In this document: positions 1 through 64,000 of the stretch, one piece after another
Layout: each line of letters opens with the position of its first letter
How positions within the stretch are numbered: the stretch's first letter is position 1
Origin: Roseateles toxinivorans
Lineage (GTDB): Bacteria; Pseudomonadota; Gammaproteobacteria; Burkholderiales; Burkholderiaceae_C
Assembly: GCA_945898095.1 (NCBI GenBank)
Contig: CAMDHE010000002.1
Location: 6,084 to 70,083, forward strand
Direction of reading: 5' to 3'
DNA length: 64,000 nucleotides
Position numbers and translations under genes: made by a program
The notes under the pieces: model-generated
Told to the model about the DNA's origin: nothing
What the model saw: only the letters and a program-made list of their open reading frames with translations
Databases searched by the model: none

Positions 1-288
1 ATCCGCATCGAGGCACAGCCGCATCAAGGCCTCGCGACCGGCGGGTTGCTTGAGATCCAGAACCACGCTGCGCTTGCTGCGGTTGACATTCAAAAAAATC
101 GAGCCCATGCCGGGATTGCGCGCCGGGCCGATATGACGCGTGTTGTCACCGCCGGGCGCTTCGACCTTGATGACGTCTGCACCCATGTCGCCCATCAACT
201 GCGTGGCAAATGGGCCCATGAGCACCGTGGTCATGTCCACCACCTTGAGCCCGTCGAGTGGACGCGGCTTGGATGCGGCAGTCGTCAT
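1..288 (-). CDS. Family III CoA-transferase (CaiB/BaiF-like), first 96 codons only; gene runs off the window start
   Basis: Own reverse translation from ATG at 286-288: MTTAASKPRPLDGLKVVDMTTVLMGPFATQLMGDMGADVIKVEAPGGDNTRHIGP... This N-terminus is typical of family III CoA-transferases. ATGA overlap with the stop of the upstream IclR gene. Not in the ORF track because it is truncated. Confidence 0.75.
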   Translation of the reverse strand, partial: MTTAASKPRPLDGLKVVDMTTVLMGPFATQLMGDMGADVIKVEAPGGDNTRHIGPARNPGMGSIFLNVNRSKRSVVLDLKQPAGREALMRLCLDAD

Positions 289-1028
289 GCGGCAATCCCC
301 TGGATGTCGACGGAGGCCTTGAACAAAGCCGCTAGTTGTGTTTCCAGCTTGGGGCGCATCCTGGTGGCCGGTCCCACGATCGACATGCCGTACCAGTCCG
401 AGCCGATGCGCACCGGAACTGCGGCGGCCAAGGCATCCGCTACCGTCTCGCCGTCATTGCAGAACCAGCCGCGTTCGCGACCGCGCTCGAGGTCGGCCCG
501 CAGAGCCGCCGCCGAACGCAGGGTATTGGCCGAATGCGCTCGGTAGGACAGTCGCGACAGAAGCTTCTCGGTTTCCGTCGCGGTCATCGTCGAGACGATC
601 GCCTTGCCCATCGAATTGGCGTGGATATCACGCGTCTCGCCGACGGAAACGGCAAACCGAATCGAGTGGCGCGATTCCTGAACGTCCAGGTAGACCACCT
701 CGGTGTCGCGGCGCTGGGCGAGGCACACGGTCTCGCCCACGTCATCCCGCAATCGCGCGAGTCGAGCCCTCACCGCCGGCGAGACCAGGTCGTTGTCGAG
801 GATGGTCCGGGCGATGTCGTAGAGCCGGCGTGTCGGATACAGCGCTCCCCTTGCCTTCGCAGCATAGAGATAGCCTCGATCCTCGACTGCGCGCACGAGG
901 TTGAAACAACTCGACGTTGGAATGGCCAAGCGCTCTGCCAATTCGCTGAGGGACGCAGAGCGGCCAAGCTCGGCGAACACTTCGAATAGGCGCAGAACGC
1001 GAACTTCTGACTTGGTGTCCATGGTCAA
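285..1028 (-). CDS. IclR family transcriptional regulator
   Basis: 247-aa ORF. N-terminal wHTH (VLRLFEVFAELGRSASLSELAERLAIPTSSCFNLVRAVEDRGYL) and C-terminal IclR effector domain pattern. Confidence 0.9.
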   Translation of the reverse strand: MTMDTKSEVRVLRLFEVFAELGRSASLSELAERLAIPTSSCFNLVRAVEDRGYLYAAKARGALYPTRRLYDIARTILDNDLVSPAVRARLARLRDDVGETVCLAQRRDTEVVYLDVQESRHSIRFAVSVGETRDIHANSMGKAIVSTMTATETEKLLSRLSYRAHSANTLRSAAALRADLERGRERGWFCNDGETVADALAAAVPVRIGSDWYGMSIVGPATRMRPKLETQLAALFKASVDIQGIAA

Positions 1029-1134
1029 TAATTCGTGTACATGAATTCATAATACACCCACGCGAATTAATGATTTGTCGGTGACTACCCTTATCGGCGA
1101 ACGCGGCGGCGAAGGCGAAAAACGGCTCTCGACG

Positions 1135-1415
1135 GAACGGATCATCTCAGCCCACTTGAATCTTCAAATGGTCAATCAACTTGCGTCATTTCTCGACTGC
1201 CGCCTTCAGGCCATTACCTGTAGCTGCAGCTCGACAGTTTGTCCTCGATCGATGACAGTTCGTGCATATTTACCCTCATACCATTGCCGGAATTTGAAAT
1301 CAAGCGCGAGGCGCTCTACAAGGCCCTGCGCCCCAATTCGCAGCCGCGGCTTGATACCGTTCAGCGAGTGTGCAGGGCATTGGGCGTCAAGTTGACTGCC
1401 ACTGTTGCCGGTTGA
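1135..1415 (+). pseudogene. Decayed HigA-type 'addiction module antidote' (HTH antitoxin) remnant, frameshifted, no partner toxin
   Basis: Frame ending at TGA 1413-1415 reads ...FEIKREALYKALRPNSQPRLDTVQRVCRALGVKLTATVAG*, the characteristic C-terminus of this antidote family. The N-terminal-like part (..ISAHLNLQMVNQLASFLDCRL..) is in another frame, with a TAG at 1221 between them. No clean start codon. Confidence 0.4.
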
Positions 1416-1429
1416 AATGCATGTCAACC

Positions 1430-1597
1430 TAAGGATGCTCTGCATAACTCAACGCGAGTGTGTGCAGTGCGGATCGGGATGGGATGCAAGGCGCATTTTG
1501 CGGCCAATAGCGCGTGCTATTGGCAAGAAATGCAACGCCGCAGACCGCCCGAGGCCGCGCTATCAAAAACCGTGAGGGGTTATGCAGAGCATCCCTA
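1430..1597 (+). mobile_element. MITE-like element, copy A (168 nt including TA/TA flanks)
   Basis: TA|AGGATGCTCTGCATAAC ... GTTATGCAGAGCATCCC|TA terminal inverted repeats. Internal hairpin GCATTTtgcGGCCAATAGCgcgtGCTATTGGCaagAAATGC. Near-identical copies at 2939 and 32815. Confidence 0.8.
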
Positions 1598-1761
1598 AGA
1601 CGCTGGCGTCCGTGATGCTCGATCACCAATAGGCTGGTGTCAGACCGCTGCGTCAATGTGCTTCACGCCGCCTTGATCGTGGCTCCAGTTACTTTGCTGT
1701 TCGGACAACCGGAGCCACCTTACTTTGACCGCAGCCAAGCTGGAAGGTTTGCTCGCCTGAC

Positions 1762-2931
1762 TCAAGCCGACCGCAGGCAATCGACGATCTTCATCCTCGC
1801 CGCCCGCCAGGCCGGGATGAAGCCCCCGACCACCCCCATGAACAGCGCGAAGGCCAGCGTCTGCCAGGCGATCGTCGGCGTCAGTTTGAACTGGAAGGCC
1901 AGTTCGGCAAAGGTCTGAAAATTGGTGGTCGAGATATTCACCGTCTGCATCAATGAAGCCGCGCCCAACCCGATCAGGCCGCCGACCAAGGAGAGCAGCA
2001 TCGCCTCGCTCAGGAAGGCGATCAGCACCGCGCCGCGCCTGAAGCCCAGGGCGCGCAGGGTGCCGATCTCGCCAACTCGTGAAGCGACTGCGGCGAACAT
2101 CGTGATCATGGCGCCGACGATCGCGCCGACCGAGAAGATCACCGACAGCGACATGCCCAGAATGCTGATGAAGTTCGCCAACGCCTCAGATTGCTCGGCA
2201 TAAAAGCGCTGCTCGGGTTTGAGTTCGACGGTCAGCCTCGGGTCGGACTCAAGCGCGGCCTTGATCAAGTCGAACTGACTCGCATCGGCGAGGCGAAAAA
2301 CCAGCGTCGAATAGCTGCCGCGCCGGAAGGCCTGCAACATCTGGTCGGCATCGCCCCAGATCTCCGAATCGAATCCCGAGCGACCGGCATCGAAGACGCC
2401 GACCACCACCCAGTCGCGGCCGGCGAAGCGCAAAGTCTCGCCAAGCCCTGCACCCTGGAAACCGCGCGAGATCGCGCGCCCGGTGACGATCTCCGAGGTG
2501 CCTGGGCGGAACATGCGACCCTCGATGATCTGCACTTGTGGGCGCATCTGCAAGCCACGCAAACTGGTGCCGCGCACCGTCACATTGCTCGGCTTGCCGC
2601 TGCCGCGCTTGGGCAGGTTGTTCAGCACCACCGGCTCCTTGCTCAGCAGCGGCTGACCGGTGGCATCGGTAGCGATGCCGGCCAGACTCTCGAGGATCGC
2701 CGCCTGGGATCGCTCGACCGAGCTGTTGATCTCGGCCCCAGCGCCTTTGCGCAGCACGATCACGTTATCGGGCTGGCCGGTCGCCACCAGCGTCGCGCGT
2801 ATGCCCTCGCTCATCATCAGCACGGTGGCAAACACATAGACCACCAGCGCCATGCCGCCGGCGGTCAGCAGCGTCGTGAAGCGCCTCACCCAGAGGTTGC
2901 GGGCGATATAGGAAAAAGGAATAGGTTTCAT
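1762..2931 (-). CDS. ABC transporter permease, FtsX/MacB-like (second permease of the operon)
   Basis: 389-aa ORF. N-terminal TM helix, large periplasmic domain and C-terminal FtsX-type 3-TM bundle. Same strand as ATPase and adaptor genes upstream. Confidence 0.9.
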   Translation of the reverse strand: MKPIPFSYIARNLWVRRFTTLLTAGGMALVVYVFATVLMMSEGIRATLVATGQPDNVIVLRKGAGAEINSSVERSQAAILESLAGIATDATGQPLLSKEPVVLNNLPKRGSGKPSNVTVRGTSLRGLQMRPQVQIIEGRMFRPGTSEIVTGRAISRGFQGAGLGETLRFAGRDWVVVGVFDAGRSGFDSEIWGDADQMLQAFRRGSYSTLVFRLADASQFDLIKAALESDPRLTVELKPEQRFYAEQSEALANFISILGMSLSVIFSVGAIVGAMITMFAAVASRVGEIGTLRALGFRRGAVLIAFLSEAMLLSLVGGLIGLGAASLMQTVNISTTNFQTFAELAFQFKLTPTIAWQTLAFALFMGVVGGFIPAWRAARMKIVDCLRSA

Positions 2932-2938
2932 CGTGAGC

Positions 2939-3106
2939 TAAGGATGCTATGCATAACTCAGCGCGAGCGGGTGCGGTGCGGATCGGGATGGGATGCAAGG
3001 CGCAGTTTGCGGCCAATAGCGCGTGCTATTGGCAAGAAATGCAACGCCGCAGACCGCCCGAGGCCGGGCTAGCACAAGCCGTGAGGGGTTATGCAGAGCA
3101 TCCCTA
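2939..3106 (+). mobile_element. MITE-like element, copy B, inside the ABC operon between the two permease genes
   Basis: Same TIRs and TA flanks as copy A. About 10 mismatches to copy A by manual alignment. Ends 7 nt from the start codon (2931) of the downstream permease. Confidence 0.8.
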
Positions 3107-3151
3107 AGCCACCCGCGGCTTGCGATGCGGGATGTCGGGCAAGGAGATCCG

Positions 3152-4309
3152 TCAAGCCACATTGCGCAAGCCCTGGACGATGTCGATGCGGCTCATCTTC
3201 AAGGCCGGCCAAGCCGCCGCCACGGTGCCGACGACCAGCGCCGCCAGCATCTGCAAGCCGATCGTCTGCAGCGAGACCTGGAAAGCCGGCAACAAGGTGC
3301 CTGCAGCCCGGGCGAATGCAGCGGCCAGCGGCAGGGTCAGCAGCACGCCGGCCAAGCCGCCGAGGATGGCAATGAACAGGCTCTCGCCGAACAGCAGCTT
3401 GACCACAAAAGCCGGGGCGAACCCGAGCGCTTTCAGGGTTGCATATTCGGACAAGCGCTCGCGTGCCGTCATCGTCATCGTGTTGGCCATCACCGCCATG
3501 ATGATGACGATAATGATGTAGCTGACTGCCTCGATCGCCACCAGAATCGCCTCGCTCATCGAGACGAAACTGAGCTGGAAAGCCGATTCGGTTTCGGTCA
3601 AGGTCTCGGCCAGCGAGTTCTTGAACTGCGCGTCGATCCGCTGCGAAATCAGCGCAGCATTCGGCGGGTCATTGATGCCGACGATGTAGACACCCACATA
3701 GTCGGCCCGGCCGGGTAGGCGTTTGCGCAGCGATTCGTTCACGAAAGCCCAATGGAACAGCATCTGACTCTCGTCGGTTTTCGCCTCGGCGCCGTCCCAG
3801 ATGCCGCGCAGGGTGAAGGTCCAGGTACCAGGGTAAATCGTGCCGCGCAGTGGGATCTGGTCGCCGACCTTCCAGCCGAATTTTTCGGCCAGCTTGCGCC
3901 CGACGATGGCGCCCTGGCGGTCGCGGATGAAGGCCAGTCGCTCTTCGTCCTTGAGCCGGTATTCGGGATAAAGCGCCAGATAGCTGGCCGGCTCGACCGC
4001 AAACTGCGGGAAAAAATTGCGCTCGGTGATGTACACGCCACCAAACCAGTTGGCCCAGGAAACGCCTTGTACGCCCTCGACGGCCTTGATCCGCTGCAGG
4101 TAATTCAGCGGCAGCGGGAAGGTCAGGGAAATCGCGCTGCGCGCCACCAGCCTTGTGCTGCTCGAGGCTTCGACGCCGGCATACCAGGCACCGATGATCG
4201 TTCGCAGCAGGCCAAAAGCGCAGATCGCGACCACCAGGCCGACCATGGTCAAGCTGGTGCGCAGCTTGTGGCGGAAGGCGTTTTTCAGCAGCAGCTTGAA
4301 GATGAACAT
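3152..4309 (-). CDS. ABC transporter permease, FtsX/MacB-like (first permease)
   Basis: 385-aa ORF with the same architecture as 1762..2931. 3-nt gap to the ATPase gene. Confidence 0.9.
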   Translation of the reverse strand: MFIFKLLLKNAFRHKLRTSLTMVGLVVAICAFGLLRTIIGAWYAGVEASSSTRLVARSAISLTFPLPLNYLQRIKAVEGVQGVSWANWFGGVYITERNFFPQFAVEPASYLALYPEYRLKDEERLAFIRDRQGAIVGRKLAEKFGWKVGDQIPLRGTIYPGTWTFTLRGIWDGAEAKTDESQMLFHWAFVNESLRKRLPGRADYVGVYIVGINDPPNAALISQRIDAQFKNSLAETLTETESAFQLSFVSMSEAILVAIEAVSYIIIVIIMAVMANTMTMTARERLSEYATLKALGFAPAFVVKLLFGESLFIAILGGLAGVLLTLPLAAAFARAAGTLLPAFQVSLQTIGLQMLAALVVGTVAAAWPALKMSRIDIVQGLRNVA

Positions 4310-4312
4310 CGA

Positions 4313-5023
4313 TCAGACCGGCTGGGCCGGCAAACTTTCATCGGGCACCAGCTCGCCCTTTTCAAGATGCACGATGCGCCGTGCACGCGCTGCCGCCTTT
4401 GGGTCATGGGTGACCATCACGATGGTCTTGCCCAGGCTGCGATTGAGCTCGACCAGCAAGTCCAGCACCTCGGTGCCGGTTTGGCGGTCAAGGTCTCCGG
4501 TCGGCTCGTCGGCGACGATCAGCGTCGGGTCGCTGACCAGGGCGCGCGCGATCGCCACGCGCTGCTGCTGGCCACCCGACAGCTCGTTCGGGTAATGGTC
4601 CATGCGGTCGTCGAGCCGAACCATATGCAAGGCGGTCAGCACATGCTCGCGCCGCTGCTTGGCCGACAAATGGGTCAGCAGCAGCGGCAGCTCGACGTTC
4701 TCGAACGCGCTGAGCACCGGCATCAGGTTGTAGAACTGGAAAATGAACCCGACATTGCGCGCCCGCCAGTCGGCCAGTTCGCCTTCGCTGAGCGTGGCGA
4801 TGTCGATGCCGCCGATCTCGATCCGGCCGCTGCTGGGCTTGTCGATGCCCGCGATCAGGTTCAGCAAGGTGCTCTTGCCCGATCCACTGGGGCCCATCAA
4901 GGCGACGAAATCGCCGGCCATCACATCGAGCTGCAGCTCGGTCAGCACCGCAATGTCCTGTCCGCCGCGCTGATAGCCTTTGGACAGATCGCGGATCTTG
5001 ATCAATGGCGTTTCCACGCTCAT
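4313..5023 (-). CDS. ABC transporter ATP-binding protein (MacB/LolD-type NBD)
   Basis: Walker A GPSGSGKSTLLN, signature LSGGQQQRVAIARAL, Walker B LIVADEPTGDLD. 4-nt overlap with the adaptor gene. Confidence 0.95.
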   Translation of the reverse strand: MSVETPLIKIRDLSKGYQRGGQDIAVLTELQLDVMAGDFVALMGPSGSGKSTLLNLIAGIDKPSSGRIEIGGIDIATLSEGELADWRARNVGFIFQFYNLMPVLSAFENVELPLLLTHLSAKQRREHVLTALHMVRLDDRMDHYPNELSGGQQQRVAIARALVSDPTLIVADEPTGDLDRQTGTEVLDLLVELNRSLGKTIVMVTHDPKAAARARRIVHLEKGELVPDESLPAQPV

Positions 5024-6276
5024 TTGCTGACCAGGCTGACCTGCATGCCGGCTTTCAGGCTGGCCACCGGCGCCAGCACCAGCCGTTCACCCGACTTCAG
5101 CGCACCGCTGATTTCGATCACATCGCCGAGCTTTCGGCCCGGCTTCACCTCGACCGCTTCGAGCATGTCCTTGTCGCCCTCGCGCTTGATGCGCAGCAAC
5201 CATTGCTTGCCATCGCGCTCGAGCAAGGCCTTCGGATTCACCGCCAGCACCGGCTGCTGCTCGGCCGTCGTCGGCGCCTGCGATAAAAAGCTGACCTTGG
5301 CGCTCATCTCGGGCAGGATGCGCGGGTCGAGTGTCTCGAACTGCACCTTGGTCATCACCGTCGCCTTGGCGCGGTCGACCGTCGGCACGATACCGGCGAC
5401 CTTGCCGCGCAAGCGCAGGCCCGGCAGGGCGTCGAGCGTGATCTCGACCGGCGCACCAGCAACGACCTTGGACAAGCTGCTTTCCGACACATCGGCCTCG
5501 ACCTCGAGCGTGCTCAGGTCGGCCATCGTCACCACCGCCCCCTGCGAGCCAGCCGCATTCGAGAACGGCGTGATGATGTCGCCGACATTGGCATTCTTGT
5601 TCAGCACCACACCGTCAAAAGGCGCGCGGATCTCGGTGAAATCGCGCATCACCTGCTGCACATTCAACTGCGCTTGAGCTTGCAGCAACGAAGCCTGGGC
5701 CGAACCCACTCCGGCCTGCGCAGACAGTTGGCCGGCGCGCGCCGCATCGAGCCGGCGCTGCGCCGCATCGAGCGCCTGCGACGATACAAAGCCCTGCGCC
5801 TGCAAGCTCTTGCTGCGCTGCATCTCGGCATCGGCATTGCCCAGCTCGACCTCGGCCTGGCGCACTTGCGCCTGTGCCTGCCGCACCCCCGCCTCGCCCT
5901 GGCGCACGCCGGCTTGCGCGGCGCCGATCGCCGCCTGCACATCGCTGGCATCGAGCCGCGCGATCAACTGGCCTTTCAGCAGCCGGCTGCCTTCGCGCAC
6001 ATTCAGCTCGATCAAGCGCCCGGTCGCCTTCGATGCGACTGCAGCCCGGCGCTGCGCGACGACATAACCCGAAGCGGTCAGCTGCAGGTATTGCTGCGAG
6101 GGATAACTCTGCAGCACCGAAGTAGCCTGCACTTCGGGCTTGCGCGGCGCCATTGCCATCCAGGCGCCGCCGATCAGCAGCAAAGCGCCAAGCAGCCAGG
6201 GCCAGGTCTTGCGCCGGCGCTTGGCCTGCGGCGCCTGCCTGTCGATAGTGAGCGGGCCTGTTGTCGAGTCTGCCAT
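5020..6276 (-). CDS. Efflux transporter periplasmic adaptor subunit (HlyD/MacA family)
   Basis: ORF 5020..6402 trimmed to ATG at 6276 (MADSTTGPL...). TM anchor WPWLLGALLLIGGAW, long coiled-coil (QAQVRQAEVELGNADAE...) and beta-barrel domain. The longer start would overlap mnmA. Confidence 0.9.
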   Translation of the reverse strand: MADSTTGPLTIDRQAPQAKRRRKTWPWLLGALLLIGGAWMAMAPRKPEVQATSVLQSYPSQQYLQLTASGYVVAQRRAAVASKATGRLIELNVREGSRLLKGQLIARLDASDVQAAIGAAQAGVRQGEAGVRQAQAQVRQAEVELGNADAEMQRSKSLQAQGFVSSQALDAAQRRLDAARAGQLSAQAGVGSAQASLLQAQAQLNVQQVMRDFTEIRAPFDGVVLNKNANVGDIITPFSNAAGSQGAVVTMADLSTLEVEADVSESSLSKVVAGAPVEITLDALPGLRLRGKVAGIVPTVDRAKATVMTKVQFETLDPRILPEMSAKVSFLSQAPTTAEQQPVLAVNPKALLERDGKQWLLRIKREGDKDMLEAVEVKPGRKLGDVIEISGALKSGERLVLAPVASLKAGMQVSLVSK

Positions 6277-6299
6277 GAGGTTTTCAGTTTCAGAGTTGA

Positions 6300-7436
6300 T
6301 CAAAGAAATGCGCTTGATTCGCCGGCCGAGGCGATCACGCCGCCGCCCAGACAAACCTCGCCATCGTACAGAACTGCGCTCTGTCCCGGCGTGACCGCCC
6401 ATTGCGGCTGATCGAAGCGCAGCGTGAAACTGCCAAGGCCAGGCTCATAGCTGCATCCAGCATCGCTCTGCCGGTAGCGGGTCTTGGCGCCGAAGCGGCC
6501 GGCCGATGGTTCAGCGCCGGTCCAGCTGAGATCGTCGGCGACCAGCAGATGGCTTTGCAGCCAGGGGTGAGCATGGCCTTGCACCACGTAAAGCGTATTG
6601 CTGGCGAGGTCCTTGCGGGCGACGAACCAGGGTTGATGGTCGCCGCCGCCGCGCGGTTGACCCTTTTCCTTCACGCCGCCGATGCCCAGGCCTTGGCGCT
6701 GGCCCAAGGTGTAAAAGGACAGGCCGACATGCTCACCGAGTTTGCGGCCGCGTTCGTCCTTGATCGGCCCGGGCTGGTGCGCCAGATAGCGGTTGAGAAA
6801 TTCGCGGAACGGCCGCTCGCCGATGAAGCAGATGCCGGTCGAGTCCTTCTTGCGGGCGTTCGGCAGCTCGATCGATTCGGCGATGCGGCGCACTTCGGTC
6901 TTGTGCAACTCGCCGATCGGAAACAGCGTTTTCGACAGCTGGGCCTGGTTCAAGCGGTGCAGGAAATAGCTCTGATCCTTGGCTGGATCGACGCCCTTGA
7001 GCAACTGGGTCTGGCCGCTGAGCTCGCGGGTCCTGGCGTAATGCCCGGTGGCAATCTTGTCGGCGCCCAGCCGCATCGCATGGTCGAGAAAAGCCTTGAA
7101 CTTGATCTCGGCATTGCACAGCACATCGGGGTTGGGCGTGCGGCCGGCAGCATATTCATGCAGGAAAGCGGCGAACACCCGCTCCTTGTAATCGGCAGCG
7201 AAGTTGACATGCTCGATCTCGATTCCGATCACATCGGCCACTGCGGCCGCGTCGATGAAGTCGATGTTCGACAAACAGAATTCATCGTCGTCATCGCCTT
7301 CCCAATTCTTCATGAAGATGCCGATGACTTCATGCCCCTGCTGCTTGAGCAGGTAGGCTGTAACGGCCGAATCGACGCCGCCGGACAGGCCGACAACGAT
7401 GCGTTGCTTTGAATTCATTGCTGAATTGTCCTGCAA
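6300..7436 (-). CDS. mnmA: tRNA 2-thiouridine(34) synthase MnmA
   Basis: PP-loop [12 protein letters not shown] and conserved MnmA core (GHYAR, CFIGER...). Alternative start at 7418. Confidence 0.95.
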
Positions 7437-7934
7437 TCAAGCCTTGATCCGGGGCGCATAGAGCGACCGGTCAACCACGATCGCATCGAGCGGCAGGCGC
7501 TTGCCGGCCAGATAGTCCTCGATGCATTGCAGCACCAGCGGGCTGCGGTGCCGATCGACGCTGGCGCGCAACTCGTCGATCGTCATCCACAGGCTGCGCA
7601 AGATGCCATGGTCGAGCTGCATGCCAGGCACCTCGGCGCCGACGCGGCCGCAGAACGCAATGCGCAAATAGGTCACATCTTCCTGGCTGGCCGGGCGGAC
7701 AAAGCGCGCCATATAAATGCCGACCATCGCCTCGGCCTCGAAGGGTCTGGCGGTTTCTTCCAGCGCCTCGCGAACCACCGCTTGCAGCGGAGATTCCCCC
7801 GGATCAAGGTGTCCGGCCGGGTTGTTCAACTGCAAGCCTTCGGGGGTCTCTTCTTCAACCAACAGGAAGCGGCCGCCCTCCTCGATCACCGCCGCGACCG
7901 TGACGCTGGGTTTCCATCGCTCTTTTTTTGACAT
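7437..7934 (-). CDS. NUDIX hydrolase
   Basis: Nudix box GHLDPGESPLQAVVREALEETA. Directly abuts the mnmA start. Confidence 0.9.
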   Translation of the reverse strand: MSKKERWKPSVTVAAVIEEGGRFLLVEEETPEGLQLNNPAGHLDPGESPLQAVVREALEETARPFEAEAMVGIYMARFVRPASQEDVTYLRIAFCGRVGAEVPGMQLDHGILRSLWMTIDELRASVDRHRSPLVLQCIEDYLAGKRLPLDAIVVDRSLYAPRIKA

Positions 7935-8055
7935 GCATCGCTCTCAATTCTGCATTTCGTGACTTCACCGGCACAGATTGCCTCCACTATTGTGTAAGCT
8001 GCGCGGACTCGACGTTTGAAATATTGCAATTGCCCTGATGGGCGCAGGAGGCTTC

Positions 8056-9198
8056 ATGCTGATAGGTGTTCCGCGCGAAAGCGCTGCCGGTGAAACTCGC
8101 GTGGCGGCCACGCCTGAAACGGTGAAGAAACTGAAAGCCCTGGGCCATCAGTTGCAGGTCGAGACCGGTGCCGGCTTGCTGGCCAGCGTGACCGATGAAG
8201 CTTATGCAGCCGCAGGCGCTGAAATCGTCGATCGGGCTGCCGCCTTTGGTGCTGGCTTGCTGCTCAAGGTCAGAAGCCCTGACGCCGCAGAGATGGCGCT
8301 GATCAAGCCCGGCACGGCGCTGGTCGGCATGCTCAACCCCTTTGACCGCGAAGGCCTGCAGGCGCTGGCGACTGCCGGGCTGACCAGTTTTGCGCTCGAA
8401 GCCGCGCCGCGCACTTCACGCGCACAGAGCATGGACGTGCTGTCGAGCCAGGCCAATATCGCCGGCTACAAGGCGGTGATGATCGCCGCCGACCGCTACC
8501 AGCGCTTCTTCCCGATGCTGATGACGGCGGCCGGTACGGTCAAGGCCGCACGCGTCGTCGTGCTCGGCGTTGGCGTGGCCGGGTTGCAGGCAATCGCCAC
8601 GGCCAAGCGGCTCGGCGCGGTGATCGAAGCCTCCGACGTGCGGCCTTCGGTGAAAGAGCAGGTCGAAAGCCTCGGCGGCAAGTTCATCGAGGTTTCGTAC
8701 GACACGGATGAAGAAAAAGAAGCTGCTGTTGGCGTTGGCGGCTATGCCAGACCGATGCCGCAAAGCTGGCTCGACCGGCAGCGGCTCGAAGTCGCCAAGC
8801 GGATTGCGCAAGCCGACGTGGTGATCAGCACCGCGCTGATCCCGGGCCGCGCCGCGCCGGTGCTGGTCAGCGAGGAAATGGTCAAAAGCATGAAGCCGGG
8901 GTCGGTGATCGTCGACCTGGCTGCAGGCAAGGGCCCGATCGGCCCGCATGGCGAGGCCGGCGGCAACTGCCCATTGACCGAAGCGGGGCGCACGGTGCTC
9001 AGGCATGGTGTGACCCTGGTCGGCGAGACCAATCTGCCCGCGCTGGTGGCGGCTGATGCCTCGGCGCTCTATGCGCGCAATATCCTGGACTTTCTGAAGC
9101 TGGTGATCGACAAGGAAGGCAAGTTCCAGGTCCCCATGGAAGACGACATCGTGGCGGCCTGCCTGATGACGCAAAACGGCGAAATCAAACGGAGCTGA
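8056..9198 (+). CDS. pntAA: NAD(P) transhydrogenase subunit alpha, part 1
   Basis: MLIGVPRESAAGETRVAATPETVKKL... dI domain with Rossmann motif VLGVGVAGLQA. ATG at 8056 is preceded by AGGAGG. The track ORF starts at 8038. Confidence 0.93.
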   Translation: MLIGVPRESAAGETRVAATPETVKKLKALGHQLQVETGAGLLASVTDEAYAAAGAEIVDRAAAFGAGLLLKVRSPDAAEMALIKPGTALVGMLNPFDREGLQALATAGLTSFALEAAPRTSRAQSMDVLSSQANIAGYKAVMIAADRYQRFFPMLMTAAGTVKAARVVVLGVGVAGLQAIATAKRLGAVIEASDVRPSVKEQVESLGGKFIEVSYDTDEEKEAAVGVGGYARPMPQSWLDRQRLEVAKRIAQADVVISTALIPGRAAPVLVSEEMVKSMKPGSVIVDLAAGKGPIGPHGEAGGNCPLTEAGRTVLRHGVTLVGETNLPALVAADASALYARNILDFLKLVIDKEGKFQVPMEDDIVAACLMTQNGEIKRS

Positions 9199-9200
9199 AT

Positions 9201-9524
9201 ATGGAAACGGTATCCCCAACAATCATCAACCTGATCATCTTCGTGCTGGCGATCTACATCGGCTATCACGTCGTCTGGACGGTCACACCGGCCTTGCACA
9301 CGCCGCTGATGGCGGTGACCAACGCGATCTCGGCGATCGTCATCGTCGGCGCCATGCTGGCGGCGGCGCTGACTGAAACCACGCTCGGCAAGACCATGGG
9401 CGTGCTGGCCGTGGCGCTGGCGGCAGTCAATGTCTTCGGCGGCTTCTTCGTGACGCGCCGGATGCTCGAGATGTTCAAGAAGAAGGAAAAGAAGGCGCCC
9501 GCAGCCGCAGGAGACAAAGCATGA
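9201..9524 (+). CDS. pntAB: NAD(P) transhydrogenase subunit alpha, part 2 (membrane)
   Basis: 107-aa hydrophobic protein between pntAA and pntB. 4-nt overlap with pntB. Confidence 0.9.
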   Translation: METVSPTIINLIIFVLAIYIGYHVVWTVTPALHTPLMAVTNAISAIVIVGAMLAAALTETTLGKTMGVLAVALAAVNVFGGFFVTRRMLEMFKKKEKKAPAAAGDKA

Positions 9525-10945
9525 GCCTGAACCTCGTCACGCTGCTCTACCTGGTTGCCAGTGTCTGTTTCATCCAGGCGCTGAAGGGTCTCAGTCATCC
9601 GACCAGTTCGATCCGCGGCAATCTGTTCGGCATGATCGGCATGGCGATTGCCGTGCTGACCACCGCCGCCTTGATCGTCAAGCTGTCTGGCGGCGCCGGT
9701 CCCGGCATGAGCTATGTGCTGGTCGGACTGGTGATCGGCGGCAGCGCCGGCACCTTGATGGCCAAGCGCGTCGAAATGACCAAGATGCCCGAGTTGGTGG
9801 CCTTCTTCCACAGCATGATCGGCCTGGCAGCGGTGTTCATCGCGGTGGCTGCGGTGGTCGAACCCTGGGCCTTTTCGATCGTGCCCAAGGGCGGCGAGAT
9901 CCCGGGCGGCAACCGCATCGAACTGGCGCTGGGTGCCTTCATCGGCGCGGTCACCTTCACCGGCTCGGTCATTGCCTTCGGCAAGCTCAGCGGCCAGTAC
10001 AAGTTCCGCCTGTTCCAGGGCGCACCGGTGCAGTTCGCGGGCCAGCACAAGGTCAACCTGGTGCTGGGCTTATTGGCTTTGTGGGCCTGCGCGGTGTTCT
10101 TCCACACGGGCTACCAGCACGCCTTCGTGATCGTCATCCTGCTGGGCTTGGTGCTGGGCGTGACGCTGATCATCCCGATCGGCGGCGCCGACATGCCGGT
10201 GGTGGTCTCGATGCTGAACAGCTATTCGGGCTGGGCCGCAGCAGGCATCGGTTTTTCGCTGAACAACGCGATGCTGATCATTGCCGGCAGCCTGGTCGGT
10301 AGCTCGGGTGCGATCCTCAGCTACATCATGTGCAAGGCGATGAACCGCAGCTTCTTCAATGTGATCGGCGGCGGCTTCGGCGGCGAAGCGACATCGGCGG
10401 CTGCAGGCAGTGCGGTACAGCGTCCGGTCAAGAGCGGCAGCGCCGACGATGCGGCCTTTGTGCTGGGCAATGCCGAGACCGTGGTCATCGTGCCCGGCTA
10501 TGGCCTGGCCGTGGCCCGCGCGCAGCACGCGGTGAAAGAACTGGCGGCCAAGCTGACGGCCAAGGGCATCACCGTCAAGTACGCGATCCACCCGGTGGCC
10601 GGCCGCATGCCTGGCCACATGAACGTGCTGCTGGCCGAGGCCGAAGTGCCGTACGACCAGGTCTTCGAGATGGAAGACATCAACGGCGAATTCGGCCAGG
10701 TCGATGTGGCCATCATCCTGGGCGCCAATGACGTGGTGAACCCAGCCGCCCATGTCAAGGGCAGCGCGATCTACGGCATGCCCATCCTCGAGGCCTACAA
10801 GGCCAAGACCATCATCGTCAACAAGCGTTCGATGGCCGCCGGTTATGCGGGCCTCGACAACGAGTTGTTCTATATGGACAAGACGATGATGGTGTTCGGC
10901 GATGCGAAAAAAGTCGTCGAGGACATGCTGAAGGCGGTGGAATAA
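9521..10945 (+). CDS. pntB: NAD(P) transhydrogenase subunit beta
   Basis: 474 aa. Multi-TM N-terminus plus dIII NADP-binding domain (VPGYGLAVARAQH..., HPVAGRMPGHMNVLLAEA). Confidence 0.95.
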   Translation: MSLNLVTLLYLVASVCFIQALKGLSHPTSSIRGNLFGMIGMAIAVLTTAALIVKLSGGAGPGMSYVLVGLVIGGSAGTLMAKRVEMTKMPELVAFFHSMIGLAAVFIAVAAVVEPWAFSIVPKGGEIPGGNRIELALGAFIGAVTFTGSVIAFGKLSGQYKFRLFQGAPVQFAGQHKVNLVLGLLALWACAVFFHTGYQHAFVIVILLGLVLGVTLIIPIGGADMPVVVSMLNSYSGWAAAGIGFSLNNAMLIIAGSLVGSSGAILSYIMCKAMNRSFFNVIGGGFGGEATSAAAGSAVQRPVKSGSADDAAFVLGNAETVVIVPGYGLAVARAQHAVKELAAKLTAKGITVKYAIHPVAGRMPGHMNVLLAEAEVPYDQVFEMEDINGEFGQVDVAIILGANDVVNPAAHVKGSAIYGMPILEAYKAKTIIVNKRSMAAGYAGLDNELFYMDKTMMVFGDAKKVVEDMLKAVE

Positions 10946-10980
10946 CTTTCAGCAGCGCCGGTACTGAGCAGAATCCGGCC

Positions 10981-11706
10981 ATGTTTCCGCGTTTCTTTGT
11001 CGACATTGCGCTCGCCGGTCATGGGCCCGAGCTGAGCCTGCCGCCGGGTGCGGCGCGTCATGTTCAAGTGCTGCGTCTGCAACCGGGCGCGGCGCTGACC
11101 TTGTTCGACGGCACCGGTTTCGACTGGCCGGCGCAGTTATTGCGCATCGGCCGCTCCGAGGTTGTCGTGCAGTTGGGCGCAGGCCAGGCGGTGCAGCGCG
11201 AACTGGCCCAGTCAGTCACCCTGGCGCTGGTGATGCCGGCCAATGACCGGATGGACTTTGTGCTGGAAAAAGCGACCGAACTCGGCGCGGCTGCGGTGCA
11301 GCCCTTGATGAGCGAACGCTCGGTGCTGCGCCTGAATGCCGAGCGCGCGCTGAAAAAGGTCGCGCATTGGCAGGCCGTCGCCGTGGCTTCCTGCGAGCAA
11401 TCGGGCCGCGCCGTCGTGCCGCAGGTCTTGCCGGTGCTGAGCTTGGCGCAATGGCTGCAGAACCTGCCGCCAGCCAATGGCCAGAAGCGCTGGCTGCTCA
11501 GCCCGACCGCGGCCCGACCGGTCAAGGGCTTGGCGCGCGAGCCGGCAAGCAGCCTGCTAGTCTTGTCAGGTCCCGAAGGCGGGCTCAGCCCGGCCGAAGA
11601 ACAGGCTGCCGTGGAGAAAGGCTTTGAAGCCGTTCAGCTCGGGCCGCGTATCCTGCGCGCCGACACCGCGCCGCTGGCCTTGCTGGCTTGGCTGGCGCTG
11701 GCATGA
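10981..11706 (+). CDS. rsmE: 16S rRNA (uracil1498-N3)-methyltransferase RsmE
   Basis: MFPRFFV... N-terminus and C-terminal SPOUT knot GPEGGLSPAE...LGPRILRADTA. Confidence 0.9.
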   Translation: MFPRFFVDIALAGHGPELSLPPGAARHVQVLRLQPGAALTLFDGTGFDWPAQLLRIGRSEVVVQLGAGQAVQRELAQSVTLALVMPANDRMDFVLEKATELGAAAVQPLMSERSVLRLNAERALKKVAHWQAVAVASCEQSGRAVVPQVLPVLSLAQWLQNLPPANGQKRWLLSPTAARPVKGLAREPASSLLVLSGPEGGLSPAEEQAAVEKGFEAVQLGPRILRADTAPLALLAWLALA

Positions 11707-12869
11707 ATATCCAATTGCTGCTGCTGACGGTCTGCCAGGGCCTGTTCCTCACCAACAACGTCACTTTCATCGCCATCAATGGCCTGGTCGGATTGGCGCT
11801 GGCGCCATCAGCCTGGATGGCGACGCTGCCGGTTTGCGCCTATGTCGCGGGTGGTGCCATGTTTGCTCCGCTGGTGGCGCGCCATCAGCGCGCGCTTGGC
11901 CGGCAGCGCGCGTTCCAGCTCGGCCTGCTGGTGGCGATGGTTTCATGCGGCCTGGCGGCTTGGGCGGTCGTGCAACAGCAGTTCTGGTGGGTCGTCTTCG
12001 CCACCTTGCTGGCCGGCTATTTCAATGCGACCGCCGGTCTGTACCGCTTTGCCGCCACCGAACTGGTGCTGCCATCGCACCAGGAGCGCGCCATCTCCTG
12101 GGTGCTGGCCGGCGGCATCCTCGGCGCCGTGACCGGACCCAATCTTGCCAATGCCAGCAAGGGCTTGCTGACCCAACCCTTTGCCGGCGCCTATCTGGTG
12201 TTGATCGGCGTGGCGATGCTGTCCTTCATGGTGATGTCATTCATCCGTTTCCCACCACTCCAGCAGGGCAGCGGTGCCACACCGCTGGGTCGAAGCTTGC
12301 GCGAACTGGCACGCCAACCGGTCTTCGTCGTTTCGATCGCCGCCTGCGCGCTGGGCTATGGTGTGATGAACTTGTTGATGGCAGCCACGCCGATCGCGAT
12401 GGCGCAATGCTCGCATCCATTCGACAAGACCGCGCTGGTGCTGGAATGGCATGTGCTGGGCATGTTCGTACCGAGCTTTTTCACTGGCAGCCTGATCAAG
12501 CGCTTCGGCGCTTTGCCAGTGATGGCGACGGGCGTGGTGCTGAACCTGGTCTGCGTCGTGATTGCCCTGATGGGGGTCGAACTGATGCACTTCCTCGCCG
12601 CGCTGCTGTTGCTGGGCATGGGCTGGAACTTCCTCTTCATCGGCGGCACAACGCTGTTCACCCAGGCCTACCGGCCCGAAGAGAAGACCACCGCGCAGGC
12701 CGCGATGGACTTCTTCATCTATACGACGATGACGGTGACCTCGTTTGCGTCCGGCGCCCTGGTCACCACCGGCGGCTGGACCTGGATGAACCTGGGCTCC
12801 TTGCTGCCATTGGCGGCAACCGGCGCGGCGCTGGCCTGGCTGGCCCGCCGCAAACTTCAGCCGGCCTGA
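11703..12869 (+). CDS. MFS transporter
   Basis: About 12 predicted TM segments. ATG at 11703 overlaps the rsmE stop (ATGA). The track ORF starts at 11688. Confidence 0.85.
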   Translation: MNIQLLLLTVCQGLFLTNNVTFIAINGLVGLALAPSAWMATLPVCAYVAGGAMFAPLVARHQRALGRQRAFQLGLLVAMVSCGLAAWAVVQQQFWWVVFATLLAGYFNATAGLYRFAATELVLPSHQERAISWVLAGGILGAVTGPNLANASKGLLTQPFAGAYLVLIGVAMLSFMVMSFIRFPPLQQGSGATPLGRSLRELARQPVFVVSIAACALGYGVMNLLMAATPIAMAQCSHPFDKTALVLEWHVLGMFVPSFFTGSLIKRFGALPVMATGVVLNLVCVVIALMGVELMHFLAALLLLGMGWNFLFIGGTTLFTQAYRPEEKTTAQAAMDFFIYTTMTVTSFASGALVTTGGWTWMNLGSLLPLAATGAALAWLARRKLQPA

Positions 12870-14152
12870 TCGGACGGCGCGGCCGCTGCGGTCGGTTTTG
12901 GCGTGCGCGCCGAGCCAGCCACCAGCTCGAAGCAGAACAGCCTGCATTCGATCGGGCCGTTCCACATCGGCACGCGGCGCGATTCCTTCAAGCGCATCTG
13001 GTTCGGCAATTTCATGTCAGGGCTCAAGACCCAGGCGGTCCAGCCGGCGGGATTTTGCGTGTAAGCACGCTTCCAATGCGAAGCCAGCAGCGGGAAAAAG
13101 TCGTCGCTGGTATCGCGTTGCTCGGAGCCCGAAGCATCGCGGCTCATCATCTGGCTGCCCGCGGCCTTGCCACCGACCTCGATCCGCTCGCCATAAGGCG
13201 GGTTCATCACCAGCGTGCCATGCATGCCTTCGGGCAGAGCCGGCGCCGGGCGTTCCAGCGCATCGCCACCATTGAACTGGATGTACTGGGCCACGCCGGC
13301 ACGCTCGGCATTGCGGCGTGAAAAATCGACCATGCGGAATGAGACATCGCTGGCAAAGATCGGCACGGCCGGTGCATGCTCGCGGTCCTTGGCGGCCTGC
13401 TTGATCGCCTGCCAGCGTCCCCGCAGCGGCACAAACGGCAGCTGCCGCTCGAAGGCAAAGCGGCGCTGCATGCCAGCCGCCATGCCGCAGGCGATCTGCG
13501 CGGCCTCCACGGCGATCGTGCCCGAGCCGCAGCAGGGGTCATGCAGGGCGCCGCCGGCGTCAGGGCTGCCCTTCCAACCGGCTGCGGCCAGCACCGCCGC
13601 CGCCAGCGTTTCCTTCAAGGGCGCATCGCCCTTGTCCTCGCGCCAGCCGCGCTTGAACAGCGGCTCGCCCGAGGTGTCGACATACAGCGTGGCATCGGTC
13701 TCGCTCAGATGCATCATCACCGGCAGGTCGGGGAATCTTGTGTCGACGCTGGGGCGCTCGCCGGTGGCGTCGCGCAGCGTGTCGCAGATCGCGTCCTTGA
13801 CCCGCAGATTGGCGAAGTTCAGGCTGCGCAGCGGTGAATGGCGGGCCGTTGTGTCGACGCGGATCGTCTCGGCCGGCGTGATCCATTGGGTCCAGTCGAT
13901 CCGGCGCGCCAGCGCATAGATGTCGTCCTCATGGCGATAGCCGCCGCTGATCAGCTCGATCAGCACCCGCTGCGCCAGCCGGCTTTCGAGGTTGAGCTTC
14001 ATCACGCCTTCGAGATCGCTCTTCAGGGCCACCCCGCCGCGCAGCACCTCGATATGGGTTTTCGGCAAAATGCCGCGGATTTCCTCGTCGAGCAAACGTT
14101 CGACGCCAGAAGCGCAGGAGAGAAAAAGTTGGAGAGATTCTTTGGCAGCCAT
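12857..14152 (-). CDS. THUMP-domain class I SAM-dependent RNA methyltransferase (RlmL-N-like)
   Basis: ORF trimmed to ATG at 14152 (MAAKESLQLFLSCASGVERLL...). THUMP region followed by methyltransferase motifs DPCCGSGTI and NPPYGER. 3' end overlaps the MFS gene by 13 nt (convergent). Confidence 0.9.
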   Translation of the reverse strand: MAAKESLQLFLSCASGVERLLDEEIRGILPKTHIEVLRGGVALKSDLEGVMKLNLESRLAQRVLIELISGGYRHEDDIYALARRIDWTQWITPAETIRVDTTARHSPLRSLNFANLRVKDAICDTLRDATGERPSVDTRFPDLPVMMHLSETDATLYVDTSGEPLFKRGWREDKGDAPLKETLAAAVLAAAGWKGSPDAGGALHDPCCGSGTIAVEAAQIACGMAAGMQRRFAFERQLPFVPLRGRWQAIKQAAKDREHAPAVPIFASDVSFRMVDFSRRNAERAGVAQYIQFNGGDALERPAPALPEGMHGTLVMNPPYGERIEVGGKAAGSQMMSRDASGSEQRDTSDDFFPLLASHWKRAYTQNPAGWTAWVLSPDMKLPNQMRLKESRRVPMWNGPIECRLFCFELVAGSARTPKPTAAAAPSDQAG

Positions 14153-14260
14153 GGCGCTATTGTCCCGGAACTGAAGGCAGTGGCTGCAGCACTGGCACAA
14201 GCCTGGTCCTGGGCGGCGATACTCGCCAACTGGCTCCCTTTGCCGACAAGGAATTCCCCG

Positions 14261-14848
14261 TTGAAATTCAAGCTGAATGAAAAGTCGCTCTTCGCCATTT
14301 TGCTGCGCTCGCCCTGGTGGATCAGCTACGCCATCGCGATCGCGATCGGGGTGGCCGGCATGGCTTTGCTGCCGGCCAATCTGTACCTGATCGGCGCACT
14401 CGGCGGGTTCTCGTTTATCGTCATCGGCTCGATCGCGGCCTACCGCCAATTCCAGGCACCCAGCAATGCCCATGTGGCAGGCACGCTGGAGAAAATCGCC
14501 GCAATGTCATGGCGCGAATTCTCCGCCGCACTCGAAAAAGCCCTGCTCCGCCAAGGCTTCGAGATCGAGCGACTGAAAGGCGATGCAGCGGATTTACTGG
14601 CTAGCAAAGCCGGCCGCAGCACGCTGATCGCCTGCAAGCGCTGGAAAGCAGCCCGCCTGGGCATCGAGACATTCCAGGCGCTTCACCAGGCTGGCGAGAC
14701 GATGGAGGCGAACGGCTGCCTGTGCATCACCACGGCCGAGGTCACCGACAAGGCGATGCAATATGCCGCAGCCCACCAGATCCGCTTGATCCGGGCGACC
14801 GAGCTGGCGCATCTGCTGCGGCCGTTTCTGGTCAGCCAGAAAACCTGA
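14261..14848 (+). CDS. Membrane-anchored restriction-endonuclease-like (Mrr_cat) protein
   Basis: TTG start at 14261 (AAGGA 9 nt upstream) gives MKFKLNEKSLFAILLRSPWWISYAIAI... Two TM helices, then the Mrr-type core ...GDAADLLASKAGRSTLIACKRWK... Confidence 0.75.
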   Translation: MKFKLNEKSLFAILLRSPWWISYAIAIAIGVAGMALLPANLYLIGALGGFSFIVIGSIAAYRQFQAPSNAHVAGTLEKIAAMSWREFSAALEKALLRQGFEIERLKGDAADLLASKAGRSTLIACKRWKAARLGIETFQALHQAGETMEANGCLCITTAEVTDKAMQYAAAHQIRLIRATELAHLLRPFLVSQKT

Positions 14849-14888
14849 GCCTGTCGACCATGGCAAGCCATCCGTTCAGCGCAAGAAC

Positions 14889-15491
14889 ATGACCGGCAGA
14901 AGCCTGTTCGAGGCCGAGAATCTGGCTTTCTCCTATCCCGGCCTGGATCTGATCAACGGCCTATCGTTCGCGATCAAGCCCGGCTTGACCCTGCTGCGCG
15001 GCGGCAGCGGGCGTGGCAAGAAGACCTTGCTGCGCTTGATCAGCGGTGAGTTGCAGCCCAGCTCAGGACTTGCCGTACGACGGGCAAAAACCCAATGGTG
15101 CGAAGACCCGGCGGACCCCGGCAGCGACGACATCATCGCGCGCGCCTGGCTGGCGGCGCGGCGCGCCCGCTTCAGCCAATGGCAGGTAGACCTGGAAGCG
15201 GATCTGATCGAAGGTTTCGGCCTGAGCCCACATATCGACAAGCCGCTCTACATGCTTTCGACCGGCAGCCGGCGCAAGGTCGGGTTGCTGGGCGCTGCCG
15301 CGAGTGGCGCCGAGCTGACCCTGATCGACCGTCCGTTCGCTGCGCTGGATGCAAGCTCCAGCCGCTTGCTGGCGCAACTGCTCGCCGCTGCCGCAGCGAA
15401 TCAAAGCCTTGCCTGGGTGATCGTCGACTATGAACTGCCGGCCTGCCTTTCAGGCCTGGCCTTGGCAGGCCTGATCGACCTGGGCGACTGA
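14889..15491 (+). CDS. Orphan ABC-type nucleotide-binding-domain protein with degenerate catalytic motifs
   Basis: 200 aa. Walker A-like GGSGRGKKTLL, signature-like LSTGSRRKV, Walker B LTLIDRPFAALD (Arg where the catalytic Glu is expected). No cognate permease adjacent. Confidence 0.75.
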   Translation: MTGRSLFEAENLAFSYPGLDLINGLSFAIKPGLTLLRGGSGRGKKTLLRLISGELQPSSGLAVRRAKTQWCEDPADPGSDDIIARAWLAARRARFSQWQVDLEADLIEGFGLSPHIDKPLYMLSTGSRRKVGLLGAAASGAELTLIDRPFAALDASSSRLLAQLLAAAAANQSLAWVIVDYELPACLSGLALAGLIDLGD

Positions 15492-15492
15492 A

Positions 15493-15678
15493 GGTCAAGG
15501 CGCTGCGCAGCAGCGTGCCGCGCAGTCCGGCGCGTTCGGCGGCCTGCTGGATCAGCCCCGATGCCTTCACCTGCTTGGCGAATTCACGCGCATAGTCCAG
15601 GCGCTCGTCGCGTCCCTTGGGGATCGCAATCGCCAGTGGCTCCGGGCCCCAGGGGCTGAAAAATCCAAGGCCATCATG
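15493..15678 (-). pseudogene. C-terminal remnant of a periplasmic solute-binding protein (ABC family-3 type)
   Basis: Own reverse translation after an in-frame TGA at 15679-15681: HDGLGFFSPWGPEPLAIAIPKGRDERLDYAREFAKQVKASGLIQQAAERAGLRG... This matches only the last ~60 residues of such proteins. No N-terminal part. Confidence 0.45.
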
Positions 15679-15698
15679 TCAACGATAAACGCCAACCC

Positions 15699-16586
15699 TC
15701 AGGTAAACACCCGCAATCTGCAAGGCAAGGCAAGGCGCTGTTGATCTGACCGCCATTTCAACCCGGTGAATTTTCGCGGTTTGAAATATTCCTCCACCGT
15801 ATCCCAGGCTGCCGTCTGAAGCACAGCGACAAGCTCCGGGCTCAAGCCCGCCGTATAGCCAAGCCCCACCGGCGACTTGCGATAAAAGCTGGCATAGGCG
15901 GTGGCCGCAGCCAGGTAAGTGCCGGCCAGGCTGGGGTGCCGCTTGTCGGCTTGGTAGAGCTCGATGTCAGGCCGCCGCGCTACGACCTTGGCGAAGGCCA
16001 GGCCGGCAGGAATCACCAACGCATCGTTGGCATTACCGGCCAGCGTGTATTGCTCGGCCAGGCCCTTGATCATTTCGGGCTTGTCCTTGTAGGCCCAGCT
16101 CATGAACAGCACCGGGCGCACGCCGCCCTTGACCAGAGTCGCCGAATGCTTGCGCACCGTCTCGTGGAAGACCTTCTGAAGTTGCGGATGAACCGGGCAT
16201 TGGCTGCAGTCCATCATGATCGCGCTGTCGTACTGGCGGCCCGGTGGATTGAAGCGGATCTCGTTGTCACCGACGAAAGAATAGCGGCCGAGTCCATCGG
16301 GTCGCAACAGCGATTCCATGTCATGCCAGTCCAGCCCCGAACCGTTGATCGTGACCGAGGTACTGCGAACGCCTTTCACTCCGGCGGCCGCAGCGAGCCG
16401 GCCGAAATGGCTGTGCATGCTGTTGTTGTAATAAAAAAAGCTGTTGCCGACCCAGAGCAGCGCCTTGGGCGCAGGATCGATCTGCTTCACCATCGCTTGG
16501 GTCTGGGCTTGCAGGTTCAGCGAAGTAGCGAGGAGGCAGCACAGCCCCAAGGCAAGCGCCAGCCGGCGGGGAAAAAATGGTTTCAT
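15699..16586 (-). CDS. Secreted SGNH/GDSL-like hydrolase family protein
   Basis: ORF trimmed to ATG at 16586 (MKPFFPRRLALALGLCCLLATSLNLQA signal peptide). Block I VGNSFF and block V DKRHPS. Confidence 0.7.
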   Translation of the reverse strand: MKPFFPRRLALALGLCCLLATSLNLQAQTQAMVKQIDPAPKALLWVGNSFFYYNNSMHSHFGRLAAAAGVKGVRSTSVTINGSGLDWHDMESLLRPDGLGRYSFVGDNEIRFNPPGRQYDSAIMMDCSQCPVHPQLQKVFHETVRKHSATLVKGGVRPVLFMSWAYKDKPEMIKGLAEQYTLAGNANDALVIPAGLAFAKVVARRPDIELYQADKRHPSLAGTYLAAATAYASFYRKSPVGLGYTAGLSPELVAVLQTAAWDTVEEYFKPRKFTGLKWRSDQQRLALPCRLRVFT

Positions 16587-16755
16587 GATCGAACTTTCTG
16601 CATGAATTTGGATCGGTGGATCGGCCTTGCAGAGCAATATACTTTGCAAAAAATGAATAATCATGCCACCCAGAGCAGTCGATTTGAGCTTGAAAACCCG
16701 CAAGCTCTTGGTACAGAACCCCAAGTGGGGGCAGCCTGCTTTTCGGACGGCTTGG

Positions 16756-17931
16756 TCAGCGTGCCGCAGCCAGCCCGGCTTTCAGCCTTGCAAGGCCCTG
16801 ATCCAGGCTGGTTTCGGAGGCCGCAAAGCACCAGCGGATGAAGCCTTCGCCTTCAGGCCCGAAGGCAGCACCGGGCGCCAGACCGAGGTCGAATTCGGTC
16901 GCCAGACGCTTGCAGAACGACAGGCTGTCGCTGATGCCGTCAACCCGGAAAAATGCATACATCGCCCCTGGTGGCGCCACCGCCTGGACCTGTGGCAAGG
17001 CGTTGAGCGCCGGGATCAAGAAGTCCCGCCCCGCTTTGAGCCTGGCAACAAAACTCGCCACCGCAGCTTCGCCGCGATTGACCGCGACGACGCCTGCACG
17101 CTGAACGAAGGCCGGGGCGCAACTGGTATTGAATTCGATCAGCTTGGCCAGGTCAGGGACCAAGTCCGCCGGCGCGGTGATCCAACCGAGCCGCCAACCG
17201 GTCATCTGCCAGGACTTGGAAAAAGTATTGATCGAGACCACCCGGTCAGCCGAGCCGGCAAGATCCAGAAAAGTCGGCGCGCAGCCGCCTGCAGCTTCGA
17301 AATACAGCCGCTCATAAGCATCGTCGGCGAGGATCCAGATGCCGCGCTGGCGACAATGCTCGAGCACGGCTTGCTGCTGCTCGCGCGGCATGGTCCAGCC
17401 GGTCGGGTTGTTGGGCGAATTGACGATCAGCAACCGGGTCGCCGGAGTCAGCGCATCGAGCAGGCGCTGCAGATCCAGCGTCCATCCTGCCGGGCTGAAA
17501 TCGAGTGCCACGCTGCAGACTTTGGCGCCGAGTATTTTCGGCCCCTCGACCAGATTGGGCCAGACCGGGGTGACGACGACAACCCGGTCGCCCGGATCGA
17601 TCAGCGCCTGCTGCACGATGGCAATCGCATTCATGCCGGAATTGGTCACCGCGATCTGGTCCGGGCTGCAAGCCTGGTGCAGCCGCGACGAATAAGTCGC
17701 AAGCGCCTGCCGCAGTTCGGGAATGCCGAGGTTGTGGGTATAGAAAGTCTCGCCGGCCTGCAAGCTGGTGATCGCTTCCTGGCAGATGAAGCCTGGCGTG
17801 ACCTGATCAGGCTCACCAAACCAGAAAGCCAGCAAATCCGGCCTGCCCATGCCGGCATTGGCAACCTCGCGGATTTTCGACGCAGCCAAGGCATGCACAG
17901 CCGGCCGGGCCAACCGGTTCGCGTTATTCAT
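16756..17931 (-). CDS. Pyridoxal-phosphate-dependent aminotransferase (class I/II)
   Basis: 391 aa. Typical fold-type I pattern including NSPNNPTG and SFSKSWQMTGWRLGW (PLP lysine). Confidence 0.9.
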   Translation of the reverse strand: MNNANRLARPAVHALAASKIREVANAGMGRPDLLAFWFGEPDQVTPGFICQEAITSLQAGETFYTHNLGIPELRQALATYSSRLHQACSPDQIAVTNSGMNAIAIVQQALIDPGDRVVVVTPVWPNLVEGPKILGAKVCSVALDFSPAGWTLDLQRLLDALTPATRLLIVNSPNNPTGWTMPREQQQAVLEHCRQRGIWILADDAYERLYFEAAGGCAPTFLDLAGSADRVVSINTFSKSWQMTGWRLGWITAPADLVPDLAKLIEFNTSCAPAFVQRAGVVAVNRGEAAVASFVARLKAGRDFLIPALNALPQVQAVAPPGAMYAFFRVDGISDSLSFCKRLATEFDLGLAPGAAFGPEGEGFIRWCFAASETSLDQGLARLKAGLAAAR

Positions 17932-18196
17932 CTGTCAGATCCTCATGTCAATCGGTCGAACCAAGAGCAGGCTCATCGTGAATGTTAGGGCTGAAGCGCC
18001 CGCCTGGACCCTGCGACAAGCGCTGACTTCACCGTCGCCCCGCTCGCTTCACCACTTCGGCCCATTTGATCCGTTCGATGTGGATAGATCTTGTCAGAAA
18101 CTCGGCCGCCGCGCCGCCGCCCTTGCAAGGCACCGGCAGCAGGTCGGTGCTCGCCATTGACTTGAGCAATTCCATCAATCGAAACCGGAGCTTGAA

Positions 18197-19831
18197 CTAC
18201 TCGCGGGCCTTGCTCATCCTGGCAGCCCAGCCGGGCATCCGGCGCTCCATCGTGTTGACGATCGCCTCTTGCCTGGCGCGCTTGAATGCCGCCGCGCCGG
18301 CATCCTGTGCCGCTTGATCGGCGCTCAGCGCGCGGGCCTGGATGCTGGCAGTCGAGGCAGCCATGGCTGTCGGCGTGATCCGCAGCGCATAGATGTCGGT
18401 GCGGTTGTCGAGATCGGTGCCGGACAAGGCCAGCACCGGCAGAAAGCCCGATCCGCTCGGCACCAGCCCCTGGTAGTCGCCCAGGAACAAGCCGCGCGCG
18501 TCCGGTGCCTGGGCCAGATCAAACTTGCTCCAGACCGGCGTTTCGACCCAGTTCAGACCATCGCGCGAGCTCAACAGCCAAGCGCCAGTCAAGAGGGTGG
18601 CAGGGTCGGCGCTGTCGGGGCGCAGGTCGTAATGGGTCACCCCGACCAAGCCGTCGGCGCTGATCGCGATGCTGGGAGTGAAGGCGGCCACGCTGGTTTG
18701 CCGGTTGATCAGCAAAGGCGCGCTCCAATTGAGACCGCCGTCGCTCGAACGGGTCAGCAGGATGGCATCGCGCTGGCCGGATGAAAACCGTGCGTCCTGC
18801 CAGGTCAGCCACAAGCTGCCCGCCGGCCCGACAGCGATGGCACCCAGGTAAGCGCCATCGCGGATCGCCTTGCCGCTCTGCGGGTCCTTGGCGCCGACCG
18901 CCTGGATGTCGGTGATGCGGATCGGCGCCGACCAGGTCAAGCCCTTGTCGCGCGAGCGCAGCACACCGAACCAGGAGGTCTGCTGGTTGCCCAGCGTGTC
19001 GATCTGGGTGAACAGATTGATCAGCGTGCCATCGGGCAGCACGACGATGCGGTTGCCCAGCGTCTGGCTGATACCGCCCGCCTTGACCGGTGCATAGATC
19101 ATGCGGGCCGGCTCCCAGGTGGCGCCGCTGTCACTGCTGCGCGCCATCAGCGTGGGGCCGAAACCGCTGTTGTCGATGCGGTCCCAGACGGCGAAGACAT
19201 AGCGCGCATCGGTCGGGTCGGCAGTCAGCGAGTTCTTGTCGTTGAACAAGGTATCGCCATCGCGCAACAAGGTGGCGGGCTCGCTCCAGCTGCGGCCACT
19301 ATCGGTCGAGCGGCTGACCAGCAATGCAGAAGATGAACCGGCCAGCAAAGTCCCGCCGTTGAAGCTCAAGGCCATCGAATAGATCACGCCGCCAGGACCG
19401 ATGTCGACCCAGGGATCGCTGGCGCGCTCGTAGTCGCCACTGCTACCGGCCAGCGCACCGCCGCAGCGTGAAAAAGGCATCAGCCGCCTGCTCCAGGTCA
19501 CGCCGCCATCAGTGGAGACCGCGGTCACCAGCGCTCTGGCGCCGCCATTGCTCCAGCGATCCTGCTGCCAGGTGGCGGCGAGCAAATTCGAATTGCCCGG
19601 CTGCACGGCCACAAAGGGCTCGACCTCGGCATTGGCATAAAGCACCCCGCTGCTCGAACCTCCGTCGCAGCCAGCCTGAACCGGGCTGCTGGTGCTGATT
19701 CGGCCAGCTGGCAGGGTCAGCGCCGGCGTCACCGGCACTTGAGTCGGGCTCGAACCGCCACCGCAACTGCCCAGGGCGGTCAAGGCGCCGACCAGCAACA
19801 TCCAATAACCAAGTCGCAGCGCTTGCATCAA
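18197..19831 (-). CDS. BNR/Asp-box repeat exo-alpha-sialidase-like lipoprotein
   Basis: Lipobox LTALGSC. Five Asp-box repeats (STDGGVTWS, STDSGRSWS, SSDSGATWE, SRDKGLTWS, SSDGGLNWS). Confidence 0.85.
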   Translation of the reverse strand: MMQALRLGYWMLLVGALTALGSCGGGSSPTQVPVTPALTLPAGRISTSSPVQAGCDGGSSSGVLYANAEVEPFVAVQPGNSNLLAATWQQDRWSNGGARALVTAVSTDGGVTWSRRLMPFSRCGGALAGSSGDYERASDPWVDIGPGGVIYSMALSFNGGTLLAGSSSALLVSRSTDSGRSWSEPATLLRDGDTLFNDKNSLTADPTDARYVFAVWDRIDNSGFGPTLMARSSDSGATWEPARMIYAPVKAGGISQTLGNRIVVLPDGTLINLFTQIDTLGNQQTSWFGVLRSRDKGLTWSAPIRITDIQAVGAKDPQSGKAIRDGAYLGAIAVGPAGSLWLTWQDARFSSGQRDAILLTRSSDGGLNWSAPLLINRQTSVAAFTPSIAISADGLVGVTHYDLRPDSADPATLLTGAWLLSSRDGLNWVETPVWSKFDLAQAPDARGLFLGDYQGLVPSGSGFLPVLALSGTDLDNRTDIYALRITPTAMAASTASIQARALSADQAAQDAGAAAFKRARQEAIVNTMERRMPGWAARMSKARE

Positions 19832-19841
19832 CCGAATCCTT

Positions 19842-21356
19842 TCAAATAGTGCGACGCAGATTGGCCGGGGCGATCTTCAGCGCCTCGCGGTATTTGGCCA
19901 CCGTGCGTCTTGCGACCTGGATGCCCTGTTCATCGAGCATGCTGGCCAAGGCGCTGTCGGACAAGGGTTTGGCAGGAATTTCAGCGGCGACAAACTGCTT
20001 GATCAAGGCGCGCACTGCCGTGCTCGAGGCGTTGCCACCGGAATCGGTCGAGAGTCCGGAGCCGAAGAAATATTTCAGCTCGAAGGTGCCGAAACTGGTG
20101 GCCATGTATTTGGCCGTGGTGACGCGCGAAATCGTCGATTCATGCAGGCCGAGTTCGTCGGCAATTTCGCGCAGCACCAAGGGTTTCATCGCCAACGCGC
20201 CATGGGTGAAAAAGCTTTTCTGGCGCTCGACGATGGCCTTGGAGACCCGCAAGATCGTCTCGAAACGCTGCTGGATGTTCTTGATGAACCAGCGCGCTTC
20301 CTGCAACTGTCCGCCCAGGGGACTGTTGCTGATACCGCCCCGCGTGGCACGCAGCGCATTGGCATAGAGCTCGTTGATACGCAGCTTGGGCGCAGCTTCC
20401 GGGTTCAGGGTGACGCGCAGCTCGCGCCCGACCTTGCGGACGATCACATCGGGCAGCACCGCCTGCGCCTGGCCCGGGGCAAAGCGGCGGCCGGGTTTGG
20501 GCTCGAGCGCCGTGATCATCGACTGGGCAAGACGCAGCAGCGCATCATCGGCGCCGGTCAAGGCCATCATCTTCTTGCTGTCGCGCCGAGCCAGCAGTTC
20601 CAGATGCGAGTCGCAGATCACGATCGCCAGCTGCTGCGCCTTGCTGGCCGGCTGTGTGCGCAATTGCAGCACCAGGCATTCAGCCAAGTCCCGGGCGCCG
20701 ACACCGGCAGGATCCATGCTCTGCAACCAGTTCCTGGCGATGCGCAGGTGGTCGAGCAGTTCTTCCTGGCTGTCTTCATCGTCGGTCAACGCGGCGGCGA
20801 TTTCTTCCAGGCTGTCCTCGAGATAGCCGTCGTCATTGAGCGACTCGATCAAGACTTGCAAGGCAACGCGGTCACTTTCCGACAAGCCCATGCCAGCCAG
20901 CTGTTGGCGCAAATGTTCGGCCAGGCTGATCTCGGCTGAATCCTGTTCGCTGCGCTCACCATCGTTCTCGTTGTTGCCACTGCCGGTACCGCTGCTGCTG
21001 GGCAGCTCGCGGATGCCATCAAAATCGTCACGCTCGGTGCCGTTTTCCCAATCATCGCGTTCGGTTTGGCCGAAATCCTCAGCCTTGATTTCGGCCATGT
21101 TCTCGGCCTCGGCGCCACCGCCGAGTTCGCTATCGGCATTGCTGTCCTCGGCCGCCGAGGCAATGCGCATTTCATCCAGCTCGGGCGTGGCCACCGAGAA
21201 GTCTTCTTCGGTCTCGAGCAGCGGGTTCTGCGCCAGCATCTGTTCGACTTCCTGGTTCAGCTCCAAGGTCGATAACTGCAACAACCGGATCGATTGTTGC
21301 AGCTGCGGCGTCAGCGATAGATGCTGACTGAGACGAATCTGGAGCGACTGTTTCAT
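19842..21356 (-). CDS. rpoN: RNA polymerase sigma-54 factor
   Basis: Region I MKQSLQIRLSQHLSLTPQLQQSIRLLQLS, acidic region II, C-terminal RpoN box ARRTVAKYR. Confidence 0.97.
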   Translation of the reverse strand: MKQSLQIRLSQHLSLTPQLQQSIRLLQLSTLELNQEVEQMLAQNPLLETEEDFSVATPELDEMRIASAAEDSNADSELGGGAEAENMAEIKAEDFGQTERDDWENGTERDDFDGIRELPSSSGTGSGNNENDGERSEQDSAEISLAEHLRQQLAGMGLSESDRVALQVLIESLNDDGYLEDSLEEIAAALTDDEDSQEELLDHLRIARNWLQSMDPAGVGARDLAECLVLQLRTQPASKAQQLAIVICDSHLELLARRDSKKMMALTGADDALLRLAQSMITALEPKPGRRFAPGQAQAVLPDVIVRKVGRELRVTLNPEAAPKLRINELYANALRATRGGISNSPLGGQLQEARWFIKNIQQRFETILRVSKAIVERQKSFFTHGALAMKPLVLREIADELGLHESTISRVTTAKYMATSFGTFELKYFFGSGLSTDSGGNASSTAVRALIKQFVAAEIPAKPLSDSALASMLDEQGIQVARRTVAKYREALKIAPANLRRTI

Positions 21357-21371
21357 CGCGCCAACCCGCCG

Positions 21372-22160
21372 TCACATGCGGAAGTTTTCACCGAGATAGA
21401 CCTTGCGGACATCAGCGTTGGCGACGATCTCGGACGGCGTGCCTTCAGCCAGCACAGCGCCCTCGCTGATGATGTAAGCGCGGTCACAGATGCCCAGCGT
21501 TTCGCGCACATTGTGGTCGGTGATCAGGACCCCGATACCGCGCGCCTTGAGGAAACCGATGATGCGCTGGATCTCCAGCACGGCGATCGGATCGACACCG
21601 GCAAACGGTTCATCGAGCAGGATGAAACGAGGCTGTGTAGCCAGCGCACGCGCGATCTCGACACGCCGGCGTTCGCCGCCCGAGAGTGCCGGCGCCGGGC
21701 TGTCGCGCAGCTTCTCGATTCCCAGGTCGTGCAGCAAGCTCTCCAGCGCGGCTTCGATCTTTTGCTTCGGCCAAGCGCGGCCATCAGGACCTTGCTGCAA
21801 TTCGAGCACGGCGCGTATGTTCTCGGCCACATTGAGCTTGCGAAATATCGACGCTTCTTGCGGCAGATAGCTCAGCCCCAGCTTGGCGCGCTGATGAATC
21901 GGCAGGCGCTGCACCGGCTTGCCATCGATGCGGATGATGCCGGCATCGGCGCGCACCAGGCCGACGATCATGTAGAAACTGGTCGTCTTCCCCGCGCCAT
22001 TGGGCCCGAGCAGGCCGACCACCTCGCCGCTGTGGACATCGAGGTGGACATTCTTGACGACCCGGCGCACCCCATAGCTCTTGGCCAGTCCCTCAGCTTC
22101 GAGGCGGCTGCCGGGCGGCGACTCGATCGCAGCCCTCTGCTTGGCTGGGGCGAAGGTCAT
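21372..22160 (-). CDS. lptB: LPS export ABC transporter ATP-binding protein LptB
   Basis: [36 protein letters not shown]. Position between lptA and rpoN. Confidence 0.95.
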
Positions 22161-22810
22161 TTGGGCTTGCGCGGCTGCAAGGTCAGGCTTGGCTGGAGCG
22201 GCAGGGCGGGAGCAGCCGGCTCGGCGCTCTGGGCTTCAGTGATCTCGCGCGGCATCATCACCATGCGGGCGCGCCCGCTCGGATGCGGCGAGCCCGCGCC
22301 AGCTTCCAGCGTAAAGATCTCGGTGCGGTTGTCAAACAGGATCACTGCACCGGTCACTTCGTCGGCCACCAGAGCACCGCGCATGCGACGCACCACCGCA
22401 TTGCCGATAAAACGCACCGTATCGGCGCGGGTGTCGAATTCCAGCTGGTCGGCAAAGCCCTCGATCGCTTCGCCGGGCACATCGCGCGCTTGGCGGAACC
22501 TGGTTTGCTGGCCTGGCAGGCTGCTGGCCTTGGCCTGGTAATAGCCATCAGCCGTCTCGCTCACGGCGATGCGTTCGGCATGCAAGACCATGCTGCCCTT
22601 GCTGAGCACGACAGCGCCGACGAACTCGGTGCGCTGGTTCGCCACATCGATCCTGCCGCCCTGGTCGGAAGTGATGTTCAAAGGCTTCAAGCGATCAGCC
22701 TTTTCCGCCAGGGCCGGAGCGGCCATAAGGCTCAAGCACAGCAGCAGGGTCAGCGCGCTGGGGCGCCGGTCAGGCAGTCGGTTTGGGCGATTCAGGTCGG
22801 GATTTTTCAT
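22157..22810 (-). CDS. lptA: LPS transport periplasmic protein LptA
   Basis: Signal peptide then OstA-like beta-jellyroll repeats. ATGA overlap with lptB. ATG at 22810 preferred over 22834. Confidence 0.85.
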
Positions 22811-22898
22811 GGCGGCACAGTTCTTGCAGACCATTCTATCCCGAGGCCATGACCCAAGACCCGGGCATTCAGGTGTCGATTGCCCTCAAACTGGCCAG

Positions 22899-23016
22899 CG
22901 CCCTGGCCTTCGGCCGGCGGTTCAAGCTCGGTCCGCCTCAGCCCTGGCGCTCGTAGGCGCCCTAGCCTTCGGCTGGCGTCGTTCAAGCCGCAGGGCTTGA
23001 ACTCGGTCCGCCTCAG
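22899..23016. repeat. Two imperfect direct repeats (GCGCCCTrGCCTTCGGCyGGCG..GTTCAAGC..CTCGGTCCGCCTCAG); the second carries a hairpin insertion
   Basis: Copy 1 at 22899-22941, copy 2 at 22958-23016. Copy 2 contains GTTCAAGCC-gca-GGGCTTGAAC. Lies between the dsbA 3' end and the lptA 5' end. Confidence 0.6.
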
Positions 23017-23666
23017 GAATTGTTTCGGGCGCGCTTGATGAGGAAGTCGGCGACGATGAGGGCTTGCTGGCCTTGGGCGACTTCGGACTGGCCTTGCGTG
23101 CCGGCCTGCGAAGGCGCGGTCAGGAAGCGTCCGGCGATCCCCAAAGCAGGCACGCCGTCGATTCGATAGCCTTCCGACAGCTTGCCGGCCTGCATCGACT
23201 TGGATTGCACGCCAAAGGAGTTGAACGCGTCCTTGAACTTGGCCGCATCCACACCCAGCCTTGACATCAGCGCGACGATCGCCTTTTCATCGTCAAGGTC
23301 GAGACGTTCGCGGTGGAAGGCATTGAAGATGGCGGGGCGCAGTTCACTTTCACGGCCCATCGCTTCGAGCGCATAGAACAAGCGCTGGTGCAATTTGATA
23401 TTGGCCCGGAAACCCACATGAACGCGACGGAACGCGACATCTGGCGGCAACTGCTTGACCCAGGCTTCCAGCACTGGCTCGAAGGCATAGCAATGCGGGC
23501 AGCCGTACCAGAAGAACTCGACCACCTCGATCTTGCCCGGCACAACCGGCAAGCGCTGCGACAAACTCTGGTATTGCTTGCCCTCGATCGGGCCGCCCTG
23601 GGCCAGCACCAAGCCGGGCAAAACCGAAAAACTCGCCAGGCCAACAGAAAAATCACGCCGTTTCAT
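23013..23666 (-). CDS. dsbA: Thiol:disulfide interchange protein DsbA
   Basis: Signal peptide and active site FFWYGCPHCYAFEP. Confidence 0.93.
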   Translation of the reverse strand: MKRRDFSVGLASFSVLPGLVLAQGGPIEGKQYQSLSQRLPVVPGKIEVVEFFWYGCPHCYAFEPVLEAWVKQLPPDVAFRRVHVGFRANIKLHQRLFYALEAMGRESELRPAIFNAFHRERLDLDDEKAIVALMSRLGVDAAKFKDAFNSFGVQSKSMQAGKLSEGYRIDGVPALGIAGRFLTAPSQAGTQGQSEVAQGQQALIVADFLIKRARNNS

Positions 23667-23705
23667 CTTGAAAGTCCTCGAATCAGGTAAAGGAAGGGAT
23701 AGAGC

Positions 23706-24362
23706 TCAGCGCCTGACAGGCACCAGATTGGCTTCGTTGCCGGATGACTCGATCTTGCGCTGCAGCGCTTCGGCCTCCTCGCGAGCGTCCATCGGGCCGA
23801 GTCGGACGCGAAATACCGTGCGACCGGACTGTTCGCGCTCGGTCACCTTGGCAGCAAACCCGAGTATTGCCAGCTTGGCGCGCTGCTGTTCAGCATCGTC
23901 GGCCTTCACAAAAGCGCCCGCCTGGACAAAGTAGACATAGGGATCGGCCACCGCAGCGGCCATCGCCGAAGCCGAACTCGCCGCAGCAGCCCGGTTTTCG
24001 GGCTTCTTGTCGGCGGGTTTTTCGACCGGTTTTTCGGCCTGCTTTTCAACCGGCTTCAGCGCTGTCGCGGGCGCTGGTGCGGGCTCGACCGGCTCGGGCG
24101 AACTCGCCGCCACGCCGACTGCGCCACTCGCAGCCTTGCCAGCCTTGCCGGCCAGCGCAGCGTTCGGGTTCCAGTTCTTGTTGTGCAGGGCCTCTTCAAG
24201 GTCCTGCTCGGCCGTACGCTGCGGCACCTTGTTGATGAAGGGAATCGGCACCTTGGTGATATAGAGCGCCACACCGAGAGCCACTGCCAACCCCAGCAAC
24301 AGGCCGATGATCAAGCCCAGTACAAATCCGCCGCGCTGCTTGCCAGCCAAGCCTTTGTTCAT
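23706..24362 (-). CDS. SPOR domain-containing (septal peptidoglycan-binding) protein
   Basis: N-terminal TM, Ala/Pro-rich linker, C-terminal SPOR domain [26 protein letters not shown]...RVRLGP. Confidence 0.85.
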
Positions 24363-26065
24363 GAATTCTCCAAGCTTTCTCTGGACATGATTGTCGGTGC
24401 ACTGACGCCCAGCACGACCAGCGCATTGCGCAGGACCTGGCGGGTTGCCGCCAGCAAGGCCACGCGGGCCAGCGTCAATTCGGGCGTCTGATCGAGCACG
24501 CGCTCGGCCGCATAGTAGCTGTGATAAGCGCCGGCCAGATCCCTCAAGTAAAAGGCCACATCATGCGGCGCCAGGCCTTCGGCCGCGCTGCTGAGCATGC
24601 GCGGGTAGTCGGCCAGCTTGAGCATCAACTGGTTTTCGGTCGCTGCGACCAGCAGGCCCAGATCGGCGCTGCCGAGCATTGCTTCGTCACCACCGCGCGT
24701 GACCCAGTTGCGGATCACCGAGCAGATGCGGGCATGGGCGTACTGGACGTAGAACACCGGGTTTTCGTCGTTCTGCTGCAAGGCCAGATCGACGTCGAAG
24801 GTGAATTCGGTGTCGGCCTTGCGGCTGTTCAGGAAGAACCTCACCGCGTCGCGGCTGGTCCAGTCGATCAAGTCGCGCAGCGTCACATAGCTGCCGGCGC
24901 GCTTGGAGATCTTCACCTCGACCCCGCCCTTCATCACGGTGACCATCTTGTGCAGCACATAGTCAGGAAAGCCCTGCGGAATGCCGACATCGGCCGCCTG
25001 CAGTCCGGCGCGTACCCTGGCGATCGTGCCATGGTGGTCGGTACCCTGCACATTGATGCATTTGGTGTAGCCGCGCTGGAACTTGTCGATGTGATAGGCG
25101 ACATCGGGGACGAAATAGGTGTAGCTGCCATCGGACTTGCGCATCACGCGGTCCTTGTCGTCGCCGTAATCGGTCGAGCGCAGCCAGAGCGCTCCACCCT
25201 CTTCGAAGGTCTTGTCGGCGGCGATCAATCGCGCCACGGTCGCCTCGACCGCGCCGCTGGCGTACAGGCTCGACTCAAGAAAATAGTTGTCGAACTTGAG
25301 CCCGAAAGCCTGCAGGTCCAGGTCCTGTTCATGGCGCAGATAGGCGACGGCGAACTGGCGGATGCTGTCGAGGTCAGCGCTGTCGCCCGAGGCAGTGAAG
25401 GAGCGGTCATCAGCGGTCACGGTCTTGCAGGCCAGGAACTCGTCCGCGATGTCCTGGATGTAGTCACCGTTGTAGGCAAGCTCGGGCCAGCCGGCGTCCC
25501 CCGGCTTGAGCCCTTGCAGGCGCGCTTGGGTCGAACTCGCCAGGGTGGCGATTTGCACGCCGGCATCGTTGTAATAGAACTCACGCGTGACTGCGGCGCC
25601 CTGGGTCTGGAACAGGCTGCAGATCGCATCGCCGAGCGCTGCCTGGCGGGCATGGCCGACATGCAGCGGGCCGGTCGGGTTGGCCGAAACGAATTCGACC
25701 ATCACATGCCGGTCATTGGCCGCTTGCCGACCGAAGGCATCGCCGGCGGCCAGGGTTTCGCTGACTACGGCCTGCCTGGCCGCAGCCGTGAGCCGGATGT
25801 TGATGAAACCGGGGCCGGCGATTTCCATCGTCGCGACCCAACGCTGGAAAGCTGGTCTTGCGGTCAGGCTTTCGATCAGCGCCTGCGCCAGTTCGCGCGG
25901 GTTCTTTTTCAGCGGCTTGGCCAATTGCATGGCGGCCGTGCAGGCGAGGTCGCCGAGACTGGCCTGCTTGGGGGATTCGAAGGCGGCGGGGACAAGGCTG
26001 CCGGGACTGAGTTCTTGAATCGCCTCGCCCAGGGCGGCGAGCAAATCTTGCTTGGCTTGGATCAT
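24359..26065 (-). CDS. argS: Arginine--tRNA ligase
   Basis: 568 aa. Class I motifs [12 protein letters not shown] and [14 protein letters not shown] (KMSK-like). Confidence 0.97.
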
Positions 26066-26094
26066 GGCGAGATTCTAAGGTTCTATGATTAGGA

Positions 26095-27450
26095 ATGCTC
26101 CCGGACGCCCCGACGCCACATCAAGCCCAGACCCACTTGCCCGTCTATATCGGCAAGTACAAGGTGCTGCGCCGGCTCGGTGAAGGCGCCACCAGCGATG
26201 TCTTTCTGGCGCTGGATGAATTCCGCCAGCGCGAAGTGGCCATCAAACGCAGCCATGCCTGGACTGCCGGCGGCGGTCCACAAGCCGATTTGAGCGTTCG
26301 CTTCTTCGCTGCCGAGGCCGCCTTGGCCGGGCGCCTGCAGCATCCGAACGTGGTGCAGATCCTCGATGCGGTGCCGGACCATGGGGTGCCCTATCTGGTG
26401 ATGGAATATGTGCCGGGCGCGACGCTGAAGGATTTTTGTCGCGCCGACCGCTTGTTGCCGCTCGATCAGATCGTCGAGTTGGGGTTCAAATGCGCGATGG
26501 CCTTGTCCTATGTCTTTCGGCAGGGCCTGATTCATCGCGACGTGAAGCCGGCCAACTTGCTGGTCCCGCTCGACGCCGAAGGCCGGCCGAGCGATGTCAA
26601 GGTCAGCGATTTCGGCAGCTCCTTCGACATCCATTCCGACAGCACCCAAGTGCACCGGGTCGGCTCACTGACCTATATGGCACCGGAACAGATCGAGGGC
26701 AGCGACCTCGACTGCCGCACCGACATCTATGCGCTGGGCGCCGTGCTCTACCACCTGGTGGCCGGTCGCGCGCCTTTTGACGCACCCAGCCAGACCGCCT
26801 TGATGCACAAGATCCAGACCGAAGCGCCGGCTTCGCTGCTCGGCAGTCGCGGCGGCGTCACCGCGGCGCTCGACGACGTGATCCTCAAGGCGATGTCCAG
26901 GCGGGCGGCAGATCGCTATGCCGATTGGGAAAGCTTCGGCCGCGCCCTCTCGGGTCTGGCCAGCGGCGAGTTGGCGCCACAGGCCAAGCTCTATGAGGTC
27001 AAGGATTCGCAGCGCTTCAATATGCTGCGCGAGCTGGCCTTCTTCAACGACTTCGGCGATGTCGAGTTGTGGGAGGTGGTGCGGCGTGCGCGCTGGCGCC
27101 GCTATCCGCAGGGACAGATGATCTACAAGGCCGGACATGAGGGCAACAACTTCCACATCATTGCCCAGGGCGAGGTCGAAGTGTTCCGCGATGGCCGGCT
27201 GGTCGCCTCGCTGGGCGCAGGCAACTCGGTCGGCGAGATGGCCTATCTGGCGCCGAATCCGGCGCTGCGCCGCCATGGCGCCGATGTGCAGGTCAGCCAA
27301 GCCTGCACGACAGTCTCGTTCACCCCCGAATTGATGGCCCAGCTGAGCAATGAATGCCGGCACCGTTTCGATCGCAGCTTCATCGAGGTGCTGGTGCGAC
27401 GCCTGCATGCCGCGCATGAAGCAATGGATCATCCGCGCCGCATCATGTGA
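26095..27450 (+). CDS. Hanks-type Ser/Thr protein kinase fused to a C-terminal cyclic-nucleotide-binding-like domain
   Basis: Kinase motifs GEGATSDV, AIK, HRDVKPANLL, DFG, APE. C-terminal cNMP-like beta-barrel ...IIAQGEVEVFRDGRLVASLGAGNSVGEMAYL... Confidence 0.88.
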   Translation: MLPDAPTPHQAQTHLPVYIGKYKVLRRLGEGATSDVFLALDEFRQREVAIKRSHAWTAGGGPQADLSVRFFAAEAALAGRLQHPNVVQILDAVPDHGVPYLVMEYVPGATLKDFCRADRLLPLDQIVELGFKCAMALSYVFRQGLIHRDVKPANLLVPLDAEGRPSDVKVSDFGSSFDIHSDSTQVHRVGSLTYMAPEQIEGSDLDCRTDIYALGAVLYHLVAGRAPFDAPSQTALMHKIQTEAPASLLGSRGGVTAALDDVILKAMSRRAADRYADWESFGRALSGLASGELAPQAKLYEVKDSQRFNMLRELAFFNDFGDVELWEVVRRARWRRYPQGQMIYKAGHEGNNFHIIAQGEVEVFRDGRLVASLGAGNSVGEMAYLAPNPALRRHGADVQVSQACTTVSFTPELMAQLSNECRHRFDRSFIEVLVRRLHAAHEAMDHPRRIM

Positions 27451-27456
27451 GGGCTT

Positions 27457-27473
27457 GAGCCGGTCGCCGGCTC
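27457..27473 (+). terminator. Hairpin GAGCCGG-tcg-CCGGCTC just after the kinase stop
   Basis: 7-bp perfect stem 7 nt after TGA. Only a weak T-rich tail (atgcttgaattctt). Confidence 0.3.
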
Positions 27474-27516
27474 ATGCTTGAATTCTTCCGGCAATCCGCC
27501 CGACGAGGAATCCCCG

Positions 27517-27837
27517 ATGAAAACCATTATTTATTCCCTGATGACCATGGCTGCTCTTGGTTTCGCCGCTTCGGCCCAGGCCGCCGATGCCGCCAGCGCC
27601 CCGAGCACCCAGCAGTCAAAGATGGCGACCTGTAACAAGGAAGCTACCGACAAGAAAGGCGACGAGCGCAAGGCCTTCATGAAGGACTGTTTGTCTGCCA
27701 AAGCCGAAGCAACAGCCGCTGCTTCCGCACCGACCGGTCAGCCAAGCCGTATGAAAAACTGCAACGTCGAAGCCAAGGGCAAAACCGGCGACGAGCGCAA
27801 GGTTTTCATGAAGACCTGCCTCAGCAACAAGAGCTGA
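27517..27837 (+). CDS. psiF: PsiF-repeat protein (phosphate-starvation-inducible PsiF family)
   Basis: Signal peptide MKTIIYSLMTMAALGFAASAQA. Two repeats: MATCNKEATDKKGDERKAFMKDCLS and MKNCNVEAKGKTGDERKVFMKTCLS. GAGGAA RBS upstream. Confidence 0.8.
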   Translation: MKTIIYSLMTMAALGFAASAQAADAASAPSTQQSKMATCNKEATDKKGDERKAFMKDCLSAKAEATAAASAPTGQPSRMKNCNVEAKGKTGDERKVFMKTCLSNKS

Positions 27838-27852
27838 GCCAGACAGGCCAGC

Positions 27853-28770
27853 TCACTGGGCCGATTTGCCGGCCCAGTAATGGCTCTGGCCATAGCTGAG
27901 CTTGAGAAAATCGATCCACAAGCGCACCCGCAGCGGCAAATGCTTGGCATGCGGGAACAGCGCATAAATGCCGTTCGGCGGCGCTGCGAAGGCATCGAGT
28001 GCCGTCACCAAGCGGCCGGCGGCCAAGTCTGCCTCGACCTCCCAGGTGCTGCGCCATGCCAGACCCTGGCCGGCCAGACACCAGTCATGCAGCACCTGCC
28101 CATCGCTGCAATCGAGCCGCCCGCTCGGCCGCAGATGAACCAGCTCACCGCCGACCTTGAAGGCCCAGCCACGGGTCTGGCTGGCGTCTGAGCTGAGCGT
28201 CAAACAGGCATGCCGTGCCAACTCCGAAGGATGCTGGGGCATGCCGGCGCGCTTCAGATAAGCCGGCGAAGCAACGCATAAGCGCCGGTTATCAGCCAAA
28301 CGCACGCTGATCAAGCTTGAATCGGGCAGATCTCCGACACGCACAGCGCAATCGAAACCCTCGCCGGCGAGGTCGACGACGCGGTCGCTGAGGTTCAATG
28401 AAACGCTGACGTCCGGGTGCAGGGCGATGAAATCAGGCAGCAGCGGCGCCACATGGCGGCGCCCGAAGCCGGCCGGCGCGGTGATGCGCAGATGGCCGCT
28501 GGCCTTGACGCCGCCGGCGCTGACGCTGGCTTCGGCATCGGCAAATGCCGTCAGCAAATGCTGACAATCCTCGAGAAAGGCGCTGCCTTCATGGGTCAGC
28601 GTGATGCGCCTTGTCGTCCGCACCAGCAGCTTGACGCCCAGACGCGACTCAAGCGCATCGATGCGCCGCCCCATCACGGCAGGCGCCACGCCCTCGACCA
28701 TTGCGGCGGCTGTCAGGCTGCCTTTGAGGGCGACCGAGACAAAAGACTCGATTTGCTTGAGACGATCCAT
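27853..28770 (-). CDS. LysR family transcriptional regulator (divergent from glcB)
   Basis: MDRLKQIESFVSVALKGSLTAAA... HTH plus LysR substrate domain. ATG at 28770 preferred over 28818. Confidence 0.9.
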   Translation of the reverse strand: MDRLKQIESFVSVALKGSLTAAAMVEGVAPAVMGRRIDALESRLGVKLLVRTTRRITLTHEGSAFLEDCQHLLTAFADAEASVSAGGVKASGHLRITAPAGFGRRHVAPLLPDFIALHPDVSVSLNLSDRVVDLAGEGFDCAVRVGDLPDSSLISVRLADNRRLCVASPAYLKRAGMPQHPSELARHACLTLSSDASQTRGWAFKVGGELVHLRPSGRLDCSDGQVLHDWCLAGQGLAWRSTWEVEADLAAGRLVTALDAFAAPPNGIYALFPHAKHLPLRVRLWIDFLKLSYGQSHYWAGKSAQ

Positions 28771-28919
28771 GATCCGGCGATTGTCCTGCTTTACGCGGCT
28801 AAAAAGCAGATTCAGCAATTGATTCAGCTATTTTGCACAGGGTAGCAAAGCGCAGGCGAATAGGAATCACAGCCGGCGATTGGCTAAAATCGCCTGGATA
28901 TTCTCCCGAGGTCCTCCCC

Positions 28920-31118
28920 ATGTCAGCAAGAACCGCCATCCACCGTCTGCAAGTTGCCACCCCGCTGTACCGCTTCGTCGAAGACCGGGTCTTGCCCGGC
29001 AGCGGCATCAGCAGCGAGCATTTCTGGGCCGGTTTCGATGCCATCGTCCATGACCTGGCGCCGAAGAATATTGCCTTGCTGGCCGAACGCGATCGCCTGC
29101 AGACCGAACTCGATGGCTGGCACCGCGCCCATCCAGGCCCGATCGCTGATATGCCGGCCTACCGCAGCTACCTTGAGAGCATCGGCTATCTGGTGCCGAT
29201 GCCGGCCGATGTGCAGTCGACCACGGCCAATGTCGACGCCGAACTGGCATTGCAAGCCGGCCCGCAGTTGGTGGTGCCGATCCTGAATGCCCGCTACGCC
29301 TTGAACGCCGCCAATTCGCGCTGGGGCTCGCTGTACGACGCGCTCTACGGTACCGACGTGATCGCCGAAGACCATGGCGCTGAAAAAGGCCGCGGTTACA
29401 ACCCGGTGCGGGGTGCCCGCGTGATTGCCTATGCACGCCAGATGCTTGACCAGGCCGCACCCTTGCTGCAGGGTTCGCACAAGGATGCAACCGGCTACCG
29501 CGTCGAAGCCGGACGGCTGGTGGTTGCCCAAGGTGCTGCGAGTACCGGCCTGGCCGATGCCACCCGGTTCGCCGGCTTCCAGGGCGATGCCGCTGCGCCT
29601 TCCTCCATCCTGCTGATCAACAACGGCCTGCACCTGGACATCCGCATCGACCGCAGCACGACCATCGGCCAGAGCGATGCCGCTGGCGTCAGCGATCTGG
29701 TGCTGGAAGCGGCGCTGTCGACGATTCTGGACCTCGAGGACTCGGTCGCGGCGGTTGATGCCGAAGACAAGGTGCTGGCCTATGAAAACTGGCTGGGCAT
29801 CCTGCAAGCCACGCTGACCGAAGAGTTGACCAAGAACGGCAAGACGATCAGCCGCAGCCTGAATCCGGATCGCATCTACAACGGGCCCGATGGCAAAGCC
29901 GGCGCTGTCCGCCTGCATGGCCGCAGCTTGATGTTCCTGCGCAATGTCGGCCACCTGATGACCAACCCGGCCGTGCTCTATGGCGAGCAGGGCCTGGAAA
30001 TCCACGAGGGCATCCTCGACGCGGTGATCACGACCACGATCGCCATCCACGACCTGCAGCGCCATGGCAAGGCCGAGATCTGCAACTCACGCACCGGCTC
30101 GGTCTATATCGTCAAGCCCAAGATGCATGGCCCGGCCGAAGTGGCTTTCGCGTCCGAGTTGTTCGGTCGCGTCGAAGCGATGCTGGGCCTGCCCGAGAAC
30201 ACGGTCAAGCTCGGCATCATGGACGAAGAGCGTCGCACCAGCGTCAACCTGAAGGCCTGCATCGCCGCCGCCGCTGCGCGCGTGGCCTTCATCAACACCG
30301 GTTTCCTCGACCGCACCGGCGACGAGATGCATACCGCCATGCAGGCCGGCCCGATGATCCGCAAGGGCGACATGAAGAGCAGCGCCTGGATCCAGGCCTA
30401 TGAGCGCAGCAATGTGCTGACTGGTCTGGCCTGCGGCCTGCGCGGCCGGGCCCAGATCGGCAAGGGCATGTGGGCGATGCCCGACCTGATGGCAGCGATG
30501 CTCGAACAGAAGATCGCCCATCCGAAAGCCGGCGCCAATACTGCCTGGGTGCCCTCGCCAACCGCAGCAACGCTGCATGCCCTGCATTACCACCAGGTCA
30601 ATGTCACGGCAGTGCAGATCGAGATGGAAAAAATCGACGCCGCAGCCGAGCATGACGGCCTGCTGACCCGCTTGCTGCAGATCCCGGTCGAGGCCAAGCC
30701 GGCATGGACTGCTGCCGAAATTCAGCAAGAGCTGGACAACAATGCGCAGGGCATCCTCGGCTATGTGGTGCGCTGGATCGACCAGGGCGTCGGCTGCTCC
30801 AAGGTACCCGACATCCACAATGTCGCGCTGATGGAAGACCGCGCCACGCTGCGTATCTCGAGCCAGCATATTGCCAATTGGTTGCTGCACGGCATTGCCA
30901 GCGCCGCGCAGGTGCATGCGACCTTCGAGCGCATGGCCGCTGTCGTCGACGGGCAGAACGCCGGCGATGCGCAGTACCAGAATATGGCAGGGCATTTCGA
31001 CAGCTCAGCGGCTTACCAGGCCGCACTCGACCTGGTCTTCAAAGGCCTTGAGCAGCCCAGCGGCTACACCGAGCCGCTGCTGCATGCCTGGCGCTTGAAA
31101 GTCAAGGCCGCCGCCTGA
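28920..31118 (+). CDS. glcB: Malate synthase G
   Basis: 732 aa from ATG at 28920 ([30 protein letters not shown]...). Length and sequence typical of GlcB. Confidence 0.95.
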
Positions 31119-31136
31119 TCCAGACGGACCGGCGCC

Positions 31137-31160
31137 GTCAGGCTGCCCCGGCAGCCTGAC
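31137..31160 (+). terminator. Strong GC hairpin GTCAGGCTGCC..GGCAGCCTGAC after glcB
   Basis: 9-10 bp perfect inverted repeat 19 nt after the glcB stop. No U-tract, so function is uncertain. Confidence 0.35.
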
Positions 31161-31185
31161 CCAACCCCTATTGAAGCAAGGCCGC

Positions 31186-32211
31186 ATGAGCAGCAACAAG
31201 CCGATCGACATCGTCTACCTCTGGGTCGACGGCAATGACCCCGCCTGGCGCAAAAAGCGCCAGCGCGCAGCCGCTGCGCTGTGCCCAACAGCCTTGGCCA
31301 TGCATGGCAATGTCGAAGGGCGCTTCCGCGACAACGACGAATTGCGTTACAGCCTGCGCGCCCTGGAGCGCTTCTTTCCGGGCCATGGCCATGTCTATAT
31401 CGTCACCGACGGGCAGAGGCCGGAATGGCTGAAGCCTGGGGCAGGTCTGACCGTGGTCGACCACCGTCAGTTGATCGCAAGCGCTGCGCTGCCAACCTTT
31501 GATTCGGGCCATATCGAGTCCTATATCCACCACATCGAGGGCCTGTCGGAACGTTTCTTCTATCTCAACGACGATGTGTTTTTCGGCGCGCCGGTACGGG
31601 TCGAGGACTGGTTCAGCGACAGCGGCATCTATTCAGCCTGGTCAGACGAGCCGCTGGTCAGCGACGAGCCGCTCAGGCAGGACGGCAACGCGCTCGAGAA
31701 TGCCTGCCGCGCCGCGACCCATTGGTTGCGCGCCAGCGGAGTTGCCCAAGCAACAGCGGGCTTGCGCACCTTTGCCCATGCGCCCCGGCCGCTGCTGAAG
31801 TCGCTGATTTTCGAGCTCGAGCGGCTCGCACCTGAGGTCTTCGAGCGGACCCGCTCGACGGTGTTCAGGGTCTGGGACAAACCGCCGGTGATCTCGGACC
31901 TGTTGCTGCGCTGGGCCTTGTCGCGCGGCATCGTTGCGATTCGCGCTTACGAGCAACTGCACCTCGATACCGGCAATGCCGACCCGTTCAACTGCCTGGA
32001 ACAACTGAAAATCGACTTCGGCAGGCTTGATTTTTTCTGCATCAACGACACTACCGATGATGCCCATTCGCAGGACCCGCGCCTGCTCAGGGTGCGGCTG
32101 GCTTTGCAGCAGTTGCTGCCGGAGCCTTCATGTTTCGAGCGCCAGCGGGTTGAAATGCTGCCCCGGCACCATGCTGCAAAGCCCTCACTGCGCGAACTCC
32201 AGCCCGCCTGA
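31186..32211 (+). CDS. Stealth family protein (putative sugar-1-phosphate phosphotransferase)
   Basis: Stealth CR1 DIVYLWVDGNDPAW, CR2 ELRYSLRALERFFP..VYIVTDGQRPEWL and FFYLNDDVFFG, CR3/CR4-like HAPRPL..., FFCINDT. Confidence 0.85.
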   Translation: MSSNKPIDIVYLWVDGNDPAWRKKRQRAAAALCPTALAMHGNVEGRFRDNDELRYSLRALERFFPGHGHVYIVTDGQRPEWLKPGAGLTVVDHRQLIASAALPTFDSGHIESYIHHIEGLSERFFYLNDDVFFGAPVRVEDWFSDSGIYSAWSDEPLVSDEPLRQDGNALENACRAATHWLRASGVAQATAGLRTFAHAPRPLLKSLIFELERLAPEVFERTRSTVFRVWDKPPVISDLLLRWALSRGIVAIRAYEQLHLDTGNADPFNCLEQLKIDFGRLDFFCINDTTDDAHSQDPRLLRVRLALQQLLPEPSCFERQRVEMLPRHHAAKPSLRELQPA

Positions 32212-32235
32212 ATTGCCAGTCACCGAAAGAAAAAA

Positions 32236-32817
32236 ATCGAAGCATTCCTCGTCTCTACCGGCCTCGTTGCCCTGGCCGAAATCGGCGACAAGACCCAGCT
32301 GCTGGCCTTCTTGCTGGCCGCGAGATTCCGCAAGCCGCTGCCGATCTGCCTGGGCATCCTGCTCGCCACCCTGGCCAACCACGCGGCCGCTGGCGCGCTC
32401 GGCGCCTGGATCACCACCCAGGTGAACCCGGCGACGATGCGCTGGGTGCTGGGCATCGGTTTTATCGCGATGGCCGTCTGGACCATGATCCCCGACAAAA
32501 TCGACGCTGAAGACGCCGAGGGCAAAGGCTTCAAGCTGGGCGTGCTCGGCACCACCATCGTGGCCTTTTTCCTGGCTGAGATGGGCGACAAGACGCAGAT
32601 CGCCACCGTTGCCCTGGCTGCACAGTACCCGCAGTTGCTCGCGGTGGTGGCCGGCACGACGCTGGGCATGATGATCGCCAACGTTCCAGCGGTCTACCTC
32701 GGCGACCGCATCGCACACAAGATTCCCTTGCGGCTGGTGCATGGCGTGGCCGCCTTGATCTTCGCGGCCCTGGGAGTCGCCACGCTGCTTGGAGCAGGTA
32801 GCAGCTTCGGCTTCTAG
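32236..32817 (+). CDS. GDT1/TMEM165 (UPF0016) family cation transporter; start codon uncertain
   Basis: Two E-x-G-D-K-T motifs (AEIGDKTQLLAF at about 32275, AEMGDKTQIATV at about 32578). The first motif and TM1 lie upstream of the first canonical start (TTG 32311). Only ATT (32212) or ATC (32236) are in frame after the Stealth stop. Confidence 0.8.
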   Translation: MEAFLVSTGLVALAEIGDKTQLLAFLLAARFRKPLPICLGILLATLANHAAAGALGAWITTQVNPATMRWVLGIGFIAMAVWTMIPDKIDAEDAEGKGFKLGVLGTTIVAFFLAEMGDKTQIATVALAAQYPQLLAVVAGTTLGMMIANVPAVYLGDRIAHKIPLRLVHGVAALIFAALGVATLLGAGSSFGF

Positions 32818-32982
32818 GGATGCTCTGCAAAACTCAACGCGAGTGTGTGTAGTGCGGATCGGAATGGGATGCAAGGCGCATTTTGCGGCCAATAGCGCGT
32901 GCTATTGGCAATAAATGCAACGCCGCAGACCGCCCGAGGCCGCGCTATCACAAACCGCGAGGGGTTATGCAGAGCATCCCTA
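32815..32982 (+). mobile_element. MITE-like element, copy C
   Basis: TA|GGGATGCTCTGCAAAAC ... GTTATGCAGAGCATCCC|TA. About 8 mismatches to copy A by manual alignment. Its first 3 nt (TAG) are the stop codon of the GDT1-family gene. Confidence 0.8.
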
Positions 32983-33038
32983 CGACCACCAGCCTGACCG
33001 CGCTCGCAGCGCCGCATCAGGTCGGCTGCCGGTGACTC

Positions 33039-34121
33039 TCAGGCTTGCTTGAACATCCGCAGCCAGGCCTTGCGGCCCAGGTGCGGCGCCAGTTGCCAGA
33101 CCGGCATCCGCAAGCCATGGGCGCGCAGGTACAAGCCCGCCCGCGCCAGGCTGCTGGCATGGCTGTTGACCAGCCGGTTGTCGGGTGCAAGCGCGCGCAG
33201 ATACATCGCATCGAAGCAGGCCAGCTTCAGCCGCCCGATCGCTGCCGCTTCGGCAGCCGCAGCCAGCGTCGCCTCGGGCACGAGCGTGCCCAGGATCATC
33301 CCGGCATAGCGCAGCGCCAGAAAAACCGGCCAGACCAGCTTCAATTCGACCGCACGCTCCAGCAAGCGTGGCCAGAACTGCGGCTCGGCGGCGGCGAATT
33401 CGACCAGCAAGGCGTCCAGATCGTAAAGATCACGCAGCCCGTTGTTCAGCTCGCCTTCGTGGAACAAATGGGTCGCGCTATGGATCACCATGTCGCGTGG
33501 CGACAGCGTGCGCAGGCTGCGGCCCGGGATGCCCACGCTGGCGTCAATCAGCGTCGCCGCGTCGGGCACCCGCCCGCTGCTCAAGGGCAGAATATTGTGG
33601 TGCACGTCAACGATGGTGCCGCGCCGGTGGTTCACCATTGGCGGCAGTTCATGCATCCAGCGCCGGTAATAGCGCTCGTCATAAGGATCGATGTTGCCGA
33701 TGCGCCAGCCATGCAGCATCAGCGCGGCTTCAACCGCGTTCAAGGCCTCGCCAGGCACCAGCAAGTCAACATCGCCGAACAAGCGCCCGCGTGCTGCCCG
33801 CTGGCCGCGCATGGCATAGGCAGCGCCTTTCAGCAAAACGATCGGCACGCCCAGCGGCTGCAGCGCTTTTTCCAGGTGGCTGCATTCCCATTCGATCGCT
33901 TGTTGCTGATGCGCAGTAAGCCTCGACGTCGCCAGCAAATGCCGCGCAACTTGTGGTGGCAGCCTCTCCAGCAGCTGTTGTTCGCCCGCGATTTCGGCCA
34001 AGCGGCCGATCAGATTGGCGCTGCGCGCCAGCCGCAGCAAACGGTCCCATTGCCGCAAGCTCAAGCAAGGCCAGGTCCAGGGCTGGCGCAGCAAGCCGGT
34101 CAGCGAAAGCTCATTCGCCAT
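33039..34121 (-). CDS. Nucleotidyltransferase family protein (NTP_transf_5-like)
   Basis: ORF trimmed to ATG at 34121 (MANELSLTGLLRQPW...). Polymerase-beta-type motif RGRLFGDVDLLVP (DVD at 33765-33773). 11-nt overlap with the kinase gene. Confidence 0.75.
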   Translation of the reverse strand: MANELSLTGLLRQPWTWPCLSLRQWDRLLRLARSANLIGRLAEIAGEQQLLERLPPQVARHLLATSRLTAHQQQAIEWECSHLEKALQPLGVPIVLLKGAAYAMRGQRAARGRLFGDVDLLVPGEALNAVEAALMLHGWRIGNIDPYDERYYRRWMHELPPMVNHRRGTIVDVHHNILPLSSGRVPDAATLIDASVGIPGRSLRTLSPRDMVIHSATHLFHEGELNNGLRDLYDLDALLVEFAAAEPQFWPRLLERAVELKLVWPVFLALRYAGMILGTLVPEATLAAAAEAAAIGRLKLACFDAMYLRALAPDNRLVNSHASSLARAGLYLRAHGLRMPVWQLAPHLGRKAWLRMFKQA

Positions 34122-35070
34122 GCTCGCCCGCCAGCCAATCGAAAACCTCGATCGCATCATCGAGCCGGCTGTACTCGAAATCATGGCAATCGCATTGCTG
34201 CACCAGCCGGCCCACTGCATCGAAACCGAGCTCACCGAGGATGCTGTAGTTGAATGAATTTTCGGCGAAATGGGTGAAGGTCTGGACCTTGGCGCGCGGC
34301 GTCAGCAGTGGCGCGGCGCCGGCCTGATAGCGTGGAAAAACAATCCAGCGGGCCGGTGCAGTCTCGAGCATACGGGCCACGCTGTCGGCCGGAGGGCGCA
34401 AATGGGTCACCTGGCCGCGCGTGGTCGCGTAGACCTCGGGGCCCCAGCTCATGCCGGGCTCGAAGTTGCGCAACAAGGCGATCGACTCGTTTTTCAGATT
34501 GATCGGCCGGGCCAACGCATGGGCATGCAGGCTCAGAGGATCGAGCAGGGTCAGCTCGTCCGAAAGCAAGCGCCAGCCGCGCAATGCCAGGGCGGCACAG
34601 AGCGTGCTCTTGCCCGAGCCGGGCGGCGCCGGCAGGATCAACACCTGCCCGTTGCGTTCCAGGCTGGCGGCATGAATCGTCAACCATTGGTGTGCAGACG
34701 AGGCGAGCGCCCAGTTCAAACCCCATTCCAGCATCGCCGGCGCCTGCTCGCGCGGCAAGGGTTCGAACGGTGCATGGCCATCGATCAGGAACTCGACCTG
34801 CTGCCGCAACCAGCGCCGCAAATTCATCGGCTGGCGCAACTCCACATGGAAATCGGCAAAGTCGGGATCGATGAAAAAGGGATGCTGCGCGTACAGACGG
34901 TGCAGCGACTGCGCCACATCGGGCAACGTCGAGCGGATCCTGGCGATCAACTGCCCGGTCTGCAAGGCCAGCTTCCCGTCACTGAGCAGCCCCGCGACTT
35001 CTGCCAGCGATAACTCACCCAATCGACCATTCTGGCCGCCTGGCCCAAGCCGCAAGGTTGCCGCGCTCAT
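34111..35070 (-). CDS. HPr-kinase-related P-loop kinase ('HprK-related kinase A'-like)
   Basis: 319 aa. LILPAPPGSGKSTLCAALALRGWRLLSDELTLL parallels HprK/P GxSGxGKSE..L...GHxLVADD. P-loop at 34603-34620. Confidence 0.75.
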   Translation of the reverse strand: MSAATLRLGPGGQNGRLGELSLAEVAGLLSDGKLALQTGQLIARIRSTLPDVAQSLHRLYAQHPFFIDPDFADFHVELRQPMNLRRWLRQQVEFLIDGHAPFEPLPREQAPAMLEWGLNWALASSAHQWLTIHAASLERNGQVLILPAPPGSGKSTLCAALALRGWRLLSDELTLLDPLSLHAHALARPINLKNESIALLRNFEPGMSWGPEVYATTRGQVTHLRPPADSVARMLETAPARWIVFPRYQAGAAPLLTPRAKVQTFTHFAENSFNYSILGELGFDAVGRLVQQCDCHDFEYSRLDDAIEVFDWLAGEHGE

Positions 35071-35327
35071 CTCAGCAGACCATGGGCTTCAAGCTGATCG
35101 CGGGCTTGCGCTACCGCCAAGGGCAAATCGACGATCTCGGCAAAGTCGGCGGCCAGGCGCTTGCAGAGCGCTGACTGATCGAGCGAAGGCGCTTCGAGCC
35201 AGACCCTGAAGACCTCGGCAGTCAGCCGGTTCAACCCATGGGTGTTGCCATATTGCCGATCAAAAATAACTGCCCCGTCGGACCAGCAGCGCCACAGGAA
35301 ACCCGGGCTATCTCGATGTTCGATCAC
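35067..35327 (-). CDS. PqqD-family (RiPP-recognition-element-like) small protein
   Basis: 86 aa. W..W.DGAVIFDRQYGNTHGLNRLTAEVFRVWLE pattern of PqqD-like chaperones. ATGA overlap with the kinase gene. Confidence 0.7.
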   Translation of the reverse strand: MIEHRDSPGFLWRCWSDGAVIFDRQYGNTHGLNRLTAEVFRVWLEAPSLDQSALCKRLAADFAEIVDLPLAVAQARDQLEAHGLLR

Positions 35328-35330
35328 GAC

Positions 35331-35876
35331 TCAAGCGACGATGCCGTTGCTCTGCAGATAGTCCTTGATCTGCACATCGGTCCAGTTCACACCGGCGGTC
35401 ACGGTGTAGTAACCCAGAGTCGACCATTGGGTCCAGATCGACTGCACGACCGCAGTGGTCAGCACATTGGCTGGCACATAGCCAAGCAGGATGTTCAGAT
35501 AAGCCGACAGGACGTAAGCGGCCAGACTGGTTGGGTACTGAACCAGGACTTGCCTCATCGTCAAACTGGTTCCGGAAACAATGAAATTGCTGCCTGAAAA
35601 AGTCGGGTGAAACAGCGTGCTGGAAGCTATTGGCCAGCCCGTTTCATCGGCATCCCTGAAAAACACCGGCGATTTCGCGCCAACGCAAAGCCCATCCTTG
35701 CCAGCTTGCGAAGCGCTGGTGTTCTTCGACAGCGAGCGCGATGGCGTGAAGCAGGTATTGCCCAGCGCGGGTTGGCTGATCAAGGTCAGGATCGCCGGCG
35801 TGGCCGCCGCACCCGCGCCGAGAAACCTGCGTCGCCGCGGGTCCGGTATTGCCTGAGAACTTTCACTGTTTTCCAT
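35331..35876 (-). CDS. Tat-signal secreted protein of unknown function
   Basis: 181 aa. Twin-arginine motif DPRRRRFLGAGAAATPAILTLISQPALG (35820-35837 encodes RRRRFL). Ser/Thr-rich start of the mature part, two Cys. Stop is 3 nt before the PqqD start. Confidence 0.75.
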   Translation of the reverse strand: MENSESSQAIPDPRRRRFLGAGAAATPAILTLISQPALGNTCFTPSRSLSKNTSASQAGKDGLCVGAKSPVFFRDADETGWPIASSTLFHPTFSGSNFIVSGTSLTMRQVLVQYPTSLAAYVLSAYLNILLGYVPANVLTTAVVQSIWTQWSTLGYYTVTAGVNWTDVQIKDYLQSNGIVA

Positions 35877-36024
35877 CTGAACACCCTTGGGTTTGCGCCC
35901 CCTGCCCCTTTCAGGCTCTCAGAGTCACCGGCCGCTGACTATCCGCAGGCCCTGGACAGAGTGTTCCACACAAGTTCTTTCCGCGCGGTGCCAATCACCC
36001 CTCGAACGGGGGCCGCGAGCCGGC

Positions 36025-37668
36025 TCAGTTCAGCGGCAACACCTTGCCCTGTGATTGGGCTGGCGCAGGGATGCCGATGATCTGCGCCAGCGTTGGCGCG
36101 AGGTCGGCGATCTCGACCCGCTGGCGCTGCTCGCCCTGGCCGACCCTGCCCTGGCCCCAGAACAACAGCGGCACATGGGTGTCATATTCGTACGGCGTGC
36201 CATGCGAGCTGCCGCCGCTGCGCGTGCCGAACAACCAGCCCGGCTTGATGACGATCTGCACTGGTGCGGCGATTTCCGGATGCCAGGATTTGCGCATGGC
36301 CCCCAGATAAGCGGTGCTGACATCGCTGCCCTGCAGTTGCTCGAGCGTGAAGACATCGGCGATGCCATCCAGTTGCAGCAACAAAGTCTTGGCTTCCCGG
36401 TAGACATCGGCCGGACTGGCGCCTCGGGCGGCGATCAGTTGCTGGTCGAACAGCAGGCCGGCAGCGGAAAAATTCAGCGCCCAGCGGCCGGCGCCGAATT
36501 TCTTCACCAACCCGTCGTTGACCCAGCCGAGCAGTTGCGTCGGGTTGACGCGCCCGACATCAAGACCTTTCGACCTGGCCCATTCAGGGGTGTCAGCGAA
36601 GCCATGGTCAGAGGTGAGCGCCACCACATAGTTGCCGGCGCCGATGCGCTGGTCGAGGTAGCTGAAAAAGCTCTGAAGCGCCACATCGAGATGCAAAAAA
36701 TGGTCATGTGAGAGCCGCGACTCGGGGCCGAAGGCATGGTTGACATAGTCATGCCCCGACAGGCTGACCGACAAGATGTCGGTCTTACTATCGACACCGA
36801 GGCCCTCGCCTTCAATCGCCGCACGCGCAAAGGAAAAAGTCAATTCATCGCTGAACGGCGTGGCCATCAAGCCGGCGTAGTACAGCGGTCCTGGCTTGTC
36901 ATGTTTGGCACCGATGACGGCAGGCAGTCGGTTGCCATTGCCGCTGTTGACCTGCCAGGGCTGGCCATCGGGAACCGACTGGGCATAGGCAACTTCAGCC
37001 AGCAGCGGCGCCCAGGTCTTGCCGAAATAGGCGTCAGCCGGCTTGGCCTGGTTGAAATCATTCACCCATTGCGGATGGGCCGGCATGTAATAAGTACTGG
37101 ACGCGAACTGGCCGCTTTCGCTCATATACATATAGGCCTTGCCCTTGTGGCCGGCAGGCAGGATGGCGCCGCGGTCCTTGCCCGAGATCGCAAGCACCTT
37201 AGACGCGGCATCCTGGCTGCGCAGCACATCGCCGAGCGTTTCGACCCGCAGATTGCGCGGGCTGGTGCCGGCCAGTGGCGCGGTCTTGTGGTCGATGTAC
37301 TGGTAATCGGCATCGCCGGTGCAGTAGACCGCTTGCCCGGTCTGCGGGTCTCGCCATTCATTGCTGATGATGCCGCTGCGCTGCGGATAAGCGCCGCTGA
37401 GCATCACCGCATGACCGGCTGCGGTGACCGTATGGCCATGACCGTAATGGGCGTTTGAAAACCAGCTGCCACGGTCAAGAAAACGCCTGAAGCCATCGGG
37501 CTGCAACTGCTCGCGATAACTGAGGGCCTGGCGCATCGGCAGGCCGTCGACCACCAGCAGCACCACGAGCTTCGGCGGCGGCTGGCCGGCGGGCAAGGCC
37601 GGCAGATTGCTGCAGCCAAGCAGCAGGGATAAACAGGCAGCGGACAGCAGCAATCGACGCTTGATCAT
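36025..37668 (-). CDS. Alkaline phosphatase / nucleotide pyrophosphatase-phosphodiesterase (NPP) family lipoprotein
   Basis: Lipobox LLLGCS. Metal/nucleophile motifs VVDGLPMRQ, GHTVTAAGH, SGHDYVNHAFGPES, LTSDHGF. Confidence 0.85.
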   Translation of the reverse strand: MIKRRLLLSAACLSLLLGCSNLPALPAGQPPPKLVVLLVVDGLPMRQALSYREQLQPDGFRRFLDRGSWFSNAHYGHGHTVTAAGHAVMLSGAYPQRSGIISNEWRDPQTGQAVYCTGDADYQYIDHKTAPLAGTSPRNLRVETLGDVLRSQDAASKVLAISGKDRGAILPAGHKGKAYMYMSESGQFASSTYYMPAHPQWVNDFNQAKPADAYFGKTWAPLLAEVAYAQSVPDGQPWQVNSGNGNRLPAVIGAKHDKPGPLYYAGLMATPFSDELTFSFARAAIEGEGLGVDSKTDILSVSLSGHDYVNHAFGPESRLSHDHFLHLDVALQSFFSYLDQRIGAGNYVVALTSDHGFADTPEWARSKGLDVGRVNPTQLLGWVNDGLVKKFGAGRWALNFSAAGLLFDQQLIAARGASPADVYREAKTLLLQLDGIADVFTLEQLQGSDVSTAYLGAMRKSWHPEIAAPVQIVIKPGWLFGTRSGGSSHGTPYEYDTHVPLLFWGQGRVGQGEQRQRVEIADLAPTLAQIIGIPAPAQSQGKVLPLN

Positions 37669-37731
37669 GGCAATAATGGCAGTGAGCGAGATCCGCAGCT
37701 TATGCGAAATTTATCTCGGCCAGCTAAATGC

Positions 37732-38976
37732 TCAGGCCAGCGCTTCGTCGAGCACCTCGACCCAATGCCGCACCGGCGTGGCCGTGCCGCTTTGCAGATG
37801 CTGGATGCAGCCGATATTGGCCGAGACAATGGTCTGCGCCTGCAGCGGCGCCAGGGCCTGCAATTTCTGGTCGCGCAGCCGCTTGGACAATTCGGGTTGC
37901 AGCACCGAGTAAGTGCCGGCCGAGCCGCAGCACAAGTGGCTGTCGCAGGTCGCCAGATTCAGCTCGAAGCCGAGCGCGCGCAGTCCGTTTTCGACTTCGC
38001 CGCGCAACTGCTGGCCATGCTGCAAGGTGCAGGGCGGGTGGTAGGCCAGCTTGCCGCGCGGTTTGGCGTCGAGGCGCGGCTTCAACAAAGGCGTCAGCTC
38101 GGGCAGCAACTCGCTCAGATCGACGGTGATCGCGCTGACACGCGCCGCCTTGTCAGCGTAATCGGGGTCGGCGCTGAGTGCGCGTCCATATTCCTTGACG
38201 GTGACGCCACAGCCCGAGGTATTCATCACCAATGCCTCAATCTTGCCGACATCGGTGAGGCCCGCGACCAGCGGCCACCAGGCATCGATATTGCGCCGCA
38301 TATCGTCCAGCCCGCCCTCATGATCCGACAGATGGCTGCGCACCGCGCCGCAGCAACCGGCGCCATCGGCCACCAGCGTCTGGATGCCAGCGGCATCGAG
38401 CACGCGGGCGGTGGCGCTGTTGATGTTTGGCGCCATCGAAGGCTGCACGCAGCCAAGCAGCAAGCCGACCTTGCGCGCGTGGCTGCGGGTTGGCCAGTCA
38501 TGGGCGCGGGGCGGCGCCTTGCCCGGCACCTTGTCCTTCAGTATCGCGGGCAGCAGCGGCCGCACCAGTTTGCCGACGGCCATGGCCGGAGCGAAAGCCG
38601 GCGAAGTCAGCCCTTCCTTGAGCAACCAGCGTACCGCCCGCTCGGGCAATGGGCGTTCGACCTTGGCCTCGACGATATTGCGGCCGATCTCCAGCAACTG
38701 CCCATATTCGACCCCCGAAGGACAGGTGGTCTCACAGTTGCGGCAGGTCAGACAGCGGTCCAGATGCAGTTGCGTCTTGCGCGTCGGCGTCGCCCCTTCC
38801 AGCACCTGCTTGATCAGATAGATGCGGCCACGCGGCCCGTCGAGTTCATCGCCGAGCAACTGGTAGGTCGGACAGGTGGCGGTGCAAAAGCCGCAATGCA
38901 CACAGCGGCTCAATATCGCTTCGGCCTGTGCGCCAGCGCTGGTGCCTTGAAACTCGGGGGAGAGTTGGGTCTGCAT
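37732..38976 (-). CDS. glcF: Glycolate oxidase iron-sulfur subunit GlcF
   Basis: Two 4Fe-4S motifs CVHCGFCTATCP and CLTCRNCETTCP, plus CCG domains. Confidence 0.93.
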   Translation of the reverse strand: MQTQLSPEFQGTSAGAQAEAILSRCVHCGFCTATCPTYQLLGDELDGPRGRIYLIKQVLEGATPTRKTQLHLDRCLTCRNCETTCPSGVEYGQLLEIGRNIVEAKVERPLPERAVRWLLKEGLTSPAFAPAMAVGKLVRPLLPAILKDKVPGKAPPRAHDWPTRSHARKVGLLLGCVQPSMAPNINSATARVLDAAGIQTLVADGAGCCGAVRSHLSDHEGGLDDMRRNIDAWWPLVAGLTDVGKIEALVMNTSGCGVTVKEYGRALSADPDYADKAARVSAITVDLSELLPELTPLLKPRLDAKPRGKLAYHPPCTLQHGQQLRGEVENGLRALGFELNLATCDSHLCCGSAGTYSVLQPELSKRLRDQKLQALAPLQAQTIVSANIGCIQHLQSGTATPVRHWVEVLDEALA

Positions 38977-38987
38977 AGTCTTTGGGG

Positions 38988-39701
38988 TCAGAATAAACGC
39001 GCCGCGAACGGCATCAAGAGGGAAGCCAGCAGCACTTGCAGGCCCAGCGCCAGCCCGGCATAGGCGCCGGCATCTGGATGTACTTGCAGCACTCTGGCGG
39101 CACCAATGCCATGCGACGCGGTGCCGAGTGCAAAGCCGCGCGCTTCGATCCGGTCGATGCCGATCAGATCAAAAAGATATTTCCCCGCCATCGCGCCGAT
39201 CAATCCGGTCAGCACGGCCAGCACCGCAGCCAGCGCCGGAATGCCGCCGATATGCTCGGCGATGCCCATCGCGACCGGCGCGGTCACCGACTTCGGCGCC
39301 AGCGAGCGCAGCAACTCGGGCGGCAAGCCCATCATCCAGCCGATGGCCACGGCAGAGAGCGCCGCAGCGCTACCACCGGCCAATGCCGCCAGCAGCAAAG
39401 CGCCGACGCGGCGGCGCAACTCGGCGCGCCGCTGCCACATCGGCCAGCCCAGCGCAACGACCGCCGGCCCAAGCAGGAAATGGATGAACTGGGCGCCTGA
39501 AAAATAGCTCGGATAAGGCGTGCCGCTGACGGTCAGCAACAGCGCCAGCAACGTCACCGTCCAGAGCACCGGATTGGCCCAGGGCGCCTGGCCGCTGCGT
39601 TGGTAGTACAAAAGCGCCAGCAGGTAGACGGCCAGCGTCGCAGTCAGGCCGAACAAGGGCGTTGCCGACAGATAGACCCAGAGCTGGACGAAGCTGGTCA
39701 T
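38988..39701 (-). CDS. lrgB: LrgB/CidB family membrane protein
   Basis: 237 aa polytopic. Family motifs PKSVTAPVAMGIAE and GTASHGIGAAR. Confidence 0.88.
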   Translation of the reverse strand: MTSFVQLWVYLSATPLFGLTATLAVYLLALLYYQRSGQAPWANPVLWTVTLLALLLTVSGTPYPSYFSGAQFIHFLLGPAVVALGWPMWQRRAELRRRVGALLLAALAGGSAAALSAVAIGWMMGLPPELLRSLAPKSVTAPVAMGIAEHIGGIPALAAVLAVLTGLIGAMAGKYLFDLIGIDRIEARGFALGTASHGIGAARVLQVHPDAGAYAGLALGLQVLLASLLMPFAARLF

Positions 39702-39714
39702 AGCGCAGCGCTGC

Positions 39715-40059
39715 TCATCCGGCCCGCCGCAGCAGCGCTTGCAGCACGATGGCGCTGACGGCCAGGCCGATCAGCGTTGACAGCAGCAAGGCCACGCCGA
39801 GGCGCAAGCCGTAAGTGGCGATCAGCTCGAGATGGGTCATCACCCCGACACCAACCGGCACGAACAGCAGCGATAAATGGGCCAGCAAAGCATTCGCCGC
39901 TGCCTCGACCGGCGCCTGACAAGCCGGCCAGCGCAAGACCAGTAGCAATAGCAGCATGCCCAGCACCGGGCCGGGCAGACCGAGCCCGGCGGCCTGCGTC
40001 AGCAACTCGCCGGCTGACTGGCAGAGCAGCAGAATCGTCAGGCCGAGCAAGGCTTGCAT
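39715..40059 (-). CDS. lrgA: LrgA/CidA family membrane protein
   Basis: 114 aa, 4 TM, LLFVPVGVGVM motif. 4-nt gap after the glcE stop. Confidence 0.88.
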   Translation of the reverse strand: MQALLGLTILLLCQSAGELLTQAAGLGLPGPVLGMLLLLLVLRWPACQAPVEAAANALLAHLSLLFVPVGVGVMTHLELIATYGLRLGVALLLSTLIGLAVSAIVLQALLRRAG

Positions 40060-40063
40060 CGCT

Positions 40064-41137
40064 TCAGAGCCCCGGGTAAAGCCGGCCGGGGTTGAACAGG
40101 CCTTGCGGGTCGAATGACTTTTTCAGTTGCTGGTGGATGCGCGCCAAAGCCGGGGCCAAAGGCGTGAAGGCCCCGACGCTTTTGTCCGCAGCGCGGAACA
40201 AGGTCGCATGGCCGCCGACGCTGGCCGCCGCTTCGCGCACCCGCTGCCCACCCGAAGGCGTAATCAGCCAGCGCTGCGCGCCACCCCATTCGAGCAGTTG
40301 CTCGCCGTCCAGGTCGAGCAGCGGCGCAGTCTGCGGCAGCGACAGGCGCCAGAGCTGCGAGTCGCCCTGCACGGCGCGCAGCGCGCCAAGAAAAAACTCA
40401 TCGCTGTGGTCGCGCAGCCCATCCCAGAACGGCCGCGCCAGCGCTTCGTCGATCAACTCGCCGCCGAGGCGCTGGGTGGCAGCCTGGACCGCCGCATTCG
40501 CGCCCGCCAGCCGCAGCACCAGGGCGCCGTCCCAGCAGGCACTGGCATTGATCGGCAGTGGCTGGCCACCCCAGAGATTGAGCTGGTCAAGCGCTTGTTG
40601 TGCGCCCATCTCGAAGCGTAAGGTCGCTTGCGCCGTTGGCAAGGGCAGCACCTTCAGCGAGACCTCGAGGATCACGCCGAGCATGCCCATCGAGCCGGCA
40701 ATCAAGCGCGAGACATCGTAGCCGGCGACGTTTTTCATCACCGTGCCGCCAAAGCTCAAGGCCTCGGCCTGGCCGTTCAACATCGTCACGCCCAGCACAT
40801 GATCGCGCAACGCGCCCATGCTGGCGCGGGCGGGGCCGCTCAAGCCGCTAGCCACCATGCCGCCGACCGTCCCGCCGCCAAAGCGCGGTGGCTCGAAAGC
40901 CAGATGCTGACCCTGGCCTGCCAGCAGTTGCTCAAGTTCGGCGATCGAAGTGCCGGCCTTGGCCGTGACAACCAGCTCGCTCGGCTCGTAGCTGGTGACG
41001 CCGGAAAAACCGGCCAACTCAAGCGGCTCGCCAACCGGGTCCTGGCCGTAAAAAGCCTTGCTGCCCTGGCCCTGGATATTCAAGCTGACGCCGCGGGCGG
41101 CGGCATCGCGGATTTGCTCCTGAATTTGTTGCAGCAT
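40064..41137 (-). CDS. glcE: Glycolate oxidase FAD-binding subunit GlcE
   Basis: 357 aa. FAD_binding_4-type N-terminus, ...MKNVAGYDVSRL... Start shares 1 nt with the glcD stop (TGATG). Confidence 0.92.
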   Translation of the reverse strand: MLQQIQEQIRDAAARGVSLNIQGQGSKAFYGQDPVGEPLELAGFSGVTSYEPSELVVTAKAGTSIAELEQLLAGQGQHLAFEPPRFGGGTVGGMVASGLSGPARASMGALRDHVLGVTMLNGQAEALSFGGTVMKNVAGYDVSRLIAGSMGMLGVILEVSLKVLPLPTAQATLRFEMGAQQALDQLNLWGGQPLPINASACWDGALVLRLAGANAAVQAATQRLGGELIDEALARPFWDGLRDHSDEFFLGALRAVQGDSQLWRLSLPQTAPLLDLDGEQLLEWGGAQRWLITPSGGQRVREAAASVGGHATLFRAADKSVGAFTPLAPALARIHQQLKKSFDPQGLFNPGRLYPGL

Positions 41138-42621
41138 CAGAACCTCGGCAATTCAGGAAAGGCCAGCAGACCGCGGCTGACATGCATGCGGCCATATTCG
41201 GCACAGCGGTGCAGGGTCGGAATCACCTTGCCGGGATTCAACAGGCCAGCCGGGTCGAAGGCCAGCTTGAGCCCGAACATCTGCTCGCGCTCGGCGTCGG
41301 AAAACTGCACGCACATCGAATTGAGTTTCTCGATGCCGACGCCATGTTCTCCGGTGATGGTGCCGCCCAGCGCCACGCTGGTCTCGAGAATCTCGGCCCC
41401 GAACAACTCGCAGCGCCGCATCTGGTCAGGGTCCTTGCCGTCGAACAGGATCAAGGGGTGCAGGTTGCCGTCGCCAGCATGAAACACATTGGCGCAGCGC
41501 AGCTCGTATTTCTTTTCCATCTCGGCAATCGCGAGCAGGATGTCGGCCAGGTTCTTGCGCGGAATGGTCGAATCCATGCACATGTAATCGGGGCTGATGC
41601 GAACCGAGTCGGGAAAGGCATTCTTGCGCCCGCTCCAGAAACGCAAGCGCTGCGCTTCATCGGCCGAGACTTCGCAAGCGGTCGCCCCTGCGGCCAGTAG
41701 CACCGCCTGCATCCGGCCGATTTCCTCGGCCACTTCCTCGGGCGTGCCGTCGCTTTCGCAGAGCAGAATCGCCGCCGCCGACAGGTCATAGCCGGCATGG
41801 ACGAAATCCTCAACCGCCGCCGTCATCGGCTTGTCCATCATCTCCAGACCCGCCGGGATGATGCCCTCGGCAATGATCTGCGCCACCGCATTGCCGGCTT
41901 TGCGGATGTCGTCAAAGCTGGCCATGATGCAGCGCGCCAGCATCGGTTTGGGAATCAATTTGACCGTCACTTCGGTGATCACAGCAAGCATGCCCTCGCT
42001 GCCGACGATGACGCTGAGCAGGTCGAGACCGGCCGCATCAAGCGCTTCGGAACCGAAATCAACCGCCTCGCCGTCCATCGTGAAGCCGCGCACGCGCAGC
42101 ACGTTGTGCAGCGTCAGGCCGTATTTGAGGCAATGCACACCGCCCGAGTTTTCGGCCACATTGCCACCTATCGTGCAGGCGATCTGGCTGCTCGGATCCG
42201 GCGCGTAATAGAGGCCATGGGCAGCAGCCGCCTCGGAGATCGCCAGGTTGCGCACCCCGCATTGCACCGTCGCCGTGCGCGCCAGCGGGTCGATGCGCAG
42301 AATCTGCTTGAACTTGGCCAGACCCAGCGTCACGCCCGAGGCATGGGGCAGCGCGCCACCCGACAAACCGGTGCCCGCGCCGCGCGCCACCACCGGGACC
42401 TTGAGCTGATGGCAGACCCTCAGCACCGCAGCGACCTGGGCCTCGTTTTCCGGCAGAGCGACCAGCAAAGGCCGTTCGCGGTAAGCGCTCAGACCATCAC
42501 ATTCATAGGGCACCGTGTCTTCGAGATGCCAGAGCAAGGCATGGGCTGGCAGATGCGCCGACAGGGCCTTGACCACGCCAGCTTGGGCAATTGCGCGCTC
42601 GGCGGGGTCGGCGCGAGCCAT
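41137..42621 (-). CDS. glcD: Glycolate oxidase subunit GlcD (FAD-linked oxidase)
   Basis: About 494 aa from ATG at 42621 (the track gives TTG at 42639). VVARGAGTGLSGGA FAD motif and C-terminal FAD-oxidase domain. Confidence 0.93.
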   Translation of the reverse strand: MARADPAERAIAQAGVVKALSAHLPAHALLWHLEDTVPYECDGLSAYRERPLLVALPENEAQVAAVLRVCHQLKVPVVARGAGTGLSGGALPHASGVTLGLAKFKQILRIDPLARTATVQCGVRNLAISEAAAAHGLYYAPDPSSQIACTIGGNVAENSGGVHCLKYGLTLHNVLRVRGFTMDGEAVDFGSEALDAAGLDLLSVIVGSEGMLAVITEVTVKLIPKPMLARCIMASFDDIRKAGNAVAQIIAEGIIPAGLEMMDKPMTAAVEDFVHAGYDLSAAAILLCESDGTPEEVAEEIGRMQAVLLAAGATACEVSADEAQRLRFWSGRKNAFPDSVRISPDYMCMDSTIPRKNLADILLAIAEMEKKYELRCANVFHAGDGNLHPLILFDGKDPDQMRRCELFGAEILETSVALGGTITGEHGVGIEKLNSMCVQFSDAEREQMFGLKLAFDPAGLLNPGKVIPTLHRCAEYGRMHVSRGLLAFPELPRF

Positions 42622-42743
42622 GGTGAGAGCAGCATTCAAATCAAATCTCCGGTTCGACGGCTACTGTAGCTTGGGCCAGGGGCGGATGCCGCGTCACGAT
42701 CACCGCACCCCGGTTCAAACGGCAATGACTTTTGGACTTGCAA

Positions 42744-43934
42744 TCAGTTGCGCATGAACACTGTCAGCACGCCGGTATAGCTGTGCAGGCTGGCATGGGC
42801 GATTTCACCGCCAGCGAACATGCCGACCAGCGGCACGTCGCCCAGGCCATGCCGGACCCATTGAGCCTCGGCCGAAGGCGCACCGAAATGCGGGCCGCCG
42901 CGGCCGGCACAACTGATATAGATCGCGCCGGCGATTGCCGGGCTGCCATCTTCCGGGGCGCTGTCTTCGGCCTCGCTACGCAACTCGGTACAGATGCGCA
43001 AGAGGTCGCGCTTTGCCGCTGCCGGGTTGCGCTCGCAAAAACTGAGTGCCTGCCCGACCTCGACCCGTTGCGCCACGGCCACGCCGCGCCGCTGCGGGTC
43101 GACACCGACCAGATGGCGCACCAGCACTTCGGCGCCGTAATTGCCGCGCTGCGCCTTGCTGCCTGATGCCGCGCCCGGGTTGATGCCGGCCAGCGTGCGG
43201 CGCAAACGGGGCACCGCTTCACGCAGGTTGGCAGGCTCGGTCAACACCGGCAGGGCCAAGTCCTGCAACAGGCATTCAAGCGCCGGAAGATCATCGAGCC
43301 GGGTCACCAGATGACCATCACAAGCCGTGATGATGCGCTCGGGGCCGAGCGGCTGGCAACCCTGACTGACCCGCGAGACGATGCGCATGCCGGACTGCTT
43401 GCCACTGAGCGCGGCCGAATAGGCCACACCCGAAATCCCGCCGGTCCAGACACCATCAGCCAGATGTACCGCCTGGCGGCGCCCGGAAGCGATACCGCCG
43501 AACAGATAGCCGCTGCGCGTCTGCCCGGCCAACTCGGTCAGCAATTCCTGCAATTCGTGGGTACTGCCATCGGTATGAACTTGCGCCAAGCCCGCATCCC
43601 AGCGCCCCAACGCCTGAGCCCCGGAAAACAAGCGGAATTGCTCGACCGGCAAATCCGCCAGCATCAAGGTCAAGGCCGGCTCATCAAAATACTCGACGCC
43701 GCTGGCGCAAATGCCGACCGCAGAGGCGCCGACCCAAGCCACGCCGGGCCAGCGTTGCCTTGCATCGGCGAGCAGGCTTTCGGCCTGCCCCACATAGGCT
43801 TCGGTGCAATAGAGCCAGCCCAAGGTGGGCTGCATCGTCACGCTGAGCCGCTGCGCCTCGATTTGTGCGGCGGCCAGCGCCATGGCCATATGCGCGTCCG
43901 GATGGGTCGCGTGGGCCTGAAGAAAAGACCTCAT
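42744..43934 (-). CDS. FIST N/C domain-containing signal-transduction protein
   Basis: 396 aa. Pattern consistent with FIST_N/FIST_C (…GYLFGGIASG…, …VGMFAGGEIA…). Confidence 0.7.
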   Translation of the reverse strand: MRSFLQAHATHPDAHMAMALAAAQIEAQRLSVTMQPTLGWLYCTEAYVGQAESLLADARQRWPGVAWVGASAVGICASGVEYFDEPALTLMLADLPVEQFRLFSGAQALGRWDAGLAQVHTDGSTHELQELLTELAGQTRSGYLFGGIASGRRQAVHLADGVWTGGISGVAYSAALSGKQSGMRIVSRVSQGCQPLGPERIITACDGHLVTRLDDLPALECLLQDLALPVLTEPANLREAVPRLRRTLAGINPGAASGSKAQRGNYGAEVLVRHLVGVDPQRRGVAVAQRVEVGQALSFCERNPAAAKRDLLRICTELRSEAEDSAPEDGSPAIAGAIYISCAGRGGPHFGAPSAEAQWVRHGLGDVPLVGMFAGGEIAHASLHSYTGVLTVFMRN

Positions 43935-43951
43935 GGGCTGATTTTGCCGGC

Positions 43952-44632
43952 TCAGCTGCTGCGCCTCTTTACCGTCTTGGCTGCCGCTTTGGCCGCAGGC
44001 TTTGCCGCCGCCTTGGCAGCAGGTTTGGCCGCCGCAGCTGGCGCTTTCGGGGCCGCAGCTGGCTTGCCGGCCATCATGCCCGGCATGGCCTTGCGCAAGG
44101 TCTCGCCGGCAGCGTCAAACGATTGCTTGACGATATTGGTGGCGGTATCGGTCGCACTTTCGTTCATCGCCTTGGTCGCCAGTTCAGTGAACTGCTGACT
44201 CAAAGCGCCCCACCATTGCATCGGATCGACTGCGGGTGCAGCCGGTGCCGATGCGGGGGCAGGAGCCGCAGCAGCTTTGGGGCTGGCAGCCGGCTTTTTG
44301 GCGGCGCCGGCCATCATGCCGGTCCAGGCAGCCGGCTCGGGCATCTTCAGCGCAGCCTGCAGATCGGCCAAAGGCACATTCATCGACTGCAGCGTCGACA
44401 AGGTCATGCGCTGGACTTCCAGGGCCTGCAAGGTAACCCCCATCATGCGGGCGTTCTGCTCGAGCCAGAACTGCACGGTACGCAACTCCTCGATGCGCTT
44501 GCCCAGTTCTTCCGGGTTCAGCGTCGGCGCAACCCATTGGCCGATGCCCGGCAAAGCGGTGCCGGCGTTCTTGACCAACCCCTGCAAAAAGTCAAAACCC
44601 GGGACAAATTTGGTGAAATTGGTATCGCTCAT
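43952..44632 (-). CDS. phaM: PhaM-like PHA-granule-associated protein with Lys/Ala/Pro-rich (histone-H1-like) tail
   Basis: N-terminus MSDTNFTKFVPGFDFLQGLVKN..., coiled region. C-terminus AAAKPAAKAAAKPAAKAAAKTVKRRSS. Confidence 0.6.
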   Translation of the reverse strand: MSDTNFTKFVPGFDFLQGLVKNAGTALPGIGQWVAPTLNPEELGKRIEELRTVQFWLEQNARMMGVTLQALEVQRMTLSTLQSMNVPLADLQAALKMPEPAAWTGMMAGAAKKPAASPKAAAAPAPASAPAAPAVDPMQWWGALSQQFTELATKAMNESATDTATNIVKQSFDAAGETLRKAMPGMMAGKPAAAPKAPAAAAKPAAKAAAKPAAKAAAKTVKRRSS

Positions 44633-44693
44633 GGCATCTCCTTGGGCTCGACGGAACTTCGTCTACCCCGATGGTACTTCTACCGCTCAGAGG

Positions 44694-44987
44694 TCAATGC
44701 ATCACCACCGGCTGATGCCCCATCCGCGCATAGGTTTCGATGAAATCGTCGAGGTCTTCCTCGCTCGGGTCTCGCTCGATCAAGGCTTCCACGCCATCCT
44801 GGAACTGCTGGGCCAGCGCGCCTTCGATGAAGATCTCCGTGCAACTCAATTTATCGACGATTTCATAGCCTCCGCGGTTCAATTGCAAACCGGGATTGGC
44901 CAACAACAAAGGCCCGGGCATAGGCTCCGCCACCTGAACGTCGAATTTAACGACGATGAAACTGTTGGAGTTATAAAGTGTTTCCAT
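44694..44987 (-). CDS. DUF3567 family protein
   Basis: METLYNSNSFIVVKFDV... from ATG at 44987 with AGGAG RBS. Small acidic protein typical of Burkholderiales. Confidence 0.7.
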   Translation of the reverse strand: METLYNSNSFIVVKFDVQVAEPMPGPLLLANPGLQLNRGGYEIVDKLSCTEIFIEGALAQQFQDGVEALIERDPSEEDLDDFIETYARMGHQPVVMH

Positions 44988-45126
44988 GGAATCTCCTTCC
45001 AGCTTCAAATGCGGTCAGCAGCGCCGGGTTTCAAGTCCTGCCAGCTTCGCCGGCGCCTGACCGTAAGCGCATAGTGGCAGATCGCCGGGCAGTGCGGAGG
45101 ACTATTTGCAGCCAGAAGCACCAAAC

Positions 45127-46050
45127 TCAGGGATTCACCTGATCACTCAGCAACTGCATCTCCCAGCCGCGCTCGTCCGGCAGCTGCAGCTGCAGCCGCA
45201 CTGGCAGATAGGCGCGCCCGGGATCGAGCCAGACCGACATCTCGCCGTCATAAGCCCCAAGCGACCGGCGCTGCAGCCGCAAGACCTGGTGGCTCGAGTT
45301 ATCAGCGGCAAGTTGCAGCGGCTCGAACCCGGTCACCGTGAAGACCCAGTCGCGCAGCTCGCCGCGCAAGCCGGCTACCGGCAGTGTTATCTCACTGCCG
45401 GCAGCAAAGCGCTGCGGATCGCCCGCCACGATCGCCGCCAGTTGCAGCCACCAGCTGATGCGGTCCTGCACACCGCCGGGCATTGTCAACAGGGTTTGGT
45501 TGGAAGAAAAGCTGATCAGGCCTTCATCGCGGCGGAAATTGGTCGCCTGCGCATCGCGCCCACCGCGTTGTTGGGCGAAGCGCCCCGGGGCCAGCCCTTG
45601 CGCGTCAAAACGCCCTTCGCTGCGCCAACCAGGCAAGGGTCGGCCTGCCAGTTGGCGCTCGAGCTTCAAGTGGTAGCCCCCATCCTGTGGCTGCCAGCTC
45701 AGCCTGGCCTGGCCCGACTGCCCGTTCTGGCGCAGCTGATAAAGCCATTCCGCGGCGGGTGCGATCGCGACCGGCAAGGCTTGAGCACCGGTTGGCTGCC
45801 CGATGGCCTCAATTGCCCCAGCCTGAGGTTGCCCGGCATGATCGGCCGGCAGCTTGTGCGTTTGAGCCGCAAGCATGGGCAGCAGTGACAAGTTTCTGGT
45901 CTGCATTGCCGGCAACAAGCCGACCTGGGCCTGCCTGACCGATTGCGACTGCCGCAGCGGCAAGAACAGCAACCCATGGCCGAGCAGGCTCAGACCCAGC
46001 GCCCAAGTCCAGGCGCGCCAGTGAATGATCAGCTTGCTATTCCTGTTCAT
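45127..46050 (-). CDS. DUF3108 domain-containing protein
   Basis: ATG at 46050 (MNRNSKLIIHWRAWTWALGLSLLGHGLLFL TM/signal). DUF3108-like core ...SEGRFDAQGLAPGRFAQQ...LISFSSN...DRISWWLQLAAIVA... Confidence 0.7.
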   Translation of the reverse strand: MNRNSKLIIHWRAWTWALGLSLLGHGLLFLPLRQSQSVRQAQVGLLPAMQTRNLSLLPMLAAQTHKLPADHAGQPQAGAIEAIGQPTGAQALPVAIAPAAEWLYQLRQNGQSGQARLSWQPQDGGYHLKLERQLAGRPLPGWRSEGRFDAQGLAPGRFAQQRGGRDAQATNFRRDEGLISFSSNQTLLTMPGGVQDRISWWLQLAAIVAGDPQRFAAGSEITLPVAGLRGELRDWVFTVTGFEPLQLAADNSSHQVLRLQRRSLGAYDGEMSVWLDPGRAYLPVRLQLQLPDERGWEMQLLSDQVNP

Positions 46051-46092
46051 CAGACAATATTGCATTCCTTTGCGCCCGGATACCATCCTGAG

Positions 46093-47001
46093 ATGAAACT
46101 TGCCACCTATCAAGACGGTTCGCGCGACGGGCAACTGCTCGTCGTTTCACGCGATCTCAGCCAGGCGCATTACGCCACAGCTCATGCCACGCGCTTGCAG
46201 CAACTGCTCGATGACTGGGGTTTTCTGTCACCGCAACTGGAAGATCTCTACCTCAAATTGAACCAGGGGCGCTTGCGCCATGCCTTCAATTTTGAACCGT
46301 CCCGGTGCATGGCGCCGTTGCCGCGAGCCTATCAATTCGTCACCGGCGCAGCCTATGAGCGCGGCCTGCTCGAGCCCAGGCTTGAGCGTCGCGGCAGCGA
46401 TGATTTTCTCGGCGCCACCGACCCGGCCCGCTGCGCCTCGGAGGCGATGGGCGTCTGCTTCGAGGCCGGCATCGCCGTCATCACCGGCGATGTCGCGGTC
46501 GGAGTCAACGCTGCGCAGGCGCTCGATACGGTGCGGCTCTTGATGCTGGCCAATGACTGGCGTTTGCAGAACCTGCAACAAGCTGAACTGGCCACCGCCT
46601 TCAGCCCGGTGGCGGTCACTCCCGACGAGCTTGGTGCGGCTTGGCAGGGCGGCCGGGTCGAGCTGAACCTGAAGGTGATATTCAACGGCAAGCAGGTCGG
46701 CCTGTGTGACACCGGATCCGGGATGAGTTTTCACTTCGGCCAATTGATCGCCCAGCAAGCCAGGACGCGCGGCTTGCGCGCCGGCACCATCATCGGCAGC
46801 GGTGCGGTCAGCGATCCAGAACATGGCTATTGCAGCATCGCCGATCAGCGCGCGCTCGAGACCCGGATTGATGTCAATGCGGTGACGCCTTGGATGAAAT
46901 TCGGCGACAGTATCCGGATTGAAATGAAGGGGCGCGATGGCGGCAAGCTGTTCGGCGCGATCGACCAGGACTTGCTGCCCTTGCTTGAATCGGCGCAATA
47001 G
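46093..47001 (+). CDS. Fumarylacetoacetate hydrolase family protein
   Basis: MKLATYQDGSRDGQLLVVSRDL... from ATG at 46093. C-terminal FAH fold pattern (…GTIIGSGAVS…). Confidence 0.85.
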   Translation: MKLATYQDGSRDGQLLVVSRDLSQAHYATAHATRLQQLLDDWGFLSPQLEDLYLKLNQGRLRHAFNFEPSRCMAPLPRAYQFVTGAAYERGLLEPRLERRGSDDFLGATDPARCASEAMGVCFEAGIAVITGDVAVGVNAAQALDTVRLLMLANDWRLQNLQQAELATAFSPVAVTPDELGAAWQGGRVELNLKVIFNGKQVGLCDTGSGMSFHFGQLIAQQARTRGLRAGTIIGSGAVSDPEHGYCSIADQRALETRIDVNAVTPWMKFGDSIRIEMKGRDGGKLFGAIDQDLLPLLESAQ

Positions 47002-47011
47002 GGAGCCATCG

Positions 47012-47680
47012 ATGCAACGCAGAACCATCATCCTGGCCAATCTGGCCCTTTTTGCCAGCGCCGCCCGGGCCGCCGCCATCAGCGAGGGCGATGCCGGTTC
47101 GGGCATGCGGGCCGCCCTGGAGCGCGGCGCGCTGGCCGCAGTCGATCTGTTGGCCAAACCCGATGGCTTCGTCGGCAACCCGGCGGTGCGGATCGATCTG
47201 CCCGGTCATTCGAAGGATGTCGCCCGCCTGCTGCGGACCGCTGGCCAGGGCAAGCTGATCGACGATTTGCTGCTGGCAATGAACCGCGCGGCCGAACTTG
47301 CCGTCGCAGCCGCCAAACCGCTGCTTTTGTCAGCCATCAAGTCGATCAGTTTTTCTGATGCGATGCGCATCCTGCGCGGTGGTGAAGACGCAGCGACCCA
47401 GTATTTCGCAGCCAAAACCCGCGCGCCGCTGGCGCTGCAGTTCCTGCCCATCGTCACCGAAGCCACGCAGAAGGTGTCGTTGGCCCAGAAATACAAGACG
47501 CTGGCGGCCAAGGCCAGCAGCCTGGGTCTGCTCAAGCCTGAGGATGCAAGCATCGAGCAATATGTCACCACGAGAGCGCTTGACGGGCTCTACCTGATGA
47601 TCGGGCTGGAAGAACGCAAGATCCGCCAGGACCCGATCGGCACCGGCAGCGCGATCCTGAAAAAAGTCTTCGGCGGATAG
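47012..47680 (+). CDS. DUF4197 domain-containing secreted protein
   Basis: Signal peptide MQRRTIILANLALFASAARAAA. ...KPDGFVGNPAVRIDLPG... pattern. Confidence 0.7.
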   Translation: MQRRTIILANLALFASAARAAAISEGDAGSGMRAALERGALAAVDLLAKPDGFVGNPAVRIDLPGHSKDVARLLRTAGQGKLIDDLLLAMNRAAELAVAAAKPLLLSAIKSISFSDAMRILRGGEDAATQYFAAKTRAPLALQFLPIVTEATQKVSLAQKYKTLAAKASSLGLLKPEDASIEQYVTTRALDGLYLMIGLEERKIRQDPIGTGSAILKKVFGG

Positions 47681-47737
47681 CTTGAGGCTGGCCAGACGAC
47701 AATAGCGTTTTCCTTCCGTATTTCCCAGCCCTTGCCA

Positions 47738-48550
47738 ATGAACGACATCACCAACGCGCCGCTGCCCACCGAACCAAAGCCTGTGGCCGAGACAGCGCCT
47801 GAAATCCCGGCCGAAGCAGCGCCAGAACTCGCCCCTGAGGTGGCCGCGCCGGACCTGCCAGCCAAGGTGGCTGTAGCCAACGACATGACGCCATCGGCCG
47901 TGGCCGCCAAACTGAAGTCGCTGTTTCCAGCCTTGTTCGGTGGCAATGGCTTCAAGCCGCTGAAACTGCGTGTGCAGGCCGACATCCAGGAGCGCGCACC
48001 CGGCGTCTTTACCAAGGCGCAGTTGTCGGCCTTCTTGCGCCGCCATACCGGCAGCACCGGCTATCTGATTGCCTTGAGCAAATCGACCCAGCGCGCTGAC
48101 CTCGACGGTCAGCCAGCCGGCGAACTGAGCGATGAACATCGCGCTGCAGCCCTTGAGGAGTTGACACGTCGGCGCGGTCTGCAGCAAGAGCGAGTGGCGC
48201 TTGAACAGCAGCGGACGGCACAAGAACAAACCGAGCAGCGCGAGCGCATCCAGCTCGAACAGATCCAGCGTCGCAACCGTGCCGGACTGCTCTACGACCA
48301 TGAGCGCACCACCCTGACCCTGGCGAATTTTTGCGTTCTCAAAGGCGTGACGCCCGAGGAGTTGCCGGGCTTGCTGCAAATCGCCCGCCGCGAAGCTGCT
48401 GAACCGCCGCCGCAGCGCGAGCCAAGGCCGGCGCCGGCTGGCCATGACCGAACTGCGCGGCCCGACCGAGCCGGCAGACCCGATCGCCGCGGCGAAAATC
48501 GGGGCCGACCGCGCCACGATCAACGCGGCAAACCGGCGGGTTCGGTCTGA
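47738..48550 (+). CDS. ProQ/FinO-domain RNA-binding protein with Arg-rich C-terminal tail
   Basis: FinO-like core ...[55 protein letters not shown]..., then an Arg/Pro/Asp/Gly-rich tail. Stop overlaps the metH-N start (TGATG). Confidence 0.8.
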
Positions 48551-49614
48551 TGGACAAGCCATTCACCCGCGGCGCCTTGCTGCCCGCCATCCTGCAGCAG
48601 CGCATCGTCATCCTTGACGGCGCGATGGGCACGATGATCCAGCGCTACAAGCTGGTCGAAGCCGACTACCGCGGCAGCCGCTTTGTCGACCATCCCAAGG
48701 ACCTGAAGGGCAACAACGAATTGCTGCAATTCACAAGGCCCGAAGTAATCCAGGAGATCCACGAAAAATATCTGGCCGCAGGCGCCGACATCATCGAAAC
48801 CAACACCTTCGGCGCGACTTCGGTGGCGCAGGAGGATTACGGTCTCGAGGCCTATGCCTACGAAATGAATGTGGCGGCGGCAAAGATTGCGCGCGCGGCC
48901 TGCGACAAGTTTTCCACCCCCGACAAACCGCGCTTTGCAGCCGGCGCCTTGGGGCCAACCCCGCGCACCGCCAGCATCAGCCCCGATGTCAATGATGCCG
49001 GCGCACGCAATGTCGATTTCGAGACCCTGCGTGCCGCCTATTACGACCAGGCCAAGGCCTTGCTGGAAGGCGGGGTCGATCTGTTTCTGGTCGAGACAAT
49101 CTTCGACACCTTGAATGCCAAGGCAGCGATCTTTGCGCTTGACGAGTTGATGGAAGACAGTGGCGAGCGCCTGCCGGTGATCATCTCGGGCACCGTCACC
49201 GATGCGTCGGGGCGCATCCTGTCGGGCCAGACGGTGACCGCTTTCTGGCATTCGGTACGCCATGCCAGACCGCTGGCAATCGGGCTCAACTGCGCGCTCG
49301 GTGCAACATTGATGCGGCCCTATATCGAGGAGCTGGCCAATGCCGCCGGGGCCACGGCGATCAGTTGCTACCCGAATGCCGGTCTGCCCAATCCGATGAG
49401 CGACACCGGCTTCGACGAAACGCCCGCAGTGACCGGCCGGCTGATGGAGGAATTCGCCCGCAGCGGTTTCCTCAATATCGCTGGCGGCTGCTGCGGCACG
49501 ACGCCTGAACATATCGCTGCCATCGCCAAAAGCGTCTCGGCCTACAAGCCACGGCCTTGCGGGGCGAAGTTCCTCAGCAGCTTGCTTGAATCTGGCGAGA
49601 CTGCTTCGGTTTAA
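48550..49614 (+). CDS. metH: Methionine synthase, homocysteine-binding (S-methyltransferase) module encoded as a separate gene
   Basis: 354 aa, collinear with the MetH N-terminal Hcy domain ([11 protein letters not shown]..., [18 protein letters not shown]). Confidence 0.92.
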
Positions 49615-49625
49615 AATCAAATCAG

Positions 49626-49714
49626 TTCGAGGAGCGTTGCGACAGTTGGGCCGATAAGCCTGGCTGCCAGGCTCGAACCGGCTTGGGCTTGCCCTCGCAG
49701 ACAACAGCGCTCAC
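49626..49714 (+). promoter_or_regulatory. SAH (S-adenosylhomocysteine) riboswitch-like aptamer upstream of the large metH gene
   Basis: uuCGAGGAGCGuUGCGAC (49626-49643), P2 hairpin AGUUGGGC-cgauaa-GCCUGGCU, GCCAGGCUCGAA (P1 3' strand pairs with UUCGAG), about 25 nt optional insert, then ACAACAGCGCUCAC (GCGCUC pairs with core GAGCGU to form the pseudoknot). This matches my memory of the conserved SAH-element blocks GAGGAGCGCUGCGAC / CAGGCUCGG / AACGGCGCUCAC. Downstream stem CUCACCG...CGGUGAG-UUUG (49710-49743) and SD-sequestering CCUCGA/UUGAGG (49748-49767) could form the expression platform. Confidence 0.7.
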
Positions 49715-49772
49715 CGATCCCTTGCAGGGCCGCGGTGAGTTTGCGGCCCTCGATTCATTCGTTGAGGCCTCC

Positions 49773-52502
49773 ATGTCTGAAATATTCGCTGCCGCGCAGC
49801 CCATGAAGTTGTCCGGGCTTGAACCGGTGCAAATCGGTGCGAGCAGTCTGTTCGTCAATATCGGCGAGCGCACCAATGTCACCGGCTCCAAGGCCTTTGC
49901 CCGGCTGATCCTGAACGGCCAGTTCGAAGCGGCCCTGGCCGTTGCGCGCCAGCAGGTCGAGAACGGCGCCCAGATCATCGACATCAATATGGACGAGGCG
50001 ATGCTCGACAGCCAGGCGGCGATGGTGCGCTTCCTGAATCTGCTCGCCGGCGAGCCCGAGATCGCGCGCGTTCCGATCATGGTCGACAGCTCGAAATGGA
50101 GCGTCATCGAAGCCGGTCTGAAATGCATCCAGGGCAAGGGCATCGTCAACTCGATTTCGATGAAGGAAGGCGAGACCGAGTTCAAACGCCAGGCCAAGCT
50201 GGTGCGCCGCTATGGCGCCGCCGCGGTGGTGATGGCTTTCGACGAAAAAGGCCAGGCTGACACCTATGAGCGCAAGATTGAAATCTGCGCGCGCGCCTAC
50301 CGCATCCTGGTCGACGAGGTCGGCTTTCCGGCCGAAGACATCATCTTCGACCCGAACATTTTCGCCATCGCCACCGGCATCGAAGAACACAACAACTACG
50401 CCGTCGACTTCATCGAAGCGACTCGCTGGATCAAGCAGAACCTGCCGGGCGCCAAGGTCTCGGGCGGAGTCTCGAACGTGTCGTTCAGTTTCCGCGGCAA
50501 CGACCCGGTACGCGAGGCGATCCACACGGTGTTCCTGTACCACGCGATCAAGGCCGGCATGGACATGGGCATCGTCAATGCCGGCATGGTTGGCGTCTAT
50601 GACGACCTCGACGCCGAGCTGCGTGAGCGCGTCGAAGATGTGGTGCTGAACCGCCGCGCCGACTCGGGCGAGCGCCTGATCGAAGTGGCCGAGCGCGCCA
50701 AGGGCATGGCGATCGACGACACGGCAAGGCTGGCCTGGCGCGCCGGCGATGTCGACCAGCGTCTGAGCCATTCGCTGGTGCACGGCATCACCGAATTCAT
50801 CACCGCCGACACCGAAGAAGCCTGGCAGGCCATACAGGCCAAGGGCGGGCGGCCGCTGCATGTGATCGAAGGCCCGCTGATGGCCGGCATGAACGTCGTC
50901 GGCGACCGCTTCGGCGCCGGCAAGATGTTCCTGCCGCAAGTGGTGAAAAGCGCGCGCGTGATGAAACAGGCGGTGGCCCATTTGCTGCCCTATATCGAAG
51001 CCGAAAAAACTACGCTGATCGCCGCCGGCGGCGAGGCCAAACCGAAGGGCAAGATCGTCATCGCCACCGTCAAGGGCGATGTGCACGACATCGGCAAGAA
51101 CATCGTCACCGTGGTGCTGCAATGCAATAACTTCGAAGTCGTCAATATGGGCGTGATGGTGGCCTGCCAGGACATTCTGGCGCGCGCCAAAGCCGAGGGC
51201 GCCGACATCATCGGCCTGTCCGGGCTGATCACGCCGAGCCTCGAAGAAATGCAGCATGTCGCTGCCGAGATGCAGCGCGATGACTATTTCCGCGCACGCC
51301 AGACGCCGCTGCTGATCGGCGGCGCCACCTGCAGCCGCGTCCATACCGCGGTGAAGATCGCGCCGAATTACAGCGGCCCGGTGGTCTATGTGCCCGATGC
51401 ATCGCGCAGCGTGGCGGTCTGCAGCGATCTGCTGTCAGACCAGCGCGCCGACAAATTCATCCATGAGCTGCAGACCGACTACGCCAATCTGCGCCAACTG
51501 CACGCCAACAAGAAACAGACGCCGATGGTCAGCCTGGCACAGGCGCGCGCCAACAAGGCCGAGCTCGACTGGTCGAGCTATCAGCCGCCAGCACCGCAAT
51601 TCATTGGCCGGCGCGTAATCCGCAATTACGACCTGGCCGAGCTGGCCACCTGCATCGACTGGGGCCCGTTCTTCCAGACCTGGGATCTGGCCGGGTCATT
51701 TCCGGCGATTCTGAATGACCCGGTGGTCGGCAGCGAAGCGCAGCGCGTCTTTGCCGATGCCCAGGCGATGCTGCAGCGCCTGATAGCCGGGCGTTGGCTG
51801 ACGGCCAGTGGTGTCTTCGGTCTCTACCCGGCGGCGCAGGTCAACGACGACGACATCGAGATCTACAGCGATGAGTCGCGCAGCCAGGTCCTGATGACCT
51901 GGCATGGGCTGCGCATGCAGTCATTGCGGCCAGGCGTCGACGGCGTGCAGAGGCCGAACCGCTGCCTGGCCGATTTCATCGCACCGCGCGCGGCGGGCAC
52001 CGACTACATCGGCCTGTTCGCCGTCACCGCAGGTCTGGGCGTCGAGAAGAAGGAGGCGCAATTTCTGGCCGAACATGACGACTATTCGGCGATCATGTTC
52101 AAGGCCTTGGCCGACCGCTTGGCCGAAGCTTTTGCCGAGCGCCTGCATCAGCGCGTACGCACCGAATTCTGGGGCTATGCAGCGACCGAGAACCTGGCTG
52201 TCGAAGCGCTGATCGACGAGCAATATCAAGGCGTCCGTCCGGCACCGGGCTATCCGGCCTGCCCCGACCATCTGGTCAAGCGCGACATGTTCAAGCTGCT
52301 GGCACCTGATGAAATCGGCATGGGTTTGACCGAGTCGATGGCAATGTCGCCGGCCGCCAGCGTCTCGGGTTTTTACCTTTCGCACCCGGACGCGGCTTAC
52401 TTCAACGTCGGCCGCATCGGTGCCGACCAGGTGACCGATTGGGCCCAGCGCAACGGCCTGAACCAGGAAGCCGCCGAACGGGCGTTGGCGCCGCTGCTCT
52501 AA
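49773..52502 (+). CDS. metH: Methionine synthase, pterin-binding + B12-binding + activation modules
   Basis: 909 aa from ATG at 49773 (GAGG SD). ...[11 protein letters not shown]..., B12 motif [13 protein letters not shown], AdoMet-activation domain at the C-terminus. Confidence 0.95.
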
Positions 52503-52509
52503 GCTTGAC

Positions 52510-54027
52510 TCAAGGAGAGGCGCCGCCGAGGCCGCGGCGCAATTGCACCGCTTCAGCCATTTGCGCCGCACCGATCTCGCGGCTGCCGGCCAGATCGGCA
52601 ATGCTGCGCGCGACCCGCAGCACGCGGTGGTAGCTGCGGCCTGACCAGGCCAGCCTGGCGGCGGCTTTCAAGAGCAAGTCCATCGCGGCCTTGTCGGGCA
52701 GGCCATGCTGGTCGAGCGCCTGGGGCGGCAGCAGCGCATTGCTGCAACCCTGGCGCGCCAGTTGGCGCTCGCGCGCGGCGGCAACCCGCAAGGCCACCGA
52801 GCTGCTCGGTTCGCCGTCGGCCGCGGCCGCCAGCGCGGAAGGCGCCACCATCGGGACTTCGATCTGCAAGTCGAGCCGATCCAGAAACGGACCGCTGAGT
52901 CGTCCCTGGTAACGCGCCACCTGATCCGGTGTGCAACGGCAGGCGCGCAGTGGGTTGCCCAGATGGCCGCAGGGACAGGGATTCATCGCCGCGATCAGCT
53001 GGAAACTGGCCGGGAACAGCGCCTGACGCGCGGCGCGCGAGATCAGGATCTGGCCGCTCTCCATCGGCTCGCGCAAGGCTTCCAGCGCGGCGCGGTTGAA
53101 CTCGGGCAATTCGTCGAGAAACAGCACGCCATGCAGGGCCAATGAAATCTCGCCCGGCCGCGGCGGTGAGCCACCACCGACCAGGGCCACGCTCGAGGCG
53201 CTATGGTGCGGACTGCGCATCACCCGCTGGCCCCAGCGGGCCAGGTCGAACTGGCCTGCCAGGCTCAACATCGCTGCCGATTCAAGCGCAGCATCGTTGT
53301 CGAGCGGCGGCAGCAAACCGGCCAGCCGCTGTGCCAGCATCGATTTACCGGTGCCTGGCGGGCCGACCAGCAGCAGGCTGTGCTGACCCGCGGCGGCAAT
53401 CTCGAGCGCGCGTTTGGCACCGGCCTGGCCCTTGATGTCGCGCAGATCGGGCAGGGCGGGCGCGGCAGCGCGCGCCGAGGGTTGGGCAAATACCAGCGGC
53501 TGCTCGCTGCCCGGTTGCAAAGCAGCCACCAGATCGAGCAGATGGCCGGCTTGCAGCACCGGCACTTCCGCCACCAGCGCCGCCTCGGCAGCGCTGAGCA
53601 TCGGCAGCACCAGCAAGCGGCCGCTGCCATCACGCTTGAGCGCCAGGCTCATCGCCAAGGCGCCGCGCACCGGCCGCAACTCGCCCGCCAGCGACAACTC
53701 GCCCGCGCATTCGAGCTGATCCAGCTTGCTGCCGTCGATCTGCCCGCTGGCGGCCAGCAAACCCAGGGCGATCGGCAGGTCAAAACGCCCGCCTTCCTTG
53801 GGCAGTTCAGCCGGCGCCAGGTTGACGATGATTTTCTTGTTGTGCGGGAATGACAAGCCGCTGTTCTGCAGCGCGGCGCGGACTCGTTCACGCGCTTCCT
53901 TGACTTCGGTGTCGGCCAGCCCGACCAGGGTGAACGAAGGCAGGCCATTGGCCAGATGGACCTCGACCGTGACAGCCGCCGCAGCCAGACCATCCAGCGA
54001 ACGGCTGTGAACAATGGCCAGTGACAT
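52510..54027 (-). CDS. comM: YifB/ComM family Mg-chelatase-like AAA+ ATPase
   Basis: MSLAIVHSRSLDGL... Lon-like N-domain, Walker A LVGPPGTGKSMLA, VLFLDELPEF. Confidence 0.93.
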   Translation of the reverse strand: MSLAIVHSRSLDGLAAAAVTVEVHLANGLPSFTLVGLADTEVKEARERVRAALQNSGLSFPHNKKIIVNLAPAELPKEGGRFDLPIALGLLAASGQIDGSKLDQLECAGELSLAGELRPVRGALAMSLALKRDGSGRLLVLPMLSAAEAALVAEVPVLQAGHLLDLVAALQPGSEQPLVFAQPSARAAAPALPDLRDIKGQAGAKRALEIAAAGQHSLLLVGPPGTGKSMLAQRLAGLLPPLDNDAALESAAMLSLAGQFDLARWGQRVMRSPHHSASSVALVGGGSPPRPGEISLALHGVLFLDELPEFNRAALEALREPMESGQILISRAARQALFPASFQLIAAMNPCPCGHLGNPLRACRCTPDQVARYQGRLSGPFLDRLDLQIEVPMVAPSALAAAADGEPSSSVALRVAAARERQLARQGCSNALLPPQALDQHGLPDKAAMDLLLKAAARLAWSGRSYHRVLRVARSIADLAGSREIGAAQMAEAVQLRRGLGGASP

Positions 54028-54108
54028 GCCTGCTCCCAAAGACCCGCAGCCGCAGGCCATCGTCTTGATTGTGCCCGCAGCCTCCGGTTCTCCTGCCCCC
54101 CTTGATCA

Positions 54109-54170
54109 CGCACAACAAAGGTGCATCAAGTCCGGCCGACTGATCCATTTTCTGGTTCCATCCTGGTGCG
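54109..54170 (+). promoter_or_regulatory. Putative NtrC upstream activator sites
   Basis: cGCACaacaaagGTGCa (54109-54125) fits TGCACCA-N3-TGGTGCA at 11 of 14 defined positions. A weaker site GGTTCCAtccTGGTGCG lies at 54154-54170. Both are about 85-145 nt upstream of the sigma-54 promoter. Confidence 0.4.
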
Positions 54171-54252
54171 TTTTGCCAAGCAGCCGGCCGGATCAGCCGG
54201 TTTGGGGATGCAAAGCACCGCATCTGCTCGGCAATAGCGTTCCAGAACAAGC

Positions 54253-54268
54253 TGGCACGGAAGCTGCA
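54253..54268 (+). promoter_or_regulatory. Sigma-54 (-24/-12) promoter for the porin-glnK-amtB operon
   Basis: TGGCACGgaagCTGCA versus consensus TGGCACG-N4-TTGCA (one mismatch, correct spacing). 56 nt upstream of ATG at 54324. Confidence 0.65.
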
Positions 54269-54323
54269 ATGGCCTTGCCAACCTTCTCACCCTTTGTTTG
54301 TTTTTTCCTCCAGGAGCTTGACC

Positions 54324-55425
<1,102 letters not shown>

Positions 55426-55486
55426 TCGCAGCCGCCGCCAGACCCATTCCAAAAAATCCCATTCCCAGCCCTCGTTGGAGATCCTG

Positions 55487-57004
55487 ATGAAAAAATTTCT
55501 CGCCTGTCTGGCCCTTGCCGCTGCGGTATTCGCACCGGTAGCCTGGGCCGATGAAGCCGCCTCGGCGCCTGTCGCCAGCGTCGCTGCTGCAGCAGCGCCA
55601 GATGCTGCGGCGCCAGCTTCTGCTGCCTCAGCCCCGGCTGAAGCCGCTTCGGCCGCAGCCCCCGCGCTGGTCCCGAACAAGGGCGATACCACCTGGATGA
55701 TGCTGTCGACGCTGCTGGTCATCATGATGACCGTGCCGGGCCTGGCACTGTTCTATGGCGGCCTGGTCCGCAGCAAGAACATGCTGTCGGTGCTGATGCA
55801 GGTGATGGTCGCGTTCTCGATGATCGTCGTGCTGTGGGTCATCTACGGCTACAGCCTGGCATTCACCGAAGGCAATGCCTTCATCGGTGGCACTGACCGC
55901 TTGATGATGAAGGGCGTCTGGGACAACGTCGCAGGCACCTTCTCGAACGCAGCGACCTTCAGCAAGGGCGTGGTGATTCCTGAAATCGTCTTTGCCGCCT
56001 TCCAGGCCACCTTCGCCGGCATCACCGCCTGCCTGATCATCGGCGCCTTCGCCGAGCGCATCAAGTTCTCGGCCGCGCTGACGTTCCTGGCCCTCTGGTT
56101 CACCTTCAGCTATCTGCCGATCGCGCATATGGTCTGGTTCTGGATGGGTCCTGATGCATACACGGCAGCCGGAGTCATCGATGAAATGAACGGCAAAGCC
56201 GGTCTGTTGTGGCAATGGGGCGCGCTGGACTTCGCCGGCGGCACCGTCGTGCACATCAATGCTGCGGTCGCTGGTCTGGTCGGTGCTTATATGGTCGGCA
56301 AGCGCGTTGGCTACGGCAAGGAAGCTTTCACGCCGCACAGCCTGACCCTGACGATGGTGGGCGCCTCGTTGCTGTGGGTGGGCTGGTTCGGCTTCAACGC
56401 CGGCTCGGCATTGGAAGCCAACGGTTTCGCTGCCCTGGCCTTCATCAACACCTTTGTCGCCACTGCCGCTGCCGTGCTGGCCTGGTCAGTCGGTGAAGCG
56501 CTGTTGAAGGGCAAGGCTTCGATGCTGGGTGCGGCCTCGGGTGCTGTCGCTGGTCTGGTGGCAATCACACCGGCTGCAGGCAATGTCGGCATCGGCGGCG
56601 CCCTGATCATCGGTGCGGTGGCCGGTTTCGCCTGCCTGTGGGGTGTTTCGGGTCTGAAGAAGCTCCTCGGCGCTGACGACTCGCTCGATGTGTTCGGTGT
56701 ACATGGCGTCGGCGGTATCGTCGGCGCGTTGCTGACCGGCGTCTTCAACTCACCGGCCCTGGGTGGCCCGAGTACGGTGGCCGACTGGGTCACAGTGGGC
56801 ATGACCACACCTGAGGCTTACTCGATCGCAGCCCAGGTCTGGGTGCAGGCCAAGGCCGTCGGCGTGACGATCATCTGGTCGGGTGTGGTCTCGCTGATCG
56901 CCTACAAGATCGTTGATCTGATCTTCGGTCTGCGCGTCTCGGAAGAAGAAGAGCGCGAAGGTCTGGACATCAGCTCGCACGGCGAAACGGCCTATCACAA
57001 GTAA
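55487..57004 (+). CDS. amtB: Ammonium transporter AmtB
   Basis: Signal peptide plus Ala/Pro-rich linker, then the Amt core (...DFAGGTVVHINAAVAGL..., ...DDSLDVFGVHGVGGIVGAL...). Confidence 0.95.
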   Translation: MKKFLACLALAAAVFAPVAWADEAASAPVASVAAAAAPDAAAPASAASAPAEAASAAAPALVPNKGDTTWMMLSTLLVIMMTVPGLALFYGGLVRSKNMLSVLMQVMVAFSMIVVLWVIYGYSLAFTEGNAFIGGTDRLMMKGVWDNVAGTFSNAATFSKGVVIPEIVFAAFQATFAGITACLIIGAFAERIKFSAALTFLALWFTFSYLPIAHMVWFWMGPDAYTAAGVIDEMNGKAGLLWQWGALDFAGGTVVHINAAVAGLVGAYMVGKRVGYGKEAFTPHSLTLTMVGASLLWVGWFGFNAGSALEANGFAALAFINTFVATAAAVLAWSVGEALLKGKASMLGAASGAVAGLVAITPAAGNVGIGGALIIGAVAGFACLWGVSGLKKLLGADDSLDVFGVHGVGGIVGALLTGVFNSPALGGPSTVADWVTVGMTTPEAYSIAAQVWVQAKAVGVTIIWSGVVSLIAYKIVDLIFGLRVSEEEEREGLDISSHGETAYHK

Positions 57005-57043
57005 GCCCTGAGCGATCGGCTTGGCCGGTCGCGAGAATGGCAC

Positions 57044-57076
57044 AGCCGCCCGCAGCAATGCAGGCGGCTTTTTTTC
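57044..57076 (+). terminator. Rho-independent terminator after amtB
   Basis: AGCCGCC-cgcagcaatgca-GGCGGCT followed by T7-8. Confidence 0.8.
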
Positions 57077-57077
57077 G

Positions 57078-57133
57078 CCTTGCGGATGCTCTGCAAAACC
57101 CCTCACGCCTTGTGCAAATGCTGCCTCGGGCAG
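57078..57133 (-). repeat. Solo end-fragment of the MITE-like element (inverted orientation)
   Basis: cttgcGGATGCTCTGCAaAACCCCTCACGcCTTGTGC...CCTCGGGC matches the reverse complement of the right-hand ~55 nt of copies A-C. The rest of the element is absent. Confidence 0.6.
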
Positions 57134-57182
57134 CCAAGATCGAGCCTGCTAATCCGGAGTTTTGACCATGAACCTCCTGCCT

Positions 57183-57959
57183 TCAGGCATATTTGCTCAC
57201 TGCTGCGCGGCAGAATTTCATCGCATAGACATAGCGATTTTCCGGGTGCACGGTGTGCGTGGCCTGCAGCAATTCGCCGTCGGCGGCCAGATAGCGCCGC
57301 TGCAGCAGCAGCGCCGGGCTGTCACTGTCGGCGCCCAGGACCTCGGCCATATGCGCCGGCACCCGGCCGGCCGAAATGCTGACTTCGACATCGGCAATCG
57401 CGATGCCAAACAGCGCTTCGATCTGCTCATGCACCGGGGAAAGGTCGAACTGCTTTGACTTCATCACGCCGGCAAAGCGCGGCTGGATGTAGATGTCGAC
57501 CCAGCACAGCGGTTCAGCAACATCATCGAGCGTGCGCAAAGCGCTGATCTGCAGCCAGGCGCTGCCGACCTCGCAGCCGATGCTTTGCGCCAGCCGCGCG
57601 TCAGCCACCAGCAGTTGATGCGAGATATGCCGCCGCCTGATGCTGTCGGGGTAATTGAACCATTGGTCGAAATTCGTCACCACATGCGCGAACACATGGC
57701 GCCGGCCGTTGCTGACCACGGTCGAGCCGCTGCCGGCGCGGCGCACGATCAAACCGCCTTGCGACAACAGGCGCAAAGCCTCGCGCACCGTATGCCGGCC
57801 GACATCGAGGCGCAGGCTGAACTCGGCCTCGGTCGGCAGCAGCGTGCCGACCGGAAAGATCCCCGCGCTGATGTCCAACTCGATCTGCTCGGCGATTTTC
57901 TTGTACAACGCGCCGCCCGAGCGACGCCCGCGCTGACGCGGTTTGGCGGGCTCGCTCAT
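57183..57959 (-). CDS. GntR family (HutC/UTRA subfamily) transcriptional regulator
   Basis: ATG at 57959. wHTH ...LYKKIAEQIELDISAGIFPVGTLLPTEAEFSLRLDVGRHTVREALRLL... plus UTRA domain. Confidence 0.88.
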   Translation of the reverse strand: MSEPAKPRQRGRRSGGALYKKIAEQIELDISAGIFPVGTLLPTEAEFSLRLDVGRHTVREALRLLSQGGLIVRRAGSGSTVVSNGRRHVFAHVVTNFDQWFNYPDSIRRRHISHQLLVADARLAQSIGCEVGSAWLQISALRTLDDVAEPLCWVDIYIQPRFAGVMKSKQFDLSPVHEQIEALFGIAIADVEVSISAGRVPAHMAEVLGADSDSPALLLQRRYLAADGELLQATHTVHPENRYVYAMKFCRAAVSKYA

Positions 57960-57994
57960 GCCTTCGGCCGCGCCCACGCGGGCCCTGTTCCTTG

Positions 57995-58009
57995 ATGGAC
58001 TTTGTCCAT
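57995..58009. promoter_or_regulatory. Perfect palindrome ATGGAC-ttt-GTCCAT, candidate GntR operator in the divergent promoter region
   Basis: Located 36 nt upstream of the proposed GntR start, in the 214-nt divergent intergenic region. Confidence 0.3.
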
Positions 58010-58173
58010 ATATCTGACCTTGGTATTGCAAATTCCACCGCTCAGGCAGGAAGAATTTGACCTTTTAAGTCTTCTTAAGGCGTACCTGCCAATTGACAAG
58101 CATCGAGCTCGAAGTCCTAATATCCAGATATTTGAACCCCTTGTCAACCCGGCAAAAAATCACAGGAGCCCCT

Positions 58174-59319
58174 TTGGCCAAGATCGAATCAGTCAGCGTT
58201 GCCGTCGCCCGCGTGCCTCTTGACCGCGTCACTTCGTTCTCGACCCGCACCGTGTCCGAGCGGCATTACTGCATCGTCAAGGTGCGCAGCAGCGACGGCC
58301 TCGAAGGGGTTGGCTTTTGCTACGCCGGCAGCAAAGCCGGCGACATCGTCAAGGTCGCCGTCGAACAATTGCTCGCGCCGGTCCTGATCGGGCAGGACAG
58401 CCTGCGCAGCGAAGGCCTCTGGAACGAGATGTACCAGGAAAGCCTGCTGCAGGGCCGCAGTGGTTCGGTGATGCGCGGCCTCTCGATCCTCGACAACGCG
58501 ATCTGGGACTTGAACGCCCGCACGGCCGGTCTGCCCTTGCACGACTACCTCGGCTGCATGAACCGCGAAAAGGTCATTGCCTATGCCAGCGGCGGCTACT
58601 ACGTCGACGGCAAAACCGCCGCCGACCTCGGGGACGAGATGGCCGGCTATGTGAAGCTGGGTTTTACCGCCGTCAAGATGAAGACCGGCCGCCTGTCGCC
58701 CGCCGCAGAAGAGCAGCGCGTGGCTGCCGCCCGGGCCGCGATCGGCCCCGATGTGGTCTTGATGATTGACGTCAACAATGGCTGGTCGGACCTGCCGACT
58801 GCGCTCGAATACACCCGCCGCTTCGAGGCCTACAACCCTTACTGGATCGAAGAACCCTTCCTGCCCGATGCGATCGATCTGCATGCGCGCCTGGCCGCCG
58901 CAACCACGATCACCATCGCCACCGGTGAAATCGAGGCCGGCCGCTGGCGCTTTCGCGAACTGATCGACGCCGGTGGTGCCGAAATATTGCAAGCCGATGC
59001 AGCAGTCTGCGGCGGGATTTCCGAATGGCGCAGGATTGCCGCTCATGCCGACAGTCGCGGCGTCACGGTCAGCCCGCATTGGTTCCACGACCTGCATGCA
59101 CCGCTGGTCGCGGCCACGCCGAATGCCCGCTATGTCGAGTTCTTCACCGACGACCAGGTCCTGAATTTCCGCCGGCTGATCGACCGTCAGCTCGATTTCA
59201 AGGACGGCTATGTGATGCTGCATCAGACCCCGGGGCTGGGCTTCAACTTCGACGAGGCTGCGGTTTCACGCTATGCCGGCGGGGCCTCGGCCTGGACCCA
59301 GATTTCAGCCGGACGCTAG
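58174..59319 (+). CDS. Enolase-superfamily enzyme (mandelate racemase/muconate lactonizing family, probable acid-sugar dehydratase)
   Basis: TTG at 58174 (AGGAG upstream) gives MAKIESVSVAVARVPLD... Metal ligands in the ...MIDVNNGW..., ...WIEEP... and ...QADA... blocks. Confidence 0.88.
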   Translation: MAKIESVSVAVARVPLDRVTSFSTRTVSERHYCIVKVRSSDGLEGVGFCYAGSKAGDIVKVAVEQLLAPVLIGQDSLRSEGLWNEMYQESLLQGRSGSVMRGLSILDNAIWDLNARTAGLPLHDYLGCMNREKVIAYASGGYYVDGKTAADLGDEMAGYVKLGFTAVKMKTGRLSPAAEEQRVAAARAAIGPDVVLMIDVNNGWSDLPTALEYTRRFEAYNPYWIEEPFLPDAIDLHARLAAATTITIATGEIEAGRWRFRELIDAGGAEILQADAAVCGGISEWRRIAAHADSRGVTVSPHWFHDLHAPLVAATPNARYVEFFTDDQVLNFRRLIDRQLDFKDGYVMLHQTPGLGFNFDEAAVSRYAGGASAWTQISAGR

Positions 59320-59338
59320 GATGATCTCCAGGGTGACG

Positions 59339-59656
59339 GCCAAGGCGCAGAGCGAGTTCATCGGCAGCCCGCAGCATATTGCGATGGCCTTGTTCGCTTC
59401 CGAAGCCGGCATCAGCCTGACCCATGTGCCTTACAAGGGCGCGACGCAGGCTGCGGTCGGCGGCGAGGTGGCGGTCGCCTTCCAGGGCTTGGCCACCGTC
59501 AACGCGCTGATCAAGGGCAACCGCGCCAAGTTGCTGGCGGTGTCGACGCCCAAGCGGATGCCTCAATACCCCGAGGCACCGACGGTCAGCGAATCGGGTC
59601 TGCCCGGTTTCGAATTCAACTCCTGGTTCGCCGTGCTCGCTCCGGCAGGCACGCCA
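59339..59656 (+). pseudogene. Internal fragment of a Bug/TctC-family (tripartite tricarboxylate transporter) solute-binding protein
   Basis: ...AKAQSEFIGSPQHIAMALFASEAGISLTHVPYKGATQAAVGGEVAVAFQGLATVNALIKGNRAKLLAVSTPKRMPQYPEAPTVSESGLPGFEFNSWFAVLAPAGTP, then unrelated sequence. Corresponds to roughly the middle third of a ~325-aa Bug protein. No signal peptide or C-terminus. Confidence 0.7.
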
Positions 59657-59733
59657 ACATCAAGGCCGAGTAGTTGCCCCAAGACCGCTGCGCCCTCAAT
59701 CGTGGGATTATCAAAACTTTTACGGAGATAGTC

Positions 59734-60687
59734 ATGAAATTCATCAAAGCCTCAATCTGCCTGTTGCTGGCCGGCCTGGCGCTGAGCGCCGGCGCACAGA
59801 ACATCTCGGTCGCCACCGGCGGCACCGGTGGTGTCTATTACCCGATGGGCGGCGGCATTGCCGCAGTGCTGTCCAAATTTGTTCCCGGCATGCAGGCCAC
59901 GGCCGAAGTGACCGGCGGATCGGTGGACAACCTCAAGCTGATCGGCAGCGGCAAGCCCTATATCGGCTTCACCATGACCGATGCCGGCCTCGACGCCTAC
60001 CGCGGCGAGGACAAGTTCAAGGGCAACAAGGTCGCCCTCAAAACGCTGATGATCCTTTACCCGAACCGCATGCATGTGGTCAGTGTCGAAGGCCGTGGCA
60101 TCAACAAGATGTCTGACCTGAAAGGCAAGCGCGTCTCGACCGGCTCGCCGGGCAGCGCGACCGAAGTGATGGCTTTCCGCCTGATCGAGGCCGCCGGCTT
60201 GAACAAGGACAGCGATGTCAAACGCGAGCGCCTGGGCGTGGCTGAATCGGTCAACGCGATCAAGGATGGCAAGATCGATGCCTTCTTCTGGGTCGGCGGC
60301 TTGCCCACCGCGGGCGTCACCGACCTGGCCAACTCGCCGGGCAACAAGCTCAAGATGATCGACCATGCCGAAGCTGTGGCGGCGATGAACAAGAAGTACG
60401 GCAACCTCTATATCGAGGATGTGATCTCGAAGGAGACCTACCGCGGCATGGACAGCGACAACAAGCAGGCCACGGTGATGAACATCCTCGTCGCGCATGA
60501 ATCGATGGACGACAAGACCGCCTACAACATCGTCAAGGCGATCTTCGACAAGCGCGAGGATCTGATCGCGGTACACAAGGAATCAGCCAATATCAAGCTG
60601 GAGAACCAGAAGACCAATGCCTCACCAGTGCCCTTCCATCCTGGCGCCTTGAAGTATTTCGCTGAAAAAGGTGTCAAGCTGAACTGA
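59734..60687 (+). CDS. TAXI-family TRAP transporter solute-binding subunit
   Basis: Signal peptide MKFIKASICLLLAGLALSAGA, then ISVATGGTGGVYYPMGGGIA, the hallmark of TAXI proteins. Confidence 0.92.
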   Translation: MKFIKASICLLLAGLALSAGAQNISVATGGTGGVYYPMGGGIAAVLSKFVPGMQATAEVTGGSVDNLKLIGSGKPYIGFTMTDAGLDAYRGEDKFKGNKVALKTLMILYPNRMHVVSVEGRGINKMSDLKGKRVSTGSPGSATEVMAFRLIEAAGLNKDSDVKRERLGVAESVNAIKDGKIDAFFWVGGLPTAGVTDLANSPGNKLKMIDHAEAVAAMNKKYGNLYIEDVISKETYRGMDSDNKQATVMNILVAHESMDDKTAYNIVKAIFDKREDLIAVHKESANIKLENQKTNASPVPFHPGALKYFAEKGVKLN

Positions 60688-60743
60688 GCCGCTGCGCTTG
60701 ACGGCGCTTGATACGAAACCCGCTGCAGCCGAGGTCCAGCGCA

Positions 60744-62759
60744 ATGAGTGAAAACAACGACAAGATTGTCATCAGTGAAGAAGCGCTGGCCAAAGCCGAA
60801 GAGTTCATCGAAGCCGAGGAAGGAGCGGCCAACAAGCTGAAGGGCTGGCTGAACATCTTCGTCATTGCGGTCGCCTTCATCATGTCGGTGTTCCACCTCT
60901 ACACCGCCTATGCGATCGTGCCGACGCAGACGCTGCGGCCGGTGCATGTGGGCTTCGTGCTGTTTCTGTGCTTCTTGATGTTCCCGATGGCGGCACGCTT
61001 TCGCCATCGTGTGATGTGGTGGGACTGGCTGGCGGCGGCGCTGTCGATTGCCACCGTGGTCTACCTGATCATGGGTGGCGACGACATCACCGACCGCAAT
61101 ACTGCCCCCAACCCCTGGGACATTGCCTTCGGTCTGACCTTGATCCTGCTGGTGCTCGAAGCGATGCGGCGCACCAATGGCTGGATCATGCCGATCATCA
61201 CCAGCTGTTTCATCGCCTATGCCCTGTTCGGGCCCTATCTTCCGTCTCCCTGGACGCACAAGGGCTATGAGCTGGGCCGCCTGGTCGGGGTGATGTACAT
61301 GACGCTGGAAGGCATTTACGGCGTGGCGGTCGATGTCTCGGCGTCGCTGATCATCTTGTTCACGATCTTCGGTGCCTTCCTGCAATATTCGGGTGCAGGC
61401 AAGTTCTATATCGACTTCTCCTTTGCCTCGATGGGCGGCAAGCCGACCGGCGCTGGTCGCACCGTCGTGCTCGCCTCCTTCCTGCTCGGTGGCCCGTCGG
61501 GATCGGGCGTGGCGACCACGGTGACTCTCGGCGCGGTCGCTTATCCAATGCTGGCCAAGGTCGGCTATGAAAAGAACGCCGCCGGTGGTTTGCTCGCTGC
61601 CGGTGGCCTTGGCGCCATCATCTCGCCGCCGGTGCTCGGTGCCGCGGCCTTCCTGATCGCGGAATTCCTGAAGATTTCCTACCTCGACGTGCTCTTGATG
61701 GCCTGCATCCCGACGCTGCTGTTTTACCTGGCGCTGTTCCTGATGGTGGAAATCGACGCGCGCAAATACGGCATGGGCAATATCGCACTCGAGAAAGTCG
61801 ATTCGGTCTGGAACCTGACCAAGCATTACTGGTTCCATTTCCTCTCGCTGATCTCGATCGTGTTCTTCATGCTGTGGGGTTTCTCGCCGGTGCTGTCGGT
61901 GTTCTGGGCCACGGTGGTGTCCTTCTTCACCAGTTTCCTGCGCCGCGACACCGCCTTGATGTCCTATGACCTGTTCCAGGGCAAGGGATCGTTCAGCGAC
62001 AACATCTTCAAGTCCCCCTTCGTCAAGGCGATGCAGGGCGGCTCGATCGGCGTGCTCAATGTGGCGGCCACCTGCGCCGGCGCCGGCATCATCGTCGGCG
62101 TCGTCACCTTGACCGGCCTGGGGCTGAAGTTCAGCACCATCGTGATCGACTATGCCGACGGCAACCTGCTGCTGACTGCCATCATGACCTCGCTGGTGGT
62201 CTGGATCGTCGGCCTGGCGGTGCCGGTGACGGCCTCCTACATCATCTGCGCGGTGATCGCTGCGCCAGCGCTGATCAAGATGGGCGTGCCGGACTTCGCC
62301 GCGCATATGTTCATCTTCTATTACGCCGTGCTGTCCGAGGTCTCGCCGCCAACCGCCCTGTCGCCCTTCGCGGCTGCCGCGATCACCGGCGGTGACCCCT
62401 ACAAGACGACGATGCAATGCTGGAAATACACCGTCCCGGCCTTCCTGTTGCCCTTCATGTTCGTGCTCGCACCCGAAGGCCAGGGCCTGCTGCTGATGGG
62501 TTCGGTCAAGGCATTGGCAGCGGCGAACTGGTGGTCAATCGCTGAGGTGACGCTGACTGCTGCCATCGGCATCGCCGCGCTGGCCGGCGGCTTCCAGGGC
62601 TGGGCCTTGAAGCGCACCACATTCATCGAACGCTGGATGCTGCTGGTGGCCGGTTTTGCACTGGTCTACCCGGGCGAAATGGCCGACCTGATCGGCTTCG
62701 GGCTGGTGATCGCAGCGCTGGCGAAACAGTATTTCCGCAAAGAATTGCAGCCGACCTGA
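60744..62759 (+). CDS. TRAP transporter fused permease subunit (TAXI-type)
   Basis: About 671 aa polytopic membrane protein immediately downstream of the TAXI binding protein. Confidence 0.9.
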   Translation: MSENNDKIVISEEALAKAEEFIEAEEGAANKLKGWLNIFVIAVAFIMSVFHLYTAYAIVPTQTLRPVHVGFVLFLCFLMFPMAARFRHRVMWWDWLAAALSIATVVYLIMGGDDITDRNTAPNPWDIAFGLTLILLVLEAMRRTNGWIMPIITSCFIAYALFGPYLPSPWTHKGYELGRLVGVMYMTLEGIYGVAVDVSASLIILFTIFGAFLQYSGAGKFYIDFSFASMGGKPTGAGRTVVLASFLLGGPSGSGVATTVTLGAVAYPMLAKVGYEKNAAGGLLAAGGLGAIISPPVLGAAAFLIAEFLKISYLDVLLMACIPTLLFYLALFLMVEIDARKYGMGNIALEKVDSVWNLTKHYWFHFLSLISIVFFMLWGFSPVLSVFWATVVSFFTSFLRRDTALMSYDLFQGKGSFSDNIFKSPFVKAMQGGSIGVLNVAATCAGAGIIVGVVTLTGLGLKFSTIVIDYADGNLLLTAIMTSLVVWIVGLAVPVTASYIICAVIAAPALIKMGVPDFAAHMFIFYYAVLSEVSPPTALSPFAAAAITGGDPYKTTMQCWKYTVPAFLLPFMFVLAPEGQGLLLMGSVKALAAANWWSIAEVTLTAAIGIAALAGGFQGWALKRTTFIERWMLLVAGFALVYPGEMADLIGFGLVIAALAKQYFRKELQPT

Positions 62760-62775
62760 GCTGCTGGAGAATCAT

Positions 62776-63711
62776 TTGAGTCAATTCAATGCCCAGGCGA
62801 CCGGCGTCTACCTGATCACGGTCACGCCCTTCACCGACAGCGGTGCGCTGGATCTTGAGAGCACCGACCGGATGGTCGATTTCTGCCTCGATTGCGGCGT
62901 CACCGGGCTGACCGTGCTCGGCATCATGGGCGAGGCCAGCAAGCTGACCGCCGAGGAATCGACAATCTTCGTCAAACAGGTGCTGGCGCGGGTCGCAGGT
63001 CGGGTGCCGGTGGTCGTTGGCGCCTCGTCAGCCGGTTTTGCACCGATGCGCGAATTGACCGACAGCGTGATGAGCCTAGGGGCTGCCGGCGTGATGGTGG
63101 CGCCACCTTCGACCTTGCGCACCGACGAACAGATCCTGGCCTATTTCGAGATGGTCAGCCAGGCGCTGGGTGCTGCAGTCCCCTGGGTATTGCAGGATCA
63201 CCCGGTTGCCACCGGGGTGCAGATGTCGACGGCCGTGATCAAGCAGATCATCAAGAACAGCCCGAGCTGCGTGATGCTCAAGCATGAAGATTGCCCGGGG
63301 CTGACCAAGCTTTCGAGCATCCGCGCGGCCAGCGCCAGCGGCGAGCTGCGCCGGGTCTCGATCCTGACCGGCAATGGCGGCGGGCTGTTCCTGCCCGAAG
63401 AGCTGACGCGCGGCGCCGATGGTGCGATGACCGGCTTTGCCTACCCTGAAATGATGGTCGATGTCTGCCGCGCCCATGCTGCCGGCGAGATCGAGCGCGC
63501 CCATGATATTTTCGATGCCTACCTGCCGCTGGCCCGCTATGAGCAGCAGTCCGGCATCGGCCTGGCGGTGCGCAAGCATCTGCTGGCCGAACGCGGCGTG
63601 ATCAAGTCAGCGGCGATTCGCAAGCCGGGCCCGAAGCTGTCGGCCCAGGACCTCGCCGACATCACGCGCCTGAGCGCCAGGCAGGCTCGCCGCCTGGCCG
63701 AAATTTCCTGA
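62776..63711 (+). CDS. Dihydrodipicolinate synthase/N-acetylneuraminate lyase family (class I aldolase/dehydratase)
   Basis: TTG start with GGAGA RBS. ...TPFTDSGALDLES...GLTVLGIMGE... and the Schiff-base Lys region VMLKHE. Confidence 0.85.
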   Translation: MSQFNAQATGVYLITVTPFTDSGALDLESTDRMVDFCLDCGVTGLTVLGIMGEASKLTAEESTIFVKQVLARVAGRVPVVVGASSAGFAPMRELTDSVMSLGAAGVMVAPPSTLRTDEQILAYFEMVSQALGAAVPWVLQDHPVATGVQMSTAVIKQIIKNSPSCVMLKHEDCPGLTKLSSIRAASASGELRRVSILTGNGGGLFLPEELTRGADGAMTGFAYPEMMVDVCRAHAAGEIERAHDIFDAYLPLARYEQQSGIGLAVRKHLLAERGVIKSAAIRKPGPKLSAQDLADITRLSARQARRLAEIS

Positions 63712-63730
63712 CCCAGCCGGAGACTCTCCT

Positions 63731-64000
63731 GTGACAGCCCCGATCGAAATGCAGCTTGACCCGCATGTGATTGAAGTTCTCTCGACCATCACCACCGCGA
63801 CCTTGACCACCTTGCTGCTGAAAAAAGGCCTGCGCAATGTCTGGCTGCGCGGCACCAAGCCCTTGCGCGCGGGTCAGCCGCGCCTGGTCGGGCGGGCTTT
63901 CACGCTGCGCTTTGTGCCGGCACGTGAGGACCTGGCCACGCCGGCTTCCTGGTCTTCGCCGATCTCGACGCGCGCCGCCATCGAGGACATGCCGGCCGGT
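63731..64000 (+). CDS. RraA-family protein (RraA / 4-hydroxy-4-methyl-2-oxoglutarate aldolase-like), N-terminal part; runs off the window end
   Basis: Own translation: (V)TAPIEMQLDPHVIEVLSTITTATLTTLLLKKGLRNVWLRGTKPLRAGQPRLVGRAFTLRFVPAREDL... Start is GTG at 63731 or ATG at 63749. Not in the ORF track because it is truncated. Confidence 0.75.
   Translation, partial: MTAPIEMQLDPHVIEVLSTITTATLTTLLLKKGLRNVWLRGTKPLRAGQPRLVGRAFTLRFVPAREDLATPASWSSPISTRAAIEDMPAG

Follow-up and report, generated by a model that had tools for sequence, protein, structure and literature searches.

What do a kinase, a small peptide chaperone and a nucleotidyltransferase act upon when their genes stand in close succession with that of a Tat-signal protein? 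This question is raised by a cassette in the 64-kb window, by which we mean the whole stretch of DNA that was analysed. PqqD/RRE proteins are peptide binders; to our knowledge, studies of tailoring guided by an RRE have until now dealt with short peptides, and the pairing of a kinase with a nucleotidyltransferase has been studied only in the decoration of lasso peptides. HprK-type kinases, namely PadeK of paeninodin and PsmK of pseudomycoidin, phosphorylate a serine of the lasso precursor before folding, and PsmN, an uncharacterised nucleotidyltransferase, is required for the hexose on the precursor's phosphate (PMC8498205, PMC6993621). Whether PsmN belongs to Pfam PF14907, the family of the nucleotidyltransferase in the cassette, is unverified. 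The cassette resembles these lasso systems in its stand-alone putative RRE (the counterpart of B1), its HprK-type kinase, which would likewise act on a serine, and its uncharacterised nucleotidyltransferase (PMC8498205, PMC6993621), whereas it has no lasso cyclase, B2 protease or ABC exporter. Moreover, its candidate substrate is a folded Tat-signal protein of ~20 kDa instead of a peptide of ~40 aa, and the serines in question are internal, just past the signal peptide, and not C-terminal.

By profile score, the cassette belongs to the NCBIfam HPr-rel-A system, defined in silico: the window kinase and the 86-aa protein exceed the equivalog cutoffs of TIGR04352 and TIGR04353, and their genes are adjacent. 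However, that system is catalogued as two co-occurring families without substrate or function, and we know of no substrate proposed for it in over a decade. The present analysis adds two constant members, a gene of the NTP_transf_5 family and one for a Tat-signal protein, together with a specific modification loop that can now be proposed; since the kinase-PqqD pairing is already in NCBIfam, novelty is confined to the link with a substrate and to the context. Our literature searches found no paper naming TIGR04352, TIGR04353, 'HprK-related kinase A' or PF14907 and none linking PEP-CTERM with HPr kinase, and for RiPPs and twin-arginine there was nothing similar among the best matches listed.

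Organization of the cassette

The four genes occupy the following positions.

35331-35876, minus strand: Tat-signal protein gene (181 aa, PRRRRFLGAG; from the ORF list)
35067-35327, minus strand: PqqD-like (RRE-type) peptide chaperone gene (86 aa, GTG start)
34111-35070, minus strand: HprK-related kinase A gene (319 aa)
33039-34121, minus strand: NTP_transf_5 nucleotidyltransferase gene (360 aa counted from ATG 34121)

The original prediction described four same-strand genes separated by a 3-nt gap, an ATGA and an 11-nt overlap, and this layout was recovered exactly. After the TGA of the Tat-protein gene come GTC and then GTG, the start codon of the 86-aa gene, which in turn shares ATGA with the kinase gene, and the kinase stop runs 11 nt into the nucleotidyltransferase gene, whose ATG is at 34121 (ATGGCGAATGA). 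An alternative nucleotidyltransferase ORF of 398 aa begins at GTG 34235, deep within the kinase gene, and its use is unlikely. The kinase motif GSGKST at 34603-34620 and the nucleotidyltransferase motif FGDVDLLV, with its D-V-D (DxD) at 33765-33773, are also where they had been placed, so that the observations behind the prediction were right in each detail that was checked. Scans for sigma-70 promoter and terminator consensus around the cassette gave nothing useful.

Identity of the three enzymatic components

Failure of the three proteins to match their named families would have refuted the prediction, and this did not occur: profile searches matched all three, to TIGR04353, TIGR04352 and PF14907. 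The 86-aa protein covers the full length of TIGR04353, 'HPr-rel-A system PqqD family peptide chaperone', with 43.5 bits (cutoff 35), and the motif W.DE.VV.D..SGDTH.L is conserved in its family. The window copy has no Pfam match at E<=0.1, the PqqD model included; among 57 orthologues, 16 match PF05402 PqqD (best E 3.7e-6) and 19 match PF22106 NGO1945_C.

The kinase scores 373.7 bits against TIGR04352 HprK_rel_A (cutoff 200, 279/280 profile positions), and its Pfam family is PF27840 'ScmC'. The P-loop PPGSGKST is followed by RGWRLLSDE, with GSGKST and LLSDE at least 90% conserved over 76 orthologues. Its AF2 model (mean pLDDT 91) was matched by Foldseek to ATP-dependent PEPCK over both domains (E 3.7e-7, TMq 0.54, probability 1.00) and to the HprK/P catalytic domain (3tqf, 1kkl; E 1.7e-4 to 1e-2, probability 0.9-1.0). 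Judged from this predicted structure, the kinase meets the description of a PEPCK/HprK-like nucleotide-binding fold with a Walker-A loop, and it shares with these enzymes the core GxxGxGKS(T)...RGxRL(L/V)(S/A)D(D/E). Nevertheless, its N-terminal domain resembles that of PEPCK and not the N-domain of HprK/P, and it has no sequence-level match in the PDB at E<=1. As far as sequence can tell, it does not qualify as HprK/P proper, the HPr Ser46 kinase/phosphorylase: no HprK equivalog model is among its NCBIfam matches, and the conserved cassette neighbourhood has no HPr gene and no ptsH/HPr context. The nucleotidyltransferase matches PF14907 NTP_transf_5 with E 4e-55 (187.5 bits, cutoff 31.2). It carries LLKGAAY...FGDVDLLV and IVDVHH, and the corresponding catalytic-type motifs with pol-beta-type carboxylates, GD(V/I)D(L/I)LV and (I/V)DVHH, are conserved to at least 80-90% in 70 orthologues.

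Conservation of the cassette across genomes

To be able to speak of a system, the cassette must be more than chance, and the recurrence of four genes in order and strand in all 76 informative loci makes it so. Kinases matching TIGR04352 occur in at least 538 species. The census comprised 80 loci from 80 genomes, fetched via the kinase, of which 76 were informative, with 1.2 kb or more of sequence available on the upstream side of the kinase gene. Tat protein, PqqD, kinase and nucleotidyltransferase follow one another on the same strand in 76/76, and the nucleotidyltransferase was found by tblastn in 80/80. When distant relatives of the Tat protein were taken as the starting point, the same cassette was recovered in all five reciprocal look-ups. 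Any further gene family is limited to at most 25 of 81 loci, and no other conserved ORF lies beside the cassette. The original prediction had left it to such a census to find the fourth gene that co-varies with the triad; this gene is the Tat-signal protein itself, which is an obligate fourth member of the cassette and not a chance neighbour.

The cassette is chromosomal and vertically co-inherited, and is found intact, with its own protein partner, across Beta- and Gammaproteobacteria, in housekeeping or EPS contexts. Distance correlation by the mirror-tree method shows that all parts co-vary (r 0.5-0.84); after control for kinase divergence, no specific co-evolution of PqqD with the signal peptide was detected by it (partial r 0.05). 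The remaining neighbours in the window are common only to the near-identical locus L001, apart from PafA and GlcF, which are shared with L039. A functional link with the adjacent Stealth, GDT1 and PafA-like genes was rejected on this ground, as they are unconserved beyond L001 save for PafA in L039.

A lasso-peptide origin deserves attention here, because lasso clusters are where the trio of RRE, HprK-type kinase and nucleotidyltransferase has otherwise been described (PMC8498205, PMC6993621), and the trio might be what is left of a decayed or split cluster after loss of cyclase and protease. The assertion that this is not a lasso cluster held up. No asparagine-synthetase-like cyclase is present in the 64-kb window, where every ORF of at least 450 aa was identified as something else, none adjoins any of the 80 homologous cassettes, and no recurrent neighbour family is Asn_synthase. 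Of 1375 neighbourhood genes, just 2 carry the PP-loop motif SGGxDS, and each lies several kb off. The neighbourhoods also hold no conserved protease gene, and the lasso hallmark of a short precursor with a B2 transglutaminase-like protease is absent. In addition, the cassette is kept whole, with its own protein partner, across Beta- and Gammaproteobacteria. With the window and 80 cassettes lacking a cyclase, we consider this explanation ruled out by the census, with a chance close to nil.

The Tat-signal protein

The protein in the precursor position is the proposed substrate. Its relevant features are as follows.

35760..35876, minus strand: Tat signal peptide (residues 1-39; predicted cleavage after ALG)
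35823-35837, minus strand: twin-arginine motif RRRRF within the signal peptide
35685..35753, minus strand: N-terminal Cys42...Cys64 loop of the mature protein, the proposed modification site
35739-35741, minus strand: Ser46 codon within the loop

Profile searches gave no Pfam or NCBIfam family for this protein. A profile search with a broad alignment of the family saturated the word index and returned only the close subgroup; an index-free search was used instead and gave 1350 cluster representatives at E<=1e-3. The products range from 181 to 366 aa across the family, without a conserved C-terminal Ser. In the AF2 model, residues 60-181 have pLDDT >90, and no fold match was found in the PDB or BFVD.

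The window copy carries PRRRRFLGAG, an h/c region ILTLISQPALG and the cleavage site QPALG|N. R15 and R16 are invariant in an alignment of 36 diverse members, and 133 of 138 cluster representatives have the RR motif. With the N-terminal twin-arginine motif of (S/T)RRxFLK-like type, the h-region and the AxA-type cleavage site, the protein has what defines a Tat substrate, export itself being inferred. Within the family, conservation is highest in the signal peptide (mean pairwise identity 0.44 vs 0.26 in the folded C-terminal domain), a figure that is partly compositional. Directly after the cleavage site comes the loop, which reads C-F-T-P-S46-R-S-L-S50-K-N-T-S54-...-C64 in the window copy and follows the pattern Cys-x2-Pro-Ser-x3-Ser-x3-Ser...Cys. 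In the 36 diverse members S46 is invariant, and conservation reaches at least 90% for C42, S50 and C64; the pattern RR..C..PS..S..C recurs in 121 of the 138 representatives. Loop residues 48-56 have pLDDT <50, which is consistent with a flexible loop beside a confidently modelled domain. We propose this loop as the modification site, the acceptor residue being inferred.

Several other roles for these residues were considered and set aside. C-F-T-P-S-R recalls the sulfatase-type formylglycine motif C-x-P-x-R, but its Arg is unconserved in the family (CKSPSG, CESPSA, CSISGM), the spacing is off by one residue and there is no FGE or anSME gene. A lipoprotein was rejected, the Cys standing 2-5 residues past the ALG/VLA site without a lipobox, and so was PEP-CTERM cargo, the C-termini (NGIVA, TQS, TFG and others) having no PEP-CTERM motif.

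Proposed mechanism and alternative explanations

The best explanation, for which we see roughly an even chance, is that the cassette is a self-contained four-gene protein-maturation module for chaperone-guided phosphorylation and phosphate decoration before Tat export, in other words the 'HPr-rel-A system' extended by a substrate gene whose role as substrate is inferred. The 181-aa protein would be made in the cytoplasm with its Tat signal peptide, and the 86-aa PqqD-like RRE protein would bind its N-terminal part. The conserved signal peptide may thereby double as a RiPP-like leader, in the manner of clients held by Tat proofreading chaperones. The PqqD-like protein could then offer the neighbouring Cys42-Cys64 loop to the kinase of PEPCK/HprK fold for phosphorylation of a conserved serine, with Ser46 as prime candidate and Ser50 or Ser54 as alternatives. 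As PsmN does after PsmK in pseudomycoidin, the NTP_transf_5 enzyme might add a sugar or nucleotide-derived group onto the phosphate. The C-terminal domain would fold in the cytoplasm, and because the ATP/NTP chemistry is cytoplasmic as well, the finished protein would exit via Tat; signal peptidase would cut off the 'leader', and the two conserved cysteines could close the loop outside the cytoplasm.

This scheme builds on observed gene identities, kinase fold, four-gene linkage, conserved motifs and absence of lasso genes; the binding partners, acceptor residue, chemistry and export route are inferences without an experiment for any member. In its favour are the family matches above curated cutoffs and the PEPCK/HprK-like kinase fold, the order fixed in 76/76 loci and 5/5 look-ups with no other family in more than 25/81, and start and stop codons that overlap or nearly touch. 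Further support comes from the concentration of conservation in the signal peptide and the adjacent loop, predicted flexible beside a folded domain, from the matches of the PqqD family to two Pfam models of RRE type, PqqD and NGO1945_C, and from the precedent of lasso HprK-type kinases with PsmN (PMC8498205, PMC6993621). On the other side, the window PqqD misses Pfam PqqD, no specific co-evolution was detected (partial r 0.05), signal-peptide identity is partly compositional, and the known lasso kinases modify short peptides at a C-terminal serine, whereas no such serine is conserved here. The original interpretation is on the whole supported, except for its phospho-then-nucleotidyl/hexosyl chemistry, which is put forward by analogy only.

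The strongest competitor, unlikely in our estimate yet not to be dismissed, is that the three enzymes act elsewhere, on an unannotated small peptide, on a sugar linked to a lipid or nucleotide, or on an intermediate of exopolysaccharide synthesis, with the Tat protein as a periplasmic partner such as a product-binding or carrier protein. The frequent placing of cassettes in exopolysaccharide loci (31/81, of XrtA/PEP-CTERM type) would suit it, and so would the nearby Stealth-family hexose-1-phosphate transferase and PafA-like phosphatase genes and the unknown chemistry of the nucleotidyltransferase. However, these Stealth and PafA neighbours are unconserved, PqqD/RRE proteins bind peptides, gene gaps of at most 3 nt leave no space for a hidden peptide gene, and no further conserved ORF goes with the cassette. 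What is more, the most conserved part of the Tat protein is a cytoplasm-exposed N-terminal segment with conserved serines, for which a protein serving only as a periplasmic partner would have no need. Phosphorylation might also be activation only, phosphoserine passing to dehydroalanine and Cys attack giving a lanthionine-like thioether, a kinase-then-elimination logic used by class III/IV lanthipeptide synthetases. The near-invariant cysteines on either side of the conserved serines invite this thought, as does a kinase without obvious reason for a stable extracellular phosphate; yet a lyase or cyclase domain is missing from the cassette, the nucleotidyltransferase would be left without a role, and a simple disulfide fits the Cys pair equally, so that we hold the thioether improbable. 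A toxin-antitoxin or anti-phage module around an AbiEii-like nucleotidyltransferase is very improbable, for the similarity to AbiEii is weak and sub-threshold (E 0.0074), a Tat-exported partner is at odds with toxin-antitoxin logic, and the cassette is inherited vertically on chromosomes in housekeeping or EPS contexts; with none of the four proteins matching PADLOC, a defence or toxin-antitoxin system was rejected.

Within the maturation module, a bolder and only tentative claim is that the Tat signal peptide is a RiPP-type leader and that a PqqD-fold chaperone holds the pre-protein in the cytoplasm until the HprK/PEPCK-fold kinase and the NTP_transf_5 enzyme have built a phosphodiester-linked group on Ser46, followed by folded export. 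For this group, a phospho-hexose, a phospho-nucleotide and a prosthetic group all come into question. Signal peptides serve as recognition handles elsewhere. Tat proofreading chaperones (TorD, DmsD, NapD) are small dedicated cytoplasmic proteins that bind the signal peptide of one client, maturation preceding export; they are not known to be of PqqD/RRE fold and oversee cofactor insertion, not kinase or nucleotidyltransferase chemistry. Bufferins are signal-peptide-bearing RiPP precursors with Sec signals and MNIO enzymes.

Significance and genomic setting

Were the maturation module real, RiPP-type logic would apply to a folded Tat-exported protein, making it harder to draw a boundary between RiPP biosynthesis and the post-translational modification of proteins, and the HPr-rel-A system would gain a concrete, testable substrate with a named serine and a named loop. 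The large Tat-protein family (~1350 clusters, all annotated 'hypothetical') would obtain its first functional handle. If the leader role also holds, a full-size protein exported by Tat would for the first time be seen to undergo modification guided by an RRE, in a widespread class of ~1350 sequence clusters, and in many Betaproteobacteria the modified protein would be fed into an XrtA/PEP-CTERM exopolysaccharide or floc matrix.

As to setting, the description of the cassette as an orphan is correct at this locus, where the 64-kb window has no XrtA/PEP-CTERM marker anywhere and cannot count as such a locus, but it fails family-wide. By the presence of PrsT, pepcterm_export, ChnLen, TyrKin and EpsB_2 genes, XrtA/PEP-CTERM exopolysaccharide loci hold 31 of 81 cassettes (~38%), and that of L085 too. 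The cassettes in these loci often lie downstream of sigma-54-type promoters. This setting points to a role in the biofilm or floc matrix of environmental and wastewater Betaproteobacteria.

Linkage of the four genes in bacterial genomes

It is nearly certain that the four genes of the cassette form a linked unit, in which a Tat-signal protein is accompanied by a PqqD-like protein, a kinase and a nucleotidyltransferase (NTase). Their layout is as follows.

Features of the cassette (window coordinates)
35331-35876, minus strand: Tat-protein gene, 181 aa, N-terminus MENSESSQAIPDPRRRRFLGAGAA
35067-35327, minus strand: PqqD-like gene, 86 aa, GTG start, 3 nt past the Tat-protein gene
34111-35070, minus strand: kinase gene, 319 aa, ATGA overlap with the 86-aa gene
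34603-34620, minus strand: P-loop GSGKST of the kinase
33039 (stop)-34121 (ATG), minus strand: NTase gene, 360 aa, 11-nt overlap with the kinase gene
33765-33773, minus strand: D-V-D within FGDVDLLV of the NTase

The coupled spacing of four same-strand genes claimed in the original prediction (the 3-nt gap, the ATGA and the 11-nt overlap) is thus exact, and the P-loop and D-V-D motifs lie where it had placed them.

To survey the neighbourhood, a kinase alignment was searched against GTDB species genomes, where a relative was encoded in 538 of 600 candidate stretches, and the best 80 loci of the 538 were taken as the census sample, each with 10-kb flanks. These loci belong mostly to Betaproteobacteria, with some Gammaproteobacteria, and their kinases are 45-96% identical to the window copy, the closest being that of a Burkholderiales MAG (L001; 96%, with full synteny to the window). 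When ORFs were called and clustered into families, four stood out, namely the kinase, the NTase, the PqqD-like protein and the family containing the window Tat protein, and the gene order is invariably Tat protein, PqqD, kinase and NTase on a single strand. By tblastn the NTase was found in 80/80 loci and the Tat protein in 58/80, the misses being too divergent for tblastn or dropped by the gene caller. When a motif scan was added to the clustering and the last five loci were read directly, every one of the 76 loci in which 1.2 kb or more precedes the kinase proved to have a Tat-family gene, as did 3 of the 4 with shorter upstream DNA; any other gene family occurs in at most 25 of 81 loci. The question raised beforehand, which fourth gene co-varies with the enzymes, is thereby answered by the Tat-protein gene.

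In the reciprocal test, the Tat-protein alignment served as query for an index-free profile search, which gave 1350 cluster representatives at E<=1e-3 (501 at <=1e-10), and nearly all of the best 150 of the 1350 matches are 170-250 aa long. Five distant representatives were placed on contigs: in 5/5 a ~90-aa gene follows the Tat-family gene, with the PF27840 kinase next wherever the contig continues and then PF14907 where the contig reaches.

Identity of the enzymes

Profile searches bore out the family assignments that had been foreseen. The kinase scores 373.7 bits against NCBIfam TIGR04352 'HprK-related kinase A' (cutoff 200), a family named PF27840 'ScmC' in newer Pfam releases, and the 360-aa protein belongs to PF14907 NTP_transf_5 (E 4e-55), with the motifs LLKGAAY...GD(V/I)D(L/I)LV and (I/V)DVHH kept among 70 orthologues. 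The PqqD-like call stands at 43.5 bits against TIGR04353 'HPr-rel-A system PqqD family peptide chaperone' (cutoff 35), but the window 86-aa protein itself falls below the Pfam PqqD threshold; among 57 orthologues, 16 match PF05402 PqqD and 19 match PF22106 NGO1945_C, which is an RRE-type domain like PqqD. No sequence-level relative of the kinase was found in the PDB. With 61 homologues as input, AlphaFold2 modelled the kinase confidently (mean pLDDT 91), and the model shows the predicted P-loop fold of PEP carboxykinase and HprK: Foldseek matched it to ATP-dependent PEPCK over both domains (E 3.7e-7, TM 0.54) and to the HprK/P catalytic domains 3tqf, 1kkl and 1jb1 (E 1.7e-4 to 1e-2).

The kinase-PqqD pair is already in NCBIfam as the 'HPr-rel-A system', of which the window genes are members. 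A literature search found no mention of TIGR04352/TIGR04353-type models, or of a link of the cassette to Tat, RiPPs or PEP-CTERM. What appears to be new is the constant NTP_transf_5 partner of the pair, and likewise the recognition that a family of Tat-signal proteins supplies the obligate fourth gene and, with its defined serine loop, the likely substrate.

Relation to lasso-peptide clusters

Homologous enzymes in lasso clusters raise the question of whether this is such a cluster, which the original prediction had denied. No cyclase is found among the window ORFs of at least 450 aa, all of which were assigned to non-lasso proteins: they include RlmL, a BNR protein, RpoN, ArgS, a Ser/Thr kinase, GlcD, ComM/ChlI, AmtB, DctM, an HlyD-type protein, malate synthase G and a PafA-like phosphatase, with PntB and MetH named by inspection only. 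The prediction would have failed had the homologous cassettes always adjoined a lasso cyclase; asparagine synthetase and transglutaminase-like protease are absent from the recurrent neighbour families of the census, and the PP-loop motif SGGxDS occurs in 2 of 1375 neighbourhood genes, both several kb off the cassette. Since the census shows no adjoining lasso cyclase, the cassette is autonomous.

The Tat-protein family

The window Tat protein has no match in Pfam, NCBIfam or PADLOC, none of 36 diverse family members matches Pfam, and all database names are 'hypothetical protein'. The family shares a conserved h/c region, (I/V)LTL(A/V)S(R/Q)P(V/A)L(G/A), followed by a predicted signal-peptidase site, and within 1-5 residues of this site comes the pattern C42-x-(S/T)-P-S46-x3-S50-G-N-x-S54 ... 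C64-x-G-x-SPGYWK ... WP, which precedes a helical C-terminal domain (AAYLN...W.E...G.Y.P.AG..W...I..YL). In window numbering, R15, R16 and S46 are invariant among the 36 members, and C42, S50, C64, F93 and N128 are kept in 90% or more of them; of 138 cluster representatives, 133 carry the RR motif and 121 the pattern RR...C..PS..S...C. Mean pairwise identity falls from the signal peptide (0.44) to the Cys loop (0.36) and the C-terminal domain (0.26). AlphaFold2 predicts residues 60-181 with pLDDT >90, and 1-38 and 48-56 as disordered; for the folded part, neither the PDB (best E 4) nor BFVD offered a similar structure, and a profile search found no related PDB sequence.

Some members (P0330, P0345 and P0396; L082, L083) reach 330-366 aa through a long extra segment that separates the N-terminal loop region from the C-terminal domain, with the cassette unchanged. 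The loop of the window subgroup, C-F-T-P-S-R-S-L-S (35685-35753, minus strand), superficially resembles the sulfatase formylglycine motif C-x-P-x-R, but the Arg and the spacing are not kept across the wider family, and the likeness is probably coincidental.

A model of the proposed modification

PqqD-type RRE proteins bind the leader of a precursor and pass the adjoining core to tailoring enzymes. In lasso clusters, HprK-type kinases phosphorylate a serine of the precursor before folding, and in pseudomycoidin the uncharacterised nucleotidyltransferase PsmN is needed for adding 1-2 hexoses to the phosphate (PMC8498205, PMC6993621). Because the signal peptide of the Tat protein sits directly N-terminal to the serine loop and is unusually conserved, the simplest model is that it would act as the leader for the PqqD-like protein, an inference without binding data. 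By transfer from the lasso systems, the kinase would phosphorylate Ser46, or else Ser50 or Ser54, and by transfer from pseudomycoidin the NTase may decorate this phosphate. Both reactions depend on nucleotides of the cytoplasm, and the C-terminal domain folds compactly, which would account for the use of Tat instead of Sec; after export, signal peptidase would cut off the leader, and C42 and C64 could form a disulfide. The cassette would then represent RRE-guided kinase/NTase tailoring shifted from lasso peptides to a Tat-exported protein.

We consider the model as a whole, from signal peptide as leader through modification to Tat export, to be evenly poised between right and wrong. Among its weak points, the window PqqD copy stays under the Pfam threshold, and although the four genes co-diverge in a distance-correlation test (r 0.5-0.84), no signal specific to PqqD and the signal peptide remains after control for the kinase (partial r 0.05). 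Also against the model, there are no experimental data on any cassette member; moreover, lasso kinases target a C-terminal serine, whereas the Tat family has no such serine, and membership of PsmN in PF14907 is unconfirmed.

Genomic context and promoters

The recurrent location of the cassette in exopolysaccharide loci also appears to be new. With PrsT, pepcterm_export, ChnLen, the XrtA-associated tyrosine autokinase and the TIGR03013 glycosyltransferase as markers, all above NCBIfam cutoffs, at least one XrtA/PEP-CTERM exopolysaccharide gene is found in the fetched flanks of 31 of 81 loci, and at least two in 21. In L085 the cassette has exosortase-type hydrolase/ACP genes on one flank, with Sel1/SLT, FeeM-like, PEP-CTERM and Bac_transf genes on the other; the XrtA-type loci (within L002-L085) also include an SLT/Sel1 protein and a FeeM-like acyltransferase. 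A further 20 loci carry the cassette as an insertion, with hemA-prfA-prmC on one side of it and grxD on the opposite side. No XrtA/PEP-CTERM marker was found across the whole 64-kb window.

PEP-CTERM genes have been reported to be RpoN-dependent (PMC9850573). Of 68 loci, 20 have a sigma-54-type -24/-12 element (GGCAC-N5-TTGCT-like) in the DNA upstream of the gene for the Tat protein, with a roughly estimated chance expectation of ~2/68; none was found in the 148-nt upstream spacer of the window, which holds only TGGCAC-N5-GGAAA. The elements, for example GGCACCCTTATTGCT and GGCACGGTTTTTGCT, lie 60-350 nt upstream of the RR codons, in L009, L016, L019, L026, L033, L034, L037, L051, L066, L070, L074, L076, L078 and others.

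On one side the window cassette is bordered by the gene for a PafA-like alkaline phosphatase, on the other by those for GDT1, Stealth and malate synthase G, and these flanking genes are conserved only in L001, except that PafA is also in L039. The PafA-like alkaline phosphatase/type I phosphodiesterase (36025-37668, minus strand; 444.6 bits, under the NF042991 cutoff of 650) has a lipoprotein-type signal, LLLGC, and its gene runs in the direction of the Tat-protein gene, stopping 148 nt short of it. The Stealth-family gene (31171-32211, plus strand), of hexose-1-phosphate transferase type with CR1-CR4 all detected, lies ~830 bp past the NTase stop on the opposite strand; common to the near-identical L001 only, it probably does not belong to the cassette, although it is suggestive to find a phosphosugar transferase close to a phospho-modification cassette. 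Next to rpoN (sigma-54) is encoded a BNR/Asp-box repeat protein whose N-terminus is lipoprotein-like (18197-19831 and 19842-21356, both minus strand); this protein has no apparent relation to the cassette. Finally, ~5.6 kb beyond the NTase end lies a gene (26095-27450, plus strand) whose product joins a Ser/Thr protein kinase to a cyclic-nucleotide-binding domain, and in four Rhodocyclaceae loci (L019, L026, L033, L034) its orthologues (cluster c41) are the immediate upstream neighbours of the Tat-protein gene; this proximity could be a regulatory link or a coincidence.

What the first reader, a model, noticed from the sequence alone, without database searches (positions are those of the whole stretch)
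35331..35876. 181-aa twin-arginine-signal protein as candidate substrate of the PqqD/kinase/NTase cassette
SEEN: this gene sits where RiPP precursor genes normally sit, immediately 5' of the RRE gene, with its stop 3 nt before the PqqD ATG. It has its own 148-nt upstream non-coding region. It carries a clear Tat motif (PDPRRRRFLGAGAAATPAILTLISQPALG, predicted cleavage after ALG). The mature N-terminus is Ser/Thr-rich (NTCFTPSRSLSKNTSASQAGKDGLC) with two Cys. I recognise no domain in the remaining ~120 residues. Third codon positions look less GC-biased than in neighbouring genes; this is by eye and was not computed. INFERENCE: Tat export implies folding or cofactor/modification in the cytoplasm before export. 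That is the compartment where a soluble PqqD/kinase/NTase trio would act. A Tat-exported, cytoplasmically phosphorylated or nucleotidylylated protein would be unusual.
Basis: partly seen in the sequence, partly recalled or inferred. Interest (0 to 1): 0.65.

Follow-up and report, generated by a model that had tools for sequence, protein, structure and literature searches.

The report
Exported protein tied to kinase cassette
A small export-signal protein with no recognisable fold is encoded next to a peptide-binding chaperone, a serine-kinase relative and a nucleotidyltransferase in nearly every related locus examined across proteobacteria, so it is probably the target of an uncharacterised modification system that acts before export.

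Summary
Window 35331-35876 (-) is a real 181-aa gene with a twin-arginine-type signal, a Ser-rich loop between two Cys, and a confidently predicted domain with no PDB match. It is translationally coupled to three genes:
- a PqqD-family RRE (TIGR04353);
- HprK-related kinase A (TIGR04352);
- an NTP_transf_5 nucleotidyltransferase.

Small corrections: the PqqD start is GTG, not ATG.

Linkage is near-absolute in both directions:
- 76 of 80 kinase-anchored genomic loci carry an X-like gene.
- 32 of 32 X-anchored metagenomic loci with enough flank carry the kinase.
- Flanking genes differ between loci.

Across 70 diverse members the best-conserved parts are RR, TLxSxPxL, an A/V-x-G/A cleavage site, and C-x3-S-x3-S-x-N-x-S...C. 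The signal region is more conserved than the mature domain.

Best reading (about 0.5): X is the protein substrate. The RRE binds its signal/leader, the kinase phosphorylates loop serines, and the NTase caps the phosphate, as PsmK and PsmN do on lasso peptides. Tat export follows. Modification itself is not shown. The X family is absent from Pfam and NCBIfam. I class this as a new variant of a known kind.

The parts
35331..35876 (-). Gene X: a 181-aa precursor protein, founding member in this window of an unnamed family (no Pfam or NCBIfam model).
   Evidence: ORF. 174 homologues and 1350 50%-identity clusters. No family hit. AF2 pTM 0.72.
35760..35876 (-). Residues 1-39: a twin-arginine-type signal or leader. 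It has a variable n-region, then RRRRFLG (nt 35817-35837), an Ala/Gly/Thr/Pro-rich h-region, the conserved T31-L-x-S34-x-P36-x-L38 segment, and an A-L-G39 cleavage-type site.
   Evidence: Conservation. Residues 15-39 show mean pairwise identity 0.48, against 0.26 for the mature domain. The segment is disordered in AF2. Weak TIGR01409 hits occur in 4 of 25 homologues.
35685..35759 (-). Residues 40-64: a loop bounded by two Cys, C42-x3-S46-x3-S50-x-N52-x-S54...C64. The serine motif lies at nt 35715-35741. This is the proposed modification site.
   Evidence: Frequencies over 70 diverse members: C42 0.97, S46 0.99, S50 0.99, N52 0.84, S54 0.94, C64 0.93. AF2 places strands 40-43 and 61-64 on either side of a lower-confidence loop (pLDDT 60-82). 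The motif recurs in diverged Thiobacillus-type homologues.
35334..35684 (-). Residues 65-181: a compact alpha/beta domain of unknown function, carrying the conserved A-Y-L-N128 helix.
   Evidence: pLDDT above 90. No Foldseek PDB match (best E 3.1). No PDB sequence match (best E 1).
35067..35327 (-). PqqD-family RRE ('HPr-rel-A system PqqD family peptide chaperone'), 86 aa, GTG start 3 nt after the X stop.
   Evidence: TIGR04353 scores 43.5 bits against a cut-off of 35. A PqqD-like ORF is adjacent to the kinase in 111 of 113 loci.
34111..35070 (-). HprK-related kinase A, 319 aa. It has the P-loop PPGSGKST and invariant H133, K154, D171 and E172.
   Evidence: TIGR04352 scores 373.7 bits against a cut-off of 200. 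Alignment A3. Sources name homologues 'HprK-related kinase A'.
33039..34121 (-). NTP_transf_5 nucleotidyltransferase. The probable start is ATG 34121 (MANELSL...). The longest ORF runs up to GTG 34235.
   Evidence: PF14907 E 5.5e-55. The start is inferred from the junction sequence and from homologue lengths of 357-374 aa. Homologues occur in 112 of the fetched loci.
35877..36024 (-). 148-nt non-coding region upstream of X. It holds a short GC hairpin (about 35997-36013), possibly a weak terminator of the upstream phosphatase gene. No sigma-70 consensus was found.
   Evidence: ORFs here are only 27-55 aa, or are longer ORFs (up to 157 aa) that mostly overlap X or pafA; I found no support for any being a gene. 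One metatranscriptome contig from a relative spans 35730-36136.

Best explanation
Gene X encodes the protein substrate (the 'precursor') of the four-gene HPr-rel-A module.

Proposed sequence of events:
1. The precursor is made in the cytoplasm.
2. The PqqD-family RRE binds the unusually conserved signal/leader segment (RR...TLxS(Q/R)P(A/V)L).
3. The RRE presents the adjacent Cys-bounded loop to HprK-related kinase A. The kinase phosphorylates one or more of the near-invariant serines (S46, S50, S54).
4. The NTP_transf_5 enzyme then builds a phosphodiester-linked group on the phosphoserine. This could be a hexose, as with PsmN, or a nucleotidyl or other group.
5. The folded, modified protein is exported by the Tat pathway and cleaved after A-L-G39.
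6. It acts outside the cytoplasm, in many lineages together with XrtA/PEP-CTERM exopolysaccharide and surface-protein systems.

Shown here: gene reality, family-wide motifs, operon coupling, near-obligate co-occurrence, and family membership of the three enzymes.
Inferred: RRE-leader binding, the modified residues, the chemistry, Tat dependence and the extracellular role.
For: Co-occurrence in both directions:
- 76 of 80 kinase-anchored loci carry an X-like gene. It lies directly upstream on the same strand in all but three, where it follows the first kinase-NTase pair.
- 32 of 32 X-anchored loci have the kinase downstream.
- Distant 348- and 366-aa members are also followed by a PqqD-size gene and the kinase.
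- Flanking genes differ between lineages, so the four genes form an autonomous module.

Operon structure:
- The genes are translationally coupled: a 3-nt gap, a 4-nt overlap and an 11-nt overlap.

Conservation pattern:
- The signal region (0.48 mean pairwise identity) and the Cys loop (0.39) are better conserved than the mature domain (0.26). Signal peptides normally evolve fast, so this fits recognition by a partner.
- S46, S50 and S54 are 94-99% conserved in a low-pLDDT loop.

Enzyme identities and precedent:
- TIGR04353, TIGR04352 and PF14907 all match.
- The kinase keeps an H/K/D/E set that resembles the H-K-D-D motif of lasso kinases (PMC9266682).
- For the same trio, PadeK/ThcoK/PsmK phosphorylate a Ser of the precursor and PsmN adds hexose to the phosphate (PMC6993621, PMC9266682). 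The trio is common in lasso clusters (PMC7533575).

Export:
- The enzymes have no signal peptides (by reading of their N-termini).
- X has RR, an uncharged h-region of low hydrophobicity (mean Kyte-Doolittle 1.26), a basic c-region residue in 39 of 70 members, and an AxA-type site.
- Diverged members carry 6-11 Cys, which is typical of extracytoplasmic proteins.

Co-evolution:
- X divergence tracks kinase divergence beyond NTase divergence. Partial r is 0.42-0.56 and is highest for the loop. This is suggestive only.
Against: - No mass, phosphoproteomic or binding data exist.
- RRE-dependent substrates are normally short peptides, whereas X is 181 aa with a folded domain.
- Lasso kinases act on a C-terminal Ser. 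X ends in ...NGIVA, and no C-terminal Ser is conserved.
- The invariant serines could be structural or ligand-binding.
- One complete-genome locus (L045) has only the kinase and NTase, with no PqqD or X within 6 kb. A kinase-NTase pair can therefore exist without X nearby.
- Tat HMMs do not reach significance on the window protein.
- The distance-matrix test showed no extra covariation between PqqD and the signal region.
- Only the 80 closest of at least 587 kinase loci were inspected.
Confidence: 0.5

Rival explanations
1. X is an obligate extracytoplasmic partner of the module but is not covalently modified. It could be a carrier, a binding protein, or a receptor for whatever the enzymes make. 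The kinase and NTase would act on another molecule: an unlinked small peptide, a sugar or lipid, or a cofactor that is loaded non-covalently into X before Tat export. The PqqD protein would serve only as a signal-peptide chaperone.
For: - Co-occurrence shows functional linkage, not a substrate relationship.
- X is far larger than usual RRE substrates and has a well-folded domain.
- It lacks the conserved C-terminal Ser used by lasso kinases.
- Kinase-NTase pairs occur as a second copy without their own X (L052) and once alone (L045).
- Tat substrates often carry cofactors (established knowledge).
Against: - No other conserved ORF exists in the module. The 148-nt upstream region holds only unsupported ORFs.
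- The strongest conservation in X lies in a flexible Ser-rich loop and in the signal region, not in a pocket-forming part of the domain.
- The trio's only characterised relatives act on the ribosomal product encoded beside them (PMC6993621).
Confidence: 0.27
2. The N-terminus is an ordinary Sec signal, or a signal unrelated to any modification. X is simply co-regulated with cytoplasmic enzymes that have their own cytoplasmic function.
For: - Tat HMMs are weak or negative for the window protein.
- An RR pair alone does not prove Tat use.
- No tat genes were examined.
Against: - RR is 97% conserved and followed by [R/K]-[L/F]-[L/T/A]-[G/K/R].
- The h-region has low hydrophobicity, and a basic 'Sec-avoidance' residue sits in the c-region of 39 of 70 members.
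- The signal region is the most conserved part of the protein. A generic Sec signal would not explain this.
- Translational coupling and obligate synteny across Beta-, Gamma- and Deltaproteobacteria argue for more than co-regulation.
Confidence: 0.12
3. The locus is a degenerate or cryptic lasso-peptide (or other classical RiPP) cluster. X would be unrelated to the true short precursor.
For: The PqqD/HPr-kinase/NTase trio is typical of lasso clusters (PMC7533575).
Against: - Within about 10 kb, the genes whose families were scanned are a PafA-like phosphatase, a Stealth-family protein and a GDT1-family transporter. The other large ORFs read as glcDEF and malate synthase G. None is a lasso cyclase or B2 protease.
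- Neither lasso gene appeared among the recurrent gene clusters of 84 related loci.
- The module is conserved as exactly X-PqqD-kinase-NTase.
Confidence: 0.03

Closest known systems
Lasso-peptide tailoring trio: B1 (PqqD-like RRE), HPr-kinase-like kinase (PadeK/ThcoK/SyanK/PsmK) and the uncharacterised nucleotidyltransferase PsmN
   Same: - The same three protein types are encoded next to the gene for a ribosomal product.
- The kinase phosphorylates a Ser of the unprocessed precursor.
- The NTase-fold protein is needed to add hexose(s) onto the phosphate (PMC6993621, PMC9266682).
- The trio is frequent in lasso clusters (PMC7533575).
- The kinase here keeps H133/K154/D171/E172, which resembles the H-K-D-D motif.
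   Different: - There is no lasso cyclase, B2 protease or ABC exporter.
- The partner is a 181-aa export-signal protein with a folded domain, not a 40-50-aa peptide.
- No C-terminal Ser is conserved. The candidate sites are internal loop serines.
HPr-rel-A system as defined by NCBIfam/TIGRFAMs (TIGR04352 HprK_rel_A + TIGR04353 PqqD_rel_X)
   Same: The window's kinase and PqqD proteins pass both curated cut-offs. Public annotation already names them.
   Different: - In the libraries searched, the named HPr-rel-A models cover only the kinase and the 'peptide chaperone'.
- The X family matches no NCBIfam or Pfam model.
- No paper in the searched library mentions the system.
- Neither the libraries nor the searched papers name X as a component or its Tat-type signal.
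Tat proofreading chaperones (REMPs such as TorD and DmsD) that bind Tat signal peptides until cofactor insertion is complete (my own knowledge, not tested here)
   Same: The concept is the same. A dedicated cytoplasmic protein, encoded beside a Tat substrate, binds its signal peptide while a cytoplasmic maturation step is completed.
   Different: - REMPs are all-helical TorD-family proteins, and the maturation step is cofactor insertion.
- Here the candidate binder is a PqqD/RRE-family protein, and the maturation enzymes are a kinase and an NTase.
SynChlorMet cassette protein ScmC (TIGR04249 / PF27840)
   Same: The kinase hits ScmC weakly (E 1e-5), and homologues carry PF27840. ScmC is another HprK-like protein placed by database curators in a peptide-modification cassette.
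   Different: The score is far below the ScmC cut-off (25 vs 125 bits). The SCM cassette is built around radical SAM enzymes, which are absent here.

Membership tests
HPr-rel-A system (NCBIfam) | HprK-related kinase A (TIGR04352) scoring above the curated cut-off | tested here: met
   373.7 bits against a cut-off of 200.
HPr-rel-A system (NCBIfam) | Adjacent PqqD-family protein TIGR04353 scoring above the curated cut-off | tested here: met
   43.5 bits against a cut-off of 35, with a 4-nt overlap onto the kinase gene. A PqqD-like ORF is adjacent to the kinase in 111 of 113 loci.
HPr-rel-A system (NCBIfam) | Adjacent NTP_transf_5 nucleotidyltransferase (an empirical feature of the cassette) | tested here: met
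   PF14907 E 5.5e-55. Present in 112 of the fetched loci.
Tat (twin-arginine) signal peptide | S/T-R-R-x-F-L-K-type motif near the N-terminus | tested here: met
   The window protein has R14-R-R-R-F-L-G20. The family consensus is [S/G/A/T]RR[R/K][L/F][L/T/A][G/K/R], with RR kept in 97%.
Tat (twin-arginine) signal peptide | Uncharged, weakly hydrophobic h-region, a c-region with an AxA-type site, and often a basic residue | tested here: met
   Residues 18-39 are uncharged with mean Kyte-Doolittle 1.26. Position -3 is V or A in 100% and position -1 is G or A in 99%. Position 35 is R or K in 39 of 70 members, although the window protein has Q there.
Tat (twin-arginine) signal peptide | Recognition by curated Tat-signal HMMs (TIGR01409, PF10518) | tested here: inconclusive
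   The window protein gets no hit. TIGR01409 hits 4 of 25 homologues (best E 0.0087) and PF10518 hits 1 of 25 (E 0.075). SignalP and TatP were not available.
Tat (twin-arginine) signal peptide | Export depends on TatABC and on the RR pair | not testable with these tools
   This needs an RR-to-KK mutant and a tatC mutant.
RRE-dependent RiPP precursor | Gene encoded beside an RRE (PqqD-like) protein and tailoring enzymes | tested here: met
   Synteny.
RRE-dependent RiPP precursor | Short peptide (typically under about 100 aa) with a leader and an unstructured core | tested here: not met
   X is 181 aa (family range 170-366 aa), with a confidently folded 120-aa domain.
RRE-dependent RiPP precursor | Conserved leader segment bound by the RRE | tested here: inconclusive
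   The TLxSxPxL segment and the whole 15-39 region are the best-conserved part of the protein. Binding was not tested, and distance-matrix covariation with PqqD was null.
RRE-dependent RiPP precursor | Demonstrated post-translational modification | not testable with these tools
   This needs mass spectrometry.
Lasso peptide gene cluster | Lasso cyclase (Asn-synthetase-like C) and B2 cysteine protease | tested here: not met
   Of the neighbours within about 10 kb, those scanned are a PafA-like phosphatase, a Stealth-family protein and a GDT1-family transporter. The rest read as glcDEF and malate synthase G. Neither lasso gene appears among the recurrent neighbours in 84 loci.
Lasso peptide gene cluster | Precursor with a conserved C-terminal Ser as the kinase acceptor | tested here: not met
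   The C-terminus is ...SNGIV[A/G/K...]. The Ser at position -5 is only 34% conserved.
Sulfatase formylglycine motif (C/S-x-P-x-R) | Cys two residues before the Pro, and a maturase (FGE or anSME) nearby | tested here: not met
   The sequence is C42-F-T-P45-S-R47, so the Cys is three residues before the Pro. Diverged members have CSISGMASGNLS with no P-x-R. I saw no gene resembling such a maturase among the neighbours.

The most novel reading that the evidence does not exclude
A Tat signal peptide doubles as a RiPP-style leader. The PqqD-family RRE binds the conserved TLxS(Q/R)P(A/V)L segment of the signal. It holds the folded precursor in the cytoplasm until the HprK-like kinase and the NTP_transf_5 enzyme have built a phosphodiester-linked glycosyl or nucleotidyl group on the S-x3-S-x-N-x-S loop. 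Only then is the protein released to Tat.

This would be the first RRE-guided modification of a folded, exported protein. It would also be a new kind of bacterial protein phosphoglycosylation, used in many lineages alongside XrtA/PEP-CTERM matrix systems.
Probability: 0.3. Interest if true: 0.85.

Novelty: new variant of a known kind. Interest (0 to 1): 0.7.

Why it matters
- The HPr-rel-A kinase family is large: at least 7903 90%-identity clusters, with relatives in at least 587 of the stretches matched in the species-representative genome collection. It has no known substrate or function.
- Identifying a single unnamed protein family (at least 1350 50%-identity clusters) as its invariable partner turns an orphan 'peptide-modification' cassette into a directly testable system. 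The cassette could be co-expressed and the product weighed. Several cultured carriers exist: Paucibacter sp. B2R-40, Inhella proteolytica, Thiobacillus denitrificans RG, Methylomonas aurea and Malonomonas rubra.
- If the substrate reading is right, RRE-guided chemistry extends from short peptides to folded secreted proteins.
- It would also link RiPP-type recognition to Tat quality control.
- It may reveal a phosphodiester-linked modification on surface or matrix proteins of floc- and biofilm-forming betaproteobacteria. About 38% of loci lie beside PrsK/PrsR/PrsT/EpsB_2 genes.

Tried and rejected
- Sulfatase-type CxPxR (formylglycine) reading of CFTPSR. The spacing is off by one, the motif is not conserved in diverged members, and no maturase gene is nearby.
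- Lipoprotein signal. ALG-NTC does not fit a lipobox (L-[AS]-[GA]-C), and the spacer between the site and the Cys varies from 2 to about 12 residues.
- Hidden short precursor ORF in the 148-nt upstream region. It contains only unsupported ORFs. Only close relatives could be aligned there.
- Lasso or other classical RiPP cluster. No cyclase or protease is present.
- Known fold or homologue for the mature domain. Foldseek against PDB gave a best E of 3.1. A profile search against PDB sequences gave only EfeB at E = 1. Pfam and NCBIfam at E up to 10 gave only noise.
- Anti-phage defence system. PADLOC gave no hits for any of the four proteins.
- PDB sequence relatives of the PqqD protein, kinase and NTase. 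None was found beyond P-loop noise.
- Single-sequence AF2 model of the PqqD protein. It is unusable (pLDDT 54, all-helical) and was not taken to a fold search.
- Promoter and terminator scan. No sigma-70 consensus was found upstream of X, and no convincing sigma-54 box was seen by eye.
- PafA-like phosphatase, Stealth and GDT1 neighbours as parts of the system. They occur only in the closest relatives.
- Metatranscriptomes. Only low-depth contigs from relatives that are 90-95% alike were found. This is weak evidence of transcription and gives no operon boundaries.
- Literature searches for the system, PF14907, PEP-CTERM with PqqD or HPr kinase, and Tat with RRE. Nothing relevant was found.
Full report
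1. THE OBSERVATION

The ORF at 35331-35876 on the minus strand is as described. It encodes 181 aa and starts with ATG. An AAGGG ribosome-binding motif lies 7 nt upstream. A 148-nt non-coding stretch (35877-36024) separates it from the stop of an upstream, co-oriented PafA-like alkaline phosphatase gene.

Both quoted peptide stretches are exact. One detail needs correcting. The next ORF begins 3 nt after the X stop, but with GTG (35327), not ATG.

The four genes are tightly coupled:
- X stop, 3 nt, then the PqqD GTG.
- The PqqD stop overlaps the kinase ATG (ATGA).
- The kinase stop overlaps the probable NTase start (ATG 34121, MANELSL...). The 398-aa longest ORF from GTG 34235 is probably too long, because homologues are 357-374 aa.

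GC3 is 0.692 for X and 0.667 for PqqD, against 0.76-0.86 in neighbouring genes. The window mean is 0.772 with sd 0.038.

2. THE ENZYMES

- The 86-aa protein passes the curated cut-off of TIGR04353, 'HPr-rel-A system PqqD family peptide chaperone' (43.5 vs 35 bits).
- The 319-aa protein passes TIGR04352, 'HprK-related kinase A' (373.7 vs 200 bits).
- The third protein is PF14907 NTP_transf_5 (E 5.5e-55).

The cassette is therefore a named but uncharacterised database 'system'. I found no paper mentioning it.

The kinase has a P-loop (PPGSGKST). H133, K154, D171 and E172 are invariant in alignment A3. None of the three proteins has a sequence relative in the PDB.

3. THE PROTEIN X

X matches no Pfam or NCBIfam family, even at E = 10. 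It is nevertheless a real and large family:
- 174 hits in the word-indexed search.
- 1350 50%-identity clusters at E <= 1e-3 in the exhaustive profile search. Most of the 150 listed are full-length proteins of about 190-240 aa.

AlphaFold2 with 120 homologues gives pTM 0.72:
- Residues 1-36 are disordered.
- Strands 40-43 and 61-64 carry the two cysteines, which probably form a disulfide-closed hairpin.
- The 44-60 loop has lower confidence (pLDDT 60-82).
- Residues 61-181 form a compact alpha/beta domain with pLDDT above 90.

Foldseek finds nothing in the PDB (best E 3.1). A sequence profile search of the PDB gives only a chance-level hit (E 1).

From X to the cassette:
- Every genomic place looked up for six homologues shows X, then a roughly 80-90-aa gene or an uncalled gap of that size, then a ScmC/HprK-like kinase and NTP_transf_5. 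The carriers are Paucibacter, Inhella, Rhodocyclaceae and lake and wastewater MAGs, and the flanks are unrelated.
- In a metagenome scan, 32 of 32 X loci with at least 600 nt downstream have the kinase about 250 nt after X.
- Two distant members of 348 and 366 aa are followed by the same genes.

From the kinase to X:
- Among the 80 best (47-96% identity; Beta-, Gamma- and Deltaproteobacteria), 76 carry an X-like gene.
- Two of the four exceptions are cut by contig ends. One is a 3-kb contig. One (L045, a complete Nitrosomonadaceae chromosome) has only the kinase and NTase.
- In Thiobacillus and Hydrogenophilales the X gene is so diverged that the HMM nearly misses it, but the architecture is the same: SRRKLTGAALGVSAVFTLASRPVWANQC(S/T)ISGMASGNLS...C.GCTPGYW...GFHAVAALLNAA.
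- In L052, and apparently in L073 and L088 (where X likewise lies downstream of the kinase), the order is PqqD-K1-N1-X. L052 continues with a second pair, K2-N2.
- A PqqD-like ORF abuts the kinase in 111 of 113 loci.

The condition that would have refuted the finding is not met. The four genes are one module.

5. WHAT IS CONSERVED IN X

Near-invariant positions over 70 diverse members:
- R15 and R16: 0.97
- T31: 0.90
- S34: 0.94
- P36: 0.91
- C42: 0.97
- S46: 0.99
- S50: 0.99
- N52: 0.84
- S54: 0.94
- C64: 0.93
- N128: 0.94

Mean pairwise identity by region:
- Variable n-region: 0.17
- Residues 15-39 (RR, h-region and c-region): 0.48
- Cys loop (40-64): 0.39
- Mature domain: 0.26

A signal peptide that is the best-conserved part of a protein is unusual. 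It suggests that something beyond the translocase and signal peptidase reads it.

The Tat reading has support from the family:
- The consensus is [S/G/A/T]-R-R-[R/K]-[L/F]-[L/T/A]-[G/K/R].
- The h-region is uncharged and weakly hydrophobic (Kyte-Doolittle 1.26).
- Position -3 is V or A in 100% and position -1 is G or A in 99%.
- A basic c-region residue occurs in 39 of 70 members.

The curated Tat HMMs give only weak hits in a minority of homologues and none in the window protein. Tat use is therefore likely but not established. Diverged members carry 6-11 cysteines, which fits an extracytoplasmic location.

6. MECHANISM

The only characterised relatives of this enzyme trio are in lasso-peptide clusters:
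- HPr-kinase-like PadeK, ThcoK, SyanK and PsmK phosphorylate a Ser of the unprocessed precursor. They share an H-K-D-D motif.
- The uncharacterised NTase PsmN is required to add one or two hexoses onto that phosphate. The product becomes phosphatase-resistant (PMC6993621, PMC9266682).
- HPr kinase, PqqD and an uncharacterised NTase are among the commonest accessory genes of lasso clusters (PMC7533575).

By analogy, I propose the following. The RRE binds the conserved signal/leader. The kinase phosphorylates loop serine(s). The NTase caps the phosphate. The finished, folded protein then leaves by Tat.

This rests on synteny, conservation and analogy. No step is shown.

A distance-matrix comparison adds a weak hint. 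X divergence tracks kinase divergence after controlling for NTase divergence (partial r 0.42-0.56, highest for the loop). PqqD shows no extra signal. This test does not fully remove shared phylogeny.

Points against the proposal:
- The size and folded state of X.
- The lack of a conserved C-terminal Ser.
- The orphan kinase-NTase pair in L045.

The main rival is that X is an obligate but unmodified partner, or a carrier of a non-covalent product. I rate that at about 0.27.

7. CONTEXT

The module moves between contexts:
- In 32 of 84 non-redundant loci it lies within 6 kb of XrtA/PEP-CTERM genes. These are PrsR, PrsK, PrsT and the EpsB_2 glycosyltransferase, all confirmed by NCBIfam. An XDP1 or PepA-like PEP-CTERM surface protein sits directly upstream of X in Rhodocyclaceae.
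- In 28 of 84 loci it sits between hemA-prfA-prmC and grxD.
- The window itself has no Prs genes.
- Its PafA-like phosphatase, Stealth and GDT1 neighbours are shared only with its closest relatives.

The closest genome is a lake MAG, 'Burkholderiales bacterium Jr-11may16-4' (96% kinase identity). The sequence recurs in lake and river metagenomes. Lake metatranscriptome contigs from 90-95% relatives touch the kinase, PqqD and X genes. One contig bridges the phosphatase-X intergenic region. This is weak evidence of transcription.

8. COMPARISON AND NOVELTY

- The window's cassette is a member of the HPr-rel-A system; the defining HMMs are met.
- It works like the lasso tailoring trio, but it is not a lasso cluster. 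The cyclase, the B2 protease and a C-terminal Ser acceptor are all absent.
- X is not a classical RiPP precursor, because it is too long and it folds.
- What is new relative to the databases and the searchable literature is the X family itself, its near-obligate membership in the module, and its Tat-type signal.

I class it as a new variant of a known kind. Interest is 0.7. The most novel reading not excluded is a Tat signal that doubles as an RRE leader for phosphoglycosylation of a folded secreted protein. I give that a probability of about 0.3.

Noticed in passing
window 1433-1594, 2942-3103, 32818-32979 (and a lone end at 57084-57095): A dispersed element of about 162 bp, bounded by 12-bp inverted repeats (GGATGCTCTGCA ... 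TGCAGAGCATCC; one end of the 2942-3103 copy carries a mismatch). There are 7 matches where 0.9 are expected by chance. The copy between the GDT1-family gene and the NTase gene is matched at high depth (55-100) by several lake metatranscriptome contigs. Those contigs diverge at about 32980, the element's end. This looks like a MITE- or REP-like repeat, or an abundant small RNA. There is no tRNA and no Rfam family.
   Followed up: partly
window 36025-37668 (-): A PafA-like alkaline phosphatase / phosphodiesterase (NF042991 at 445 bits, below its cut-off of 650; PF01663) with a lipoprotein-type signal (LLLGC). It lies directly upstream of X on the same strand, and one metatranscriptome contig bridges the gap. 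It is conserved next to the cassette only in the closest relatives (L001, L011, L091), so it is probably not part of the module.
   Followed up: partly
L003 7241-7978 and L008 6960-7772; also Prs genes in L003, L008, L010, L021, L083: In Rhodocyclaceae and related loci the cassette is embedded in XrtA/PEP-CTERM exopolysaccharide loci (PrsK, PrsR, PrsT, EpsB_2, Wzz, polysaccharide export). An XDP1 or PepA-like PEP-CTERM surface protein is encoded immediately upstream of X. About 38% of 84 loci have Prs or EpsB_2 genes within 6 kb.
   Followed up: partly
L052 5726-11104; L098 and L103 (second kinase hit); L045 5998-7988: The kinase-NTase pair behaves as a sub-module. L052 reads PqqD-K1-N1-X-K2-N2, with two pairs around one X. 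L098 and L103 also have a second kinase hit. L045, a complete Nitrosomonadaceae chromosome, has a kinase-NTase pair with no PqqD or X within 6 kb.
   Followed up: partly
L063 about 4942-5739 and L056 about 4969-5739: Thiobacillus-type X homologues carry variable low-complexity inserts, such as (SN)n or (GQ)n/EKEK runs, in the middle of the mature domain. Some X-family members reach 297-366 aa.
   Followed up: no
window 31171-32211 (+) and 32311-32817 (+): A Stealth-family protein (CR1-CR4; a capsular hexose-1-phosphate transferase type) and a GDT1-family cation transporter converge on the 3' end of the cassette. In Paucibacter (L001) a CDP-alcohol phosphatidyltransferase follows the NTase gene instead. 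Two different phosphotransferase-type genes thus sit next to the module in close relatives, which may be coincidence.
   Followed up: no
window 33039-34235 (-): The longest ORF for the NTase (398 aa, GTG 34235) overlaps the kinase gene by 125 nt. The ATG at 34121 gives a 360-aa product matching homologue lengths and overlaps only the kinase stop. Automatic annotation may pick the wrong start.
   Followed up: yes
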